This document shows, in pieces, positions 1 through 64,000 of a stretch of DNA of 64,000 bases. Position 1 is the first letter of the stretch. Every line of letters starts with the position of its first letter. This stretch comes from Chiloscyllium plagiosum (lineage: Eukaryota): contig NC_057758.1 of the NCBI RefSeq assembly GCF_004010195.1, positions 4,126,962 through 4,190,961 of the forward strand, given 5' to 3'. The notes beneath the pieces are model-generated. The model made no database searches. It was not told the origin of the DNA and was given only the letters and a program-made list of their open reading frames with translations. A program made the position numbers and the translations under genes.

Positions 1-19
1 AAAGCTGCGGCGTTGTGCG

Positions 20-304
20 AGATGTACAGAGTCCTTTTCTCCTGTGGTGCAATTGCTTGCTCACTTCCCAGTCTTTCTCATAGAGGGGTACACATTTAAG
101 GCCTACATCTCTGCCATTGGCCACGTTTGGCCAAATGCATTCTTGAGGGACAGGAATTGCTACCACCGACTGGAACCTCCTGCCAATGGGGAGCCGATTT
201 GCAGCCCTTTCTGGAGGGATAGACCCAGTCGTCAGTTGGACATGCGGGGAGAATCGTTTGGACCTGTCATGGACAACGGTTAGGATTCTGTCCACTGAGC
301 CTCA
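20..304 (-). pseudogene. Possible decayed Ig C-type exon following the V exon
   Basis: Acceptor TTCATCCAG. Motifs CPTDDWVYP (cf. CxSxGWYP) and QEKRTLYIS. About 180-bp intron after the V exon. Confidence 0.3.
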
Positions 305-484
305 CTGGATGAATGAATGTGTTAATTAACTTATCAGTGGGTAGTTGAGGGTAGAGAATAGCAACAGGAATAAAAGCCTCGCGATCGTGTGGTCATATTG
401 GTGTATCTGGAAATCTTTTTGCAGAGTAACACTTCCCCAATTTCATGCTTCTGACTCTGCAATGTTTGTTCCAGACGAACTCAC

Positions 485-888
485 CTCAACTTAGCGCTCA
501 CGTTAGATTGACTGTGTGTTAGTGCAGGATTATATCAGGACTGAGTCTGCAACAGTCTCGTGACCCAACAGATCTACCTTTCCAGCAGTGAGTGCATACA
601 TCAGTGCAGCCTGTCCGAGAGAGTGCTTGCTGCTCCTTCATTACTGAGACATTGAAATTACTGTGCTCAGTGCAATGTCAGCTCTCAGCGAGTTGTCATT
701 CCTCTTGACTCTCCATTCCACCCATGTTACACTGACACTCCGATCGAACGGCGCTCCCACTGGTTAAACCCGCTGACAGGGAGATTGTTTCTCAGTGTGA
801 GCTCTCGGACAGTTTGGTAGTCTCTTGTTGTTCAATCTCGACTCGCGCCCTTTTATTACCATTGACATTTGACAATGTGGAGCTCCAT
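485..888 (-). pseudogene. Decayed Ig V-set exon, B7/butyrophilin-like
   Basis: With frameshifts: RAH.(G)ETISL/PC..SVSVTWVEW..EQ..LGQAAL..LTAGKVDL..TVADS..*SC. Ends at donor GTGAGT (479-484). Confidence 0.5.
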
Positions 889-929
889 CTGCACTGAAGA
901 GCCGCCAATACAGGCATAACGGACTCGTA

Positions 930-1430
930 TCGCGACTTGGCCATTTCAAGCCTGCTACCACATTCCACAAAATCACAAGATTGTGAAACATCGATGCAGC
1001 ATTTAACCATTTTGGTCCTACATCTTATCCAACATTCAATCAATGCTGATAGATTTCTCAACACCAGGCTTCTGCCGTCCACTTTCCCCTCCCCCGCCAC
1101 ATAACTGTTGATCGTCTTACTAACCAAGAGCCTCTATCGATTCCTGACTGAAATGCACTCATTGACCTGGCCTCCACAGCCATCTGAGGCAATGCGTTTC
1201 AAGAATCGCCATTCTCAAAATGAAGAAATTCTGAATTAAATCAGTTCAAGAGGGTTGTCGTTTTACTTTCAAGCTATGCCCTCGGATCCCAGCCTTTCCT
1301 ATTCACGGATTCATCATCGCCATGTCCATTCTATCCAGGTCTCTCTGTATTCTGTAACTTTGAATCAAATCCCCGATATTGACTGATTTCTTTCCAAAAT
1401 CGTTCCTCTACACTCGCGATTATTCTTCAT
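930..1430 (-). mobile_element. CR1/HER1 LINE 3' fragment
   Basis: GACCTGGCCTCCACAGCC..GAAGAAATT typical of CR1 3' end. Confidence 0.6.
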
Positions 1431-1712
1431 CCCCTGATCTTGAACAATGTCTCTCCCTCTGTGTTTTCCCTCGCTCTGTCTGTCTCTCCATCTCTCTCCC
1501 GCTCTCTCTCGCTCACTCTTCTTCTCTCTGTCCATATTTGCTGGAAGAACAGTTGCGTTTCTCTCTGCAGAAAAGTCCAACCAGACTCGAAATGTTAACT
1601 CTGCTTACCTCTCTCTCTATGGTGCAACTGCCAGATGTCCTGACTTTTCCTGGGGGTGTCTATGTGGCAACACATGCGACATGGACAAGATGTGGTTAAC
1701 AATTCAGCCGGT

Positions 1713-1718
1713 TTTAAT
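1713..1718 (-). promoter_or_regulatory. Polyadenylation signal ATTAAA of the defensin-like gene
   Basis: About 90 nt downstream of the TGA at 1806 on the minus strand. Confidence 0.45.
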
Positions 1719-1805
1719 TTACATCTTTCAGGGGACAACGAGTTTTGGAGTCCGACCCCATACAGCCTTCACAATCAACGCAACCATCAAATGAAGTCAG
1801 CATCC

Positions 1806-1942
1806 TCATGGCTTCTCTGATCGCCGATTCTTACAACAGCGTTGTTCAAATAGGCACAACCTCACGACAGATTCCACTTGACGTGCTGTGCACACATTGA
1901 CTGAGCACATCCCAACAGCTTTTTTACAATCGTTTTTATACC
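1806..1942 (-). CDS. Beta-defensin-like precursor, exon 3 (mature six-cysteine domain)
   Basis: Acceptor TTCTTACTTCTTTGCAG|, phase 1. Encodes (G)YKNDCKKAVGMCSVNVCTARQVESVVRLCLFEQRCCKNRRSEKP*, i.e. C-x6-C-x4-C-x11-C-x5-CC, cationic. Confidence 0.8.
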
Positions 1943-2119
1943 CTGCAAAGAAGTAAGAACAGTTTTATATGTCTGTTCTGGTCGGTGGAAGCCTGAGGGA
2001 GAAGGTCGAATTCCAATGACACGGAATCCCCCAGATTATTTAGGGCGCACCCTGATGACATTTGGCCTGCTGTTTACAGTCCTGTTCTGTCACCTGATGT
2101 AAATTTCCAGACTCTTTCC

Positions 2120-3830
2120 TCAGAAATCTGCATTTCATTTCCATCCCAGCAAACATCCAACTTCCATCTTGAAAGTTTTAATTGAACCTGCTTTGCCTAT
2201 CCTTCCAGATCATGCATTCCAGACGCTTAGTAGTGGCAGATAATACAAATGTCCTCAATTTCGGATTGTTTCATTTGAACACAACTTTAATTGTACGCCC
2301 CTCTCATTCTTGTTCCATTTCCAAATGGTAACGTCTTCTCCCTATGTACTCCGTTCAGCGTTGTCTCTTGATTTCCGATCTCCTGTCAGCCATCTTCTCT
2401 CCAGTGAGAACAGTCTCACGTAATTTAATCTTTCTTTGCTATTAGCTCCCACTTCCAGCCAATGTCTATTATCTGTGCGCAGATACATGCATGTTCATTT
2501 GCCCCTGGCCTTCTTTAACGTTCTACCACCTTCACCACCCATTCCCTCATTTACTTTTACCATTAAGTAGTCTTCCAACAAAGTGCATCACCACACACTT
2601 CCCTGTATTGAAATCTGCCAATCTCTTCATTGCCAACTCCATCAATTTGCCAATGTCTTTTTGGATCTTTGCAATATCCTCCCCATAGTTTTCATTTCTC
2701 CCAAGGTTCGAGTCAACTGCATATTTGAATTTCTTTTTTCTGCTCTGCACTCCAGATGCAGTATCACGAATGCCTGTCATACTGAAGCATTGAATACCTC
2801 CTCTTGGATTTATTTCTATGTTCACAAAACTAAATTCACTAAAGTGTCTGACTCTGTGAGTCTATGTGAGCTGCCTAAAAGAAAGACAAAGTTATGATCG
2901 ATCTGATGTTTCCTGACGTCGTTGGTATCTCGAACGGGAGGCCAAAGTTTGAGAATAAGGGGCTGCAGAATTAATACGGAGATGTGGAGAAATTGCTCGT
3001 GCGTAAACTCAAGACTCAATTGAACTTGCCAGCTTCTGTTCTCCTTCTCCAAAATAAACACATCCTTCCTGTATTGTGGTGACCAGACGTACAAGCAATA
3101 TTTCAGCTGTGCCCAATCTAAAGTTCTGTGCAGGTCCAACACTACCTTCTGCTATTAAAGTCTATGCCGCGAATGATAAAGGAAATGGTCGTTCTTAATT
3201 ATACCATAAACATATGGATAACGACGTGAAGATACCTCTATTCCTTTGAACCTCGTCATGACCCAGAAGTCACGTCGAAACTCCTGTCTTGATTCTTCTT
3301 CCAAAGTGTGTTTCCTAAACTTATTTAGGTTAAACCCAATTCTCAACGCATATGAAGAGCTGGCTTATTCAGGTATTTTTGCATCGGGCTATCTTTCTGC
3401 CGTCCACAAAATTGGAAATGTACCTCACATCTCTGTGTTTGAACGATTTGTAAATACAGCAAATATTTGAGGTTCCAACCTATCACCTTCTGCCGCACAA
3501 ATTGCAAAGCTGAACCCGTCCCAATTTAGCTCCTGTCTACTTACTACCAGACCCGTCATTCTTCTCTCCATGCTACCTTTGTACATTGTATATTCTATAT
3601 AAAGCCTTCTTGAAATTTAATTAAATCACGTCCAAGGGTTGCCCTTTGTCTACAACTCGTGTTGAAAATTAACTCAAACAGCTTCCTCAAAACACGATGT
3701 TTCAACAAACCATGTTGCTTTTTCCCCCAATTGCCTTTGTAATCGTCCAACTGCCCTGTTACAACTTCCCAACATCATTGTTCCTAAGTCAATGTGTTAC
3801 CTACCTCGATGAGTCTTAACCAGCTGCAAT
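2120..3830 (-). mobile_element. Mosaic of degenerate CR1 fragments in defensin intron 2 (up to about 3800)
   Basis: IQKDIGKL..FNTGKCVVMHF; LKYCLYVWSPQYRKD. Confidence 0.6.
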
Positions 3831-3871
3831 TGGTGGGGAACAGGCATGGGACATTTCGAAGTCTGGTAATG
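3805..3871 (-). CDS. Beta-defensin-like precursor, exon 2 (propiece)
   Basis: Acceptor CCTCCTCCTTTTCAG|, 67 nt encoding HYQTSKCPMPVPHQLQLVKTHR+G, donor GAG|GTAGGT. Converts phase 0 to phase 1, exactly what is needed to join exons 1 and 3. Confidence 0.7.
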
Positions 3872-4149
3872 CTGAAAAGGAGGAGGATGGTACGCTGCCT
3901 TCAAATATTTCTAAAATAAATGCTTTTCAAATTCGGACATTGCTCGAATATACACACGGAAGATGATGATCAAATCTATGAGATCAACTTGGCATAGACG
4001 ATCCAATTAGATAGAGTATGCAGAGAACATTTTGAATCATTTCTGCATTGTGGGCGCTACACAGTGCTGCTGCTGGAGGGAACGTTGCAGGGATTATGTG
4101 CGTGTCTCATTATAAAAATCGACCCCAGGGTTAACTATATTGTGTGAGA

Positions 4150-4900
4150 GGAGAAGAAGTAGAAAAATGAGAAAGGTAGTCAACCCTCAAGCCTGCGCTA
4201 ATTTAATGCAATCATGGCTGAACTTATCTCAACCACAACTCTACACTCCAATCGCCTCCCTTCAACCCGTTGTCAGTTAAACATCTGTCCACATCCTCTT
4301 TATGTTTACTTAATATCCCGACATCCGCTGTATTAGGCGTCAGTGAGTTCCACAGATTGACGACACTTTGAGAAAAGTTTTTTTCCTCATCTCTGCTTTC
4401 GTCTATACCCTTTATTCTAAAACTTGTACCAGTCCTTTTCTACGTTGCCTGATGTGAAGAACCAGCCGTTCTACATCGACTTTATCAATAGAACTTAGCA
4501 TTTTGCAAACTCCAATTTCATCTCCGCTCATGCTTCTAACTATTGGGAGATGAGAGTCTCTAAGTGCTTTAACTTTCGTCACAAGCGGATGTGAAGAATC
4601 ATCCATTCTATGTCAATTTTATAAATCGCAATTATCATTTTGCAGATTCTGATGTCATCTCCACCCATTCTTCCTATTACTTGGAGATTAGAGGTTTTAA
4701 CTGCTTATATATTCTTCATTAGCAAAAGCTTCACTACTTGTCTCAATTGACTGAACCTCCTCGGAATTGCCTCCTGAACAACTGTATACTTTCTCAAGTA
4801 AGGCGATCAAAACTGTCCAGCATATTCAAAAGGCAGACTTACTGAGGCCTTCTATGGTTGCAGACACAATTACCTCTTTTATAGTGGATTCCTTGAAGAA
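4150..4900 (-). mobile_element. CR1/HER1 LINE 3' fragment in defensin intron 1
   Basis: Antisense of CR1 ORF2 C-terminus (GDEIGVCKMLSSIDKVDVERL). Confidence 0.65.
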
Positions 4901-5340
4901 TAAATTTTAAATAATTAATTATTCCATGCTCCAAGGTACTTTCAGCGTTTGAACTGGTATTAGATCAGGAGCTAAATCGTCGCATTCTGTGCCGGAACAA
5001 GTCTCCTATCTTTGGAATTCAATCTTCAGATTTCTGATATTGAAAAGCCCAGTGTCAAAATATGGGGGTGGCCCAGATGATTACACAGAAAAGGGGAGGG
5101 ATGAAATCAGGAGATGGCAATGATCGATGTGCAGAGGTCTATCAGGAATGGACACCAGTAGAAGAATGTAAATTAATAAATTGAGAAACTCAATCTGATC
5201 CAACAGGAAAGCATTGATCTTATTTGGTGAAAGCGAATGCTGTTTCAACGAAAGAAATGAATTTTGGACATGACTCAGTGCTGAAACAGTTTTCTGTGAT
5301 GTCGCAATTGAGGGAGTGAATGACCTTCTCATATACTTAC

Positions 5341-5460
5341 GAATGGTGCAACGGGAGGGAAAATACTGATCTTCGAATTCGGAAGTTGGAAAAAAGCGTC
5401 AGAAGCAATGGACCGTACAAGCATCAGTACACCGAGTGCCAAGAGTGGTGCCTTCGACAT
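5341..5460 (-). CDS. Beta-defensin-like precursor, exon 1 (signal peptide and start of propiece)
   Basis: Minus strand ATG at 5460 with A at -3. Translates MSKAPLLALGVLMLVRSIASDAFFQLPNSKISIFPPVAPF (hydrophobic signal peptide). Ends at donor GTAAGT, phase 0. Confidence 0.75.
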
Positions 5461-5506
5461 TCTCCACCGACTGTCTCACACCTCCGGGCTGAAGTCAGTT
5501 CACAAG

Positions 5507-5515
5507 CTTTTAAAT
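5507..5515 (-). promoter_or_regulatory. TATA-like element (ATTTAAAAG) of the defensin-like gene
   Basis: About 50 nt upstream of the ATG at 5460 on the minus strand. Confidence 0.35.
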
Positions 5516-5676
5516 TCAAGAAGTACTCTGTCAGTAATAATTACCCGTCAGGAAAAATGATTTGCTGCATCTTGTGTGTATCACGTTGACAGCTCATAAG
5601 CACGGGCGGCAGAATGTATGCATATGCTTTACCCAGTCTGATTGATATTAACTCATGAAGGGACAGGAAGACATAA

Positions 5677-5750
5677 AGCGAGAGAGGGAGAGAGAGCGAG
5701 AGAGCGAGAACGAACGAGCGAGCGAGTGAGAGAGAGCGAGAGAGAGAGAT
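5677..5750 (+). repeat. (GA)n-like microsatellite upstream of the defensin-like gene
   Basis: GAGAGCGA repeats. Confidence 0.85.
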
Positions 5751-6277
5751 AAGTGACTGAAGAAGGGAACATATCCTTTGTGCCTGTGTTTTCGGAAACA
5801 CAAGAAAGAATACTGTTCAGCTATCAAGCCGTCATTACTTTCATTTTACTATATGCTTATCACATAGGACGGAACAGTAAAGCACTGTACAGGCCCTTGG
5901 AACCTCGATATTGTGCCAATATTTTATCCTTCCAACCAGTACCACTCTATTCCTTCTGTGGGACAGCCAAAACTGTATTCAGGCAGCCAAATTTCCCTGT
6001 AGCACGAGTCATTACTTTCTGAATTAGCAAGCTCCATACTAAAATTCATCTCGACATCAACTGCTATCCCCTTATCAATGTGCTCTGTCACTTGCACAAA
6101 TAATTGCATCAGGCTGTTGAAGCATCACCTGCACCTTTAAAAGCCAATGTTGACTCTCATCTATCAAGCGATATATTTCCAAATTATATTCAATAATTTC
6201 GATTCCTTCTACTGTTCTGCTAATGTCGAGTTTTTGATATTATCCCAAATATTTGTGCAATAAACTGTGTACGGTTA

Positions 6278-6560
6278 TTGAGTGGCACGGTTGCTTAAAG
6301 GCTAACCGTGCTCCCTCACAGTGCCAACAAACTTGTTTCGGTTCCACCCCTGGGTGACTGGTCGTTTGAACATTTTCCCTGCATTGGCATGCGTTGCCTA
6401 CTTGGAATTCCCCTTCTTCACACACTGCAAACTTATTCAGCTTATGTGGGTTGGCCGTAGGAAATGCAAGATGACAGGATCAAAGTATGGTGGTGGGTCT
6501 GGTTTGGATGGTCTCCAGAGAGACGCTCTGGAAACTGTGGCCGAATCATTTGTTCCCACA
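6278..6560 (+). mobile_element. HE1-type SINE, highly diverged
   Basis: GTGGCACGGTTGCT..CTCACAGTGCCA similarity to other copies. Confidence 0.6.
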
Positions 6561-6569
6561 CAGTAATGA

Positions 6570-6870
6570 TTCTGTGATTCCAGATCTGCTTCTATTGTCC
6601 ATTGACAGAGTGAACTGCAGAATGCGAGGAATAGAACCAGATCTCCAAATCTCTGGGAATACCCCCAACTAAAATCATTCACTCTGCCAACGACTTCGGG
6701 AAGGAGACCAAGGATCTGGAGGGAGATCATTCCAAGGACATAAGCACAAGAGCTGAATATCACGTTTTAAATTTCGAGAAGTGATTAGACCCATTCGGTT
6801 TTTTCATCTTTGGAATCAGGAAGTTGAATAGGTGGCCTAATTCAGGTCTCCGGGCGTCAACAGGGAAAGG
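6570..6870 (-). pseudogene. Decayed Ig V-set exon remnant
   Basis: TPGD..TEW..PEVVGRV....GDLVL..SVNGQ*K motifs across frameshifts. Confidence 0.35.
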
Positions 6871-6887
6871 CAGGGAGATAAACGGAA

Positions 6888-8240
6888 ACTAGAACATAGA
6901 ACATAAAAACTAGAACTTAGAAAAATACAGCACAGAACAGGGCCTTTGGCCAACGATGTTGTGCCGAGCTTTAATACTACTGTAAAATATAGTAACTTAT
7001 CCTCTGCACCCCTCAACTCACTGATACCCATATGCATGTCCAGCAGTCGCTTCATGTACCCAATGACTCTGCTTCCACGTACACAGCTGGCAAAGCATTC
7101 CATGCATTCACAACTGTATGCGTGAAGAACCTACCTCTGAAATCTCCTTTATGCCTTCCTCATAATATCTTCGAACTATGACTTCTCTTACCAGTCAATC
7201 CTGCCCTGGGGAAAAATCTCTGGTTGTTGACTCTATAAATGCCACTCATTATTTTGTACACCTCGATCTTGTCTCCTCTCTTCCTACTTCTCTCCAGAGA
7301 GAAAAGTACAAACCTATTCAACCTTTCTTCATAAGGCAAGTCCTCCAGTCCAGACAGCATCCTGGTAAACCTTATTTGCACCCTCTCCAAAGCCTCTGTA
7401 TCTTTCCTATAGTAGTGCGACCAGAACTGGACACAAAATCCCAAGTGTGGTCTCACCAGGGACTTGTAGAGCTACAGCAAAACCTCGCGGCCCTTAAACT
7501 TGATACCCCTGTTAATGAAAGCCAAAACACCATATATTTTCTTAAGAAAACTATGAACTTGGGTGGGAACTTTGAGGAATTTGTGTACTTGCACACCCAT
7601 ATCCCTCTGTTCCTCCACAATGCCAAGAATCCATGTGTTTAACCATATATTCAGAATTTGAGTTCGACTTTCCAAAATGCATAACTTCGCATTTATCCAG
7701 GTTTAACTGCATCTTCCATTTCTCAGCCCTGCTCCGCATTCTGTGTACTGCAGCCTGCAGTAGCCCTCCATTCTATCGACGGCACCTCCAACCTTTGTGT
7801 CACCTGCACAATTACTAACTCACTCCTCCACCTCCTCGTTAAAGTCATTTATTAAAACTACAAAGAGCAGAGGCCTATGAAAAGAGCCCTGCGGGACGCC
7901 AAACAACACTGACCTCCAGACACAATACTTTCCATCTACAACCAATCTCTGCCTTCTGCCAGCCAGCCAATTCTGAATCCAGATATCCAAATCTCCCTGC
8001 ATCACATACTTCCTGACTTTATGAATCCGCCTACCATGTGGAACCCTATCAAATGACTTGCTGAAGTCTATATACACCACATCCACTGCTCGACGTTCGT
8101 CAACCCCCTCAAAGAACTCACTAATATTTGAGTGGCATGACCTGCCCTTACAAAGCCATGCTGACTGTTTTGCCAAAAAGTCATAAATCCTATCCCTCCT
8201 AATTCTTTCCAAAACTTTGCTGACCGCAGACGTAAGATAT
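6888..8240 (-). mobile_element. CR1/HER1 LINE, 5'-truncated (RT C-terminal half)
   Basis: VDVVYIDFSKSFDRVPH, GVPQGS, RPHLGFCVQFWS..LERVQ. (TTCTA)n tail. Confidence 0.9.
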
Positions 8241-8833
8241 AATTATTTCCACAGTTGAATTAAAAGTAGAGAATGTGCTTGGACGAATCACAGAATTCCC
8301 TCCCTAAAGGTATTGGAGGTCAACCAACAGCACAGAGACTGCAACAGATGAAGAAGGCAGCTCTCCACCATCTTCTCGTGAGGGCAAATAATCATAGGAA
8401 ATCATTGCTGGGTCCAGTAAGCGATGTCCACAATATTTTGTAAGAATGAGGATGAAGTCACGCGGGAGAAATAATAGAAAGCACTTCTGCACACAAAGAG
8501 TAGTGGCCCTCAGGAATTCTCGTACTCAAATGTCGGTGAATGATAATTCAATTGTTACGTTTATATCTGAGATAGACACATTTTTGTTGAGCAATGCTGT
8601 CAAGGGATATAAGTTAAAGGCAGGCATATTGTGTTATCCCACTGATAACATATGGTTTTACGAGCAGCTGAACTGGTTCGAGAATCTGAATGGCCTTATT
8701 GCGTTCCTGAATTCCTATGAATAATTTATTTTTATCTTCTTCAGCTCACGAATGTACTCAGGCCAATAACTTTGTTCGGTGCATACTGTACACTTGAAGG
8801 AAACAGTTTTAACCTTCCATTCCATTCACTCAC

Positions 8834-9210
8834 TGTACTAGTTGGTATTCTAACTTTTAAATGATTTCACACAGGTGACAGTCATCATTCTGTCAGTGAT
8901 GAAAACGACCAGCACAGTCCTTAAACCCATAAAATGAGGATCTGTGCTTCAGTCATGTCATCCTTCCTCTCACAAATACAGTGATGATGTGGGCGACACT
9001 GCTTTTACTGCGGGGAAACCTGGTGTTTGTGAAAGTCAACAATAATTGCAAGTACTCCAGTTAATCTGACTTGCAGCGATTTTCACAGCTTCTCGTGGGC
9101 AAAGGAGGGAAACACTGTTTTGAACGGTGGCCTATACACTCTTTGCTGCCGTTCGGGTTGATCATGTATGTTCATTCACATTAACATTCATTCCTTCCTT
9201 TTTCTGTTGT
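8834..9210 (-). pseudogene. Decayed Ig V-set exon
   Basis: SV*ATVQNSVSLLC-x13-W, later AQILI..AGRF. Donor GTGAGT at 8828-8833. Confidence 0.45.
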
Positions 9211-9869
9211 CTTGGAAGAGGAAATGATTGCACTCAGAAAGATACCAATCGAAATTGCAAGTCTGTCAAAAAACCTGTATGCTTGGTTTACTTCTGATTG
9301 CAAATATTGATCACCAAGGAGATATTCCCTGGCCTCGCACATGTGCGATTGACATGCAATAACGCAGTGATCGTCGGATGTGATGGTGCAATGGAGAGCA
9401 GTATGGTTGGCAGAAGGAGCCTTTCCTGTGCTGTACGATTTTATATTCTGTGTAAGAGTTTAGCGACACAGGGAAGCAAAATCTGCTCGGGTTGTTTGCT
9501 TTGAAGCAGATACGTTAGCGGGGAGAACTGTTTGAGCTGTGCAAGATTCTGACGGCCACGGAAAGAGTGAGCAGTAAAAAGCAGCTCCCCTCAGTCGAAA
9601 GGTCAATAGCCAGGGGAGCTGAGGGGAAAACGCTTCAACGGGAGGATTGTGGAATCTGGAATTATTTGGTTGGGAGTGTAGCTCAGCTGGGAAACTTCGC
9701 AATCTTTGAAAAGCTCTTGCATCAACCAAATGAAGCGCCCGAATATTGAAGGCTAAGCGCTACGTTTTGGAATGTGTGACAAGTGTAGCGTTTGTTTCGC
9801 ATGTGACGATGCCGACTCAATTGGGCTAAAGTGCCTCGCCTACAATCTTTGACTCTATGATTCTATGGC

Positions 9870-10253
9870 TAATCACACACAAACCTCAGCCTGCAGGCAA
9901 AGTCGCTTAATCATTCTGCACCTTTCTTTGGGGAAGGGTTGGGAGGCGTGATGTTTCACTCAGAGGGGAGTTAGGCATCACCCTGTTGCATCACACTGAG
10001 AATCACCGTTATCTCACTTTCTGAGCTCAAAGACTGGTTTGGAAATGGGGAGCCACACTTGCGCGGAGCAGGAGACAAAATTCATCCTGCATGTTGGCCG
10101 AACATTAAGAAAAAACAAAATTTGTGTCAATTCTATTAACATTGTGCAAACAAGGAGGAAGCATATCACCGGGGTTGACTTGCATCAGGAGATGAATGAA
10201 CCATTGAGGGGCAGAACTCATAGAAAGAATGTTCGTATTCCCTTAGCTGGTAC
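9870..10253 (-). pseudogene. Decayed Ig V-set exon (paralog of 32740-33100)
   Basis: QVNPGDMLPPC..FVFS*(W)..QQGDA*L..RCRM. Clear nucleotide homology with 32770-33110. Confidence 0.5.
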
Positions 10254-10369
10254 CGGTAGGAGAGGCAGCCTAACGTTCTCCGTGGAGTCATTAATACATA
10301 GAATATAAGAGCAACTGTAGACCACTCAGCCATTCGTGTCTGCTAGCCCGCACATCAATAACACAATGT

Positions 10370-10570
10370 ACAACAGAAATTACTGAAAAAGCTCCAATAG
10401 TTCGGCAGCATCTGTGCAGAGTAGTCAGAGTTAGCCTTTCTAGTCGACTGATACTTCCGCAGAACTGAATAAGTGAACCTGAGTCCTCAGGAAGGGTCAC
10501 TAGACCCAAAACATTAATTATGATTTCTCTCCATGTAAACTAGCAGACTTGTTGAGTTTTTCCATAAATG
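10370..10570. mobile_element. Old inverted Penelope terminal pair nested in a CR1 3' fragment (10295-10830, minus)
   Basis: Degenerate inverted arms, GAAGGGTCACTAGACCC stem. Confidence 0.5.
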
Positions 10571-11298
10571 TTTTATTCTAATATATATTATGCACAGTTC
10601 TTTCAGTTTTTATTCAATTAGATCATGGTTGTTCCTCAACTCTGCATTCCAACATATTCCTTGATTAGCTTTCATTCCGTTACTTGTCACGAAAGTCTGT
10701 GAATATGCCTTAAAACTACTTAAAGTGTTTGCACCGTGCCTTATCAAGATGGGAATTCCAAAGGTTTAAAACCCTCCAAGAGGAAAGAAGTGTTTCTTTA
10801 CCTCAGTTTTAATTCGTTACTTTTAAATAACAAAACTGTATTTCCTGATTGTCTAAGCAAAGGTTGGATAAGAAGGTAAAATGGATATTTGGGAAGTTTT
10901 CAGATGACTCGAAATTTGATGGTTTTGTTGATAGTGAGGAGCATGGTCTCAGGCTGCAGCCTGATATTGATCAGCTGCTTAATTGGGCAGGTGTAATTTA
11001 ATTCTGCTAAGTGCAGTAAGCATTTCGCAAAGTCTGAAAAGGGAAACATATACCTAATGTATGGCCGGCCCACAGGGCGTACTGAGGAACAAAGGCGCCT
11101 TAGTGTACAGTTACAAGTGAAGATGTCAGCACAGTTAAACGGGATGGTGAAGAATACATACACGATGCCAGCCACCATTAACTATTGGAGTATAGGAGCA
11201 ACAAAGCCTTATTACAATTCTGTAAGACATTGTTTCATCCACACATGGAATAATATGTGCAGTGCTTGTCACCACACTATCGGAGGGACAGCTGTGTA

Positions 11299-11609
11299 AA
11301 GATTAGATTAGATTACCTACAGTGTGTAAACAGGCCCTTCAGTCCAACAAGTCCATACCGAGCCGCCGAAGCGCAACCCACCGATACACTTACCCCTTCA
11401 CCTAACACTACGGGCAATTTAGCAAGGCCAATTCACCTAACCTGCACATCTTTGGACTTTGGGAAGAAACCGGAGCACCCGGAGGAAACACACGTAGACA
11501 CGGGGAGAATATGCAAACTCCACACAGACAGTCGCCTGAGGCGGGAATTGAACCCGAGTCTCTGGCGCTGTGAGGCAGCAGTTTTAACCACTGTGCCACC
11601 GTGCCGCCC
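11299..11609 (-). mobile_element. HE1-type tRNA-derived SINE, full length
   Basis: 5' GGGCGGCACGGTGGCACAGTGG (A box), GGTTCAATTCC (B box), (TAATC)n tail. Confidence 0.9.
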
Positions 11610-11713
11610 CATGGTGTAGGAGTGGGTGTAGAGGAGATTGTCAATGATGTAGGTGAAAATGTGTTGCTGGAAAAGCGCAGCAGGTCAGGCAGCATCCAAG
11701 GAACAGGAGAATC

Positions 11714-11742
11714 GACGTTTCAGGGCATAAGCCCTTCTTCAG
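11714..11742 (-). ncRNA. Minimal type I hammerhead ribozyme motif (inverted twin)
   Basis: Minus strand CTGAAGA-AGGGC-TTAT-GCCCT-GAAAC-GTC. Confidence 0.7.
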
Positions 11743-11748
11743 GAATTC

Positions 11749-11776
11749 CTGAAGAAGGGCTTCTGCCCGAAACGTC
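11749..11776 (+). ncRNA. Minimal type I hammerhead ribozyme motif
   Basis: CTGAAGA-A-GGGC-TTCT-GCCC-GAAAC-GTC. Confidence 0.75.
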
Positions 11777-12234
11777 GATTCTCCTGTTCCTTCCATGCTG
11801 CCTGACCTGCTTCGCTTTTCTAGCAACACATTTTCAGCTCTGATCTCCAGCATCTGCAGCCCTCGCTTTCTCCTTGTCAATGATGTCGCCTGGAATTAAA
11901 TGTCGCAGTTATGATCAGTGAATTTACAGACTGTGTTTGTTCTCCTCGGGGCAGAGGATGCTGAGGGGAATTCGGTTTGATGCAAATAAATATCTTGGGA
12001 ACCGAAAAGGTTGTGAGAATCTTTCCCCATTGCAGGTGTTGTAAGACCAGAGTGTAATAGTTTCGGCTAACGAATCATTGGTTGAGAAGTGAACTGAGAC
12101 GTTTTTGTTTCATTCAGAGGATAGCAGAAATATTGAACCTCCTGCCTGAGAAGCTGTTTAAGGCAGGTACTCTATACAATTTGAAGCAAAGGCCGACATT
12201 CCAGTCGCAGTTTAGTCGCAACCACCGTGAAGTG

Positions 12235-12745
12235 AGTCTGGTAGGACATGTAGGGGCAGAGTAGGTCAAGAGCCAGAGCAAGTCAAGAACAAGAGCAGTG
12301 TTGTGAGTCTGGGCTTACATGTAGCGACAGAGCAGGCCAGTGGTACCCAGAATGCTGTTGCTTTGGATTCACATGTAATATTGGACGAGTCAATATTGAC
12401 CATTGTGCTCTGAGCATGAAGTCACATGTCTAGACTGAGTGGTTCAGTCGTAACCACAGCGCTGTGAGTCTAGAGTCTTTTGAAAACTGGAGCAGATTAT
12501 TGGGAATCATGGTGCTATAGGGCTGGGATTACATGTAGAGATGAAGCAGGTAAGTAGAATCACAGTTCTGTGCGTCTCAAAGTCCAGTACAGTGAGGAAG
12601 CAGGTCAATGTTGAGCACATTACCGTTGGCCCCGGGACCACATGTGCAGATACAACAGTTCCATGGTAACGAGAGTGGTATGGATCTGGACTCATATGCA
12701 CAGATAATTCAGACCATGATTACTCCAGTGCAGATGGTCAGAGAA
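12235..12745 (+). repeat. ~54-bp degenerate satellite, array 1a
   Basis: Unit approx. CAGGTCAATGGTAACCACAGTGCTGTGGGTCTGGAGTCACATGTAGAGACAGAG. Confidence 0.8.
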
Positions 12746-13614
12746 CCCAGAACACAGAACATTATAGCGTAGGACAGGCCCTTTGGCACGTGATGTTGCG
12801 CCGACCTGTGAAACCAATCCATAGCCCAGCTAACGGACATTGTTCTGTTATCATCCACATGTTTATCTAATGAACATTTAGACGCCTTTAACGTTGGCTA
12901 TTGTCCTACTGTTGCAGGCAAGGCATTCCACGCGCTTACTACTCGCTTAGCAAAGAATCTACACTGACATGTTTCCTATATCTATCATACCTCAACTTAA
13001 AGCTATGTCCCCGCGTGCTAGCAAGCTCCATCCGACGAGAAAGGCTGTCACTCTTCAACCAATATAACCCACTGATTATCTTATATACCTCTATTAAGTC
13101 ACCTCTTAACCTTCTTCTCTCTGATGGAAACTTCCTCAAGTCCATCAGCTTTTCCTCATAAGATCATGCAACATATGGTAATCCTCCACTGCAACCTTTC
13201 CAATGCTTCTCCATCTTTCGTATAACATGGAGACCAGAACAGTATGCAAGTTGCAAGTGCGGACGCAGCAGAGTTTTGTACACCTGCAATATGACCTCAT
13301 CGCTTCGATACTCAATACTTCTACCAATGAAACGTAACACAGGGTACACCGTATTACAACTCCATCAACCCCGAGACAACTTTGAAGGGGTCTATGCATG
13401 TAAACACCGAGATCAACACGATCATTAGCCCAGTAGGTGTTATTCCTGCGATTCCTTCCAAAGTGAATTAGCTCACATTTTTTCACATTTCACTGCATTT
13501 TACACCTCTCAGCCGAGCTCTGCAGCTTATCTATGGCCCTCTGGAAAATGCAATATCCTTCCGCACTGTCAACATCTCCATGGACTTTAGTGTCATCCGC
13601 AAATTACTACTCCA

Positions 13615-14265
13615 TCTTTACATCTTGGACATATGCACCAATGACCGCAATGTGGCCAACCATTTTGACACTCCCTCCCAATCCACCAAGGAGATGGAAG
13701 TCCTGGACTTTCTCCACCACAAATCTTTAGCCACCCGACGTCTGGAGGAAGAACGCCTCCTCCACCGCCTTGCAACCACACGGGAGTAACTTAGACTTCA
13801 CCAGTTTCTTAATTTTTGCTCCCCCAATTTTATTCCAGATCCAAACTTCCAAAATAGTTCTGCTGTCTTGAATTGTCCTTCTTGTCCATCTTCCTTCCCC
13901 CCTATCTACTCCATCCTCCATTCCTGATGAAGGGCTCCGGCCCGAAACGTCGATTTTCCTGTTCCTCGTATGCTGCCTGATTTTCTCTGCCTTTCCAGCA
14001 CCAGTCTAATCTAGACTCCATCCTCCTGAACGACCTATCACCATCACCCCGCACGTCCTTGTACTTATCACATCCCAGGCGATCGTCCCGCAGCCCCTCT
14101 CCACACCCATTTATGTCTCAGCTCTTAGGCTACCCCTCTTTCGTGATGAAAAGCTGATGTTCGAAATGTTGATTTTGTTTCTCATCGGGTGCTGCTTGAC
14201 CTGTGGAATCGACCATCACACCTTTCCACTCTAATTTCCAGCATCTGAAGTAATCACATTCTCCT
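13615..14265 (+). mobile_element. Penelope-like element 3' fragment (GIY-YIG C-terminus plus tandem terminal repeat), nested in CR1
   Basis: VANHFDTPSQSTKEMEVL..TRRLEEERLLHRL. Terminal repeat duplicated at about 14015-14265. Confidence 0.8.
13924..13951 (+). ncRNA. Minimal type I hammerhead ribozyme motif in a Penelope 3' region
   Basis: CTGATGA-A-GGGC-TCCG-GCCC-GAAAC-GTC. Confidence 0.75.
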
Positions 14266-16609
14266 ACCCCCTCATCCAGTTCAATTATGAGAATGACGAA
14301 GAGCAGTAGCCCCTACTCAGTAACACGCCACAAGTATCTGAGCTCCATAATGAACATTTCCCAACAATCACCACCCTGTATCTTCTTATAGTTAGCAAAT
14401 ATGTTATCCAAACCGTTACATCACCCTCAATCCTATGCCTCCACATTTTCCGCGAAAGTGTACCGGGGGACCGTTTTCAAACACTTTGCTAAAATCCTTA
14501 TATAACACATCAAGCACGTTACGCTCAGCTCTTTTTGGTCACCTTCGCAAAGAACTCAGGAAGGTCTGTGAGACACGACCTATGCTTGACAAACTAGGGT
14601 TGAATATCCCTAATGAACTTATTTTTGTCCAGATGATTATAAATCCTATCTTGATAATCCTTTCCATACTTTAACCCACAAGTGAAGTAAGGTTAAGTAG
14701 TCTACTGTACCAGCGTTGTCTATGCTCACTTTCTGGAACAAGTGGACGACATTTGCTATCCTTCATTCTTCTGGCATTATTCCTATAAATATTGACAACA
14801 CAAAGCTGAAAGCCGAAACCTTTGCATTTTCTTCCCTTGCTTCCCTACGAATCTTAGGTTAAATCCAATCCTGCCCATGTGGACATAGTTATTTTCATAA
14901 TTTCCAACCTGGCTGACATCTCCTACTTCTGAACCTCAATCCCATCCAATCCAGTAGCCAGAATCTCCTCGATAGCATTGTTTTTTTTTCCTGTGGGAAT
15001 AGGGACGAAAGTATCCATTTGACACTGCTTCTGCCTATTCGGACTCCATGCACAACTTCCCACTTCTGTCCTTTCTGGCCCTCATATTACCCATGTCGTT
15101 AAGTTATTCCTGATAAACCTATCGAAAGCTTTATGGCTTTGCGTAATTCTACCAGCCAAAGACTTTGCATGTCTCCTTCTGGCTACTCTTAGCTCTCTCT
15201 TTAGGTCCGTTCTGACTAACATTTAACGCTCAAGCGCTCTAAGCCGTCACATCTCATCTTTTACACAAGCCTAGTCCTTTCTCATGACAAGAGATTTAGC
15301 TTCTTTCATAAACGACGGCTCCCTTGATCGACGACTTCCTCCCTGCATGACAGGTACATACTTATCAGGAAGACGCAGAAGCTGCTCCGTGCATATCACC
15401 TGCAGTAACCTTTCCGATAATATGGATCCTAAATCTGGCCTAATCGCGTCATAATTGTCTTTCCCCAGCTCCATCTCTTACCCTGTGGTTCACACCTATC
15501 CCTTTCCATCGCCAAAGTAAACGTAACTGCATTGTGGTAACGATCTCCAAACAGTCCAAACCTAAAACCTGGCCATTACCTCATGTCAAATCCAAGGTGG
15601 GCATCGCCTCTTGTTTGCTAAACTACATACTGTGTCAGTACACCCTCTTGCGCACAGTGGAAAAAAGCACTCATCCATTTGAAGTACTCGAACTATTGGG
15701 GTTTCAGTCAATATTTGGATAGTTAAAGGATCCCATAAAAATTCCCTGTTTGTTTTCGCACCTATCCAGAATCATCTTCAGAACTGTTTCGTCTACATCT
15801 CTGGAAATTTTTGGAAGCTTATAGAAAACTCCCAAGAGTGTGAATTGCTCTTTCCTGTTTCTAACTTCAGCCCATACTACCTCAGTTGTCGATTCCTCAT
15901 CAAATGTCCTTTCTGTGATCGTAATGCTCTCCTGACTCACAATGCCACACATCCCGTTGTTTCATCACTGTCCCTGTTCTTACTGAAATATCGAAATCTT
16001 GGACTGCAACAGCCATTCCTGTCGCTGTTCTATCCATGTCTCTGAATTGGCTGCAACATAGAAGTCCCAGTTACCAACCCATGCTGAATGTTCACCCATC
16101 TTATTCCGGATTCTCCTGATGTTGAAGTAGACATGCTTCCAAGCACTTTCGTGCCTACTAGTACACTCCTGTGTCTTTGATGCCTTATTATGTTCTCACC
16201 ACACGCCAACGCCTGTGCACTGCAGCTACAATTCATGTTTCCATCCATCTGTTGAGTAAGTGTAAACCCTCCTGTACACCATTAGCAAATCCAACCCCCA
16301 ACCCCCACCCCCCTCAAGGAAATGGGTACCACTGTGGTTCAGGTGTAGATCATCTGTTTGTAGAGGTACGACATACACCAGTATGACATTCAATTATCGA
16401 AGTATCTGATTCCCTCTCTCCTGCACAGTTAGTTTCGATAAGTATTCAACTAAATTCTCCCTTCCAATTCCTCTCCTCACTTGTAATTGTCATGGTTAAC
16501 AAGCAAGCCATAACCTGTTGGGAATTTTCTGTAGGTCTCCGAAAAGCTTCCATCGTTGCTCCTTCAATTCCTACCTTACATCGCCATCCCTTTTCCTGCC
16601 TATGCCATG

Positions 16610-18655
16610 AGTTCTATGTAGACACATAGAGATGGAACATGTCAATGGTAACCATGTCACTCAGGACTAGAGTCACATATAGACCCAGACCAAGTCAATG
16701 TTAATCAGAGTGATGTTGGCCTGGACTAACATGCAGAGGCACAGCACGTCAATGGTAAACACAGAGTTGTTTTTTTCTAGAATCACGAACAGAGAGAGAG
16801 AGCTGGACAGGGGTGACCACAGTGTGTGGGTCCACAGCCATACGTGAAGAGAGGGCAAATCAATGATAACCACAATGTTGTCGTCCTGGAATCACGGGTA
16901 GGTCGAGAGCAGGTGATTGGTTAATACACAACTGTTGCCGGACCGAACTGTAGAAGAAAAGCAAGTTGCAAACACAGTTCTGTAAGGCTGGTATCACCTG
17001 GACAAAGTTAATAGACGGTACAGTGTTGTGGATCTGGAGTTACATGCACATGCAGAGTTGTCAGAGGTTACTATGTATTTTGATTCTGGATTCACATGCA
17101 GAGACACAACAAATCAGTGTGAAGATCTGGCGTCACATGTCGATCCATAACAGGTCAGAGATACGGACAGTGCTATGGGCTCAGAGTTTCAGTTCTAGAC
17201 ATAGCAGGTCAGTGGGAACCAAAGTGCTGACGATCTGGAGTCAAATGTAGTGTCCAGAACAGTTCAATGCGAACCACAGCGCTGTGGTCGGGAGTTAAAT
17301 GCAGAGATTGAGTAGGTCAGTAATAACCCAAAATGCTGTTGATCTGCAGACACAAGGAGAGACACAGCAGGTCGTTAATAAACGCAGTACTGAAGATCTG
17401 CAGTCACATAATGGTCCAGAACAGGTCAACATGGATCACTGTGCTACGTTGTGGATTAAACTGTAAACCCAGACCAGGTCCAACGTAACCACATAGCTAT
17501 GGGTGTGGTGTCACGTGTGTCGATATAATAGGTCAGTGGTTGTCACAATGCTAAATGTCTGTAGACACAGTTCATTCCAATGGTAACCACAGTTCTTTGG
17601 TCCTGGAGTTACATGTTAGATCAGAGCAGAATTATAGGGTCCAAAAGCATTGATGGTCTGGTGTCATGTGCTTAGAAAGCACAGACCAGTGCTAACCACA
17701 GTGGTGTACTTCTGGACACACATGCAGATACAGATTAGTTAAGGTGGTTTTGGCCAGGAGTTACATGCAGAGACAGATTAGGTCAATGGGAACAGGAGTG
17801 CTGTGGGTCTCATGTAAAACATAGAAATGGAATAGTTCGATGAAACCAGAGTGTTTCAGATGTGTAGTCAATGCAGAAGCACACCAGATGAGTTGTCAAC
17901 ACTGTGTTATGGCCTGGACATATATATCAGCCCAGAGTAGGTCAGACATGTCGGCATGCAGACTCAAAAATGATCAACAGTAAACACGATGCTGTGGATC
18001 TGCAGTTACGTCTGTGTATAGGATAGGTCAGTGGGAAAAACAGTGCTTTGAAGTTGGAGTTTCATGTAGAGATAGAACATATCAATGGAAACTATAATAT
18101 TGCATTGTTTTAGATTTACATCAAGCATTACAGCAGGTCAATGAAAACCACAGTAGCGCTGTACTTGGAGTCATATCCAGACACAGAGCAGGTCAATGGT
18201 AGACATGGATCCGATGCAACATGTCGACACAGAGCAAGTCACTGGAACCGATGGTGCTTTTGGCCTGGAACCATATATGGTCAATGGTGAACACCATGCT
18301 GTGGACATGGAGCCACATGTGGAGAATTGCAAGTGAGTGGTGAACACAATCCTTTGGGTCTAGAGTCACATGCAGAGACACAGCATGTCAGCAATGAATT
18401 CAATGCTTATTTCTTGACTCACATGCAGTTCCATAACGTGTTATCAGTTGTCACATTGCAGCGGTTGGAGTCACATGTGAGGTCAGAAAGTTAGATTGAT
18501 GGAAAGTGCTGTGTGTCTGGAGGCACCTTTACAGACAGGACAGGTTTGTGATCACCACAATACTTTGCGCCAAGTGACTCACGTACAGAAAGAGCAAATC
18601 AATTTGTACTTCAGTGCTGTGGGTGTGGAATCACTTTCGGAAACAGAACAGGTTA
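16610..18655 (+). repeat. ~54-bp degenerate satellite, array 1b (about 38 units)
   Basis: Same unit recurring at about 54-nt period. Confidence 0.85.
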
Positions 18656-18844
18656 TGCCTGGAATTCAGCGGTTAGGTTATGAGAAAATGTTGAACTAAT
18701 CCGTACTGTTTTCTCTCACATTTGCACGCTTTAGAGTTGATCTGATTGAAAACTTCGAGATACGAACAGGAAAGGAGAATGCGCCCAAAGATAAAATAAT
18801 AAAATATCAGAGATGCACTGCAATGTAGGAACAGGCCACTTTGC

Positions 18845-19095
18845 TTTGTTTGAATTAATTCACGGGATAATGGTCACACTCGCTGCGCCAGCATATTTTA
18901 ACCATGCCTAATTGCCCAGAGGGCAGCTTAGAGTCAAACATGTTGCTGCGGTCTGCACTCACATGTAAACCAGACCAGATAAGGACAGCAGTTTACTTCC
19001 CTCGAGGAGGTTAGTGAATCAAATGTTTTTTTCTTACATCAACAATGGACTAATGATCATCACTAACCCAATAATTCCAGATATCATCAAGTTCA
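18845..19095 (-). mobile_element. Second SINE family (parent of the 54-bp satellite)
   Basis: CCTAATTGCCCAGAGGGCAG..AGAGTCAA..GCTGCGGTCTG..CACATGTA..CCAGACCAG. Homologous to 32060-32520. Confidence 0.65.
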
Positions 19096-19607
19096 CACTG
19101 AAAGTGCAAAGGACATCCCAGCCAGACTACACCACGACCCTACCTCGGCAGTTCTAACTTCCTATGGCTTATGCACCTAACCTGCATTTTCTTGTTTCTC
19201 TTGGGAGTTTATCTGGAAGAATCCACAAAACATGCACATCTTTCGACTGTCTGTGAAACAACCGAACATTCAAACGAGAATTCCCTTCCCTCTACAATCG
19301 GTATCCTGTTCCATTACCCCTGGCGAGTCAGTGATTGCCAATTCTTCCTGAAATGTGGTGGTTGGTACAATCAAAATATTTCATGAGATTCAATACAGAC
19401 TGCAGACTAAACCAAGAGGTGGATAGGCGTTGGAATCCTATCGTGGTAGATGGAGATGTTTGCAGATATCACGAGAATGTGCAAACTCAACACAGACAAT
19501 GTCCCGAGAGTGGAGTCAAGCCTGACTGGTTTATGCACTGTGATATTAGTGTTAAACAATGCAAATCAATTAAATAATTTGAGATGAGATAAAGCTTCCT
19601 CAGCCTG

Positions 19608-19690
19608 ACATGATATGATCTGATATAATATAATAGAATGTAACATAATATAATATGATATGATATGATGTAATATAAAGTGTCGTATAA
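19608..19690 (+). repeat. (ATATA/ATATG)n microsatellite
   Basis: Direct observation. Confidence 0.8.
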
Positions 19691-20559
19691 TAAGAAGGCG
19701 GTCTGCGTGGTGTCTGGAGTTAAATGGATTAAAAGGCATGGGGACAAAGCAAGGAAATGGGATTGAGTTGAACGATCAGCCAAGACAATATTGAATATTG
19801 CAGAAAGGTCCCAAGACAGAATGGCATGCTCCTGCTCATAGTTTCAATCTTACTTTGTTAAATGGACAATAAAGTGACTCATTCGTGATCATCTTTATAA
19901 CCTTGTTCTACGGGAACAATCAGAATGGCAATCTGTTCCGTAAGCTAGGTAAATGTTTGACAAGCAAAAAGCACAGTTCAAAATAACCTGCTGCAGATCA
20001 GGTGAAAGTTTCAGAAATGTGAAAATCAAACTTTTCTCAACCTCGCTGACTGGAACCATCATCTATTGCCTCTCCTTAGTTGTCTCGAGAACCAATCATA
20101 TCGCTGTGTGTTTGTAATTACGTGATGCCACACTGGGTCAGGTCAGCAGAATTTCTTCCATAAAGAACGAGTGAGTTAGACGTGTGTTTGCAGCAATGTG
20201 CAATTCTTAGAATTGGGCTTGCTGTGATTTCATAATTCTAGATCTTTATAGAATCATGGGATCTTGTCGAGCAGATTGAGACCCATTCAATTTGTATCTA
20301 CTCCGGAATCACCTTCTCAAATAGTTCCATGCTTCAGCCCTATCTCCAGAGTGCTGTCAACTTATCCATTTTGCATTGTCTCGTGACGGTTATGCTATGA
20401 AGTGGCTGATATGGAGCTGACAGTGGTGAACCTGTCTATGCCATTTCTCACCATTGCCCCCGATGGCAACATGGTACACATCATCACAATCTGAAATTAG
20501 ACACATATTACGGGATGATATCAATGCACTCATCAGCTTTATTGATGTTTCAAAAACAG

Positions 20560-21020
20560 TGAGTTAGGTGTCATGGAGATGAGCACGATCACGACGGTCA
20601 CAGGCTTCAGAGACTTGAGCTGGCCAACCATTTCACCACCCTCGCTGATGTGCCCAGTCTGGGCCTCCTCCACGGCCTGAAGTAGGCCACCCACAAACTG
20701 GAGGAGGCATATGTCACCTTCCACTTCAGGGATCTACAAGCACACCGTCTCAACATGAACATCACCAGTTTCAAAATCTACCCTCCAACTGTTCCATCTT
20801 AGAGTCAACCCTCCATTCTCCTATCCGCTCCATCTTTCCCATTGATCTCCTCACAATCACCTCCTATCTGTGACCACTTGTCGTCATCCCAACTACTTTT
20901 CTCCCAGTACCAAACCCACTATTCATTTCTAAGTCGCCTCCCACTGTCTTGACTGTTGAAGAGTCCTGCCCGAAAAGTCAACCCTCCTGAACCTTTGGTG
21001 CTGCCTGACCTTGTATGCGT
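20560..21020 (+). mobile_element. Penelope-like element 3' fragment
   Basis: NHF..LGLLH..ATHKLEE-like GIY-YIG tail and a degenerate hammerhead at about 20953. Confidence 0.7.
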
Positions 21021-21369
21021 TAACCAATGTCACAGTTTATCGACTTTGCACAATCACAAAGAACTGGACAGTTTTCATCCTCTACTGATATTCTGCTGCA
21101 GTATAACCTACTTGGAAGACGTGACGTTCTCATTTGATAAAGCAGGCTATCTTGTGGTTCATAACTGCAAAATCCACAACACAGACAGAGTCCATGATGC
21201 ACTTATGAAACATTTCACTTATGAATCAAACAGAAACACGCACAAGTGTGGACTCAAATGCAGAACCGACCACATGCACTGGCATATACACATGTGAAGT
21301 CACCTATGCACAGTAGCACATGCACATTCGCACAGACACCACAGACAACCCCACCCAGATGCTCAGTCA

Positions 21370-22057
21370 AACAGATACTCATCTCTAATTATGCATTGTA
21401 GACAGTGTGCTGTAAAAATCGTTGGGCCTATCCCTTATGATCTTTACCATTGCTGATGCCCGAATTGAATCTGCGTTGTTGACAAAATTCAGCATGTAAA
21501 ATTGTCAATCCAGCGACCCAGCCTCAACATGGACACAATCGCCATGACATGAATGTTTAAAGTTGAACGACTGTTCGCAGCAGCTGTTAGACAGGAATAA
21601 GACAAGGAGGAGCATTGGAACCAAATACAGAAACAAACATAGAGTGATTTCGCGAAATACTGATGAGGGCGGAAGGTGGCGAGAATCTCAGTGTCTTAGA
21701 CGTGTAATAACTAATGAGTAATGTCAACGCTTTAATCGGGGAGACATGACTTGCAATTTTCACACACTCAGCTCCCAAGGTTAGTGAAGTATTGGCTGGC
21801 CTGTTCGAGAGTTTCTTATTGATGCCAGTGTACTGGTGGTAAATCTCGTGGTCTGCTTCTGGGGGATGGGTGAGATTCAGTTACTGGCCGTGATGCACCA
21901 ACGGGAACTGCGACATTGAGGATTTCAGGAAAGTGAAAAATTCTTTCAAGTTTAGTTGCTTGGAACATGCCATGAGGACTAGAGCTGAAAGTTTAAACAG
22001 TCATGTACGCCTGAAAGTCGATACGTTATCAAAAAAGGAAAGTCACAGCAAAACCAG
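21370..22057 (-). pseudogene. Possible decayed V exon (21690-22057) plus C exon (21370-21583)
   Basis: Strong acceptors (CTTGTCTTTTCCAG; TTCCTGTCTAACAG). Motifs AGFAVT..TNLGS*VC and LCPC*GW..QCIIRDEYL. Confidence 0.35.
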
Positions 22058-22269
22058 CTGGAAAAGACAAGGGACAAATCATTCAGCCTCGTTCAAAGAT
22101 CGAAACGCATCACTTCCTGCAGAATTTTAGTGGGTGTAAAGAGAAACTGTAGCTGTTTCCCACATGTCAACGATGGTCCAAACAATGAGCGGCAATGAAT
22201 AATTTCAAAGGAAAAATTGCTGCACACTTTAATTGTTGGTTATGTCCTTCCGTGGTTTCAAGAGAAGAT

Positions 22270-25200
22270 GTGGGAGATGATGGAGATGACAGTGGTCGAG
22301 TACCTTGGGACGACTGACCATAGTTCTATTGATTTTACAATTTTAGAGAGGGACAAAACCAGTCCACAGTTCAACTTCTAAATTGGGGCAAGGTGGATTT
22401 TGATGGATTTAGAAGGGAGCATGCAGGAGTTGGTTGGAATATTTTGTTGCAACCAAAAGGGACCTCCAGCAAGTGGGAGGACTTTCAAATTGAGATTGTT
22501 CGAGTTTAAGGTCCATATATGCCTCTGAGGGTGAAGAATTACACGGACAAGAATAAGGGAACACAGGGTGACAATAAGTATTGCGGCTTTGAACAGAAAA
22601 AAAAAGATGGACGTATAGATCAGGCACAGGCACCTGGGATCAAAGAAATCTCTGAAGCTATAAACGGAATACAGTTGTCCGGTGATGAAGAACATCAGTG
22701 TGTCGAAAAGGGGGCACGAGATAGACTTGGCTGAGCAGATTAAGATGAATCCAAAGAGGTGGTTTAAGTATACTAAAAAAAAATATCAACAACGAGAGAG
22801 AAAATGTGACACATCAAGGGCTAAGCGATCATGAATATGCAGATCTGCGGGAAAACGGGCGAAGTCCTCCATGAATATTTCTCGGTTGTGTCTACGGTGA
22901 AGAAAGATATCAACACTTGGGAACTTAGGGAAGTTTTGGTGCTATCTTTGGCAAAGTCCATATCACACTTGAGGAGATGTTTGATGCATTCGAATGTATG
23001 AATTTGGAAATCGCCTGGTCCTGAACAGGTATATTCATAAACACAGAACATTACAGCGCAGTACAGCTCTTCAGCACTCGATCTTGCAACGATGTGTGAA
23101 ACCAATGCGTAGCCCATGGAACCGTGACTATTTCATTGTCATCCATTGCTTATCCAATGAATATTAATTGCCCTTAAATTTGGTTTATCTACGACTGTTG
23201 CATGCAGGGCGTTCTACGCCCTTACTAATTTGTGTCTGAGAAATCTTGTTCTGACATCTGTCCTATATCTATCACCTTTCAAATTTCAAACTAAGTCCTT
23301 CGTGCTAGCCATCGCCATCCAAGGAAAGTCTCTCACTGTCCAACCTATCTAATCCTCCACTCATATTTTATGTCTCAATTACGTCACCTCTCAATCTTCT
23401 TCTCTCACCCGAAAACTGCCTCAAGCCACTCAGCCATTCCTCATTTGACCTTCCCTCCATGTTAGGTAACATCCTGGTAATTGTTTTCTGCGCCCTTTCA
23501 AATGCTTCCACATCCTTCCTATAATACAGCGGCTAGAACTATATGCAATACTCCCTGTGCCGCCACACCAGTGCTTTGCACAACTGCAAAATGATCTAAT
23601 GGCTGAGAAACTCAATCCCACTGTCAATAAAAGCTAACAAACCGTGCGAAGTCTTAATATTCCGATCAACCTGTGTGGCGTATACCATAGATATGTGGAC
23701 ATGGACACCTAAATCTCTCTGCTCATCCACACTACCAAGAATCATAACATTAACTCAGTACTCCTTATTATTGTTACTCCTTCCAAAGTGAATCAGCGCA
23801 CATTTATTTGTGTAAAACTCCATTTGCCCTATTTCTGCCCAGCTCTGCAGGTTATCTGTGTCTGTCTGAAACCTGCAACATCCTTCACCACTGAACACAA
23901 CTCCACTGACATTAGTGTCATGCATACATTTACTAACCCATTCTTCTACGTTCTCATCCAGCTCATTCAATGACAAACGGCACTTGCCCCGAAACAAATC
24001 CAAGCGGTAGTAACTGAACATTTCCAATCAACTATTACCTTTCTGTCTTCTTTCAGCTAGCCAAAACCTCCATATTCTGTGCATTAGCCAACGCAGAGAA
24101 CCTTATGAAACGCTTTACTGAAATTATATACACCGCATTAACCGCTTTACCTGAATCCAACTATTTGGTCACCTTCTGAAATAACTCAATAAGGTTTGTG
24201 AGGCATAACATACCCTTTACAAGACTATGCAGAATATCCCGAATCAAATGGTTCCTTTCCAGATGATTAGAAGTTCCTACTCCTATATTCCTTTCCAACA
24301 TTTTTCCCACAACGTAAGTAAGGTAATTTTCAGGGTTAATGCAATTTCCCTTCTTGAACAAGGGGACAAAATGTGGGATCTTCCAGTCTTCTGGCATTAT
24401 TTCTGTAGAAAATGACGACAGAATGATCAAAGTCACATTTTCTGTAATCTCCTCCCTAACTTTCCAGAGAATACTAAACTAAATCCCATCTAGTCCGAGG
24501 AACTTACTTATTTTCACAAATTGCACAATTGCTAATATCTCCTCCTTACGAACTTCAGACACATCTAGTCTAATATCCTTTATCTCAGTATTATCCTTGC
24601 CACCACTAACCTATTCCAATGTTAATACTAACGAAAAATATTCATTTAGCGCCTCTCCAATCTCGTCGAACTCCACACTCAACTTCGCAGGACTAACCTT
24701 GACTGCACATAATCTAATCCTTGTCATTCTTTTATTCCTGACATACTTGTAGAAAGCGTTCGGGCTTTTCTCTTGACATGACATCCCAAAGGTTCTCAGG
24801 GCCCCTGATAGTTCTTCTTAGTTCTCTCTTTAGGTCGTTCCTGGTTAACTGGTAATTCTCAAGCGCCTTAACTGAGCCTTCACGAGTCGTCTGTACTTAA
24901 GCCTCCTTTTTCCTCTTGACAAGCGATTCAACTTCTTTAATAAACTACATCTTCCTCGCTCGACCCCTTCCTCACTGCCTGACAGACACTTACTTATTAA
25001 GCACACGTTGTAGCTGTTCCTGGAACAAGCTCCACATTGCAGTTGTGCCCATACCCGGCACTTTCTTTCACAAAACCTTGCTTAGTCGCATCATAATTGC
25101 CTTTCCCACCTATACCTCATGCCCTGCGGTAGATATATATCTCTTTCCATTGCTAAAGAAAATACAACAAAATTGTGGTCACTATCACCAAATTGCTCAT

Positions 25201-26770
25201 CTATCTCCAAATCTAAAACCTGTCCTGTTTCATTGCTCAGTACGAAATCCAGTGTGGCCTCGCCTCTTCTTGGCCTATCTATATTAGACACCTGCAAGAT
25301 GATAGAGAAGTTATGAGGCCCTAGCTGACATTTTTGCATAATCATGAACCACGGGTGAGGTGTCGGAAACTGGAAGACAGCGAATTCTGTGCGGTTATTC
25401 AAGAAGGCCTGAAAACAAAATCCTGGGAAAGAAAGACTCACAAGTCGACCATCTGTGGTAGGTACGTTACTTGAGACAATTCTAAGATATACAAGCATTT
25501 GGAAATATAGGGCTTGATTAGAAATCGTCAGCTTTGCTTTTTTTTGCGTGGGATATCATACTTCGCAAATTTGTTAGAGTTCATTGCTGGAGGGATCAGG
25601 AAGGTTATTGAGAGCGGGGCGGTAGAGTGGGATGGAATACAGAGGGTGCTGGCAAATCTATACACAATTGGCTTTATAATAAAAAGCAGTGGCTAATAGT
25701 GGTTGGATGTTTGTCGGACTGGAGGCCAGTGATTAGTGGAGTGCGTCATGGATCGGCGCTGGGCCCATTGATATTTGTAATCTGTATCAATGATTTGGAT
25801 GAGACTGCACAAGGCGCACGAGTAAGTTTGCAATTCACACTAGAATAGTCCGCATGATAGCATGCGAGAACATTGAATACAAATTCCAGCAGGACATTGA
25901 TAAGCTGGGGAAATGGGCTGAGAAATGCCAAATGGAGTTTACTATAGATAAACGTGAAGTATTGCATTTATGGAAAGTCAAGTCAAGTAGGATTTTCTTG
26001 GTAAAAGGTCTGGCCTTCCGGCTTGTGGAACAGGTGGACTTTTGAGCTCAGGTCTACCGTTCTCTGAAATTGTACTAAAAAAAAAGACAGGGCAGTGAAG
26101 AAGCCTTGCAGCACACTGACTTTCATCAGACAGGGCATTGAGTGTAGAAGTTTGGAAGCCATGTGTCATTTGCAAAGGGGCTTTACTCTGGTCGCATTTC
26201 GCGAATTCTGTTCAGTTTTAGTCACCTTGCTATAGAAAAGATTTTATTAAACAGGAAAGAGTGCAGAATAAATTCACAATAATGTTGCCAGGTCACAAGG
26301 TCTGTTTTATAAGGAGAGATTGGACAAGCTAGTATTTCTTTTCTTCAGAGCACCGGAAACTGCGAGGGGATTTTATCGAAGTGCAGATGATCTTGAGAAA
26401 TAGGGTGAATGCACTCAGTCTTTTTCACACGGTTGGCCAACTGAAGATGAGATGGAATCAGTTTAAGTTTAGAAGGGGAAAAAAAGAAGGGAGCCTAAGA
26501 GGTAACATTTTCCACAGAGGGTTGTAAGCATTTGAATTGGAATGAATGAAAGGAGCTGACAGCAGAATTAGTTGGTCAGGTTCATTAACAATATTTAAAA
26601 TACACTTGACGCAATACATGGATAGGAGACGTTTCAAAGGATAGGAAAGGTTTCGAAGGATATTGGATAAGTGCAGGGAAATGGAGTTTACGTTGGTTGA
26701 CAATTTGATTGGCGTGGACCAGTTTAGGCCAAAGTATCTGTCTCCGTGCTCTATGGCTCTGCATCTCTAT
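22270..26770 (+). mobile_element. CR1 LINE (22270-23035 and 25290-26770) split by a nested antisense CR1
   Basis: KSPGPEQVY breakpoint resumes at about 25290. [16 protein letters not shown]. 3' tail at about 26770. Confidence 0.8.
23036..25288 (-). mobile_element. Nested CR1/HER1 LINE, 5'-truncated
   Basis: DRPRRGEATLDFVL..GDSDHN, PEDWKIPHFVPLFKKG, tail ACAGAACATTACAGCG. Confidence 0.85.
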
Positions 26771-26989
26771 GAACCCAGATCTCCTGGATAAAAGATGAGG
26801 AGACTTTCATGTTACCATTAGACCCCTCAGCGGACTGCCTATTATTGTAAGTTGAGCTTCTCTAACACGTATTCACTGGTCGCAAAGCTCATTTTCATCT
26901 CCCATGGATTAAAAAAAAGGCTTCATTATCATATGTGAAAGACTGTAAAAGATCAAGCGTCTCATTCTGCCCTCGTGTTTTCCAAACAC

Positions 26990-27575
26990 AGACGACACAC
27001 AGTTGAATGTTCAAATATCAGCGTCCCGTACTGTAGACATTGAATTACATCATAAATACGTTTGATACATGCGTACTGTCGAGTGTCCATGTATTAAATA
27101 CTTGACATTACATACTGTATTACTTGAGATGCCGTTTTACTGCAGATGGTACACATGTTATACACTTATCAGTATCCAAATATCAGCCGTCCAAAAGAGC
27201 AAACATCGTATTGATGCCGATAATCTGGGAGCTGAACATTATTGAGTGCCTACATATGACTGAATAAACTGTCTGATTACAATATAGTTACTCACTGGAT
27301 CTCCTTGTTGGTGAGAGAGTGGTGAACAGGTTTCTTTTGCCTTCCTAATTCTTGTATTTACTCCAAGGCCATCCCAAACCCTTTCTCTCCGCCTTCTAAT
27401 CGGGTTTTTCTAAAGCACTGCAGGTTTCCAAAGTTTAAAATTGTTGCTATCTGAACGGTGCAATTATTATAATGAAAGGTGTGAGTGAGAAACATAACAT
27501 TCAATTCAGACATTATGAGAAGTATGCTGTTCTGCCTCTCAAACCTGTTCTGCTATTCATCAGGACTGTCTCTGT
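26990..27575 (-). pseudogene. Decayed V remnant (27400-27575) plus C-type exon (26990-27268)
   Basis: DE*QNRF/RGRTAYFS..FSLT..SDS (B7-like D/E strands). C exon has RC..G*Y..IYDV..VC. 5' part interrupted by CR1. Confidence 0.45.
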
Positions 27576-28430
27576 CCCAAATTTCTATTCATCTACTTTC
27601 CTGCCTTTCTCTGTAACCCGTGATTCCCCGACGGATCAACAGTCTACCGATCTCAGTCTTAAATTTACACAACAATTCTCACAACAATAGCTCTCTATGA
27701 CACGGCGTTCCAAATGTTCACAATCTTTTGAGTGAAGAAATTCGTCCTCATCTCTGTCTAAACTGATGCTTATTTACTCTGACCATCTGGTCCTAGATTC
27801 CCCAATGCAGAAAAACCGCCTATCGGCATTTGCCCTTTCAAACACGCTTTAGAATCACTTGAGTACAACCTTCATTCTCGAAACCTTCAGTGGATTGATC
27901 CCGACAGATTTAGGCTTTGATTATGTGATACTCCCTTCAAACCCGAAATCGTCCCAGTGTACCTTCTCTGAACTGACTCCAATAAAATGAAATTTTTCCT
28001 TCAATTCGAGAACAAAAAACTGTTTCCTGTTTTCGAGACATTGTTTCTCCAGCATCTTCAGCAGTTCCAATCAGACGTTACTCCTGTGATACTTCAATTC
28101 CTTGAAAAAAGTGTCAACATTCCATTAGACTTTGTGGTTGCCCGCTGTGCCTCTGTACCACCGTTTTTGTGTTTTGTGAACATATCCTCCAAAGTTACAT
28201 TCTGTTGCAGTTTTCTTCATTTCAATAATAATCTGCTGTTTTTCTCCCTTCCAAAACGAAGACCTTAAAGTTTCAACGTTATACAACATTTGTCAATATT
28301 GTGCCCACTGACTTCAACAATTAATATGTTTCAATTAATTGTTTAGACCCTGCTCAAAACATGGCATTCCACCAACCGTTATGTCGTCTGCAATTTTGGG
28401 GAATGGATGTTCACTTCCTTGCTTCAAGTT
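27575..28430 (-). mobile_element. Degenerate CR1 3' fragment
   Basis: KIADDITVGG and a typical 3' end. Confidence 0.65.
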
Positions 28431-28479
28431 ATTACTACTGTGCTGGTTGAAATTTCCCATTATCTCCCCTTGTCTGGGG

Positions 28480-29006
28480 TGTGGCGACTGTGAGGATAAA
28501 CTACAGCCAGTTGTCTCCCAAGTCTGGCGATATTGCTCCTTTAACACCTTTATGTGGTAGTTGTTTTGGTTTGGGTTTGAGCAGTCTGGCTGTTCAGAGC
28601 AAGTAGTTATTCAGTTTTGAGTCTGCTGGTCAAAGAAAAACTTCCATGGAGGAAGGTGTTCCACGCTAAATCTATCTGCCTCCCTCCCCTGTGGATCCTG
28701 TGTGTTTTTCTCTTTTATTCCAAGGCCGTGTTTATGGGGATTGTTGCAGTAATTTGCCATATCATTAAGTTGGTATAACTTGTTCAGTTTTCGGATCGGT
28801 TATGCCATTCTATGCTCTGTTCGCTATTGTTTGTGTTTCATTCCGTAATCTTGCAAATTAATTCTGTTCGGTTTAAAATTAAGAGTTTGGGCCAATAGCA
28901 TCACTCCTGGAATATGTTCTGTGAATTTGCATAAAACAATTGACAATTTTAGGGTCTGGGCTACTTTCTTCAAATATCTTGATGGGTTCTGGCCTGCTCC
29001 ATGACA
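28480..29006. mobile_element. Possible solo LTR
   Basis: TG...CA ends and ...TCTGGCCTGCTCCATGACA terminus resembling recalled shark LTRs. No TSD found. Confidence 0.3.
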
Positions 29007-29589
29007 CAATGGTTCAACATTTTTGTTGTGTGCATGTTATTTACTTCGAAACAGAACTACTCACTGTCCTGTCGTACCCTATTTCTCAAGTTGCCTTGAA
29101 TCCACCGTTTACTAACAGCCTGCTTTACAGCAACCCGTATGGAAGGCAAATGATATGTTGGTCTTAATTGCAATGGGAAGTCGGGATGACTCACTGAAGT
29201 TATCCAGGGCGTTGGCAAGATCATACTTCGTGATTTCTGTGTAGTTTGGACTCGCTTACCCAAAGTGGATCTTCACGCCATTGAATGCTTATCTAGACGG
29301 CATTGGCTCTCCATGAGAATGTGACATTTCAGCTCATCTTGAATCGACTTTACTCACTTTTCTGCATAACTCTTGATTCCCTATCCTGATTAAACGTACT
29401 TTGGCACACCCTTAAATCTACTGAAAGATCCAACCTCAACAGCCCTCTATGGTTAAGAATTCCAAAGATTCACTGTTCTCTGAGACAAGAAATTCCACCT
29501 CAATCGGTGACATATTATTATGAGATGATGACCACTGGTTTCTGCAACTCTCCTTTCACGTCCCTTAAAAATCTTGCATTTTTCTCTTT

Positions 29590-29962
29590 TATACTGCAAG
29601 GATCTCGGTGGAATCTACTCCACATGAATAGCCGCTCCTCCCTGAATGCCTTGTAAACCTTCTGGGAAGCAAGATTGGTAATTGGGCTGAGAGGCCGTGG
29701 GTGTGGTGAGGAGTGGGGTCCATTCCTTAGCCATTCACATGCTGTACCATGTCTCCAAGTAAAACGAGCATTGTTTTTCAGACTTCATGTTCATCTGCTG
29801 CGGGCCCTGTCCCAGACTCAGACTGTCATTCAGCTCGATAGGAAAATCTGAAACAATCATAGTGCCGCTGAGGAAGATTCAGAATATTAGCAGGGAAAGA
29901 CCGTGTTGATAAATATAAACTATATCCACAGGTTGAAATTGAAGTCACAGATGTGCCTTCGC
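29590..29962 (-). pseudogene. Possible decayed Ig V-set exon
   Basis: Acceptor CATTCCAG. Motifs QPVDIV..TVFPC*Y and SGYSCGV. Cys-Cys spacing somewhat long. Confidence 0.3.
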
Positions 29963-30499
29963 CTGGAATGAACTCCTGGAATTTCCTTAGTACCGACAGT
30001 GTGGGTCAACTTCCAGCATGTGAACGATGGTGGTTCCAGAAGGCAGCTCACCACCACATTCTCAAGGGCAACTATAGAGTGCTGGGCTCAATAGGTGAAA
30101 CGCATATTGCAATTTAAGCATTCGGGTCAGATCATTCAGGAAAGATGATAGAAAATAATTCGATTTCAATGAATAGTGGAGGATTGGAGTGCTCGTATTC
30201 AAGTAGCGATGGATGCTAATCCAATTGTTTACTTTAAATATGATATATACTTTTTCTTTCTTCAGCATGGGTAGCATGGTCATGGGCTTCAAGCAGGCAT
30301 ATAATGTTATCCTACAGATCATTGATAGGTTTATTGAGTTGCTGGGCAGACTTGATGGTTTGAATGGCTCAGTGTTACTCCTTTAAAGATCATGTCTGTT
30401 CATTCCATCAGCGTATCCTGCTTCACTAATTCCAGAAGAGATAAAGGATTCCACTCAGAAATCCATCCATCGAAGTTCCTATCCAAAAACTGGACGCTC

Positions 30500-30680
30500 G
30501 CTTTAATTCTTATTGCAAATATTGCAATTGAATCTTATGCTCTTGCTCCAAAACCACTTGATGAAGGAGCAGCGCTCCGAAACCACTGATTCCAAATAAA
30601 TCTGTTGGGCTAATACCTGGTGTGAAATGAATTTTTCAACTTTGTCGACCCCTGTCAAACAACGGCTCCTCCACATTATG
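30500..30680 (+). mobile_element. Penelope-type terminal fragment with degenerate hammerhead
   Basis: TTGATGA-A-GGAGC-AGC-GCTCC-GAAAC at 30558-30583. Confidence 0.6.
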
Positions 30681-30999
30681 CCCACCTTGTAGACCGGTCT
30701 TGAAACCATCCCTCTTTTAGCAAGATTTGGTCAGCTATCCTCAGTCGAGTTTTATGGTAGAGAAAGCGATTTGACACGTTGTGTCTGTACCTAGAGTCCC
30801 ATTCTCCAGCTGTATCTCCATAACCTTCCCAGTTTTCCCCTTTGAAATATATTTCCAGCTTTCTTTTGAAACTTCTTGAAATTCTCGTGCTTGTCTCTCT
30901 TTGGCTTATCCTGGAAGGATGTGCTGCCCAGTCGAAGTGATGTCCTTCCTGCTCTGTATGTAAGAATACCAGTGAAATTGTGTCATGTCTTTTTGTGGC

Positions 31000-31240
31000 C
31001 AGTTGAGAATAAGGACAGGAACGGGCATCACCACTGGAAATGTCGTCCCAGCAGGAAATGACATCGCCAACCCAAGGAAACCTAAACGCATAAATGGAAA
31101 GTGGGCAACGCTACTAGTGCTTTGTCTGGAGGCTCACCGATGATGTTACCTGGTGTGTTGGCGTAACGTCTGAAAATAAAACTTCCAGCTCTGTGAGCAA
31201 ACCTGCATTCACAATTATAAGAACCATGAATAAATTACTC
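31000..31240 (+). mobile_element. Penelope-type terminal fragment (same family as 31600-31880)
   Basis: GGAAATGACATC repeats, CCAAGGAAACCTAAAC, degenerate hammerhead at about 31138. Confidence 0.6.
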
Positions 31241-31599
31241 AGCCGGAGACCCCGCCCACTTTGGTTTATGTTCAGAGAGGAATAGTGTAAATGAAAGGTG
31301 CCAGGAAAGGTTTTAACACAGAGAATGGTAGTTGTCTGGACCACACTGCCAGGGGCGATGCCGGAAATAAATGAACCAGCAAGGGTAAAGAGCCATTTCA
31401 ACAAACACTTGACAACGCAGAGAATAGAGAGATTAAGTCCACGTGCAGGGAGATGGGATTGGTTTGGCACAGACATGCATTAAGAAGAATCAGTTTCTGA
31501 TTTCTATGACATATGGAGAAATTTGCCTGTGAAGAGAGATTGGATACATCGGCATTCTTTCCTTTAGAACAGAGAACGTCTCTGGGAATTCTGAAAATG

Positions 31600-31880
31600 A
31601 ACACATCGAAATGGATCCCATTTACGACCAGCTGTGAAAAAGCACAGGAAATGTCATCAGCACAGGAAATGGCGTCACCATACGGAATGACATCAACCTA
31701 TGCCAAGGAAACCTAAACACACATATAGAAAGCAAGCCATTCCACGAGTGTTTCATCCGAAGTCTCACTGAGGATGTTATCTAGTGTGGTGACGAAACCT
31801 CTAAAGCTGAGCGTCCCAGCTCAGCGATCAAACTTTGGCCCAGAACCACAACCTGAGCTACAGTTTTTCTCAAATTCACT
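31600..31880 (+). mobile_element. Penelope-type terminal fragment
   Basis: Homologous to 31000-31240. Carries the hammerhead motif at 31768. Confidence 0.6.
31768..31801 (+). ncRNA. Hammerhead-like motif, second PLE family
   Basis: CTGAGGA-T-GTTATC-loop6-GGTGAC-GAAAC-CTC. Stem III palindrome has one substitution. Confidence 0.55.
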
Positions 31881-32059
31881 TCTCATACTTCTAGATATTT
31901 CTAGCCAGACTGAGCCTCGCCGTCAACAATCAAATGATGCCTGTTTGTAGAGTATAAGATCAAGAGAGGCATGGAGAAAGTGAACAATAAGCGGCTGCAC
32001 GCCATAGTCAAAGGTCCAATGACAAACAGTCGCAATATATATTTGAAATGTAGAGGATA

Positions 32060-32520
32060 TTTTATTCACAGGGTGAGAGCATCGCTGGTTAGGCAGTATA
32101 TATTGCCCAACCAGACGCCAGTTAGGTGTCAACAACATTTCTACGTGTCTGGAGCCACAAGTGGGACAGACCACGTAAGGATGGCACTTTGCTTCCCTAA
32201 AGGACTTTAGAGAACCACATTTGTTTTTCTGACAATCGACAGGGGACTCAAGTTCATCCTCCGCGTCATAAGTCCATAGTTCATTAAATATTTTACTTCA
32301 ACTTCCACAATCGTCTGGAGCAAGAGACGATTGTGGAAGTTGAAGTAAAATATTTAATGAACTATGGACTTATGACGCGGAGGATGAACTTGAGTCCCCT
32401 GTCGATGGTCAGAAAAACAAATGTGGTTCTCTAAAGTCCTTTAGGGAAGCAAAGTGCCATCCTTCCGTGGCCAGATTCCCCAGAACGTTGTCTGGGTCTG
32501 TGGATTAACAATGTCGCAAA
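32060..32520 (-). mobile_element. Second SINE family copy containing a foldback duplication
   Basis: Homologous to 18845-19095. tRNA-like 5' end at about 32470-32520. Confidence 0.65.
32171..32470. repeat. 146-bp inverted repeat with 8-nt loop
   Basis: Arms 32171-32316 and 32325-32470, 2 mismatches seen. Confidence 0.92.
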
Positions 32521-32739
32521 AGATTTGATGGGAAGCGTTTTCAACCTGGCGGTCTGAAGGGCATCTCTTGCAGGGCACTCATAATCTTTAAAAAGCCATT
32601 GGATATTTCACATTCAAATCCAAAGGCAAGTTTTGGGATATGGAGCTGGTGTATATTTCGAATATTACTTCGTATTATGGACTCGATGGGCTGAATGGGA
32701 TCTCCTGGTCTTCTGAATTACATTATTCTATGCTCGGAC

Positions 32740-33100
32740 ACACTGAAACAATAGCCCACAATCAAGTTCACTCCTTCATTTTACACCGTTAACTTGGGCT
32801 GGAGAGGACATGTTATTCCGATCAGAGATCGGGTGAGGCAATATTCTGAGAATCTCCAATGCCTCACATCTGAGTCCAAATTGGAAAGTAAATTGAAATC
32901 CGTGCTGGGACGGAGCAGAAGACAAAATTCTCTCTGCTTGCTTACCAAACACCAAGAGACCATCAATCATATCAATTCTTATCCGCATTGTACAAGCATG
33001 GAGGGAAATATCTGCCAGATTTGGCTTGCACTAGGAGGTGAATTACCATTTAGTGGGCAGAAGTCGCACAATGAAATATCCTGATACAAGCATTACGTAT
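32740..33100 (-). pseudogene. Decayed Ig V-set exon (paralog of 9870-10253)
   Basis: Acceptor CCTCTCCCACAG. Motifs LVQAKSGRYFPPCLY..LMVSW..*RCKM. Confidence 0.5.
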
Positions 33101-33319
33101 CTGTGGGAGAGGCCGCTATTCAAACTCCATGAAGTAATTCGAACACACAAAAGAAGAGCAACAGTAGGTCAGTCAGCGGCCGACGCCAGTATCCCCAAAC
33201 CTAATCGATCACGAACACAGAAATGAGGCGAAAAGCTCAACGGATCTGGCACCATCTGTGGAGAGATATCAGTTTAACATTCGAGGTTGAATCGCCATTG
33301 ATCAGAACTGTCTGAAGTG

Positions 33320-33555
33320 ATTCTGTGGGCACATGTAGGCTCAGAGCAAGTCAAAGCAAAAAGTTGCAAAGTGGGTCTGGAATCAAACGCAGGAACAGAG
33401 CATGTCAGTGGGCTCAACAGTGCAATGGCTCTGGAATCTCATATAGGGTAGAGCAGGTTAATATGAACCATCGTGGTGCGAGCATGCGGGCATGGAGTCA
33501 CATGTATATACAGAGCAGGACAGTGGTAAGCACAGTGCCGTGGGTTTGGAGTTCT
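33320..33555 (+). repeat. ~54-bp satellite, array 2a
   Basis: Same unit. Confidence 0.75.
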
Positions 33556-35735
33556 ACCTCTCCATAACCTGCAATAAACTTCGGAAAACCAGATAACACA
33601 GCTGTGTTCTTCCTCCCAGCTTACAAACAGAAGTGAAACAATTTTGTGAAAGTAATATAATTCTGGTCTGAAGCAGTAGAACACCTTCTCCGTGAGGTCT
33701 TGGAATCGGTGGACGGGTCTGTATTCAAACGATCGGCGGAAAACCTCGACGAGTATGCAGCTACCATCATGGACTTCATGAGAAAATGCGTGGAGGACTG
33801 TACAGAGATAAATGCCAATCCAGGTGTTCTCCCATTGGAACACTTCGCTGAACCAGGAAATCCACTTCTGACTGAAGACTAGCATTCAGGTCGGATGACA
33901 TAGACCGACACAGGAGGTCCGGCTATGTCCCTGCAGAGCCATCAGGGTTACTGGCATTCAGTACCAGATCACGTGGAAGGCCCAAACGAAACAAATAGAT
34001 TCCCGCCGTCTGTGAGAAGGCTAAATCTGCATTACAGGTGAGAACATGAAACAGAGCAAGACAGAAGTCAAGGACACATGCTTCCTTGATGTGCACACAT
34101 CTAAGCTTAGTATGGGCACAATGTCAGCAATATGGTGATGCCTGCCCCAAAAGCTCCACACATATCTGTTTCCTTCATCACCGTTGTGACATCAGATCCG
34201 TCTTACCGGGAATCAACCAAAAGAAAGTGACCCTAGATGGTGTTCCCAGCCAAGCACTCAGATCCTGTGTGGACTAACTGGCGGATCTTTTCAATGACAT
34301 CTTCTACATCTCATCCTACAAGTCGAAGCCCACAAGTGCTTCAAGAAGATGAATATTATCCCTGCAACTGAGAAGGCAAATACAAAGAGCCTTCATGATT
34401 TCCGCCCAGTAACTCTGACTTCAATAATAATGAAGTGCTTTGAGAGGCTTGTCATGGCTCACATCATCTTATGTCTCCCTGCCTGCCTGGGTTTGTGTTT
34501 ACATAATTTACCAAATGATGTAACAGGTACAGAACTGATGTCATAACCCTAACCCTGCACTCATCCCTGGAACGTCTGGGCAACAAAGACATCGATGTCG
34601 GACTCCTGTTCATCGATGACAGCTCCCCCTTCAACATCATAATTTCCTCCAGATTGATTGCAAAACTCTGTGACGGGCATCTCCACACTCTCCAACTGGA
34701 TCATCAGCTCTCTGACTGACAGACTGAAATCAGTGAAAATAGACACCAGCACCTCGTCCATGTTAACTTTCAGTACTGGAGCCCACGACGGATGCAACCT
34801 CAGTCCCCTACTATATTCTCTGTGCACCCACGACAGTGCAATTCCAAACAAACGTCATCTGCAGGTTTGCTAACAACATTACTGTGATAGGAGAGATATC
34901 TGAAAACAATGAGTCAAAGTTCAGAAAGGAGATAGAGAGCATGGCGAAGTGGTGATAACAACTTCTCTCACCGGCAGCAAAAGTAGAGTACTGATCATTG
35001 ACTTCAGAAAGAATGAAAGAGAAGATGCCCCATCAACGTCGACAGAGCTGAGGTGAAGATGGTAGAGACCATCAAGCTCATCAGAGCGACAATAAATGAC
35101 AACATCTGCTGAGATTTTGACGTGGATGCGACAGTTAAGAAGGCAAAACAATTGTCTCTCCCTCAGGTTTTGCATATCTATGAGGATCATCACCAACTTG
35201 TATAAATGCACTACCAATAGCACAACGTCGGGCTGCCTATCGGCTTGGCGCATCAACTGCTCTTCCCAGGAACGTAGGAAACTACAAAAGGTGATGTGCG
35301 CATCCCAGACCATCACGGAAACGCACCATCCATCCATGGACCATGTATATGCAGTTTACTGCCAACGAAAGGCTGCCAACATCATCAAAGACCCGTTGAA
35401 CCCGAGTAATGATTTCCTACAACCTATTTCGTTTGAGAGATGATACAGAAGTCTGAACACATGCACACACGTACAAACACACACCAGTCACTTCAAACAA
35501 AACATACCGTTTCCCACGCGTTACCAGACTGATGAATGGACTCTATCACTTGAAGTGATACGAACATTGATACTGCCTCGCGCAGGCTCTATAGCCTGTA
35601 AATGCCTCTGTTGTATTCTCTCCTTCTGAACTGTATGTCCTTACTGACTATGTCCTGCATATAAAGCTTGTAAATGAAGATTATCACTGTATGTAGGTAC
35701 ATGCAACAATGATGCAAATCGAAGCAAATCAAAAA
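33555..35735 (+). mobile_element. Rex1/Babar-type LINE, 5'-truncated, inserted into the satellite array
   Basis: ENLDEYAATIMDFMRKCVEDC, DFRPVTLTSIIMKCFERLV, GAHDGCNLSPLLYSLCTHD, KAANIIKDP. Confidence 0.85.
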
Positions 35736-35744
35736 CTCATGCTT

Positions 35745-36485
35745 ATGACAGTGCTTTGTGTCTGGAGTCGCATGAGAAGACAGAACAGGTTAGTGTTAAA
35801 CAGAGTGCTGTGAAACTGGGGTAGCATGAAGAAACAGAGCAGATCAGCGATTACCAGACTGTGGTTGGCCTGCAATACAATGCAGAGAACGCAGAAGGAC
35901 AGTGGGAAACACTGCGTTGGGTTTTGGGGTTAATTGTCGCCATAGTAGAGGTCACTGACAAGCAAAGTGCAGTTGACCAGTAATAACATGCAGAGATAGA
36001 ACAAGTTACTACCCGCTATGGCGCTGTGTGTCTGAAGTTATTCATAGAGAAAGAGAAATATATTGCTAACCACAGTATTTGGGTCTGGAATCACAAACAG
36101 AGTCAGAACGGGTCAGTGATAACACAACACTATTGGTCAGGAATTGCATGTAGATATAGAGCAGCCAGTGATAACCAGAATGCAGTTGGTCAGTTGTTAC
36201 ATGCGGAGAAAGGACACGTCAGAGGCAAAAACAATCTGCGAGTGTAGAATCACGTACTTGGACACAAAAGATCAGTGAAAACGACAAGTGCTGTTTGGCA
36301 AGATTCAACTGCAATCCGATTAAGAGACGAAGCAGGTCAGTGACAGCCACACTGTTTTGGATCCAGAGTCACGCGCTGAACCAGAGCCGATCAGTGGAGA
36401 CAAAGGTGCTGTGAGTCTGGCATCATATTAAGAGACAGGGCTGCTCAGTGGTAATGTCAGTGCTTTGGGGCTGGAGTCAACATTA
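35745..36485 (+). repeat. ~54-bp satellite, array 2b
   Basis: Same unit. Confidence 0.8.
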
Positions 36486-36599
36486 GATCTCACCCGTTTA
36501 ACGGTTAACAACTGTAATGCAGATATCATCCCACCAAGGCCCTGTACAACCGCAGAAGATATCCCTCCTATGTACTTGAATTCAAAATACCATTTCGAG

Positions 36600-37390
36600 G
36601 AATATCTCTGTCGGATTATCTAAGAGTGGTGTGCTCGGCTCAACCATCTTCAGCTGCTTCATCAATGACCTTCGATCCATCATAAGGCCGAAGTGGGATG
36701 TTCACCAATGGTGGCACAATGTACAGCACCATTTGGGACTCCTTAGATACTGAAGCAGTTCGCGTTCAAAAGTACCAAACTTGAACAATATCCAGGTTTG
36801 GTCTGAAAACTGGCTAGTAACATTTTCTTCACAAAAATGCCAGGCAATAATTAACTCCAACGATAGACAAATTAATATTACTCTTTGATGTTCAATGGCA
36901 TTTCCATCATTGAATCCCCACTGTTAATATCCTGTGGACAGTTATTGAGAGAGATTCTAATCATTACCACTTGATGTTCAATCTTAAAATCATCATTGAT
37001 GGAAGATTATTGGTTTCATCATCGACAAGAAACAGACTGGTCCAGATACATTTATGCAGTCACCATAAGAGCAGGTCAGAGATTGGGAATCCTGCAGCGT
37101 TTACCTCACCTCCTTTCCCCTACGCAACCTCACTCCCTACAGCCTGTTCACTGTTGTCAATGCTGTAGTCTGGGGTGTGTTGAAATTCTCCCTACTTGCC
37201 TGTATGAGATCAGCACTCACGAAGTTCAACTCCTTCGAGTAAAAAGCAGCCTCTTTCTAGACGTCCCACTAAAGAGCACCATCAAAACTCTCTCCATCCA
37301 CCACCGACATGCAGTTAGAGCAGTGTGCATGGCTGCAAAACGCACTACAGAGTCTCCCCAAAATTACTGAGAAAGGACTTTCTAGTTTTG
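36600..37390 (+). mobile_element. CR1-group LINE RT fragment (different family)
   Basis: GVLGSTIFSCFINDL..RAGQRLGILQR. Confidence 0.7.
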
Positions 37391-37829
37391 CCCTCAGTTT
37401 CACTTCAATATATGTAGAGATTGTTCATACCAACTCACTATCACAAACCCTCCGCTCCAAAGTCTCCAATTCAATTGACTCCGATTTTCTATAGGGATTC
37501 CACAATCACCAAAATGCTGCCTTTTGTTCAGGGAACAGCCAGTATCCATTCCTATCTTGGTTTCAACGCATTTGTGTGCACTTAGGCCAAGACGAATTAA
37601 CAGGTCTGCTAAAGGGGGAAAGAATTGGCTGAGCATTCGTCAGGGATTCATAGCGTCGTACAGGACGGAGACAGGCCATTTTGCCCTAAATGGTCCATGC
37701 CAACCAAAATGTCCATTCACGTGAACTCAATTTCCTTGCACTTGACCAATAACCTTGTAAGCCTTTCTTGTCTATGTATTTGTCCACATGTCTTTCAAAT
37801 GTTATTAATGGACCCGCCTCAACCTATCC

Positions 37830-38162
37830 AGACGTCACGTGAACAGCAGTCACAATCTTTGTGATTGACCCAGTTTGGCAGTGTTGTCATTTCTTTTCAG
37901 ATAATGTCGCGTTGGTGCAATGTCCATGCTTCACTTCAGATGCCGAACGATTTAAATTGATGATAATTAGTGAATCTGCATTTGCGAGTCTATATATTGT
38001 CCACACAGAAAGACAGTGAGTCTCACATTCAGGGGCAGTTCGTTCTTTACAACTGTGCTGACGTGTTACAGTCTGGATGGCGACTCGTGATCGGACAGTT
38101 CAGGTTCAGAAGAAAATATTTAACAACAAAACAACGGCTAAGATTTAGAAATGTTTAATCAC
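37830..38162 (-). pseudogene. Decayed exon homologous to 44125-44549 (probable V-set)
   Basis: Nucleotide similarity to 44400-44570 (GATGGCGACT core). Shared SC motif. Acceptor-like GTCCAG. Confidence 0.35.
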
Positions 38163-39389
38163 CTGGACGCCAGTAAAACCAGGAAGATGGAACAAGGGAA
38201 GGAAATATATGGAGAAATAGCATGAGCAAAAGAGGAGACAATAAGCCTGTTCGAAATAAAAGCAGATATCGACATTATAATAGGATCACGGCTGATCAGA
38301 AATTCCTCACGTCTGATTTCTGGCCCTTCCCATGTATCTCTCGATGGCCCGATTGCTGAAGAACCTATCTCTCTCGGTTTTAAATATATACAAGGATTCT
38401 GACCGCATAAAGAGTTCAAATGTTTCTGAACACTCAGAGGCAATTACAGGAAGTTTATTTCAGTTTTAAAATTGAGTGCCACTTTGTTCTAAGACGATGC
38501 CTTCTGCTCATAAACTCTCCCAGGAAGTGGAAACATCCTCTAAGCTTCTACCCTGTCAAGCAGCTGTAGAATTATTTATTTGTTTCAACAATATGACCTC
38601 TCATTCTTCTGATCTTCACTGATTATAGTGCCAACACTTTTAACTTTTGTTGTTAAGAGGTGGGAAGAATGCGCTGGAAGGCAGGGTGGGCCAAGCTTGC
38701 AGAACAGAGCTGTGATTCAACTTGGAAATTTGCTGGAGAGCTGGAGAGGGAGAAAAAGATAAAAGTAAGAAAGGAAGAGGAGACAGCATGAAAACTGTGG
38801 GAAGAGAAAATTGCGGGAAGAGTAGGAAGGAAAACAATTTTATTCAGTCCCAGGATGTCTCACAGTCTTGATAAGGCAATTGAGATGATGTGAATGCTGC
38901 AAATCCTGTAAATGAAACATCAGTGAAATAATGACTGAATGTCTGTTTTTGGTAAGATTGGTCAATGGGACCATTGTTTGTTCCTGGATACCAACGGGAG
39001 CTCTCTAACTTCGGTTCAATTCAAGTTTCCAAGAATATTAAAATGTGGAGGTTGAATAGCTAGGAGAACAAAAATTGATAGTATTGACAAGGGATCTAAA
39101 TCGTTATTGTGGAAACTTCTCGTGTGTTGTCGAAGACACATCCATTCAAACAAGTTGGGCGTTTTCCCATCACACTATTAACTGGGGCTTTGGCGATAGT
39201 GGACATGCTTTGCCGGTGGAGGGAAAAAGTGAGTAAGCATGCGAGTTACTTGTTACAGGGTATTCAGTCTCTCACCTGCCCTTGTAGCCACCGTATTGAT
39301 TTAGATCATTTCGCGTTAGCAGTTACCCCTGGAACTTTGATAGTATCGAAACCAGCAATATCAATGCCATTGGAAGTCAATGCTTCCAC

Positions 39390-41200
39390 TGTGTGCGTAA
39401 GACAGAAAATGTGTGTGTGATAAACAGTAAGAGTGACTATGTGCGTGAGAGAATGTGTTTGTCTGACTGAGAGATTGTGTGCGTGACAGAAAGTGTGCAT
39501 GAATGAGCGTGTATGTGCAAGTGAGACAAATCAAATCCGTATCCAAGAAACAATCCATGTGTGAGTAAGCGAATGCATTTATGAGCTAGTGTACGTAAGA
39601 TGTTTTAGGTGTCAGTGTGTACTTTGTGGTGAGCGATAGCATGTATATGAGTGCGAGAGAGAATGTTTTTGTGAGAAAGGCAATCTCCGTGTGTGTAAGA
39701 GAATGTTTCCCTGCATGTCTGAAGTAGTGAGTGTAAGTGTAGGAGTTTGCGAGTCTGTGTGTATATGTAAGAGAGTGAAAGAGAAAGAATGTATTTCAGT
39801 GCAAGAGGGAGAAATGATTCGTTTGAGAGAGAAATATGCGTGCACGTGTGACAGTCTACATGAGACTGTGTGCGTCTGTATATATGTATTTGAGGGAATG
39901 ATAGATAAAGAATATGTTTATGCGTGAGGGAGATTATGAATCTGTGTGTGTAACTGCGAGGGAGAGAATATATGTGTCTGTGAACAAGTGGGAGAGACTG
40001 TATGTCTGACTGTGAGAGTTTGTGTTTGTGTCAGTTTGAGTTTATGAGTGAGCCTGTGTGTAAGTCAGTCTGTGCGAGTCAGTGTGAGTGTGTGTGAGTA
40101 GGAGAAGAGGGGAGGGAGAAAATGAGAGAGAGAGAGAGAGAGAGAGCGAGCGAAAGACAGAGAGAGACAGAGAGAGAATATATTTGCATAAACGTGCTGA
40201 ATGAAAAGAAATATGTCGTCAGAGCCAATTTACCGTTTGTCTCCAATCCTAGGTAGTATCAGTGATTAATCTACCATTTTGATGTGCCCAACATGTGTGT
40301 GTGTGTGTGCGTGTGTGTGCGGATCCTTATGTGCGTATGTGAGGCTGATTCTCTGTGTTGGTGCATGTGATTGCCTGTGAATGTGTGTGCGTGTATGGGT
40401 GTGTGTGTGTGAACTTGTTTGTGAATGTGTGGGTGGAGGTGCTTGTGTGTGTATTTGTGTGTGTATCGTTCGGTGTGTACGTGTGCATGTGTTCCTGTGT
40501 GTGAGCTTGAAAGGATGTGTATGCATGTGTGTGTGTGCCTGTCAGTATCTGTGTGTTTGTTGTTGTTTGTGTTTGTGATTGCGTGATTGTGTTGGTGTGT
40601 GCGTGTGTGAGAGTGGATATGCGTGTGTATGTGGGTACTGGTGTGTGTTTGTGCGAGTTTGTGTTAGCGCGTGTGTGTGTATGTATGGGTGGGTGTGTGT
40701 AGCTGTGGGTGGATGTGTGAGGGTGTGTCGTTGCATGAATGTGGATGTGTGTCTATGTATAGGGTGAACGTGTGCGTGTGTGTGCGTGTGTGTGTGTGTG
40801 GCGTTGTATGTTATTGTGGGTGTGAGTGTGTGGTTGTGTTTGGGTTTCTGTGAATGGATGCGTTTGTATGTATGTTTGTGTGCATGTGTATGTGGATACG
40901 TATGTGCGTATGTGAGACTGATTCTCTGTGTTAGTGCATGCGATTGCCTGTGAATGTGTGCGCGTGTATAGGTGTGTGTGTGTGAAGTTGTGTGTGAATG
41001 TGTGGGTGGAGGTGCTTGCGTGTGTATTTGTGTGTGTATCGTTCGGTGTGTATGTGTGCATGTGTTCCTGTGTGTGAGCTTGAAACGATGTGCTTGCACC
41101 TGTGTGTGTGTGTGCCTGTCAGCATCTGTGTGTGTTTATTTGTGTCCGTGGGTGTGTGTGTGTGTGTGCGCGTGCGCACATGCACGCATGCGTGTCTGGA
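39390..41200 (+). repeat. TG/GA-rich low-complexity tract with an internal ~230-bp duplication
   Basis: (TG)n degenerate. 40321-40560 resembles 40894-41135. Confidence 0.9.
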
Positions 41201-41239
41201 TGTAGTTGTGTTTGTGATGTTTTTTGCATATCCGAACAT

Positions 41240-41396
41240 ACATGTGTGATGATTTATCCCAGCAGATTCTCTTGAGTCCATATAAACATCAGCAGTGGGC
41301 CACCCTGCTCATTGTAGCTTGGAGCAGCAAGTCTGATGATGTGCACATCTCTAATATTGATTCTTGTTGCCTTCGCACTGGCACAGCCCAACACTG
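41240..41396 (-). pseudogene. Possible truncated Ig C-type exon
   Basis: Acceptor TTCCCTGTCAG. LEMCTSSDLLLQATMS resembles CxSSGWFPxPxVxW. Confidence 0.25.
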
Positions 41397-42021
41397 CTGA
41401 CAGGGAATTGAGAAGAAGGCTTTTTTTTTTGGTAGGTCAGTTCAAATCGCAGAAACCACTCTGGTTGTATGGACAGGGACGATGCAGAGGAGGCCATTCT
41501 ACCCGTTAAGCCTGTTCTGCCAGTTGTTTGGACCAGGTGTGCTTTCGGTTTTTTAATGCAGCGTCTCATATCGTTACTGGAAAAGTCTAAAAACCCATCA
41601 CTATCAAACCCTTCCGAGTTCTCCTTTCGTGGATCACTGTAAGCTCAGTATTTTTAAGCGGAATTTAAATAGAGGGAGGCCACACGCGGTATGGTGACAA
41701 GGGGATTAAAACTTTCGCCTCAGAGAATCAGGGACATGGGCTCTGGAGGCAGGTTCAATCAAAACCTCCAGGAAGTGTTTAATTTAAAAGAAATGAGAAG
41801 GAGTAGCAAAATAGCGCGGGGCGGACTGACGCTGCCTTTAAATCTTCATGTTTTCTCTGTTCAAAGCTCTTTCTTTTCCACTGGAAGACAACTGTAAACA
41901 GTAACTTTATAAGATCACAGGATATATGATATAAAGGCTGAATTAAGCTTTTCAGCCCCATGTATCTGCTCAGCCGTTTAAGTGCTGGATCCGATCATGC
42001 TCTGCTCTATTCTCGGGTCAT

Positions 42022-42521
42022 NNNNNNNNNNNNNNNNNNNNNNNNNNNNNNNNNNNNNNNNNNNNNNNNNNNNNNNNNNNNNNNNNNNNNNNNNNNNNNN
42101 NNNNNNNNNNNNNNNNNNNNNNNNNNNNNNNNNNNNNNNNNNNNNNNNNNNNNNNNNNNNNNNNNNNNNNNNNNNNNNNNNNNNNNNNNNNNNNNNNNNN
42201 NNNNNNNNNNNNNNNNNNNNNNNNNNNNNNNNNNNNNNNNNNNNNNNNNNNNNNNNNNNNNNNNNNNNNNNNNNNNNNNNNNNNNNNNNNNNNNNNNNNN
42301 NNNNNNNNNNNNNNNNNNNNNNNNNNNNNNNNNNNNNNNNNNNNNNNNNNNNNNNNNNNNNNNNNNNNNNNNNNNNNNNNNNNNNNNNNNNNNNNNNNNN
42401 NNNNNNNNNNNNNNNNNNNNNNNNNNNNNNNNNNNNNNNNNNNNNNNNNNNNNNNNNNNNNNNNNNNNNNNNNNNNNNNNNNNNNNNNNNNNNNNNNNNN
42501 NNNNNNNNNNNNNNNNNNNNN
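42022..42521. other. Assembly gap (500 N)
   Basis: N run. Confidence 1.
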
Positions 42522-42890
42522 GTGTGTGACAAAGCTTAGACTGTTGCAAACTGTTTAAGTCATGCACCTTATTCCTGCACTTTAGTTTGCATAGATTCTA
42601 CTATTGAATCATTACCGTTCTCAATTAACCTGCTCATGGTCCACAATGTCTCATTGACACCCAGGCATGGAACTGTTCCTTTGGTTATGAAGTAAATTTG
42701 AACGATGTTGACCACAACACTAAATAGCACAAGGTGTCAAATAGCTGAAGTAAATGTACACCGAGCCCCAGCGTAACGCAGGAGAGGAGGAATTTGCCCC
42801 ATGTCTTCTCTTTAAATCCCTATCTTGAAGGAGAAGGTTGGGTGGGTGGGGTGCAGAGAAAGAGAGGAAGAGAGAGAGTTGGGCATTTTT

Positions 42891-42947
42891 GTTCCAGCAA
42901 TAAAGTTTCAACTTTGATCTCCAGCATCTGCAGACCTCACTTTCTCC
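42891..42947 (+). mobile_element. 57-bp Penelope terminus between 52-bp direct repeats
   Basis: TGATCTCCAGCATCTGCAGACCTCACTTTCTCC matches the end of the 11651-11873 element. Direct repeats at 42839-42890 and 42948-42999. Confidence 0.75.
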
Positions 42948-43726
42948 TGGGTGGGTGGGGTGCAGAGAAAGAGAGGAAGAGAGAGAGTTGGGCATTTTTT
43001 ACAGGGAGTTCAAAAACTAGCAACATTCGCTTTGAACTCGCAGACTGCATAGAACGTGGAACACCCTGTGAATGGAATAGATGAAGAGGAAAGTTTTTCT
43101 TTTAGCGTAATTCCGACGATCTTTCTCTTTCACTCTGACTTGCTGTGTCCTTCTATGTGTCTCCATAGTTTTGGCAGCAAAGACTTGATAAAATAAATAG
43201 CCTTTTCGAAAATGGATGATACTTTGTTTCATTGATTCTCACTCTCACCCCTTCTTTAAGAATTACGTCCATCTCAGCCATTCTCTCCTTTTCTCCCATT
43301 TCTGTTTCTCTCAATACTAATCTAATTCTACATCTTCTACTCTCCAAACATTTAGTTTCGAATCTGAGACACGTGAACAAGTTTGCAAGGAATGAGCTGT
43401 CGCTGAAAATGACACTGCAGCTTAACCATTGTCTTTCAAACTACCTTTCGTTTAATTTATAAAATGAAGGGAAATGATGTGCAGCGATTTGTCGGGCAAC
43501 TAGTTGTCTAAACATACAAAAATGCATAATCTCAATCCAGATTTATCAGAGAGTATTTACTAATTTATTCTGTTCATGAGGTGCAATGGATCATCCGAAT
43601 AATGTTCCTATATGAGGACGTCTTCGGAATGCTTCAACCTCATCTTTATCATAACAGACAGGGCTCCTTTATCATTTAGGATGGGGAGAGTCGTTTAAGC
43701 TCTTCCTTTTTACTTTATATTAACCT

Positions 43727-44549
43727 GAACACCACCACAACGGGCAGTCAGGCTTCGGAAGTTTTATCTGACCCCTTGGCTGTGGGATCACCGAGCTATT
43801 ACTATTGCATGCTCTCTCTGATACTTTGCTATTTCATCAGGAAAGCTACATCAGGGTGGCCCCTTATTTTTTAGATGTGTCCGTTGTTTCTGAACTCATG
43901 TATTGCACCTCATCATTGGTATATGTTCCATAGGAAATTAAGCTTCGATATCCTGAGACTGCAACAATAACTTCCAAGAGCCATTAGCATCGTTATTAGA
44001 GGTAAGCATGACTCAAACTCAAGGACGTTTGTCCCTCACAGTCCCTTCACTCTAGATTAGCTTTGTGTCCTGGATTATAAAATCATTTAGGTACTGTCTT
44101 GCTGTGAAAGCCAGTCAATTTCACCTACTATAATTTGTGAAAGTTTGAACTAAATCTGCCATGAAGTTAAGGCTAATGACCAAGGCTAGTCATTAGTAAT
44201 GAACAACGAACTCTTGCCTGCAAGTGATGCTTGTATCAGTCTACTTCTAATGCTACATCCCCAATAGATGTGGACAGCGAAAATATATATAATTCTTAAA
44301 TAAGATCTAAACATTTCAACATTTTTACTTTCGACAACGAGTGATATTTGAACAGTCGTCGGTTAAGGACTATTGCATGCTCCACTGTCTTCAGGTAGAT
44401 AAAGAGCTGCTAGATTATCAGGGATTGCTCATTCATTGCAACTTTGTTGATGTGTTTCACATTCGATGGCGACTGGTCGTAAATCAGTTCCACTTCAGCA
44501 GAAAAGTTTTACCAATCTGGCAATGATCCAATACCAGAAATATTTTATC
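43727..44549 (-). pseudogene. Decayed V exon (44125-44549) plus C exon (43727-43958), butyrophilin/B7-like pair
   Basis: V: PVAIE.ET..SC..QLFIY..IGDVALEV..AGK.RC..IIV|GTGAAA. C: acceptor TTGTTGCAG then VSGYRSLISYGTYTNDEVQY. About 165-bp intron. Confidence 0.45.
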
Positions 44550-45619
44550 CTTGTGGGAAGAAGGAAGACCCAGGGAGAGGTGACCTCGGAGATAATGGGA
44601 GGAAGGGGCAAAGAGACAAATCGTAAAAAAAGAGAACGTGAAACAAAGAGAGACGGTAATATCTGAGCAATAAGGAGTAAGTGAGGAGAAGAGGGCAAGG
44701 TTGTTAATGAGCGAGGTAAATAGAGATGTGGTGAGTGTGTGGAATGGCATGGTCGTCGAGGAAATGAAGTGGGCACAGAAAGAAACGTGCACGTGAATAC
44801 ATGTGTGACAGAGAAAATATCAGAGAGAAAAACAGATTTTATAAAACAGGGAGAATGAGAAATATTTGATCGGAGATTCAAACATTTACTGGAAGACTGA
44901 ATGAGCAATGTAATGAAGGATTGATTCACCCCTCACTCTGGGAGGATTGAGCATTAACGTAATGGGGGAATTGATGCCCCCGTCGGCTGACTGTGAGTTC
45001 GATGTCATGTGCAATTAATTCTCACATCTTCAGGACTGGATAATCGATGCAATTGACCAAACGCCCTCGAAAACTGGTTACTCGTTACGCTTGACCTGTG
45101 ATATTCAGAGGCATTGATAAAATCTTCAAACAAAACAATGTTTGTGTTTGTGTTGTGACGTAATTAAACCAGGAGGCTGGCATGATATCACTCGAAAGAA
45201 AAGAGGGGCAGGCAGCAAGAGACTCTGCGACTTTGCTTTATCACTTTCTAATTCATTCATTCATGTCAGTGTTCCATTGCAGACAGAACTGAACACAAGA
45301 CAGACACGAACAAAAGCAAAGGTACACACATCGGCACACACAGTAACACAAGCAAAAAGATTGATAGGTAGCCTGTGAAACGGCAGGAGAAAGGGCAAGG
45401 GGACAACTCGCGATGAAGCAGAACGTAAGATAGTTCAAGACGAAATAATCGAGGAATCGGGAGACAGAGAGGAGCAGAGATGCATGGCTGTTAATGGGCC
45501 TGATAGACTGAGACACAGACTCAGAAACAGACAAAAAAACTGAGAAAACAAAACACACTTTGTTTACATCATTTGCCTCCAAATAAGTGGGTCACATGGG
45601 AGGCAGAGTTTCGAATCGT

Positions 45620-45940
45620 AGCAACACGGTGACTCTTTGGTTAGTCTCACAGCACCAGGGACACGAGGTCGATTCCGATCTCGTGCGACTGCCTGTATGA
45701 AGTTTGACAGTCTCCCCGTGTCTGTGAGGGTTCGCTCAGGTTTCCTCCCTCAATCCAATGATGTGCAGGTCAGGTGAATTGGTCATGCCATGTTACCCAT
45801 TGTTTTAGGTGCGTTAGTCAGGGATAAATATATGATAGGGGAATGGGGTCTGGATGGGTTACGTCTTGGGGGGGGGGGGGGGGGTCGGTGTGGATTTGTT
45901 GGGCTGAAGGGCCTATTTCAATACTGTAGATAATCTTAAC
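45620..45940 (+). mobile_element. HE1-type SINE, diverged
   Basis: CTCACAGCACCAGGGAC..GATGTGCAGGTCAGGTGAATTGG..TTGTTGGGCTGAAGGGCC. Confidence 0.8.
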
Positions 45941-46309
45941 TAATTTCCATCTCCAAAAGCTATAACTCAGAATATTCTAAACGAAACATTATTTGGTCAC
46001 ATTGAATAATGTGGACTATGACAATTTTTCCAAATATCTCTGGTTCTCATGTTAATTGATCCCTTTGACGGCTATGGTATTCACATTTGCAACTCTTTGT
46101 AAATTTGACACTGGGCTATTCGTTTTGTAACCATTGCTAGTATTCTTCAAAGCGTTTTCCGTGCACAAAGGCAAATCATATGATTGACAGGCTGAAAGGC
46201 AATGGTTTGTGAGGCATTTCATTATCAACTTATCAATTATTTATAATGTAAACACCGCATTTTATGCCTTCTGAATGCGACAGAGAGCGTTAAGCGATCC
46301 CACAACTAA

Positions 46310-46741
46310 TGCATCACATCATTGAAAAGGAGTGCAAATGTTTCAGACTTGGGATAATTTCAGAGGTACCGGTAATGTCCCTCTTTCGACAACTGTCCCA
46401 TTTTCCGTCTACAATCGCAACTGGAAGTATTGCAAAAAGATTTGATCAGATGCATTTGTACTGCGCCACTCTACTTCCAACTGCATGATTATACAGAGGA
46501 TAGTCAGGCCTGTACTGACAAATGGCAACGGACTTTAGTGTCACATAGTGTCACATAGTCTTCAGCAAAATCCTAATTTCCACAAAATTAAATCAAACTA
46601 CTCCGCCCCACACCAGCCTTCATATTCAATGACATTCCCGTCACGGCATCGCACACAATTCACAGCCTGTGATGGGCCATTAATTTCGATCTGCACCTGA
46701 ACAACAACATGCATCCTGGTATTCCATCAGCAGGTCAAAGT
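46310..46741 (-). pseudogene. Decayed butyrophilin-like V exon, copy 1 (within 717-bp tandem duplication)
   Basis: Acceptor AATTTCCAG. Motifs QIEINGPSQAV..LILWK..QY..SRV..NTS/LRL..ENGTV..EGHYR. Confidence 0.55.
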
Positions 46742-47029
46742 CTGGAAATTCAATGGAATCAACCCTTTCTTTATGCCTGACACGGTAGGTCGTTTGATTA
46801 GTAGCGCATCGACCACTGAAACATTGAAGATACTTTGATGCTGTTTACAGGAATCTATTTGTCTGCAAGCGTTTTCCGTGCACAAAGGCAAATCATATGA
46901 TTGACAGGCTGAAAGGCAATGGTTTGTGAGGCATTTCATTATCAACTTATGATGCAATTATTTATAATGTAAACACAGCATTTTATGCCTTCTGAATGCG
47001 ACAGAGAGCGTTAAGCGATCCTACAACTA

Positions 47030-47452
47030 ATGGATCACATCATTGAAAAGGAGTGCAAATGTTTCAGACTTGGGATAATTTCAGAGGTACCGGTAATGTC
47101 CCTCTTTCTACAACTGTCCCATTTTCAGTCTACAATCGCAACTGGAAGTACTGCAAAAAGATTTGATCAGATGCATTTGTACTGTGCCACTCTATTTCCA
47201 ACTGCATGATTATACAGAGGATAGTCAGGCCTGTACTGACAAATGGCAACGGGCTTTAGTGTCACATAGTCTTCAGCAAAATCCTAATTTCCACAAAATT
47301 AAATCAAACTACTCCGCACCACACCAGCCTTCATGTTCAATTACATTCCCGTCATGGCATCGCACACAATTCACAGCCTGTGATGGGCCATTCATTTCGA
47401 TCTGCACCTGAACAACAACATGCATCCTGGTATTCCATCAGCAGGTCAAAGT
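47030..47452 (-). pseudogene. Decayed butyrophilin-like V exon, copy 2
   Basis: Near-identical duplicate of 46310-46741 sharing the same disabling lesions. Confidence 0.55.
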
Positions 47453-47581
47453 CTGGAAATTCAAAGGAATCAACCCTTTCTTTATGTCTGACACGGTAGG
47501 TCGTTTGATTAGTAGCGCATCGACCACTGAAACATTGAAGATACGTTGATGCTGTTTACAGGAATCCATTTGTCTGCACGT

Positions 47582-47869
47582 TTAGATCAGATAAAGTTAG
47601 ATTAGATTACTTACAGTGTGGAAACAGGCCCTTCGGCACAACAAGTCCACACCTCCCCGCCGAAGTGCAACCCACCCATACCTTTACCCCTTACCTAACA
47701 CTACGGGCAATTTAGCATGGCCAATTCACCTGGCCTGCACATCTTTGCACTGTGGGCGGAAACCCACGCAGACACGGGGAGAATGTGCAAACTCCACACA
47801 GTGGGAATTGAACCCGGGTCTCTGGCGCTGTGAGGCAGAAGTGCTAACCAGTGTGCCACCGTGCCGCCC
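47582..47869 (-). mobile_element. HE1-type SINE (small internal deletions)
   Basis: Same A/B boxes and tail as 11299-11609. Confidence 0.9.
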
Positions 47870-47959
47870 ACACGTTCTGTAGCCGTGATCAGTAATAACA
47901 TAATAAAAGACACCGTGGACCCTGTGATAAATTGATTAGCATTTCCAATTCACAACATG

Positions 47960-48720
47960 TCAAGTCTGAGGCCTTCATCAACCTTCCTTCGAAATAATGG
48001 AAAAAAAATTCTGGACAGTGCTTCCTGAGTGCACTGCTGCAGGTGCTGACCACAGCACGGGCTCCAGTGACTCAGTGAGGAAACTCTTTCGTGGGAGCAC
48101 TATATGTTTCTTTGGGCAAAGCATCATACTCAATAATAAACAATCACTGTCACAGAAAAGTACAATGAAGAAGGACATTTGGGACACATGCTGACACCTT
48201 ATTGAATGTGATGTCGCACCGATACAAGGGACCACTTGATACAGAATCGGGTGTAGAGCCACAGATTCCGTACTGGTAATTTATGTGAGTTGTTTCATTT
48301 GGTAACAAAATAAGGTGAATTAAACTTGAATGAACAGATTTTAGAGAGAATAAAGTTTTTTTAGTTTTTTAATCGTCATTTAATAATAATCCGATCAAAT
48401 CACAGTTCAACACTTTTCAAATGCTCTCAAAACTTCATTCAGATCACGTCATAATGACAAGTGGTTTTCACAGCAACTCAGAAGCTGCACCATGAAGTCT
48501 CTTTCATGTGCTACGTGAGACATCCATATGGGATTGTAACTAAAGAAATTCACGTATCGGATAAACCATCATCATTGTCCGTATTAAGCAAAAATTCACT
48601 GAGATAGCAAACAGTAAACCGATTGATTTACTTCGATTTTCCACGTTCTTCTCCTTCTACTCAGATCGTTGGAACAACATCACCGGGGAAAGCAAAAAGT
48701 TGCTGAGAGTCTCCAAACAC
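47960..48720 (+). pseudogene. Possible decayed V exon (to 48284) plus C exon (from 48443)
   Basis: TVLPEC..LLNV..TDT..VLVIY|GTGAGT, then EVSFMCYVRHP. Confidence 0.3.
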
Positions 48721-48865
48721 TTTCCTAAAAACACATAACACATGTACAACCTTGAAAATCAACAGGTATTGTCAATTTCTCAGAAACAAAATCTGTTGCT
48801 ACGCAGTTACGTTGTGCAGTCATCAGAAGATGACATTCTATCACTTGAAACAAGAGAGAAAAACA

Positions 48866-49580
48866 CAGAGATTCATCACGGTTTAATTCATTCACTCAAA
48901 TTGTATCCTATTGCAAGCAGGTATCGTCATACAGACACACAACAGAAAGACAGACAGACAGAGATTCATCGCGGTTTAATTCATTCATTCAAATTGTATC
49001 CTATTGCAAGCAGGTATCATCATACAGACACACAACAGACAGACAGACAGGCAGACACACACACACACACAGATTAAGACCCTTTCTCACATATTCACAC
49101 ACACACAGAAAGAGACAGAGATAGAGAGAGAGAGAGAAATTAGTAGCCACAGAAACACGCACATACCCAGACACAGAAAAAACACATATGTACACGCACA
49201 TCCATAAAAACGAACACACACACACACGCACAAACAGCTTTGCATATACAGATTCACAAGCAGACATTCCACATGCCTTAGGGGAGACGCTGATTGCTTT
49301 CACAAACTAAAATTCATTTGCGTATATCAACACTTCGCACTAATTTTCATTATCGATCTGGATCATCACTTGACTCTCAGACAGGTAGAGAAAGAACTTT
49401 TGATAAATCATGTTTAATTCATTTATCCAAAGTGTGCTCCATTTCACGCAGAGCTGATGAAACTCTCTATTTCTGATTCTCTCTTTCCTCTGCCTATCAC
49501 ACACATACAGATACACACAAACACACACACAAATACAAAAGACACGCGCACACTCACGCACACACACATGCGTGCACACA
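48866..49580 (+). repeat. 93-bp tandem duplication followed by a CA-rich low-complexity tract
   Basis: GAGATTCATC..TTAATTCATTCA repeated at 48868 and 48961, then (CA)n and (GA)n. Confidence 0.8.
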
Positions 49581-49999
49581 GACAAGCACAGAAGTAAATG
49601 CTCAAATGAAAATTGTTTGCAGACGTTTATCTGTGTTGAGAGACTTGTCAAGCTCACTTTATTGTCTTTGGGGAAGAGACAGTTGCAGATTTTCCATGTT
49701 CGGTGTGCTTACGATTATGAGTGTCACGGGCAGAGGGGATACAATGCAACTGCTCCATTCAAACATTGTCAATAAAAAGTAGGATATTGTTTTATGCTGA
49801 AGAGAAAGGTGATCGACGGGTCTTGAAGGATTACGTTTTCAGGCAGAGAATGGGGTGTGGAATGCTGTGTCTGGGAGAGTCGCTGAGGAGGAATCGCCAT
49901 AACTTTTAAAACGCACTTTCAGGCTTTGAGGACGATGTGGGGAAGTGGACTCATGCAGTTTTAGAGCATCGTTGGCAGCAGAGACCGGACAGGGTGAAG

Positions 50000-50388
50000 G
50001 GAGCGAAGGCAGTCTGTGACTTGATGAATCCATGGATCTCTCAGAGGTCCATATTTTTGATCAACTGAATAAGTCACCACTTCTCTCTTCCGAGGAGTAA
50101 AAGGCCAATTTCTCCGATCTTTCCTTCCTTCCAAAATCCCACACTCTTGGTCGATGGCACACACTGCTGCGACTCAGCATCTGTGTAGGGGAAGTGGATG
50201 CCTGTGAATGTATTGTCAATCATGGACAGAGAAGCTCTCTGTCTTTGAAAGTGTGAATTTTAAACTCCTTGACGATAGGTCCCCATCTATATTGGAACAG
50301 CCACGATGCTGTTAGCAGTCCTGTTCCAGAAATTGCATTCAGTCGTCGGGAGAGAGAGGTTATTGCGTTCCACATCAAAAGAAGTGTG
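50000..50388 (-). pseudogene. Possible decayed V exon
   Basis: LNAISG..IHFPY..ESQ..KEGKIGEIGLLLL. Confidence 0.28.
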
Positions 50389-51034
50389 CTGTTTGAAAGG
50401 AACTTGAGATCATTATCGTTCATTTATTTCCATCCCTTTCCCTTGTTAGTGGTGAGCAAAAGCTTCTTATCAATCAATAGTAGCTCACTTCTGCCAGGAT
50501 ATTCTGTGCGGTTCAAGGACAATTGCGTAATGTAGCTGTAGATGAGATACTGTTGTAACAAACCGGGACTAAAATAGACAAGATGACCGATTTGGCTTTT
50601 TAAGCGAATACAAGATAGCTAAAAGGGTCTGACAGTTATGGACAGCAGATGGTCGCAGCTGAACTTGTTGTCTTCACCTGGGTATATTGATTGAGATTAT
50701 CCGCAGAATGAAACATTAATGAGGCCTAGTTTAACCACTATCCCAAGTTTGATATTTCGTAAAACAAAGTAGAAGGAAAAAGTACATCTCTACAGTATTT
50801 AGAATTATGGAAGTAATTGCAGAATCAGAAATGCAAATAGTAAATTTGTGTGAAAAAGGCAGTTGCATTCATTAAGGAAATGGCATTGCTAGAAAAGATA
50901 AAATAATGAATGGCAGAATTCCAAATTCTGAAAAAAAAAATTGGCACAGGAAAGGAAGAGAAGAAGCGATGACTAGGAAAAGATTAACAATTGAATCTTA
51001 AATACATATGTAGACATTTCGGACAAATTCTTAC

Positions 51035-51500
51035 ATTCAAAGTATCAATGGACCATGACAAGGATAAATTATAAAGTACAGCATGACATGTTGTTGTCCC
51101 CTCGTTGTTTCTGAAATCTAAATAAGTGCCATTCATAGCTTGATAAGTTGTAAAGTGCTTGAATTTCACTCTACTCAGTGAAATACGAATAGATGTTTTC
51201 TTTATTACGAAAATGTAATCAGTAATAAATGGTATTTGAAGTGGAAAAAAATAAGATTTATTGTAAGGTGGAACTTCGGATTAAATTCCAATTACATCTT
51301 GTGAGCATTCTGGGTAATCCAATATGTACGACAGGGTGAAAAGGTTTTAAATGTAACAGCTAGACTTTTTTGAGGTATTTTCTAAGCTGGAGGTGATTTT
51401 CGCGAATTCCACAAGCAGCAATTAATGTTTTATCTGCTGTTGCAATAGTTTTGGAACCTTGGAGGACAACAAACGTCAAAACAAAGACATTTTTCAAATG
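51035..51500 (-). pseudogene. Decayed Ig V-set exon
   Basis: FVVLQGSKTIATADKTLIAAC..LKKV*(W)..PVVH..NNEGTTTCHAV. Donor GTAAGA. Confidence 0.45.
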
Positions 51501-51694
51501 GAGAAAGACAAAGGCAGCGAGCAGATGGTAGGCAAGGGAGAGAAAGAAAGGAACCGACACTTCTAACTGACACAGCAGTGAATCTGCACAGTTACTGCCT
51601 TTTCTGTTTGAATTCATGTATTGCTGGACATTGGATTGTGTCTATGAATGTTAGCAAACAAACAAATTCGTAAGTGATGTTGGATGGATCTACT

Positions 51695-54600
51695 TGGGAG
51701 CGGTCACAGCGCGGAAACAGGTATGTGAATATTTTTCCGTATACCTAGCTGCAAATATATAATGGTGAGTAGAGCGGGTTCTTTCTTGATTATTTGATTT
51801 TATTGGGATTTGTCTCTTGATTAAATTTGAGACGTATTAGACATGAGTATGAAGTCAGCCTGGCACAGTGTTTTGGAGAGTAATAAGACGGTTCTGTTTT
51901 CTATGTCTGTAAATTGGAAGGAGCAACATGGCCTTTGGTAGAGAGAAAAATGCTTCTTGTCGGATTTGGGAGTTTCTCGAGAGTCTACGGGTTATTGAGG
52001 ATTTTATCTGCAACACAGTTCATTTGTTGCAAATCCTGTCTTAAAGAATGGACAGTTACAGGCAATGAACAAAGTACAAGAGCTCTGAAGTCTGAGGGAT
52101 GACCGTTACAGGAAGAGAGAAAAGCCAAAGATACAGTCAGTAAGATGGATTAACTCCAACAAAGGTAGGAGGGATAGGCAGGTAATATTCTGTGATTATC
52201 CCAATTTTAAACAAGTATGTTGTCTTTGAAAATATAGAGGGTGATGCACTTTCTTGGGAATGCAGCACAAACAGCCAGATTTCTGGTATCAAGACAGTCT
52301 ATAAAGCAATGATGAGTACGGCGAGTTCGAAGTGATCGATCGTGTTAGGGGACTCACCAGTCACAAGCACAGACTGATGTTTCTGCAGCCGACAGCGAAA
52401 AAGCAGAATGGTGTGTTGCCTCCCTGGTGCCTGGATCAAGGGTGTCACTGATAGGGTGCAAAATGTTCGCAAAGGAGAGAGGGACCAGCAGAACGTCACT
52501 GTACACATTGTTACCAACGGCTTAGGAAGGGAAAAGAATGAGAATCTGAAGGCAGAATATTGCGAAATAGCCCGGAAATTAATAATGATGTCTTCTACGC
52601 CACATATGTCTGGATTACTTCCAGCGCGATGAGCTAGAGAGCACAGGAATAGTAGAGTAGAACATACTAATGTGTGGCTAAGAAGCTGGTGCATGGGGGA
52701 AGGATTCAAATTTTTGCATCATTGGAATCTCTTCTGGGGTAGAAGTGACCTGAACAAGAAGGATGCATTGCATCTGAATTGGATGGTCTCTTAAAATACT
52801 GACAGGGAGATTTCTACAGCAGCTCCGGAGGATTCAAACTATTAACGGGCGGGGTAGGTCCCAGGGACATTTTGAGGAAAGCTATCACTCTGAGACTGGG
52901 ACCGTGCAGAAAAGAAGCTAGTCAGAAAGTCACGTCAGTCAGGAACAAAGCAGAGAACAACGTTGAACTGATTAATTAAACTGCATTTATTTCATTGCAA
53001 GAGGCCTAACAAGGAAGGCAGATGAACTCAGAGCATGGTTACGAACTCGGGACTCGGATATCATAGCAATTATAGAAACTTGGCTCAAGGATGTTCAGGA
53101 CTGGCAAATTAATTCTGTAGAAAACACATATTACAGGGAGGATAGAAAGGGAATCAAGAGAGGAGGGCAAGGTTTTTTTTGATAAGGGATAGAGTTACAG
53201 CTCTACTCGGGCAAGATATTCCCGGAATTACTACCAGTGAAGTTATTTGGATGGAACTGAGAAATAAGAAAGTGATGGTCAGCTCATTTGGATTGTATTA
53301 TAGACGCCATAATAGTCCGGGGAAATTGAGAAAGAAGCGTTTAATGAGATTTAAGTTATCTGTGAGAATAACATGGTGGTTATGGCTGGGATTCTTGACT
53401 TTCCAATAATATACTGGCACTGTCATAGTTTTAGGAGCTTAGATGGTGATGGATTTGTTAAGAGTGCACAAGAGAATTTTCTGAGTTTGCATGTGGATGC
53501 ACCTACTCTTGAGAAATCAGTGGAGCACTTCGGGGCCAGCGACCATAATCCTGTTAGTTTTAACACAGTGATGGAAAAGGAAATACCAGATCGAACGTTT
53601 GAAGTTCTGAAATGGAGAAAGGCTAATTTTACCGGCATTAGGGAAGAACTTTCAAAAGCGGATTGGGGCAGATGTTCACAGGTAAATGAATAGCTGGAAA
53701 ATGGGAAGCCTTCAGGGATGAGGTAACGACAATCCAGGTACAGTATATTCCTATTAAGGGGAAAGAATAGTCTTGTCGGTGTCAGGAAAGCTGTATGACC
53801 AGAGAAACTGAGTGTATGGTTCAGAAAAAGAAGAAAGCATGTATCAGGTATAGACTGGAGAGATCGAGTGAATCCTTAAAACAGTATAAAGGCAGTAGGA
53901 GAATACTTAAGTGGGAAATCAGGACGGCAAAAGGGAACATGAGATATCTTTTGTATTTAGTGTTGAAGAGAATCCAAAAGTGTTTTTGTAAATGCATTAA
54001 GGACAAAACGGTAATTATGGTGTGAACTTGGCCCCACAAGGATCAGCAAGGCAGCCTTATTGTGGAGCCAAAGGATACTGAACGATATTTTGCAGAAGTG
54101 TTTACTGCGGAGAAGGACAGGAAGACATAGAGTGGGGGAAATAAACGGTGAGATCTTGAAAAATGGCCATCTTACAGAGGACGGGGTTCTGGGTGTCTTG
54201 AAATGCATAAAGTTGGATAACTCCCCTGCACCTGATGAGGTGTACACTACAAATCTGTGGGAAGCTAGGGAAGTGATTACTGGCCCCTTGCTGAGATATT
54301 TGTCTCATCGATAGTCATAGGTGAGGTGCCAGATGGCTGTAGGTTGGCTGACATGGCACCTTTTTCTATTAAAGGTGTTAAGGACAAGCTAGGGAATTAT
54401 AGACCCGTAAGCCTGACACCACTGGTGCTTAAGTTGATGGAGGGGGTCCTGAGGGACAGGATGAACACATATGCTAAGGCAAGGATTGGTTTGGAATGGT
54501 AAACATGGCTTTGTCCTTGGGAAAACATGAGTGATGTACTTGATTGTGATTTTGGAAGAAGTAATGAAGAGGCTTGATGAGGGCAGAGAGCTGAATGTGA

Positions 54601-56200
54601 TCTCTGGAATTCAAAAAGGCATTCGATAATGTTCCCTATGGGAGATTGGTTAGCAAGGTTAGATCTCATGGATAAAGGGAGAACTAGCCATTCTGATACA
54701 GAACTGACTCGAAGGTAGAAGACAGACGTGATGGTGGAGATTTGCTTTTCGGAGTGGAAGCCTGTGGCCAGTGGTGTGCCCTAAGTATCAGTGTTGGGCC
54801 CACTACTTTTCATTATTTATATAAATTATTTGTACATGAACATTGGAGATATATCTAACAAGTTTGACAATGACACCAAAATTGGGATTGTAATGGGCAG
54901 CGAAGATGGCTACCTCAGATTACACCGTGATCTTGATCAGATGTGTCAATGGGCTGAGAATTTAATTTATGGAGATGAGATGTGATACATTTTGGGAAAG
55001 AAAATCTTAGTAGGACTTATACACTTAATGGTAAGGTCCGAGGTGATGTTGCTGAACGAAGAAGCATTGAAGTGCAGGTTCATAGCTCATTGATAATGGA
55101 GTTGTGATCTCTGGAATTCAAAAAGGCATTCGATAATGTTCCCTATGGGAGACTGGTTAGCAAGGTTAGATCTCATGGAATAAATGGAGAACTAGCCATT
55201 CCGATACAGAACTGGCTCGAAGGTAGAAGACAGACGTGATGGTGGAGATTTGGTTTTCGTAGTGGAAGCCCGTGGCCAGTGGTGTGCCATAAGTGTCAGT
55301 GTTGGGCCCACTACTTTTCATTATTTATATAAATTATTAGTATATGAACATCGGAGATATATCTAACACGTTTGACAATGAAACCAAAATTGGGAATGTA
55401 ATGGACAGCGAAGATGGCTACCTTAGATTACAACGTGATCTTGATCAGATGTGCCAATGGACTGAGAATTTAATTTATAGAGATGAGATGTGATACATTT
55501 TGGGAAAGAAAATCTTAGTAGGACTTATACACTTAATGGTAAGGTCCGAGGAGGTGTTGCTGAATGAAGAAGCATTGAAGTGCAGGCTCATAGCTCATTG
55601 ATAATGGAGTTGCATGTAGACAGGATGGTGAAGAAAGCATTCGAATGCCTTCCTTAATTAGGTAGAGCAGTGAGTATAGGAGTTAGAAGGTCATGTTGCA
55701 GTTGTACAGGATGTCAGTTAAGCCACATTTGGCATATTGCGTCTTCAACTTTCGTTTCCGTCCTATCGGAAGGATGTTGTGAAACCTGAAAGAGTTGGAG
55801 GGTTTGAGCGTGAAGGAGAGACTGAATAAGCTGGGACAGCCGTCCCTTTTGCGTCGAAGACTGAGGGGTCACCTCATAGTGGCATTTAAAACCAAAAGAC
55901 GTATGGAAAGGTTAAACAGACTAATTATTTTCCGTGGGGTGGGAGTAGTCCAGAACGAAATGGCATAGTTTTAGGGTGAGAGGGTACAGATACCCTAAGC
56001 CACCTAAGGAACAACCTTTACACGCTAAGGGATTGAGCTCCAGAGGAAGTGGTGGAAGCACGTATACTTGCAACATTTAAAAGGCATCTGGATGGGTATG
56101 TGAATAGGAAAGGTTTAGAGGGATATGAGCCATGTGCTGGCAAATGCGACTAGATTAGGTTGAGATATCTGGTCTGTTTCCGTGCTGTACATCACCATGA
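51695..56200 (+). mobile_element. Full-length degenerate CR1/HER1 LINE with an internal 507-bp duplication
   Basis: ORF1 esterase (IVLGDS, CLPGA, HIVTN), endonuclease (GASDHN), RT (LGPLLFIIYIN..KFDNDTKIG), 3' UTR. Many stops. Confidence 0.9.
54596..55611 (+). repeat. Tandem duplication, 507-bp period, within CR1
   Basis: TGTGATCTCTGGAATTC at 54596 and 55103. Confidence 0.9.
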
Positions 56201-56759
56201 CGATCAAAATTATAAATATACTATCACTGTATTTACTGCATTGTTTAAACTTATCTAACAGGTCTCCAACCAAGCCCGTTCTTCCATGTCAGTCGTAGAT
56301 AAATGTGGATTTGCTAGGAATGGCATCTTCAAAGGTAAACATGTGGAAAATCCGACATATCTCTCAAAATTTATTAGACCACGCATGCACAGATCACAGG
56401 CATGCAGAAGAAAAGGTGTGTGAATTCATGAATTATCCTGATGTAAATAAAAAATCTACAAATCAAATGAAACATGTTACTTCCATTCGTCTCATCAACT
56501 GAGAGAATTACTCCTTCCATACGAGATTCTGTCTGAGCTGTGGGCTAAGTTTATTATTGATGTTTTCTGTACCCGTGGGCAAGATTTCATTCTGATGACT
56601 ATTTCACTCAATTCACTCCTGCGTGAGAAATTAAATCGGAGTCGTGCGTGTGTTTTTGACAGCTTGACTATTGTATTAAGTGTAATTCATGTTAGACAAC
56701 AGTTCGACAGTACAGTAATTCCCCTTCAAGATATTCAGGAAAGGCATGTTCAGGAATAC

Positions 56760-56787
56760 CTGAAGAAGGGCTTATGCCCGAAACGTC
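56760..56787 (+). ncRNA. Minimal type I hammerhead ribozyme motif in a short Penelope terminus (about 56748-56851)
   Basis: CTGAAGA-A-GGGC-TTAT-GCCC-GAAAC-GTC. Confidence 0.75.
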
Positions 56788-57258
56788 GATTCTCCTGCTC
56801 CTGAAATGCTGCCTGACCTGCTGCACTTTTCCAGCAACACAGTTTTCAGCTAATATTTTAATAAATTGCACTTTATTCTTGCAAAGAAATGGGCAATGTA
56901 TTCAAACATCTTGTCATTCACCACCTATCACAAGGTTGATAATTTGGATTCTGAATGAAAAAACATTGAACAGAAATCTGACAAATGGTACACATCGAAA
57001 TGGTAAATAGCTAACATCACACGACGGGACAGGGTAAATCTTCAGAGGCAAGTTGTGATAACGATATAAGGGCGAGATATGGTCTTATTACATATCCAGC
57101 AATCCATAATCGAAACGTGGAGATAATTTATCTCAATTCATTCTCGCATATGTCATGAGAAAACGGTTTCGAAACTTTAAAGAAAAACATAGGGCATTGC
57201 ATTATTTCATAGACTCTATAACAATCCAAAGATGTGCAGGTGAGGTGAATTCGCCATG

Positions 57259-57295
57259 NNNNNNNNNNNNNNNNNNNNNNNNNNNNNNNNNNNNN
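57259..57295. other. Assembly gap (37 N), adjacent to an HE1 fragment
   Basis: N run. Confidence 1.
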
Positions 57296-57489
57296 TGCTG
57301 TTGCAAGTGAGAGTGATTGTTGTTTGATCTTTTAACCATGAAGAGAGTGAGGGGTTCTTCTCAATTTGACAGCTGTGCCACAGTAACATTATATTAATGT
57401 TGTTTTGAAAAATTTTTAGAACATTTTGGAAAATTAATATCCTCTCCATTCGGACATTCCGAAATTAGCATAGAATTTGGAAGGGTTCG

Positions 57490-58450
57490 TCGTCAAAAAC
57501 AGCAATTTACTTTATTGGTAAATAATCCAATGCAGCTGGGGAGAACTAAAGGAGTCAGGTGCATTGTAAGCCCCAAACACAGATGATGGAGTTGTCTGGC
57601 AGGCATCAATAGATATGGTTGCACCTGTTACTGTCCATAGAGACGTTCATCATTTGTTGATGTTTATTGCTTTGGATGTGTACATGAGGGGAATATGCAA
57701 AACGATTATATCAATGCTACATATAATTACTGTGGCGTGGATGGAAATAAAATGTTGCATTTCAATGGGGAACTCAGAGTATTTTGACCTTGTGAAGCGA
57801 GCTGCAAGTAAGAGGCAAAATGCACCCCCGCAAACACCCATGTCCTAATAGAGCAGTGAAGATTAGATTAGATTAGATTAGATTACATTACATTACAATG
57901 TGGAAACAGGCCCTTCGGCCCAACAAGTCCACACCGACCCGCCGAAGCGCAACCCACCCATACCGCTACATTTACCCCTTACCTAACACTAAACGTGCAA
58001 ACCCCACACATTCAGTCGCCTGAGGCGGGAATTGAACTCGGGTCTCTGGCGCTGTGAAGCAACAGTGCTAACCACTGTGCCACCGTGCCGCCCACAAAGG
58101 AACGAAGGAACGATGAAACACGAGGCTTATGACTCCTCCTTGATATTTCTGCCCACAACAGGTACTTCAAGCTATTGGTTTCGAACTTGCATGTTGTTAA
58201 AAAAATGCACTCATCCATGCGAGTCTAATACATTGAATTGAGCGGCCAGAAATCAGGTCGCAGGGAGGTAAGTTACACGTTGTAGAATTGTTTGGAACTC
58301 TTAACAACATGTGCAGCCTAAACATAGACAGTATGGATTGAGTATAACGTCGGAGCAATGATAAAATCATGATTTTCTGGACAGCATAGAAGTGCAATTG
58401 AGTGTCGTGGGGAGATGAGTGAATTCTGTCTTTGAAAATTCCAGATCTGT
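57490..58450 (+). pseudogene. Decayed V exon (about 57490-57807) plus C exon (58162 to about 58450), with HE1 SINE in the intron
   Basis: V: AAGEN..VRC..GVVWQ..VTVH..CCI..AA|GTAAGA. C: acceptor CCCACAACAG, then PCES..RPEIR..GL/YNV..*KC. Confidence 0.45.
57860..58093 (-). mobile_element. HE1-type SINE (internal deletion)
   Basis: A/B boxes and (TAATC)n tail. Confidence 0.88.
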
Positions 58451-58530
58451 TTGACGCAGGAGATGTGTTCATTCATAAAGATCAAGTGAGACTTAGTGCA
58501 ATTCATTTCTGCCTTTTCTCACTCATATCC

Positions 58531-59429
58531 TTATCGAACATATTTTATGACAAGAGTGAAGGGATATTTCAACATATGTTTCAACTGATTTCGGAACATA
58601 GACTGTGTCACAGCATAAATAAGAGTGTTTGTGCAGCAACTCATGAGCTGCAGCATGAAACCTATTTCATGCACAAGACCAGGTATCCAAAATGGTACAT
58701 CGCTGAATAAATACATTCTCTCCCACAGAGAATATACAATTAAAGTTGACCATAACAATATAAAATTAGCCGAGAGTACAAATAGTAAAATGACAGATTT
58801 TCTTCGATTCTCCATTTCTTGATCAGTGTGACTCTCCTCTCTTCTGTGGGCCTGGAGCCGCCTGCGGGCTCCACTTGCAATTAAAATGTGTCTGACGGTT
58901 AAAGCGTTCAGAAGCAGAATCAAGACAAACGGGACACATGGGGTCAGAATGTAATGCAGAAAATCGATTATTGTCCAGAGCAATGTCATGGCAGTGGTAG
59001 CTTCCATATAACAAAACCAGCGAGCCCTCTGAAGAGTATACGTGCTTTCATACATGAAGTACCAGACAATGTTCTTCCAGCAGCTCAGCGCAGTCACTAT
59101 TCCCAAAACCAAAGAGGCTGTTTTCTCACTGCAATATTTACGATTCAGTGTCTGGCAACAAATGGCCACAAATCGATCAAAGGTGAAAGTGACGGTGAAC
59201 CAGACAGAACAGTCAGTGGCTGCATAAAGCAGGATGGCGTGGATATTACACACGGGGAGGGAATAGAGGAAATAAAAATGCTCCCTATAAACAATCGGCA
59301 TAAGTCTCAATATCACATCGAGGACAATGACTAGTACATCTGCCACTGCCATTGCCTCCAGGTAACGACTGACAGATCCAGAGAGACCACATGTTCTGCG
59401 AAAAAGGATGATGAAAGCCATGATATTAG
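58531..59429 (-). CDS. gpr139-like: GPR139/GPR142-like class A GPCR, main coding exon (end of TM1 to C-terminus)
   Basis: Open 305-codon frame: ANIMAFIILFRRTCGLS..RYLEAMAVAD (TM1/2), FTFDRFVAIC (DRY-like), PFVLILLLN, RRKSVILL, CCTNTLIY (TM7). Acceptor CATCCAAACAG| at 59430, phase 1. Upstream exon not located. Confidence 0.9.
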
Positions 59430-59539
59430 CTGTTTGGATGAGAGGCACGTGATTAATATCGCGGAAATTCGAATGTAAAGATGATCATTTACCTTATATT
59501 GCAATGAGCAGAAATATTGGCCCAGCAAGTAGCTGAAGC

Positions 59540-59790
59540 CTGGCACAGTGGATCACTGATTGCCATTGCTGACACACAGCACCAGGGATCCCGATTAGAT
59601 TTCAGTCTCGGGCAACAGTCTGCTGGGAGGTGATAGGGGTCTACATGATTTCCCTCCCAACGTCCAAAGATGTGCAGGATAGATGGATTGGCCGTGGGCA
59701 ATTTAGGGTTACAGGGGTAGGAATTGTCTTCGTTTGGAATACTGTAGGGAGAGTGGCGTGGCTTCGATGGGATGAATGGCATGCTTCCAC
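59540..59790 (+). mobile_element. HE1-type SINE, diverged
   Basis: TGGCACAGTGG..CAGCACCAGGGATCCC..TCCAAAGATGTGCAGG. Confidence 0.7.
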
Positions 59791-59989
59791 ATTGAAGCGA
59801 AAATTCTACTTTCTACCATCCTCGCTACCTGTCTCTTGCCTTATTCAGAAAACAAGAAGGAACAGAGTCTGTCATCTATATGCCCTCTACAATTATCTGT
59901 TGGTGTGTTCTCAAAACTCCATCATTTTATCAAAGTTCGCAGAAACCCACAATTCATTGAGTATTTAGTGGCCTTTCTGTGCTCTTGAA

Positions 59990-60290
59990 GCATTTCTTTA
60001 AGCCTTCAAATATTATGGTGAACTCGGGCAAAGAAAACACCAAGAAATGAGATTATTGATCGAAAGGCAGACAACTTAATGCCTAGCAGACATTGGTTTC
60101 CTGTTCTGAAATCAATATAGATTAACAACTTCTCCCAGGAGAAGTTGTCTTCCTGGTAGTTGTCTTCCAATTCGTACACATTCTTACTCCTGATGATTGC
60201 AGTTTCAATAAGTGTGTTAAAAGTGCATCCGGTCATGCAGTATTCTCGTCACTGTTTGAGATTCTGAAATTTGACGTCTTTTGGGGTCTG
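59990..60290 (-). pseudogene. Decayed Ig V-set exon
   Basis: QTVTRILHD..GCTF..DFRTGNQCLLGI in ORF 60006..60236. Confidence 0.4.
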
Positions 60291-61537
60291 CAATTAATTC
60301 ACAGTCAGGCATTCAACTTCTACTTTGCAAAGTGATGCTGAGGGTAAGTGAAATACCTGGTTTCCTGTGAGACCCTGAAATGTCAGGACTCAACAGCACA
60401 ATTTAGAGAAGCGTGCATAAATTGTACTTTCTTGGCTAAACACAATATGACCTCCTGTCCATGAAATGAAGTGTTTCTTTTCGCGGAATGAAAAACAAAT
60501 ATCGGAATCAGAAAGCGATCCCATTTAGCGCCATTAGAGTATAGAAGTGTGCATCTCAGAATCATATCCATCAGTCCAATTCGGCCTTGTCAAAAGATAT
60601 CACAATTGAATGTAGTCCCATTTTCCAGCATTTGAACACTATCCCTCTAAATCCTTTGCATTTACGTGCACATGCACATGCATTTTAAATACTGCAGTTG
60701 TACCAGTCTCGAATACTTCATCTGGAAGCTTATTCTATACATGCACCACGACATGCGTGACAAAAATGACCCTTAGGTTCCTTTTAAATATTTCCTCTCT
60801 CACTTTAAACCGATGCGCTCTCTTTTTCAACTTCCATCACTTGGAAAAAGAACTTGGCTGTTCCATATCACCTGGAATCTCATTCGATACATGCACCATC
60901 AACGGCGTGAAACATTTTTCCTTTGGGTCCCTTTTAAGGCTCTCCACTCTCACGCGGAATCTATGCCCTATAAGTTTGCCCTCGCAATAACTGGGAGAAG
61001 GACATTGTCTGTTCACATTATCAATGGCTCTTATGTTCTTGTACAGCTCGATACCGTACTCCTCAGCCTGCTATGATGCAGGAAGAAAAATCCCAGCCGC
61101 TCCAATTAGCTCCATTCGTCCAAAATCGCCAAAATCATTGTAAATGTTTTCTGAACACTTAACACTAATAGATTAACGATCTCCTCTAACATCACCGTTT
61201 TGTGTCTTTGTGACCAAAACCCAGCAGGGACATCAGATTCTCAATAAACGGCGTGGATGGAATAAAGGTGACTTAAAATAATGCTGGAATCCACGATAAA
61301 TCCATGCTTTCACAAACAACCATCTAATAAATTATTTGCACAATACCACTATGTCACAGGGTTTCAGCTGAATGTACTGGTTTCCTCCCACTGTCAAGAA
61401 ATCTGCAGATTAGATCGCTTAACAGAAGGAAATATGATAATTGCGAGTAGATTGGGTAGGTGGGTTGCTCTGCAGAGAGTTGGTTGACTGACCTGTTCAT
61501 GCACTCTCAGGATTCTAGAGTTTAGTGAACCACTTAC

Positions 61538-61658
61538 GAACTAAGAACCAAAGCAATGCTTAAAATAATCAGTGTATACCAATAACCATTTGTCACAATC
61601 GATGTAGATATTCCTCAATGTCGAAATTCTAACGTACTGTGTTCACAATGCACCCTCT
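61538..61658 (-). pseudogene. Possible decayed transmembrane exon
   Basis: Acceptor TGTCTCTTCAG, one in-frame stop, then GYWYTLIILSIALVLS, donor GTAAGT. Confidence 0.25.
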
Positions 61659-62133
61659 CTGAAGAGACACAATCGTTGAGGATTGGGTTGAGGAAACATA
61701 AATCATATTTCCTCGTAGTTTGATTAAGTTTGGGTGCCATTTCTACATTTGCCACACAATTCCCTGACGGCTATTTTTACGAAAACTGAGAGAGAGGGGC
61801 TGTTGCATAAACATTTTCGTGAAGTAACTCCGATGACTCTGAGGAACAGGTGCTGACATGGGAAATATCGTTAAGAACAACTCGGTATTCAGAAGGGATA
61901 TCACATGTGGAGAATCGAAATGTGATTAATAATGTGTTTAACTCGCCTCAGCGCCTATGGGAGAATTGACCAGAATAGTTCCTATTTTCAGGCTCCTGAT
62001 CCATATCAACAAAATCAGCGAAGGCCAATCCATGGTCTATCTGTCAGACCAACCAGGTTACTGTTGGTCGGTTTCAATTTCACCAATCCTTGCAGTTGAT
62101 TGTGAGCCAGCATCAATGGGTATATTTCCTTAC

Positions 62134-62500
62134 CGAACGCCCCTCCACATCAGTTTCACACAGACTGATTTAATTTTTGCAAAATGCCTGGCAACTGACT
62201 GTCAATTTGCATCAATGAATTTATTGTCAACAGAATGCCTTGACGTGTCAGATTCGCATTACCCAGTTTAAGAGCAATAAGCCTGATTTTTAATTTACAA
62301 TCTGCATCCATGGTCGCATTGACCACGGGAAAGTACTGACAAATGAGCTTCATAACTCCTCGTTTAAACATAACCAGACTTGACAGTTAACTGTCATTCC
62401 ACATCAATAGATTTTTCTTCGACAGGTGCACCAAGACGAATCAGTGACCATGAGTTAACTAATGCCTTATCTCCTCTCATGCAGGATAAACATGATATTC
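62134..62500 (-). pseudogene. Decayed B7-family (PD-L1/CD276-like) V exon
   Basis: C..GMTVN(W)Q..LICQY..KIRLIALKLGNANLT..VKL, ending at donor GTAAGG. Confidence 0.55.
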
Positions 62501-62809
62501 CCACTTCAGTTTATGTTCGTGCGAAATGTCCTGAGGAGTGTAAGGCAAACGTCTTCGATAAAATGTGTTTTTTTTTATTTCAACGAGAATCCTGGTTAGA
62601 CCGGGTAGCTGGGTATTACTCGACAATTCCTGTAGCAACCAGAAGTTAATGGAAGAGTCAGGAGAATCGGTGGAGGAAAGTCATGACAGTGACTATTTAG
62701 CTTCTAATACCTCAGCTCGTGTTCATGAGAACAAGATCTGTATGAAGGGCGCATTATGGCCAAAATGTATTAGTCACCTTAACTTTGATCAAACCGTCTT
62801 CATCGAACC

Positions 62810-63309
62810 NNNNNNNNNNNNNNNNNNNNNNNNNNNNNNNNNNNNNNNNNNNNNNNNNNNNNNNNNNNNNNNNNNNNNNNNNNNNNNNNNNNNNNNNNNN
62901 NNNNNNNNNNNNNNNNNNNNNNNNNNNNNNNNNNNNNNNNNNNNNNNNNNNNNNNNNNNNNNNNNNNNNNNNNNNNNNNNNNNNNNNNNNNNNNNNNNNN
63001 NNNNNNNNNNNNNNNNNNNNNNNNNNNNNNNNNNNNNNNNNNNNNNNNNNNNNNNNNNNNNNNNNNNNNNNNNNNNNNNNNNNNNNNNNNNNNNNNNNNN
63101 NNNNNNNNNNNNNNNNNNNNNNNNNNNNNNNNNNNNNNNNNNNNNNNNNNNNNNNNNNNNNNNNNNNNNNNNNNNNNNNNNNNNNNNNNNNNNNNNNNNN
63201 NNNNNNNNNNNNNNNNNNNNNNNNNNNNNNNNNNNNNNNNNNNNNNNNNNNNNNNNNNNNNNNNNNNNNNNNNNNNNNNNNNNNNNNNNNNNNNNNNNNN
63301 NNNNNNNNN
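62810..63309. other. Assembly gap (500 N)
   Basis: N run. Confidence 1.
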
Positions 63310-63311
63310 TT

Positions 63312-64000
63312 TTTCGCAGAACATGTGGTCTCTCTGGATCTGTAAGTCGTTACCTGGAGGCAATGGCAGTGGCAGATGTACTAGTCATTGTCCTCTATGT
63401 GATATTGAGACTTATGCCAATTGTTTATAGGGAGCATTTTTATTTCTTCTATTCCCTCCACGTGTGTAATATCCACGCCATCCTGCTTTATGCAGCCACT
63501 GACTGTTCTGTCTGGTTCACCGTCACTTTCACCTTTGATCGATTTGTGGCCATTTGTTGCCAGAAACTGAATCGTAAATATTGCAGTGAGAAAACAGCCT
63601 CTTTGGTTTTGGGAATAGTGACTGCGCTGAGCTGCTTAAAGAACATTGTCTGGTACTTCATGTATGAAAGCACGTATACTCTTCAGAGGGCTCGCTGGTT
63701 TTGTTATATGGAAGCTACCACTGCCATGACATTGCTCTGGACAATAATCGATTTTCTGCATTACATTCTGACCCCATGTGTCCCATTTGTCTTGATTCTG
63801 CTTCTGAATGCTTTAACCGTCAGGCACATTTTAATTGCAAGTGGGGCCCGCAGGCGACTCCAGGCCCACAAAAGGGAGGAGAGTCACACCGATCTAGAAA
63901 TGGAGAATCGAAGAAAATCTGTCATTTTACTATTTGTACTCTCGGCTAATTTTATATTGTTATGGTCAACTTTAATTGTATATTCTCTGTGGGAGCGAAT
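63312..64000 (+). CDS. gpr139-like: Second GPR139/GPR142-like GPCR exon (partial; starts at gap, runs off window)
   Basis: Open frame FRRTCGLSGSVSRYLEAMAVAD...SLWER. About 97% nucleotide identity to the reverse complement of about 58715-59405, with 7 amino acid differences. Confidence 0.88.

What the first reader, a model, noticed from the sequence alone, without database searches (positions are those of the whole stretch)
1806..5460. Hidden intact three-exon beta-defensin-like gene in a shark genome
Seen: three minus-strand exons (5460-5341, 3871-3805, 1942-1806) with canonical GT/AG sites, polypyrimidine tracts and mutually compatible phases (0 then 1). They splice to a stop-free 107-aa protein: MSKAPLLALGVLMLVRSIASDAFFQLPNSKISIFPPVAPFHYQTSKCPMPVPHQLQLVKTHRGYKNDCKKAVGMCSVNVCTARQVESVVRLCLFEQRCCKNRRSEKP. 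A TATA-like box lies upstream and ATTAAA downstream. Established: C-x6-C-x4-C-x(about 7-12)-C-x5/6-CC with GxC at Cys2, encoded on a last exon after a phase-1 intron, is the beta-defensin signature. The C-terminal domain has net charge about +6 by hand count. Inference: a secreted antimicrobial or immune peptide. Each exon is too short for the ORF track, so it is likely to be missed by annotation. It has stayed intact while the neighbouring Ig exons decayed, which suggests selection.
Basis: partly seen in the sequence, partly recalled or inferred. Interest (0 to 1): 0.9.

Follow-up and report, generated by a model that had tools for sequence, protein, structure and literature searches.

The report
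Shark beta-defensin copy, activity unproven
The three small exons are real and belong to a beta-defensin (antimicrobial peptide) gene, but this is one copy in a mostly broken, duplicated subfamily; its three-exon layout is unique among the copies compared, and nothing yet shows it is switched on.

Summary
The exons, GT/AG sites, phases and stop-free 107-codon frame are as described. The last exon is beta-defensin-like: six-Cys array, phase-1 intron, and an alignment-based model matching beta-defensins. It has no Pfam match of its own. The whole 4.5-kb unit is duplicated; 13 of 17 paralogous last exons are damaged. The three-exon path looks secondary: 0 of 14 other exon-1 copies share its 120-nt length and 0 of 16 other exon-2 copies have its GT donor; frameshifts in exons 1 and 2 cancel out. 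Selection evidence is weak: 4 copy-specific amino-acid changes against 8.1 expected (P=0.09), and the TATA core is degraded. A neutrally evolving sister copy also has open splice paths. No Ig exons were found in the window. RNA was no test. The gene lies in a very large defensin cluster; this scan noted three two-exon members earlier on other DNA of the same contig. Odds are about even between a decaying copy and a living, rescued gene.

The parts
5508..5514 (-). TATA-like word (TTTAAAA), degenerate
   Evidence: 12 of 14 paralogous promoters show a TATAA core at this place, the window copy does not
5341..5460 (-). Exon 1, 120 nt: ATG, signal-peptide-like stretch (residues 1-20) and start of a pro-piece; carries a copy-specific 1-nt deletion near 5386; donor GTAAGT in phase 0
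   Evidence: best 10-residue hydropathy 3.07; homologous exons elsewhere in the genome
5337..5340 (-). Four bases up to an alternative, weaker GT donor (124-nt exon 1, phase 1) that would allow an 86-aa two-exon product
   Evidence: splice-path enumeration
3872..5340 (-). Intron 1 (GT-AG), homologous across paralogs
3805..3871 (-). Putative exon 2, 67 nt: conserved acceptor, 22 polar codons with one extra Cys; 2-nt deletion shared with L012; GT donor found only in this copy
1943..3804 (-). Intron 2 (GT-AG), phase 1
1806..1942 (-). Exon 3: six-Cys beta-defensin-like domain, net charge +6; a 2-nt deletion after the last Cys shortens the tail relative to sister copies
1713..1718 (-). ATTAAA polyadenylation-like signal
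   Evidence: kept in 6 of the 9 paralogs printed there

Best explanation
Shown: this is a copy of a beta-defensin-family gene that was duplicated as a multi-kilobase unit many times, within a very large defensin cluster, and most copies are damaged (birth-and-death pattern). Inferred: its close relatives had a two-exon layout (121-nt phase-1 signal exon spliced to the Cys exon) that made a secreted prepro-peptide, with the cationic three-disulfide domain acting on microbial membranes or as an immune signal. This copy then took a 1-nt deletion in exon 1, a tail frameshift and promoter changes. Most likely, narrowly, this is a young decaying copy with an open frame rather than a gene under current selection.
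For: Unit duplicated with introns at about 70-87% identity; L012 aligns over 9.2 kb at 84%. 13 of 17 paralogous last exons have a lost acceptor, stop, frameshift or lost Cys. Exon 1: 0 of 14 other copies are 120 nt; exon 2: of 16 other copies 8 have TT and 8 have the site deleted, none GT. The intron tree nests the window copy inside the family, so its GT is most simply derived. Exonic indels specific to this copy: 1 in exon 1 and 1 in the tail, against about 1.0 expected in 324 neutral bases. TATAA core absent here, present in 12 of 14 paralogs. L012 evolves at the neutral rate (10 nonsynonymous against 8.8 expected) yet has 4 open six-Cys paths, so an open path is no proof of function. Two intact-looking cluster genes examined have a phase-1 signal exon: L066, no middle exon found by my scan; L027, whose intron is partly N.
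Against: Copy-specific changes in exon 1 codons 1-26 plus exon 3 codons 1-37 are 4 synonymous and 4 nonsynonymous, against 8.1 nonsynonymous expected (Poisson P=0.09). pN/pS against the six sister-clade copies is 0.18-0.43. The chance of keeping all six Cys, no stop, ATG and four splice dinucleotides at 6% neutral divergence is about 0.12. Both donors used have consensus-like intronic bases, and the exon-2 donor sits where it restores the frame. ATTAAA is kept.
Confidence: 0.48

Rival explanations
1. Living gene rescued by exon recruitment: the exon-1 frameshift is compensated by including the 67-nt middle exon, giving a secreted 107-aa precursor with a remodelled pro-piece and an unchanged cationic defensin domain that acts as an antimicrobial or immune peptide.
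For: Deficit of amino-acid changes (4 against 8.1); about 0.12 chance of neutral survival; two copy-specific changes that create or strengthen frame-compatible donors; indels fall outside the signal and Cys domains.
Against: Deficit not significant; the finding was picked because it looks intact, out of 18 copies; degraded TATA; an unpaired seventh Cys in the pro-piece; the route needs out-of-frame intermediates (inference).
Confidence: 0.3
2. Living gene, but two-exon: the donor four bases downstream (124-nt exon 1, phase 1) splices straight to the Cys exon and gives an 86-aa precursor; 'exon 2' stays intronic.
For: Path is open with six Cys; matches the phase-1 signal-exon layout of cluster genes L027 and L066.
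Against: That donor scores below the 120-nt donor in my rough matrix (-1.5 against 0.5; matrix recalled), and the copy-specific base change weakens it.
Confidence: 0.1
3. The three-exon layout is the old, continuously functional form, and this copy is the source gene from which broken duplicates budded.
Against: It needs several independent G-to-T losses at one donor base; the window copy is nested and its introns evolve at the same rate as sisters; searches with exon 2 found only subfamily-like matches.
Confidence: 0.08
4. The copy-specific bases (1-nt deletion, donor G) are assembly errors or one allele, and the true gene has another structure.
For: Fragmented assembly: 101,977 contigs and three N gaps in the window.
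Against: Several independent private differences at the expected divergence rate; the deletion is not in a long homopolymer.
Confidence: 0.03
5. Chance pattern in non-coding DNA.
For: No Pfam, PDB-sequence or protein-database match for the window exon alone.
Against: 0 of 50 shuffles give the pattern; a profile of 10 non-subfamily defensin exons scores it 16.7 bits, above all 1000 shuffles (max 13.1).
Confidence: 0.01

Closest known systems
Tetrapod beta-defensins (Pfam PF00711; hBD-2 1fd3, hBD-1, mallard AvBD3 7lzl, crocodile CpoBD13 7t9q)
   Same: Six-Cys array with GxC, all on one last exon after a phase-1 intron; signal exon upstream; model of a short helix plus three strands whose top 14 Foldseek rows are all beta-defensins; cationic.
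   Different: Eleven residues between Cys3 and Cys4; long pro-piece of about 40 residues; a proposed middle coding exon; no direct Pfam match; activity untested.
Teleost beta-defensins
   Same: Three exons and two introns, six Cys, prepropeptide (PMC3978493, passage read).
   Different: In teleosts the Cys span two exons and precursors are 60-77 aa (same passage); here all six Cys lie on the last exon and the precursor would be 107 aa, so the shared exon count is not shared structure.
Invertebrate big defensins (oyster 6qbk)
   Same: Cys domain on its own exon after a phase-1 intron (PMC7203481, passages read); top VIA-align row Z 4.6, rmsd 2.1, 39 aligned, tied within 1 Z with beta-defensins.
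   Different: No hydrophobic N-terminal domain: the exon-2 peptide is polar (GRAVY -0.92).
Other defensin genes of this genome (L027 on C101976, L066 on C49)
   Same: Invariant six Cys and Gly; signal exon ending in phase 1.
   Different: Only 19-34% identical to the window exon; classical ten-residue Cys3-Cys4 spacing; no sign of a middle exon in L066.

Membership tests
vertebrate beta-defensin | Six-Cys array C-x6-C-x3/4-C-x(9-11)-C-x5/6-CC with GxC (spacing recalled) | tested here: met
   C-x6-C-x4-C-x11-C-x5-CC; six Cys and Gly invariant in a 14-row alignment
vertebrate beta-defensin | Cys domain preceded by a phase-1 intron | tested here: met
   feature described in PMC7203481
vertebrate beta-defensin | Short N-terminal helix plus three-stranded antiparallel sheet | tested here: met
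   Model from the 14-row alignment: H4-7, E10-13, E21-24, E34-38, pLDDT 76.5; best match hBD-2, probability 0.89 but E 0.33. Caveat: the alignment rows bias the model; the single-sequence model was all-helical
vertebrate beta-defensin | Cleavable signal peptide | tested here: inconclusive
   Hydropathy only: best 10-residue mean 3.07, two basic residues in 1-20; no SignalP available
vertebrate beta-defensin | Sequence-profile match to PF00711/PF13841 | tested here: inconclusive
   Window exon: no family at E<=10. 9 of 14 aligned relatives match PF00711 at E<=1, best 8.9e-6. Local profile links them to the window exon. ESM Atlas top hits are PF00711 clusters at 0.82, a lead only
vertebrate beta-defensin | Disulfides 1-5, 2-4, 3-6 | not testable with these tools
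   Model coordinates are not returned; needs disulfide mapping
vertebrate beta-defensin | Expressed, processed peptide with antimicrobial or chemotactic activity | not testable with these tools
   RNA lay had no positive control; no assay possible
teleost-type three-exon beta-defensin | Cys residues split over two exons | tested here: not met
   All six domain Cys on exon 3 against PMC3978493
big defensin | Hydrophobic N-terminal domain before the Cys domain | tested here: not met
   Exon-2 peptide GRAVY -0.92, best 10-residue mean 0.45; exon-1 residues 21-40 best 1.5

The most novel reading that the evidence does not exclude
Inside a very large shark beta-defensin cluster that my literature searches did not find described, this copy is a living gene caught after a rescue: a frameshift in the signal exon was repaired by switching on a cryptic middle exon through one new splice donor, giving a three-exon defensin with a new pro-piece and all six Cys on the last exon, a layout unlike tetrapod two-exon and teleost three-exon genes.
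Probability: 0.28. Interest if true: 0.62.

Novelty: new member of a known kind. Interest (0 to 1): 0.36.

Why it matters
Beta-defensins are well known, and this single copy may be dead, so on its own it is of modest interest. The context matters more. A 2019 review lists no shark defensin among shark antimicrobial peptides (PMC6795676 section 14), and five shark-defensin phrases found 0 papers in the library, yet this genome gives 59 matches to one classical defensin exon, 20 of them on this contig, plus the subfamily studied here. All six Cys on one exon after a phase-1 intron, as in tetrapods, would suggest that the split teleost layout is the derived one (inference). If junction reads exist, this copy is a simple, testable case of frameshift rescue by exon recruitment.

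Tried and rejected
RNA: no RNA holder was listed for window 1600-5700. Laying four runs gave 1 read in X1, 0 in X2, 6 short contig pieces in X3 and 0 in X4, none on an exon and no joints; 2% and 6% of the two raw-read runs were read, the tissue is unknown and there was no positive control, so this is no test. Protein databases: no relative for the window exon among 1.84 billion representatives or in the word-indexed set, alone (longer) or as an alignment (near; longer); short peptides are poorly served, so this is weak. PDB sequence search with the window exon: 0 hits; with the alignment 6 weak hits, best spheniscin-2 E 0.032. Single-sequence fold: all-helical, set aside as unreliable. My first idea that every paralog is broken was wrong: L012 has open paths and 4 of 17 last exons are intact; of those 4, L009 lacks exon 1 by deletion, L010 shows none in the 10 kb held, and L003 is a 1.7-kb contig. 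My idea that exon 2 was formerly read in the phase-1 frame (a motif echoing exon 1) is unproven; the variation test leans the other way. Family-wide constraint on exon 3 is weak: 67 extra states against 80 +/- 9 in intron windows. Ig neighbours: motif scan, tblastn and profiles found none; a whole-window Pfam scan could not be run, so other Ig types remain open. Branch-wise dN/dS could not be computed; only pairwise and copy-specific counts are given. A PF00711 search of the genome returned only 5 matches, so it is a poor census. Alignment A1 used 9 of the 10 pattern-complete exons among 20 fetched (of 59 listed); L050 was left out as near-identical to L047. L024 was a chance hit; L025 and L026 are truncated relatives and were left out of the tallies. 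No second defensin exon was found in the window. Literature: searches (listings only) showed no paper on shark defensin genes; subscription journals are mostly not covered.

Full report
Observation. The three segments, their GT/AG sites, phases 0 and 1 and the 107-codon open frame are exactly as reported. The last exon carries C-x6-C-x4-C-x11-C-x5-CC with net charge +6. ATTAAA lies at 1718 and a degenerate TTTAAAA at 5514. The Cys pattern did not arise in any of 50 shuffled windows. The decayed Ig exons cited as a contrast were not found with V and C1 queries from this genome.

Identity. The window exon alone matches nothing in Pfam, PDB sequences or the protein databases. Searching the genome (window = G000:C49:4126962-4190961) gave 22 matches at E<=10, 17 of them, self included, below 1e-7. 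One weak match, L027, is a classical defensin exon whose five PDB hits are all beta-defensins, though weak (best E 0.054). It finds 59 matches in the genome, 20 on C49, including the window exon. Of 20 that I fetched, 10 show a complete stop-free six-Cys pattern. In a 14-row alignment the six Cys and the Gly are invariant, 9 of 14 rows match PF00711, and a profile of the 10 non-subfamily rows scores the window exon above 1000 shuffles. The alignment-based model has a short helix and three strands; its first 14 Foldseek rows are beta-defensins, none at E<=0.001, and VIA-align ranks big-defensin and beta-defensin domains first at Z 4.6 to 3.8. The single-sequence model was helical, so the fold rests on the alignment. 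I put beta-defensin ancestry at about 0.95.

Family context. The 4.5-kb unit, introns included, is repeated at about 70-87% identity. An intron-only tree nests the window copy with L012 and a six-copy sister clade, with L014 and two older clades outside. Of 17 paralogous last exons, 13 are damaged. Some unplaced contigs may be alleles, so these are not copy numbers. This fits birth-and-death evolution, which is reported for beta-defensins (PMC4255768, abstract start in listing).

The three-exon path. Five other exon-1 copies (L012, L028, L029, L031, L033) are 121 nt with a GT donor in phase 1, which could splice directly to the Cys exon; the sister clade has deleted the exon-2 donor altogether. 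The window copy has lost one more base in exon 1, so its best donor is in phase 0, and the frame is restored only through the 67-nt middle exon. That exon's GT donor is absent from all 16 other copies examined: 8 have TT, 8 lack the site. A 2-nt deletion also shortens the tail. Other open paths exist in the window, and four in L012. Whether the middle exon was once coding, and in which frame, is unresolved.

Selection. Introns differ from the closest copies by 13-15%, exon 3 by 6-11%. Copy-specific changes in the signal and Cys regions are 4 synonymous and 4 nonsynonymous, against 8.1 nonsynonymous expected (P=0.09); L013, now frameshifted, shows 1 against 9.3, and L012 10 against 8.8. The sister lineage was therefore under constraint for part of its history, L012 looks neutral, and the window copy is in between. 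Neutral survival of all Cys, stops and splice dinucleotides would be about 0.12, but the copy was picked for looking intact. Exonic indels are not rarer than neutral expectation, and the TATAA core present in 12 of 14 paralogs is lost.

Expression. No test was achieved: no RNA holder was listed and the four runs laid gave no exon coverage and had no positive control.

How it would work. If expressed (inferred from family knowledge): signal peptide cleaved near residue 20, a pro-piece of about 40 residues removed, three disulfides formed, and a +6 peptide released that disrupts microbial membranes or signals to immune cells. The pro-piece has a seventh, unpaired Cys. My odds: decaying copy with an open frame 0.48, living three-exon rescue 0.30, living two-exon form 0.10, ancestral three-exon source gene 0.08, assembly artefact 0.03, chance 0.01.

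Comparison with what is known. It works like, and most probably descends from, a vertebrate beta-defensin. It is not the teleost three-exon type, whose Cys span two exons (PMC3978493, passages), nor a big defensin (PMC7203481, passages; hydropathy). Papers seen: PMC6795676 (passages and section 14), PMC10707392 (passages; its only defensin mention is in the references), PMC7203481, PMC3978493 and PMC4364288 (passages); all others as listings only; no supplements were opened. Searches showed no description of shark defensin genes in the held library, which lacks most subscription journals. This scan had already noted three two-exon defensin genes on the same contig and the large cluster; I found the cluster independently, and those notes are not evidence.

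Verdict. A real beta-defensin-family gene copy and a new member of a known kind. Interest 0.36; 0.62 if the rescued three-exon transcript is shown.

Noticed in passing
G000 contigs C49, C46, C50, C45, C43, C27 and unplaced contigs: At least 59 defensin-like exons match one classical exon, besides the subfamily of this finding: a very large cluster. 10 of 20 fetched are pattern-complete.
   Followed up: partly
L027 6768-6675 and 1615-1497, minus strand (C101976): Intact-looking classical beta-defensin gene: signal exon with phase-1 GTGAG donor, six-Cys exon, AATAAA downstream; the intron contains a long N gap. A good positive control for expression tests.
   Followed up: partly
L066 1676 downward, minus strand (C49:4781929 region): Two-exon defensin candidate with a 97-nt phase-1 signal exon and a proline-containing C-terminal tail.
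   Followed up: partly
L012 (C49:3812800-3822799): Inverted duplicate about 305 kb away, 84% identical over 9.2 kb; keeps six Cys and several open splice paths but evolves at the neutral rate.
   Followed up: yes
window 58531-59484, minus strand: 317-codon single-exon rhodopsin-family GPCR frame (PF00001, E 1.8e-16).
   Followed up: no
window 58715-59405 and 63310-64000: Inverted 97%-identical second copy of part of the GPCR frame, cut by an N gap and the window end; it appears to carry stops.
   Followed up: no
window 46150-47583 and 54596-55612: Two head-to-tail duplications at about 95% identity (729 and 510 nt); real tandem copies or assembly artefacts.
   Followed up: no
G000:C49:5933961-5934215 (L069): An Ig C1 exon resembling a light-chain constant region lies within the defensin-rich contig, 1.8 Mb from the window.
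   Followed up: no
window 7160-8242, 24161-25555, 53355-54314 and both introns: Decayed LINE-like reverse-transcriptase fragments and short interspersed repeats (recognised from recalled motifs; not searched).
   Followed up: no
C33:28043814 and C8:60638256: Copies of the unit have moved to other large scaffolds.
   Followed up: partly
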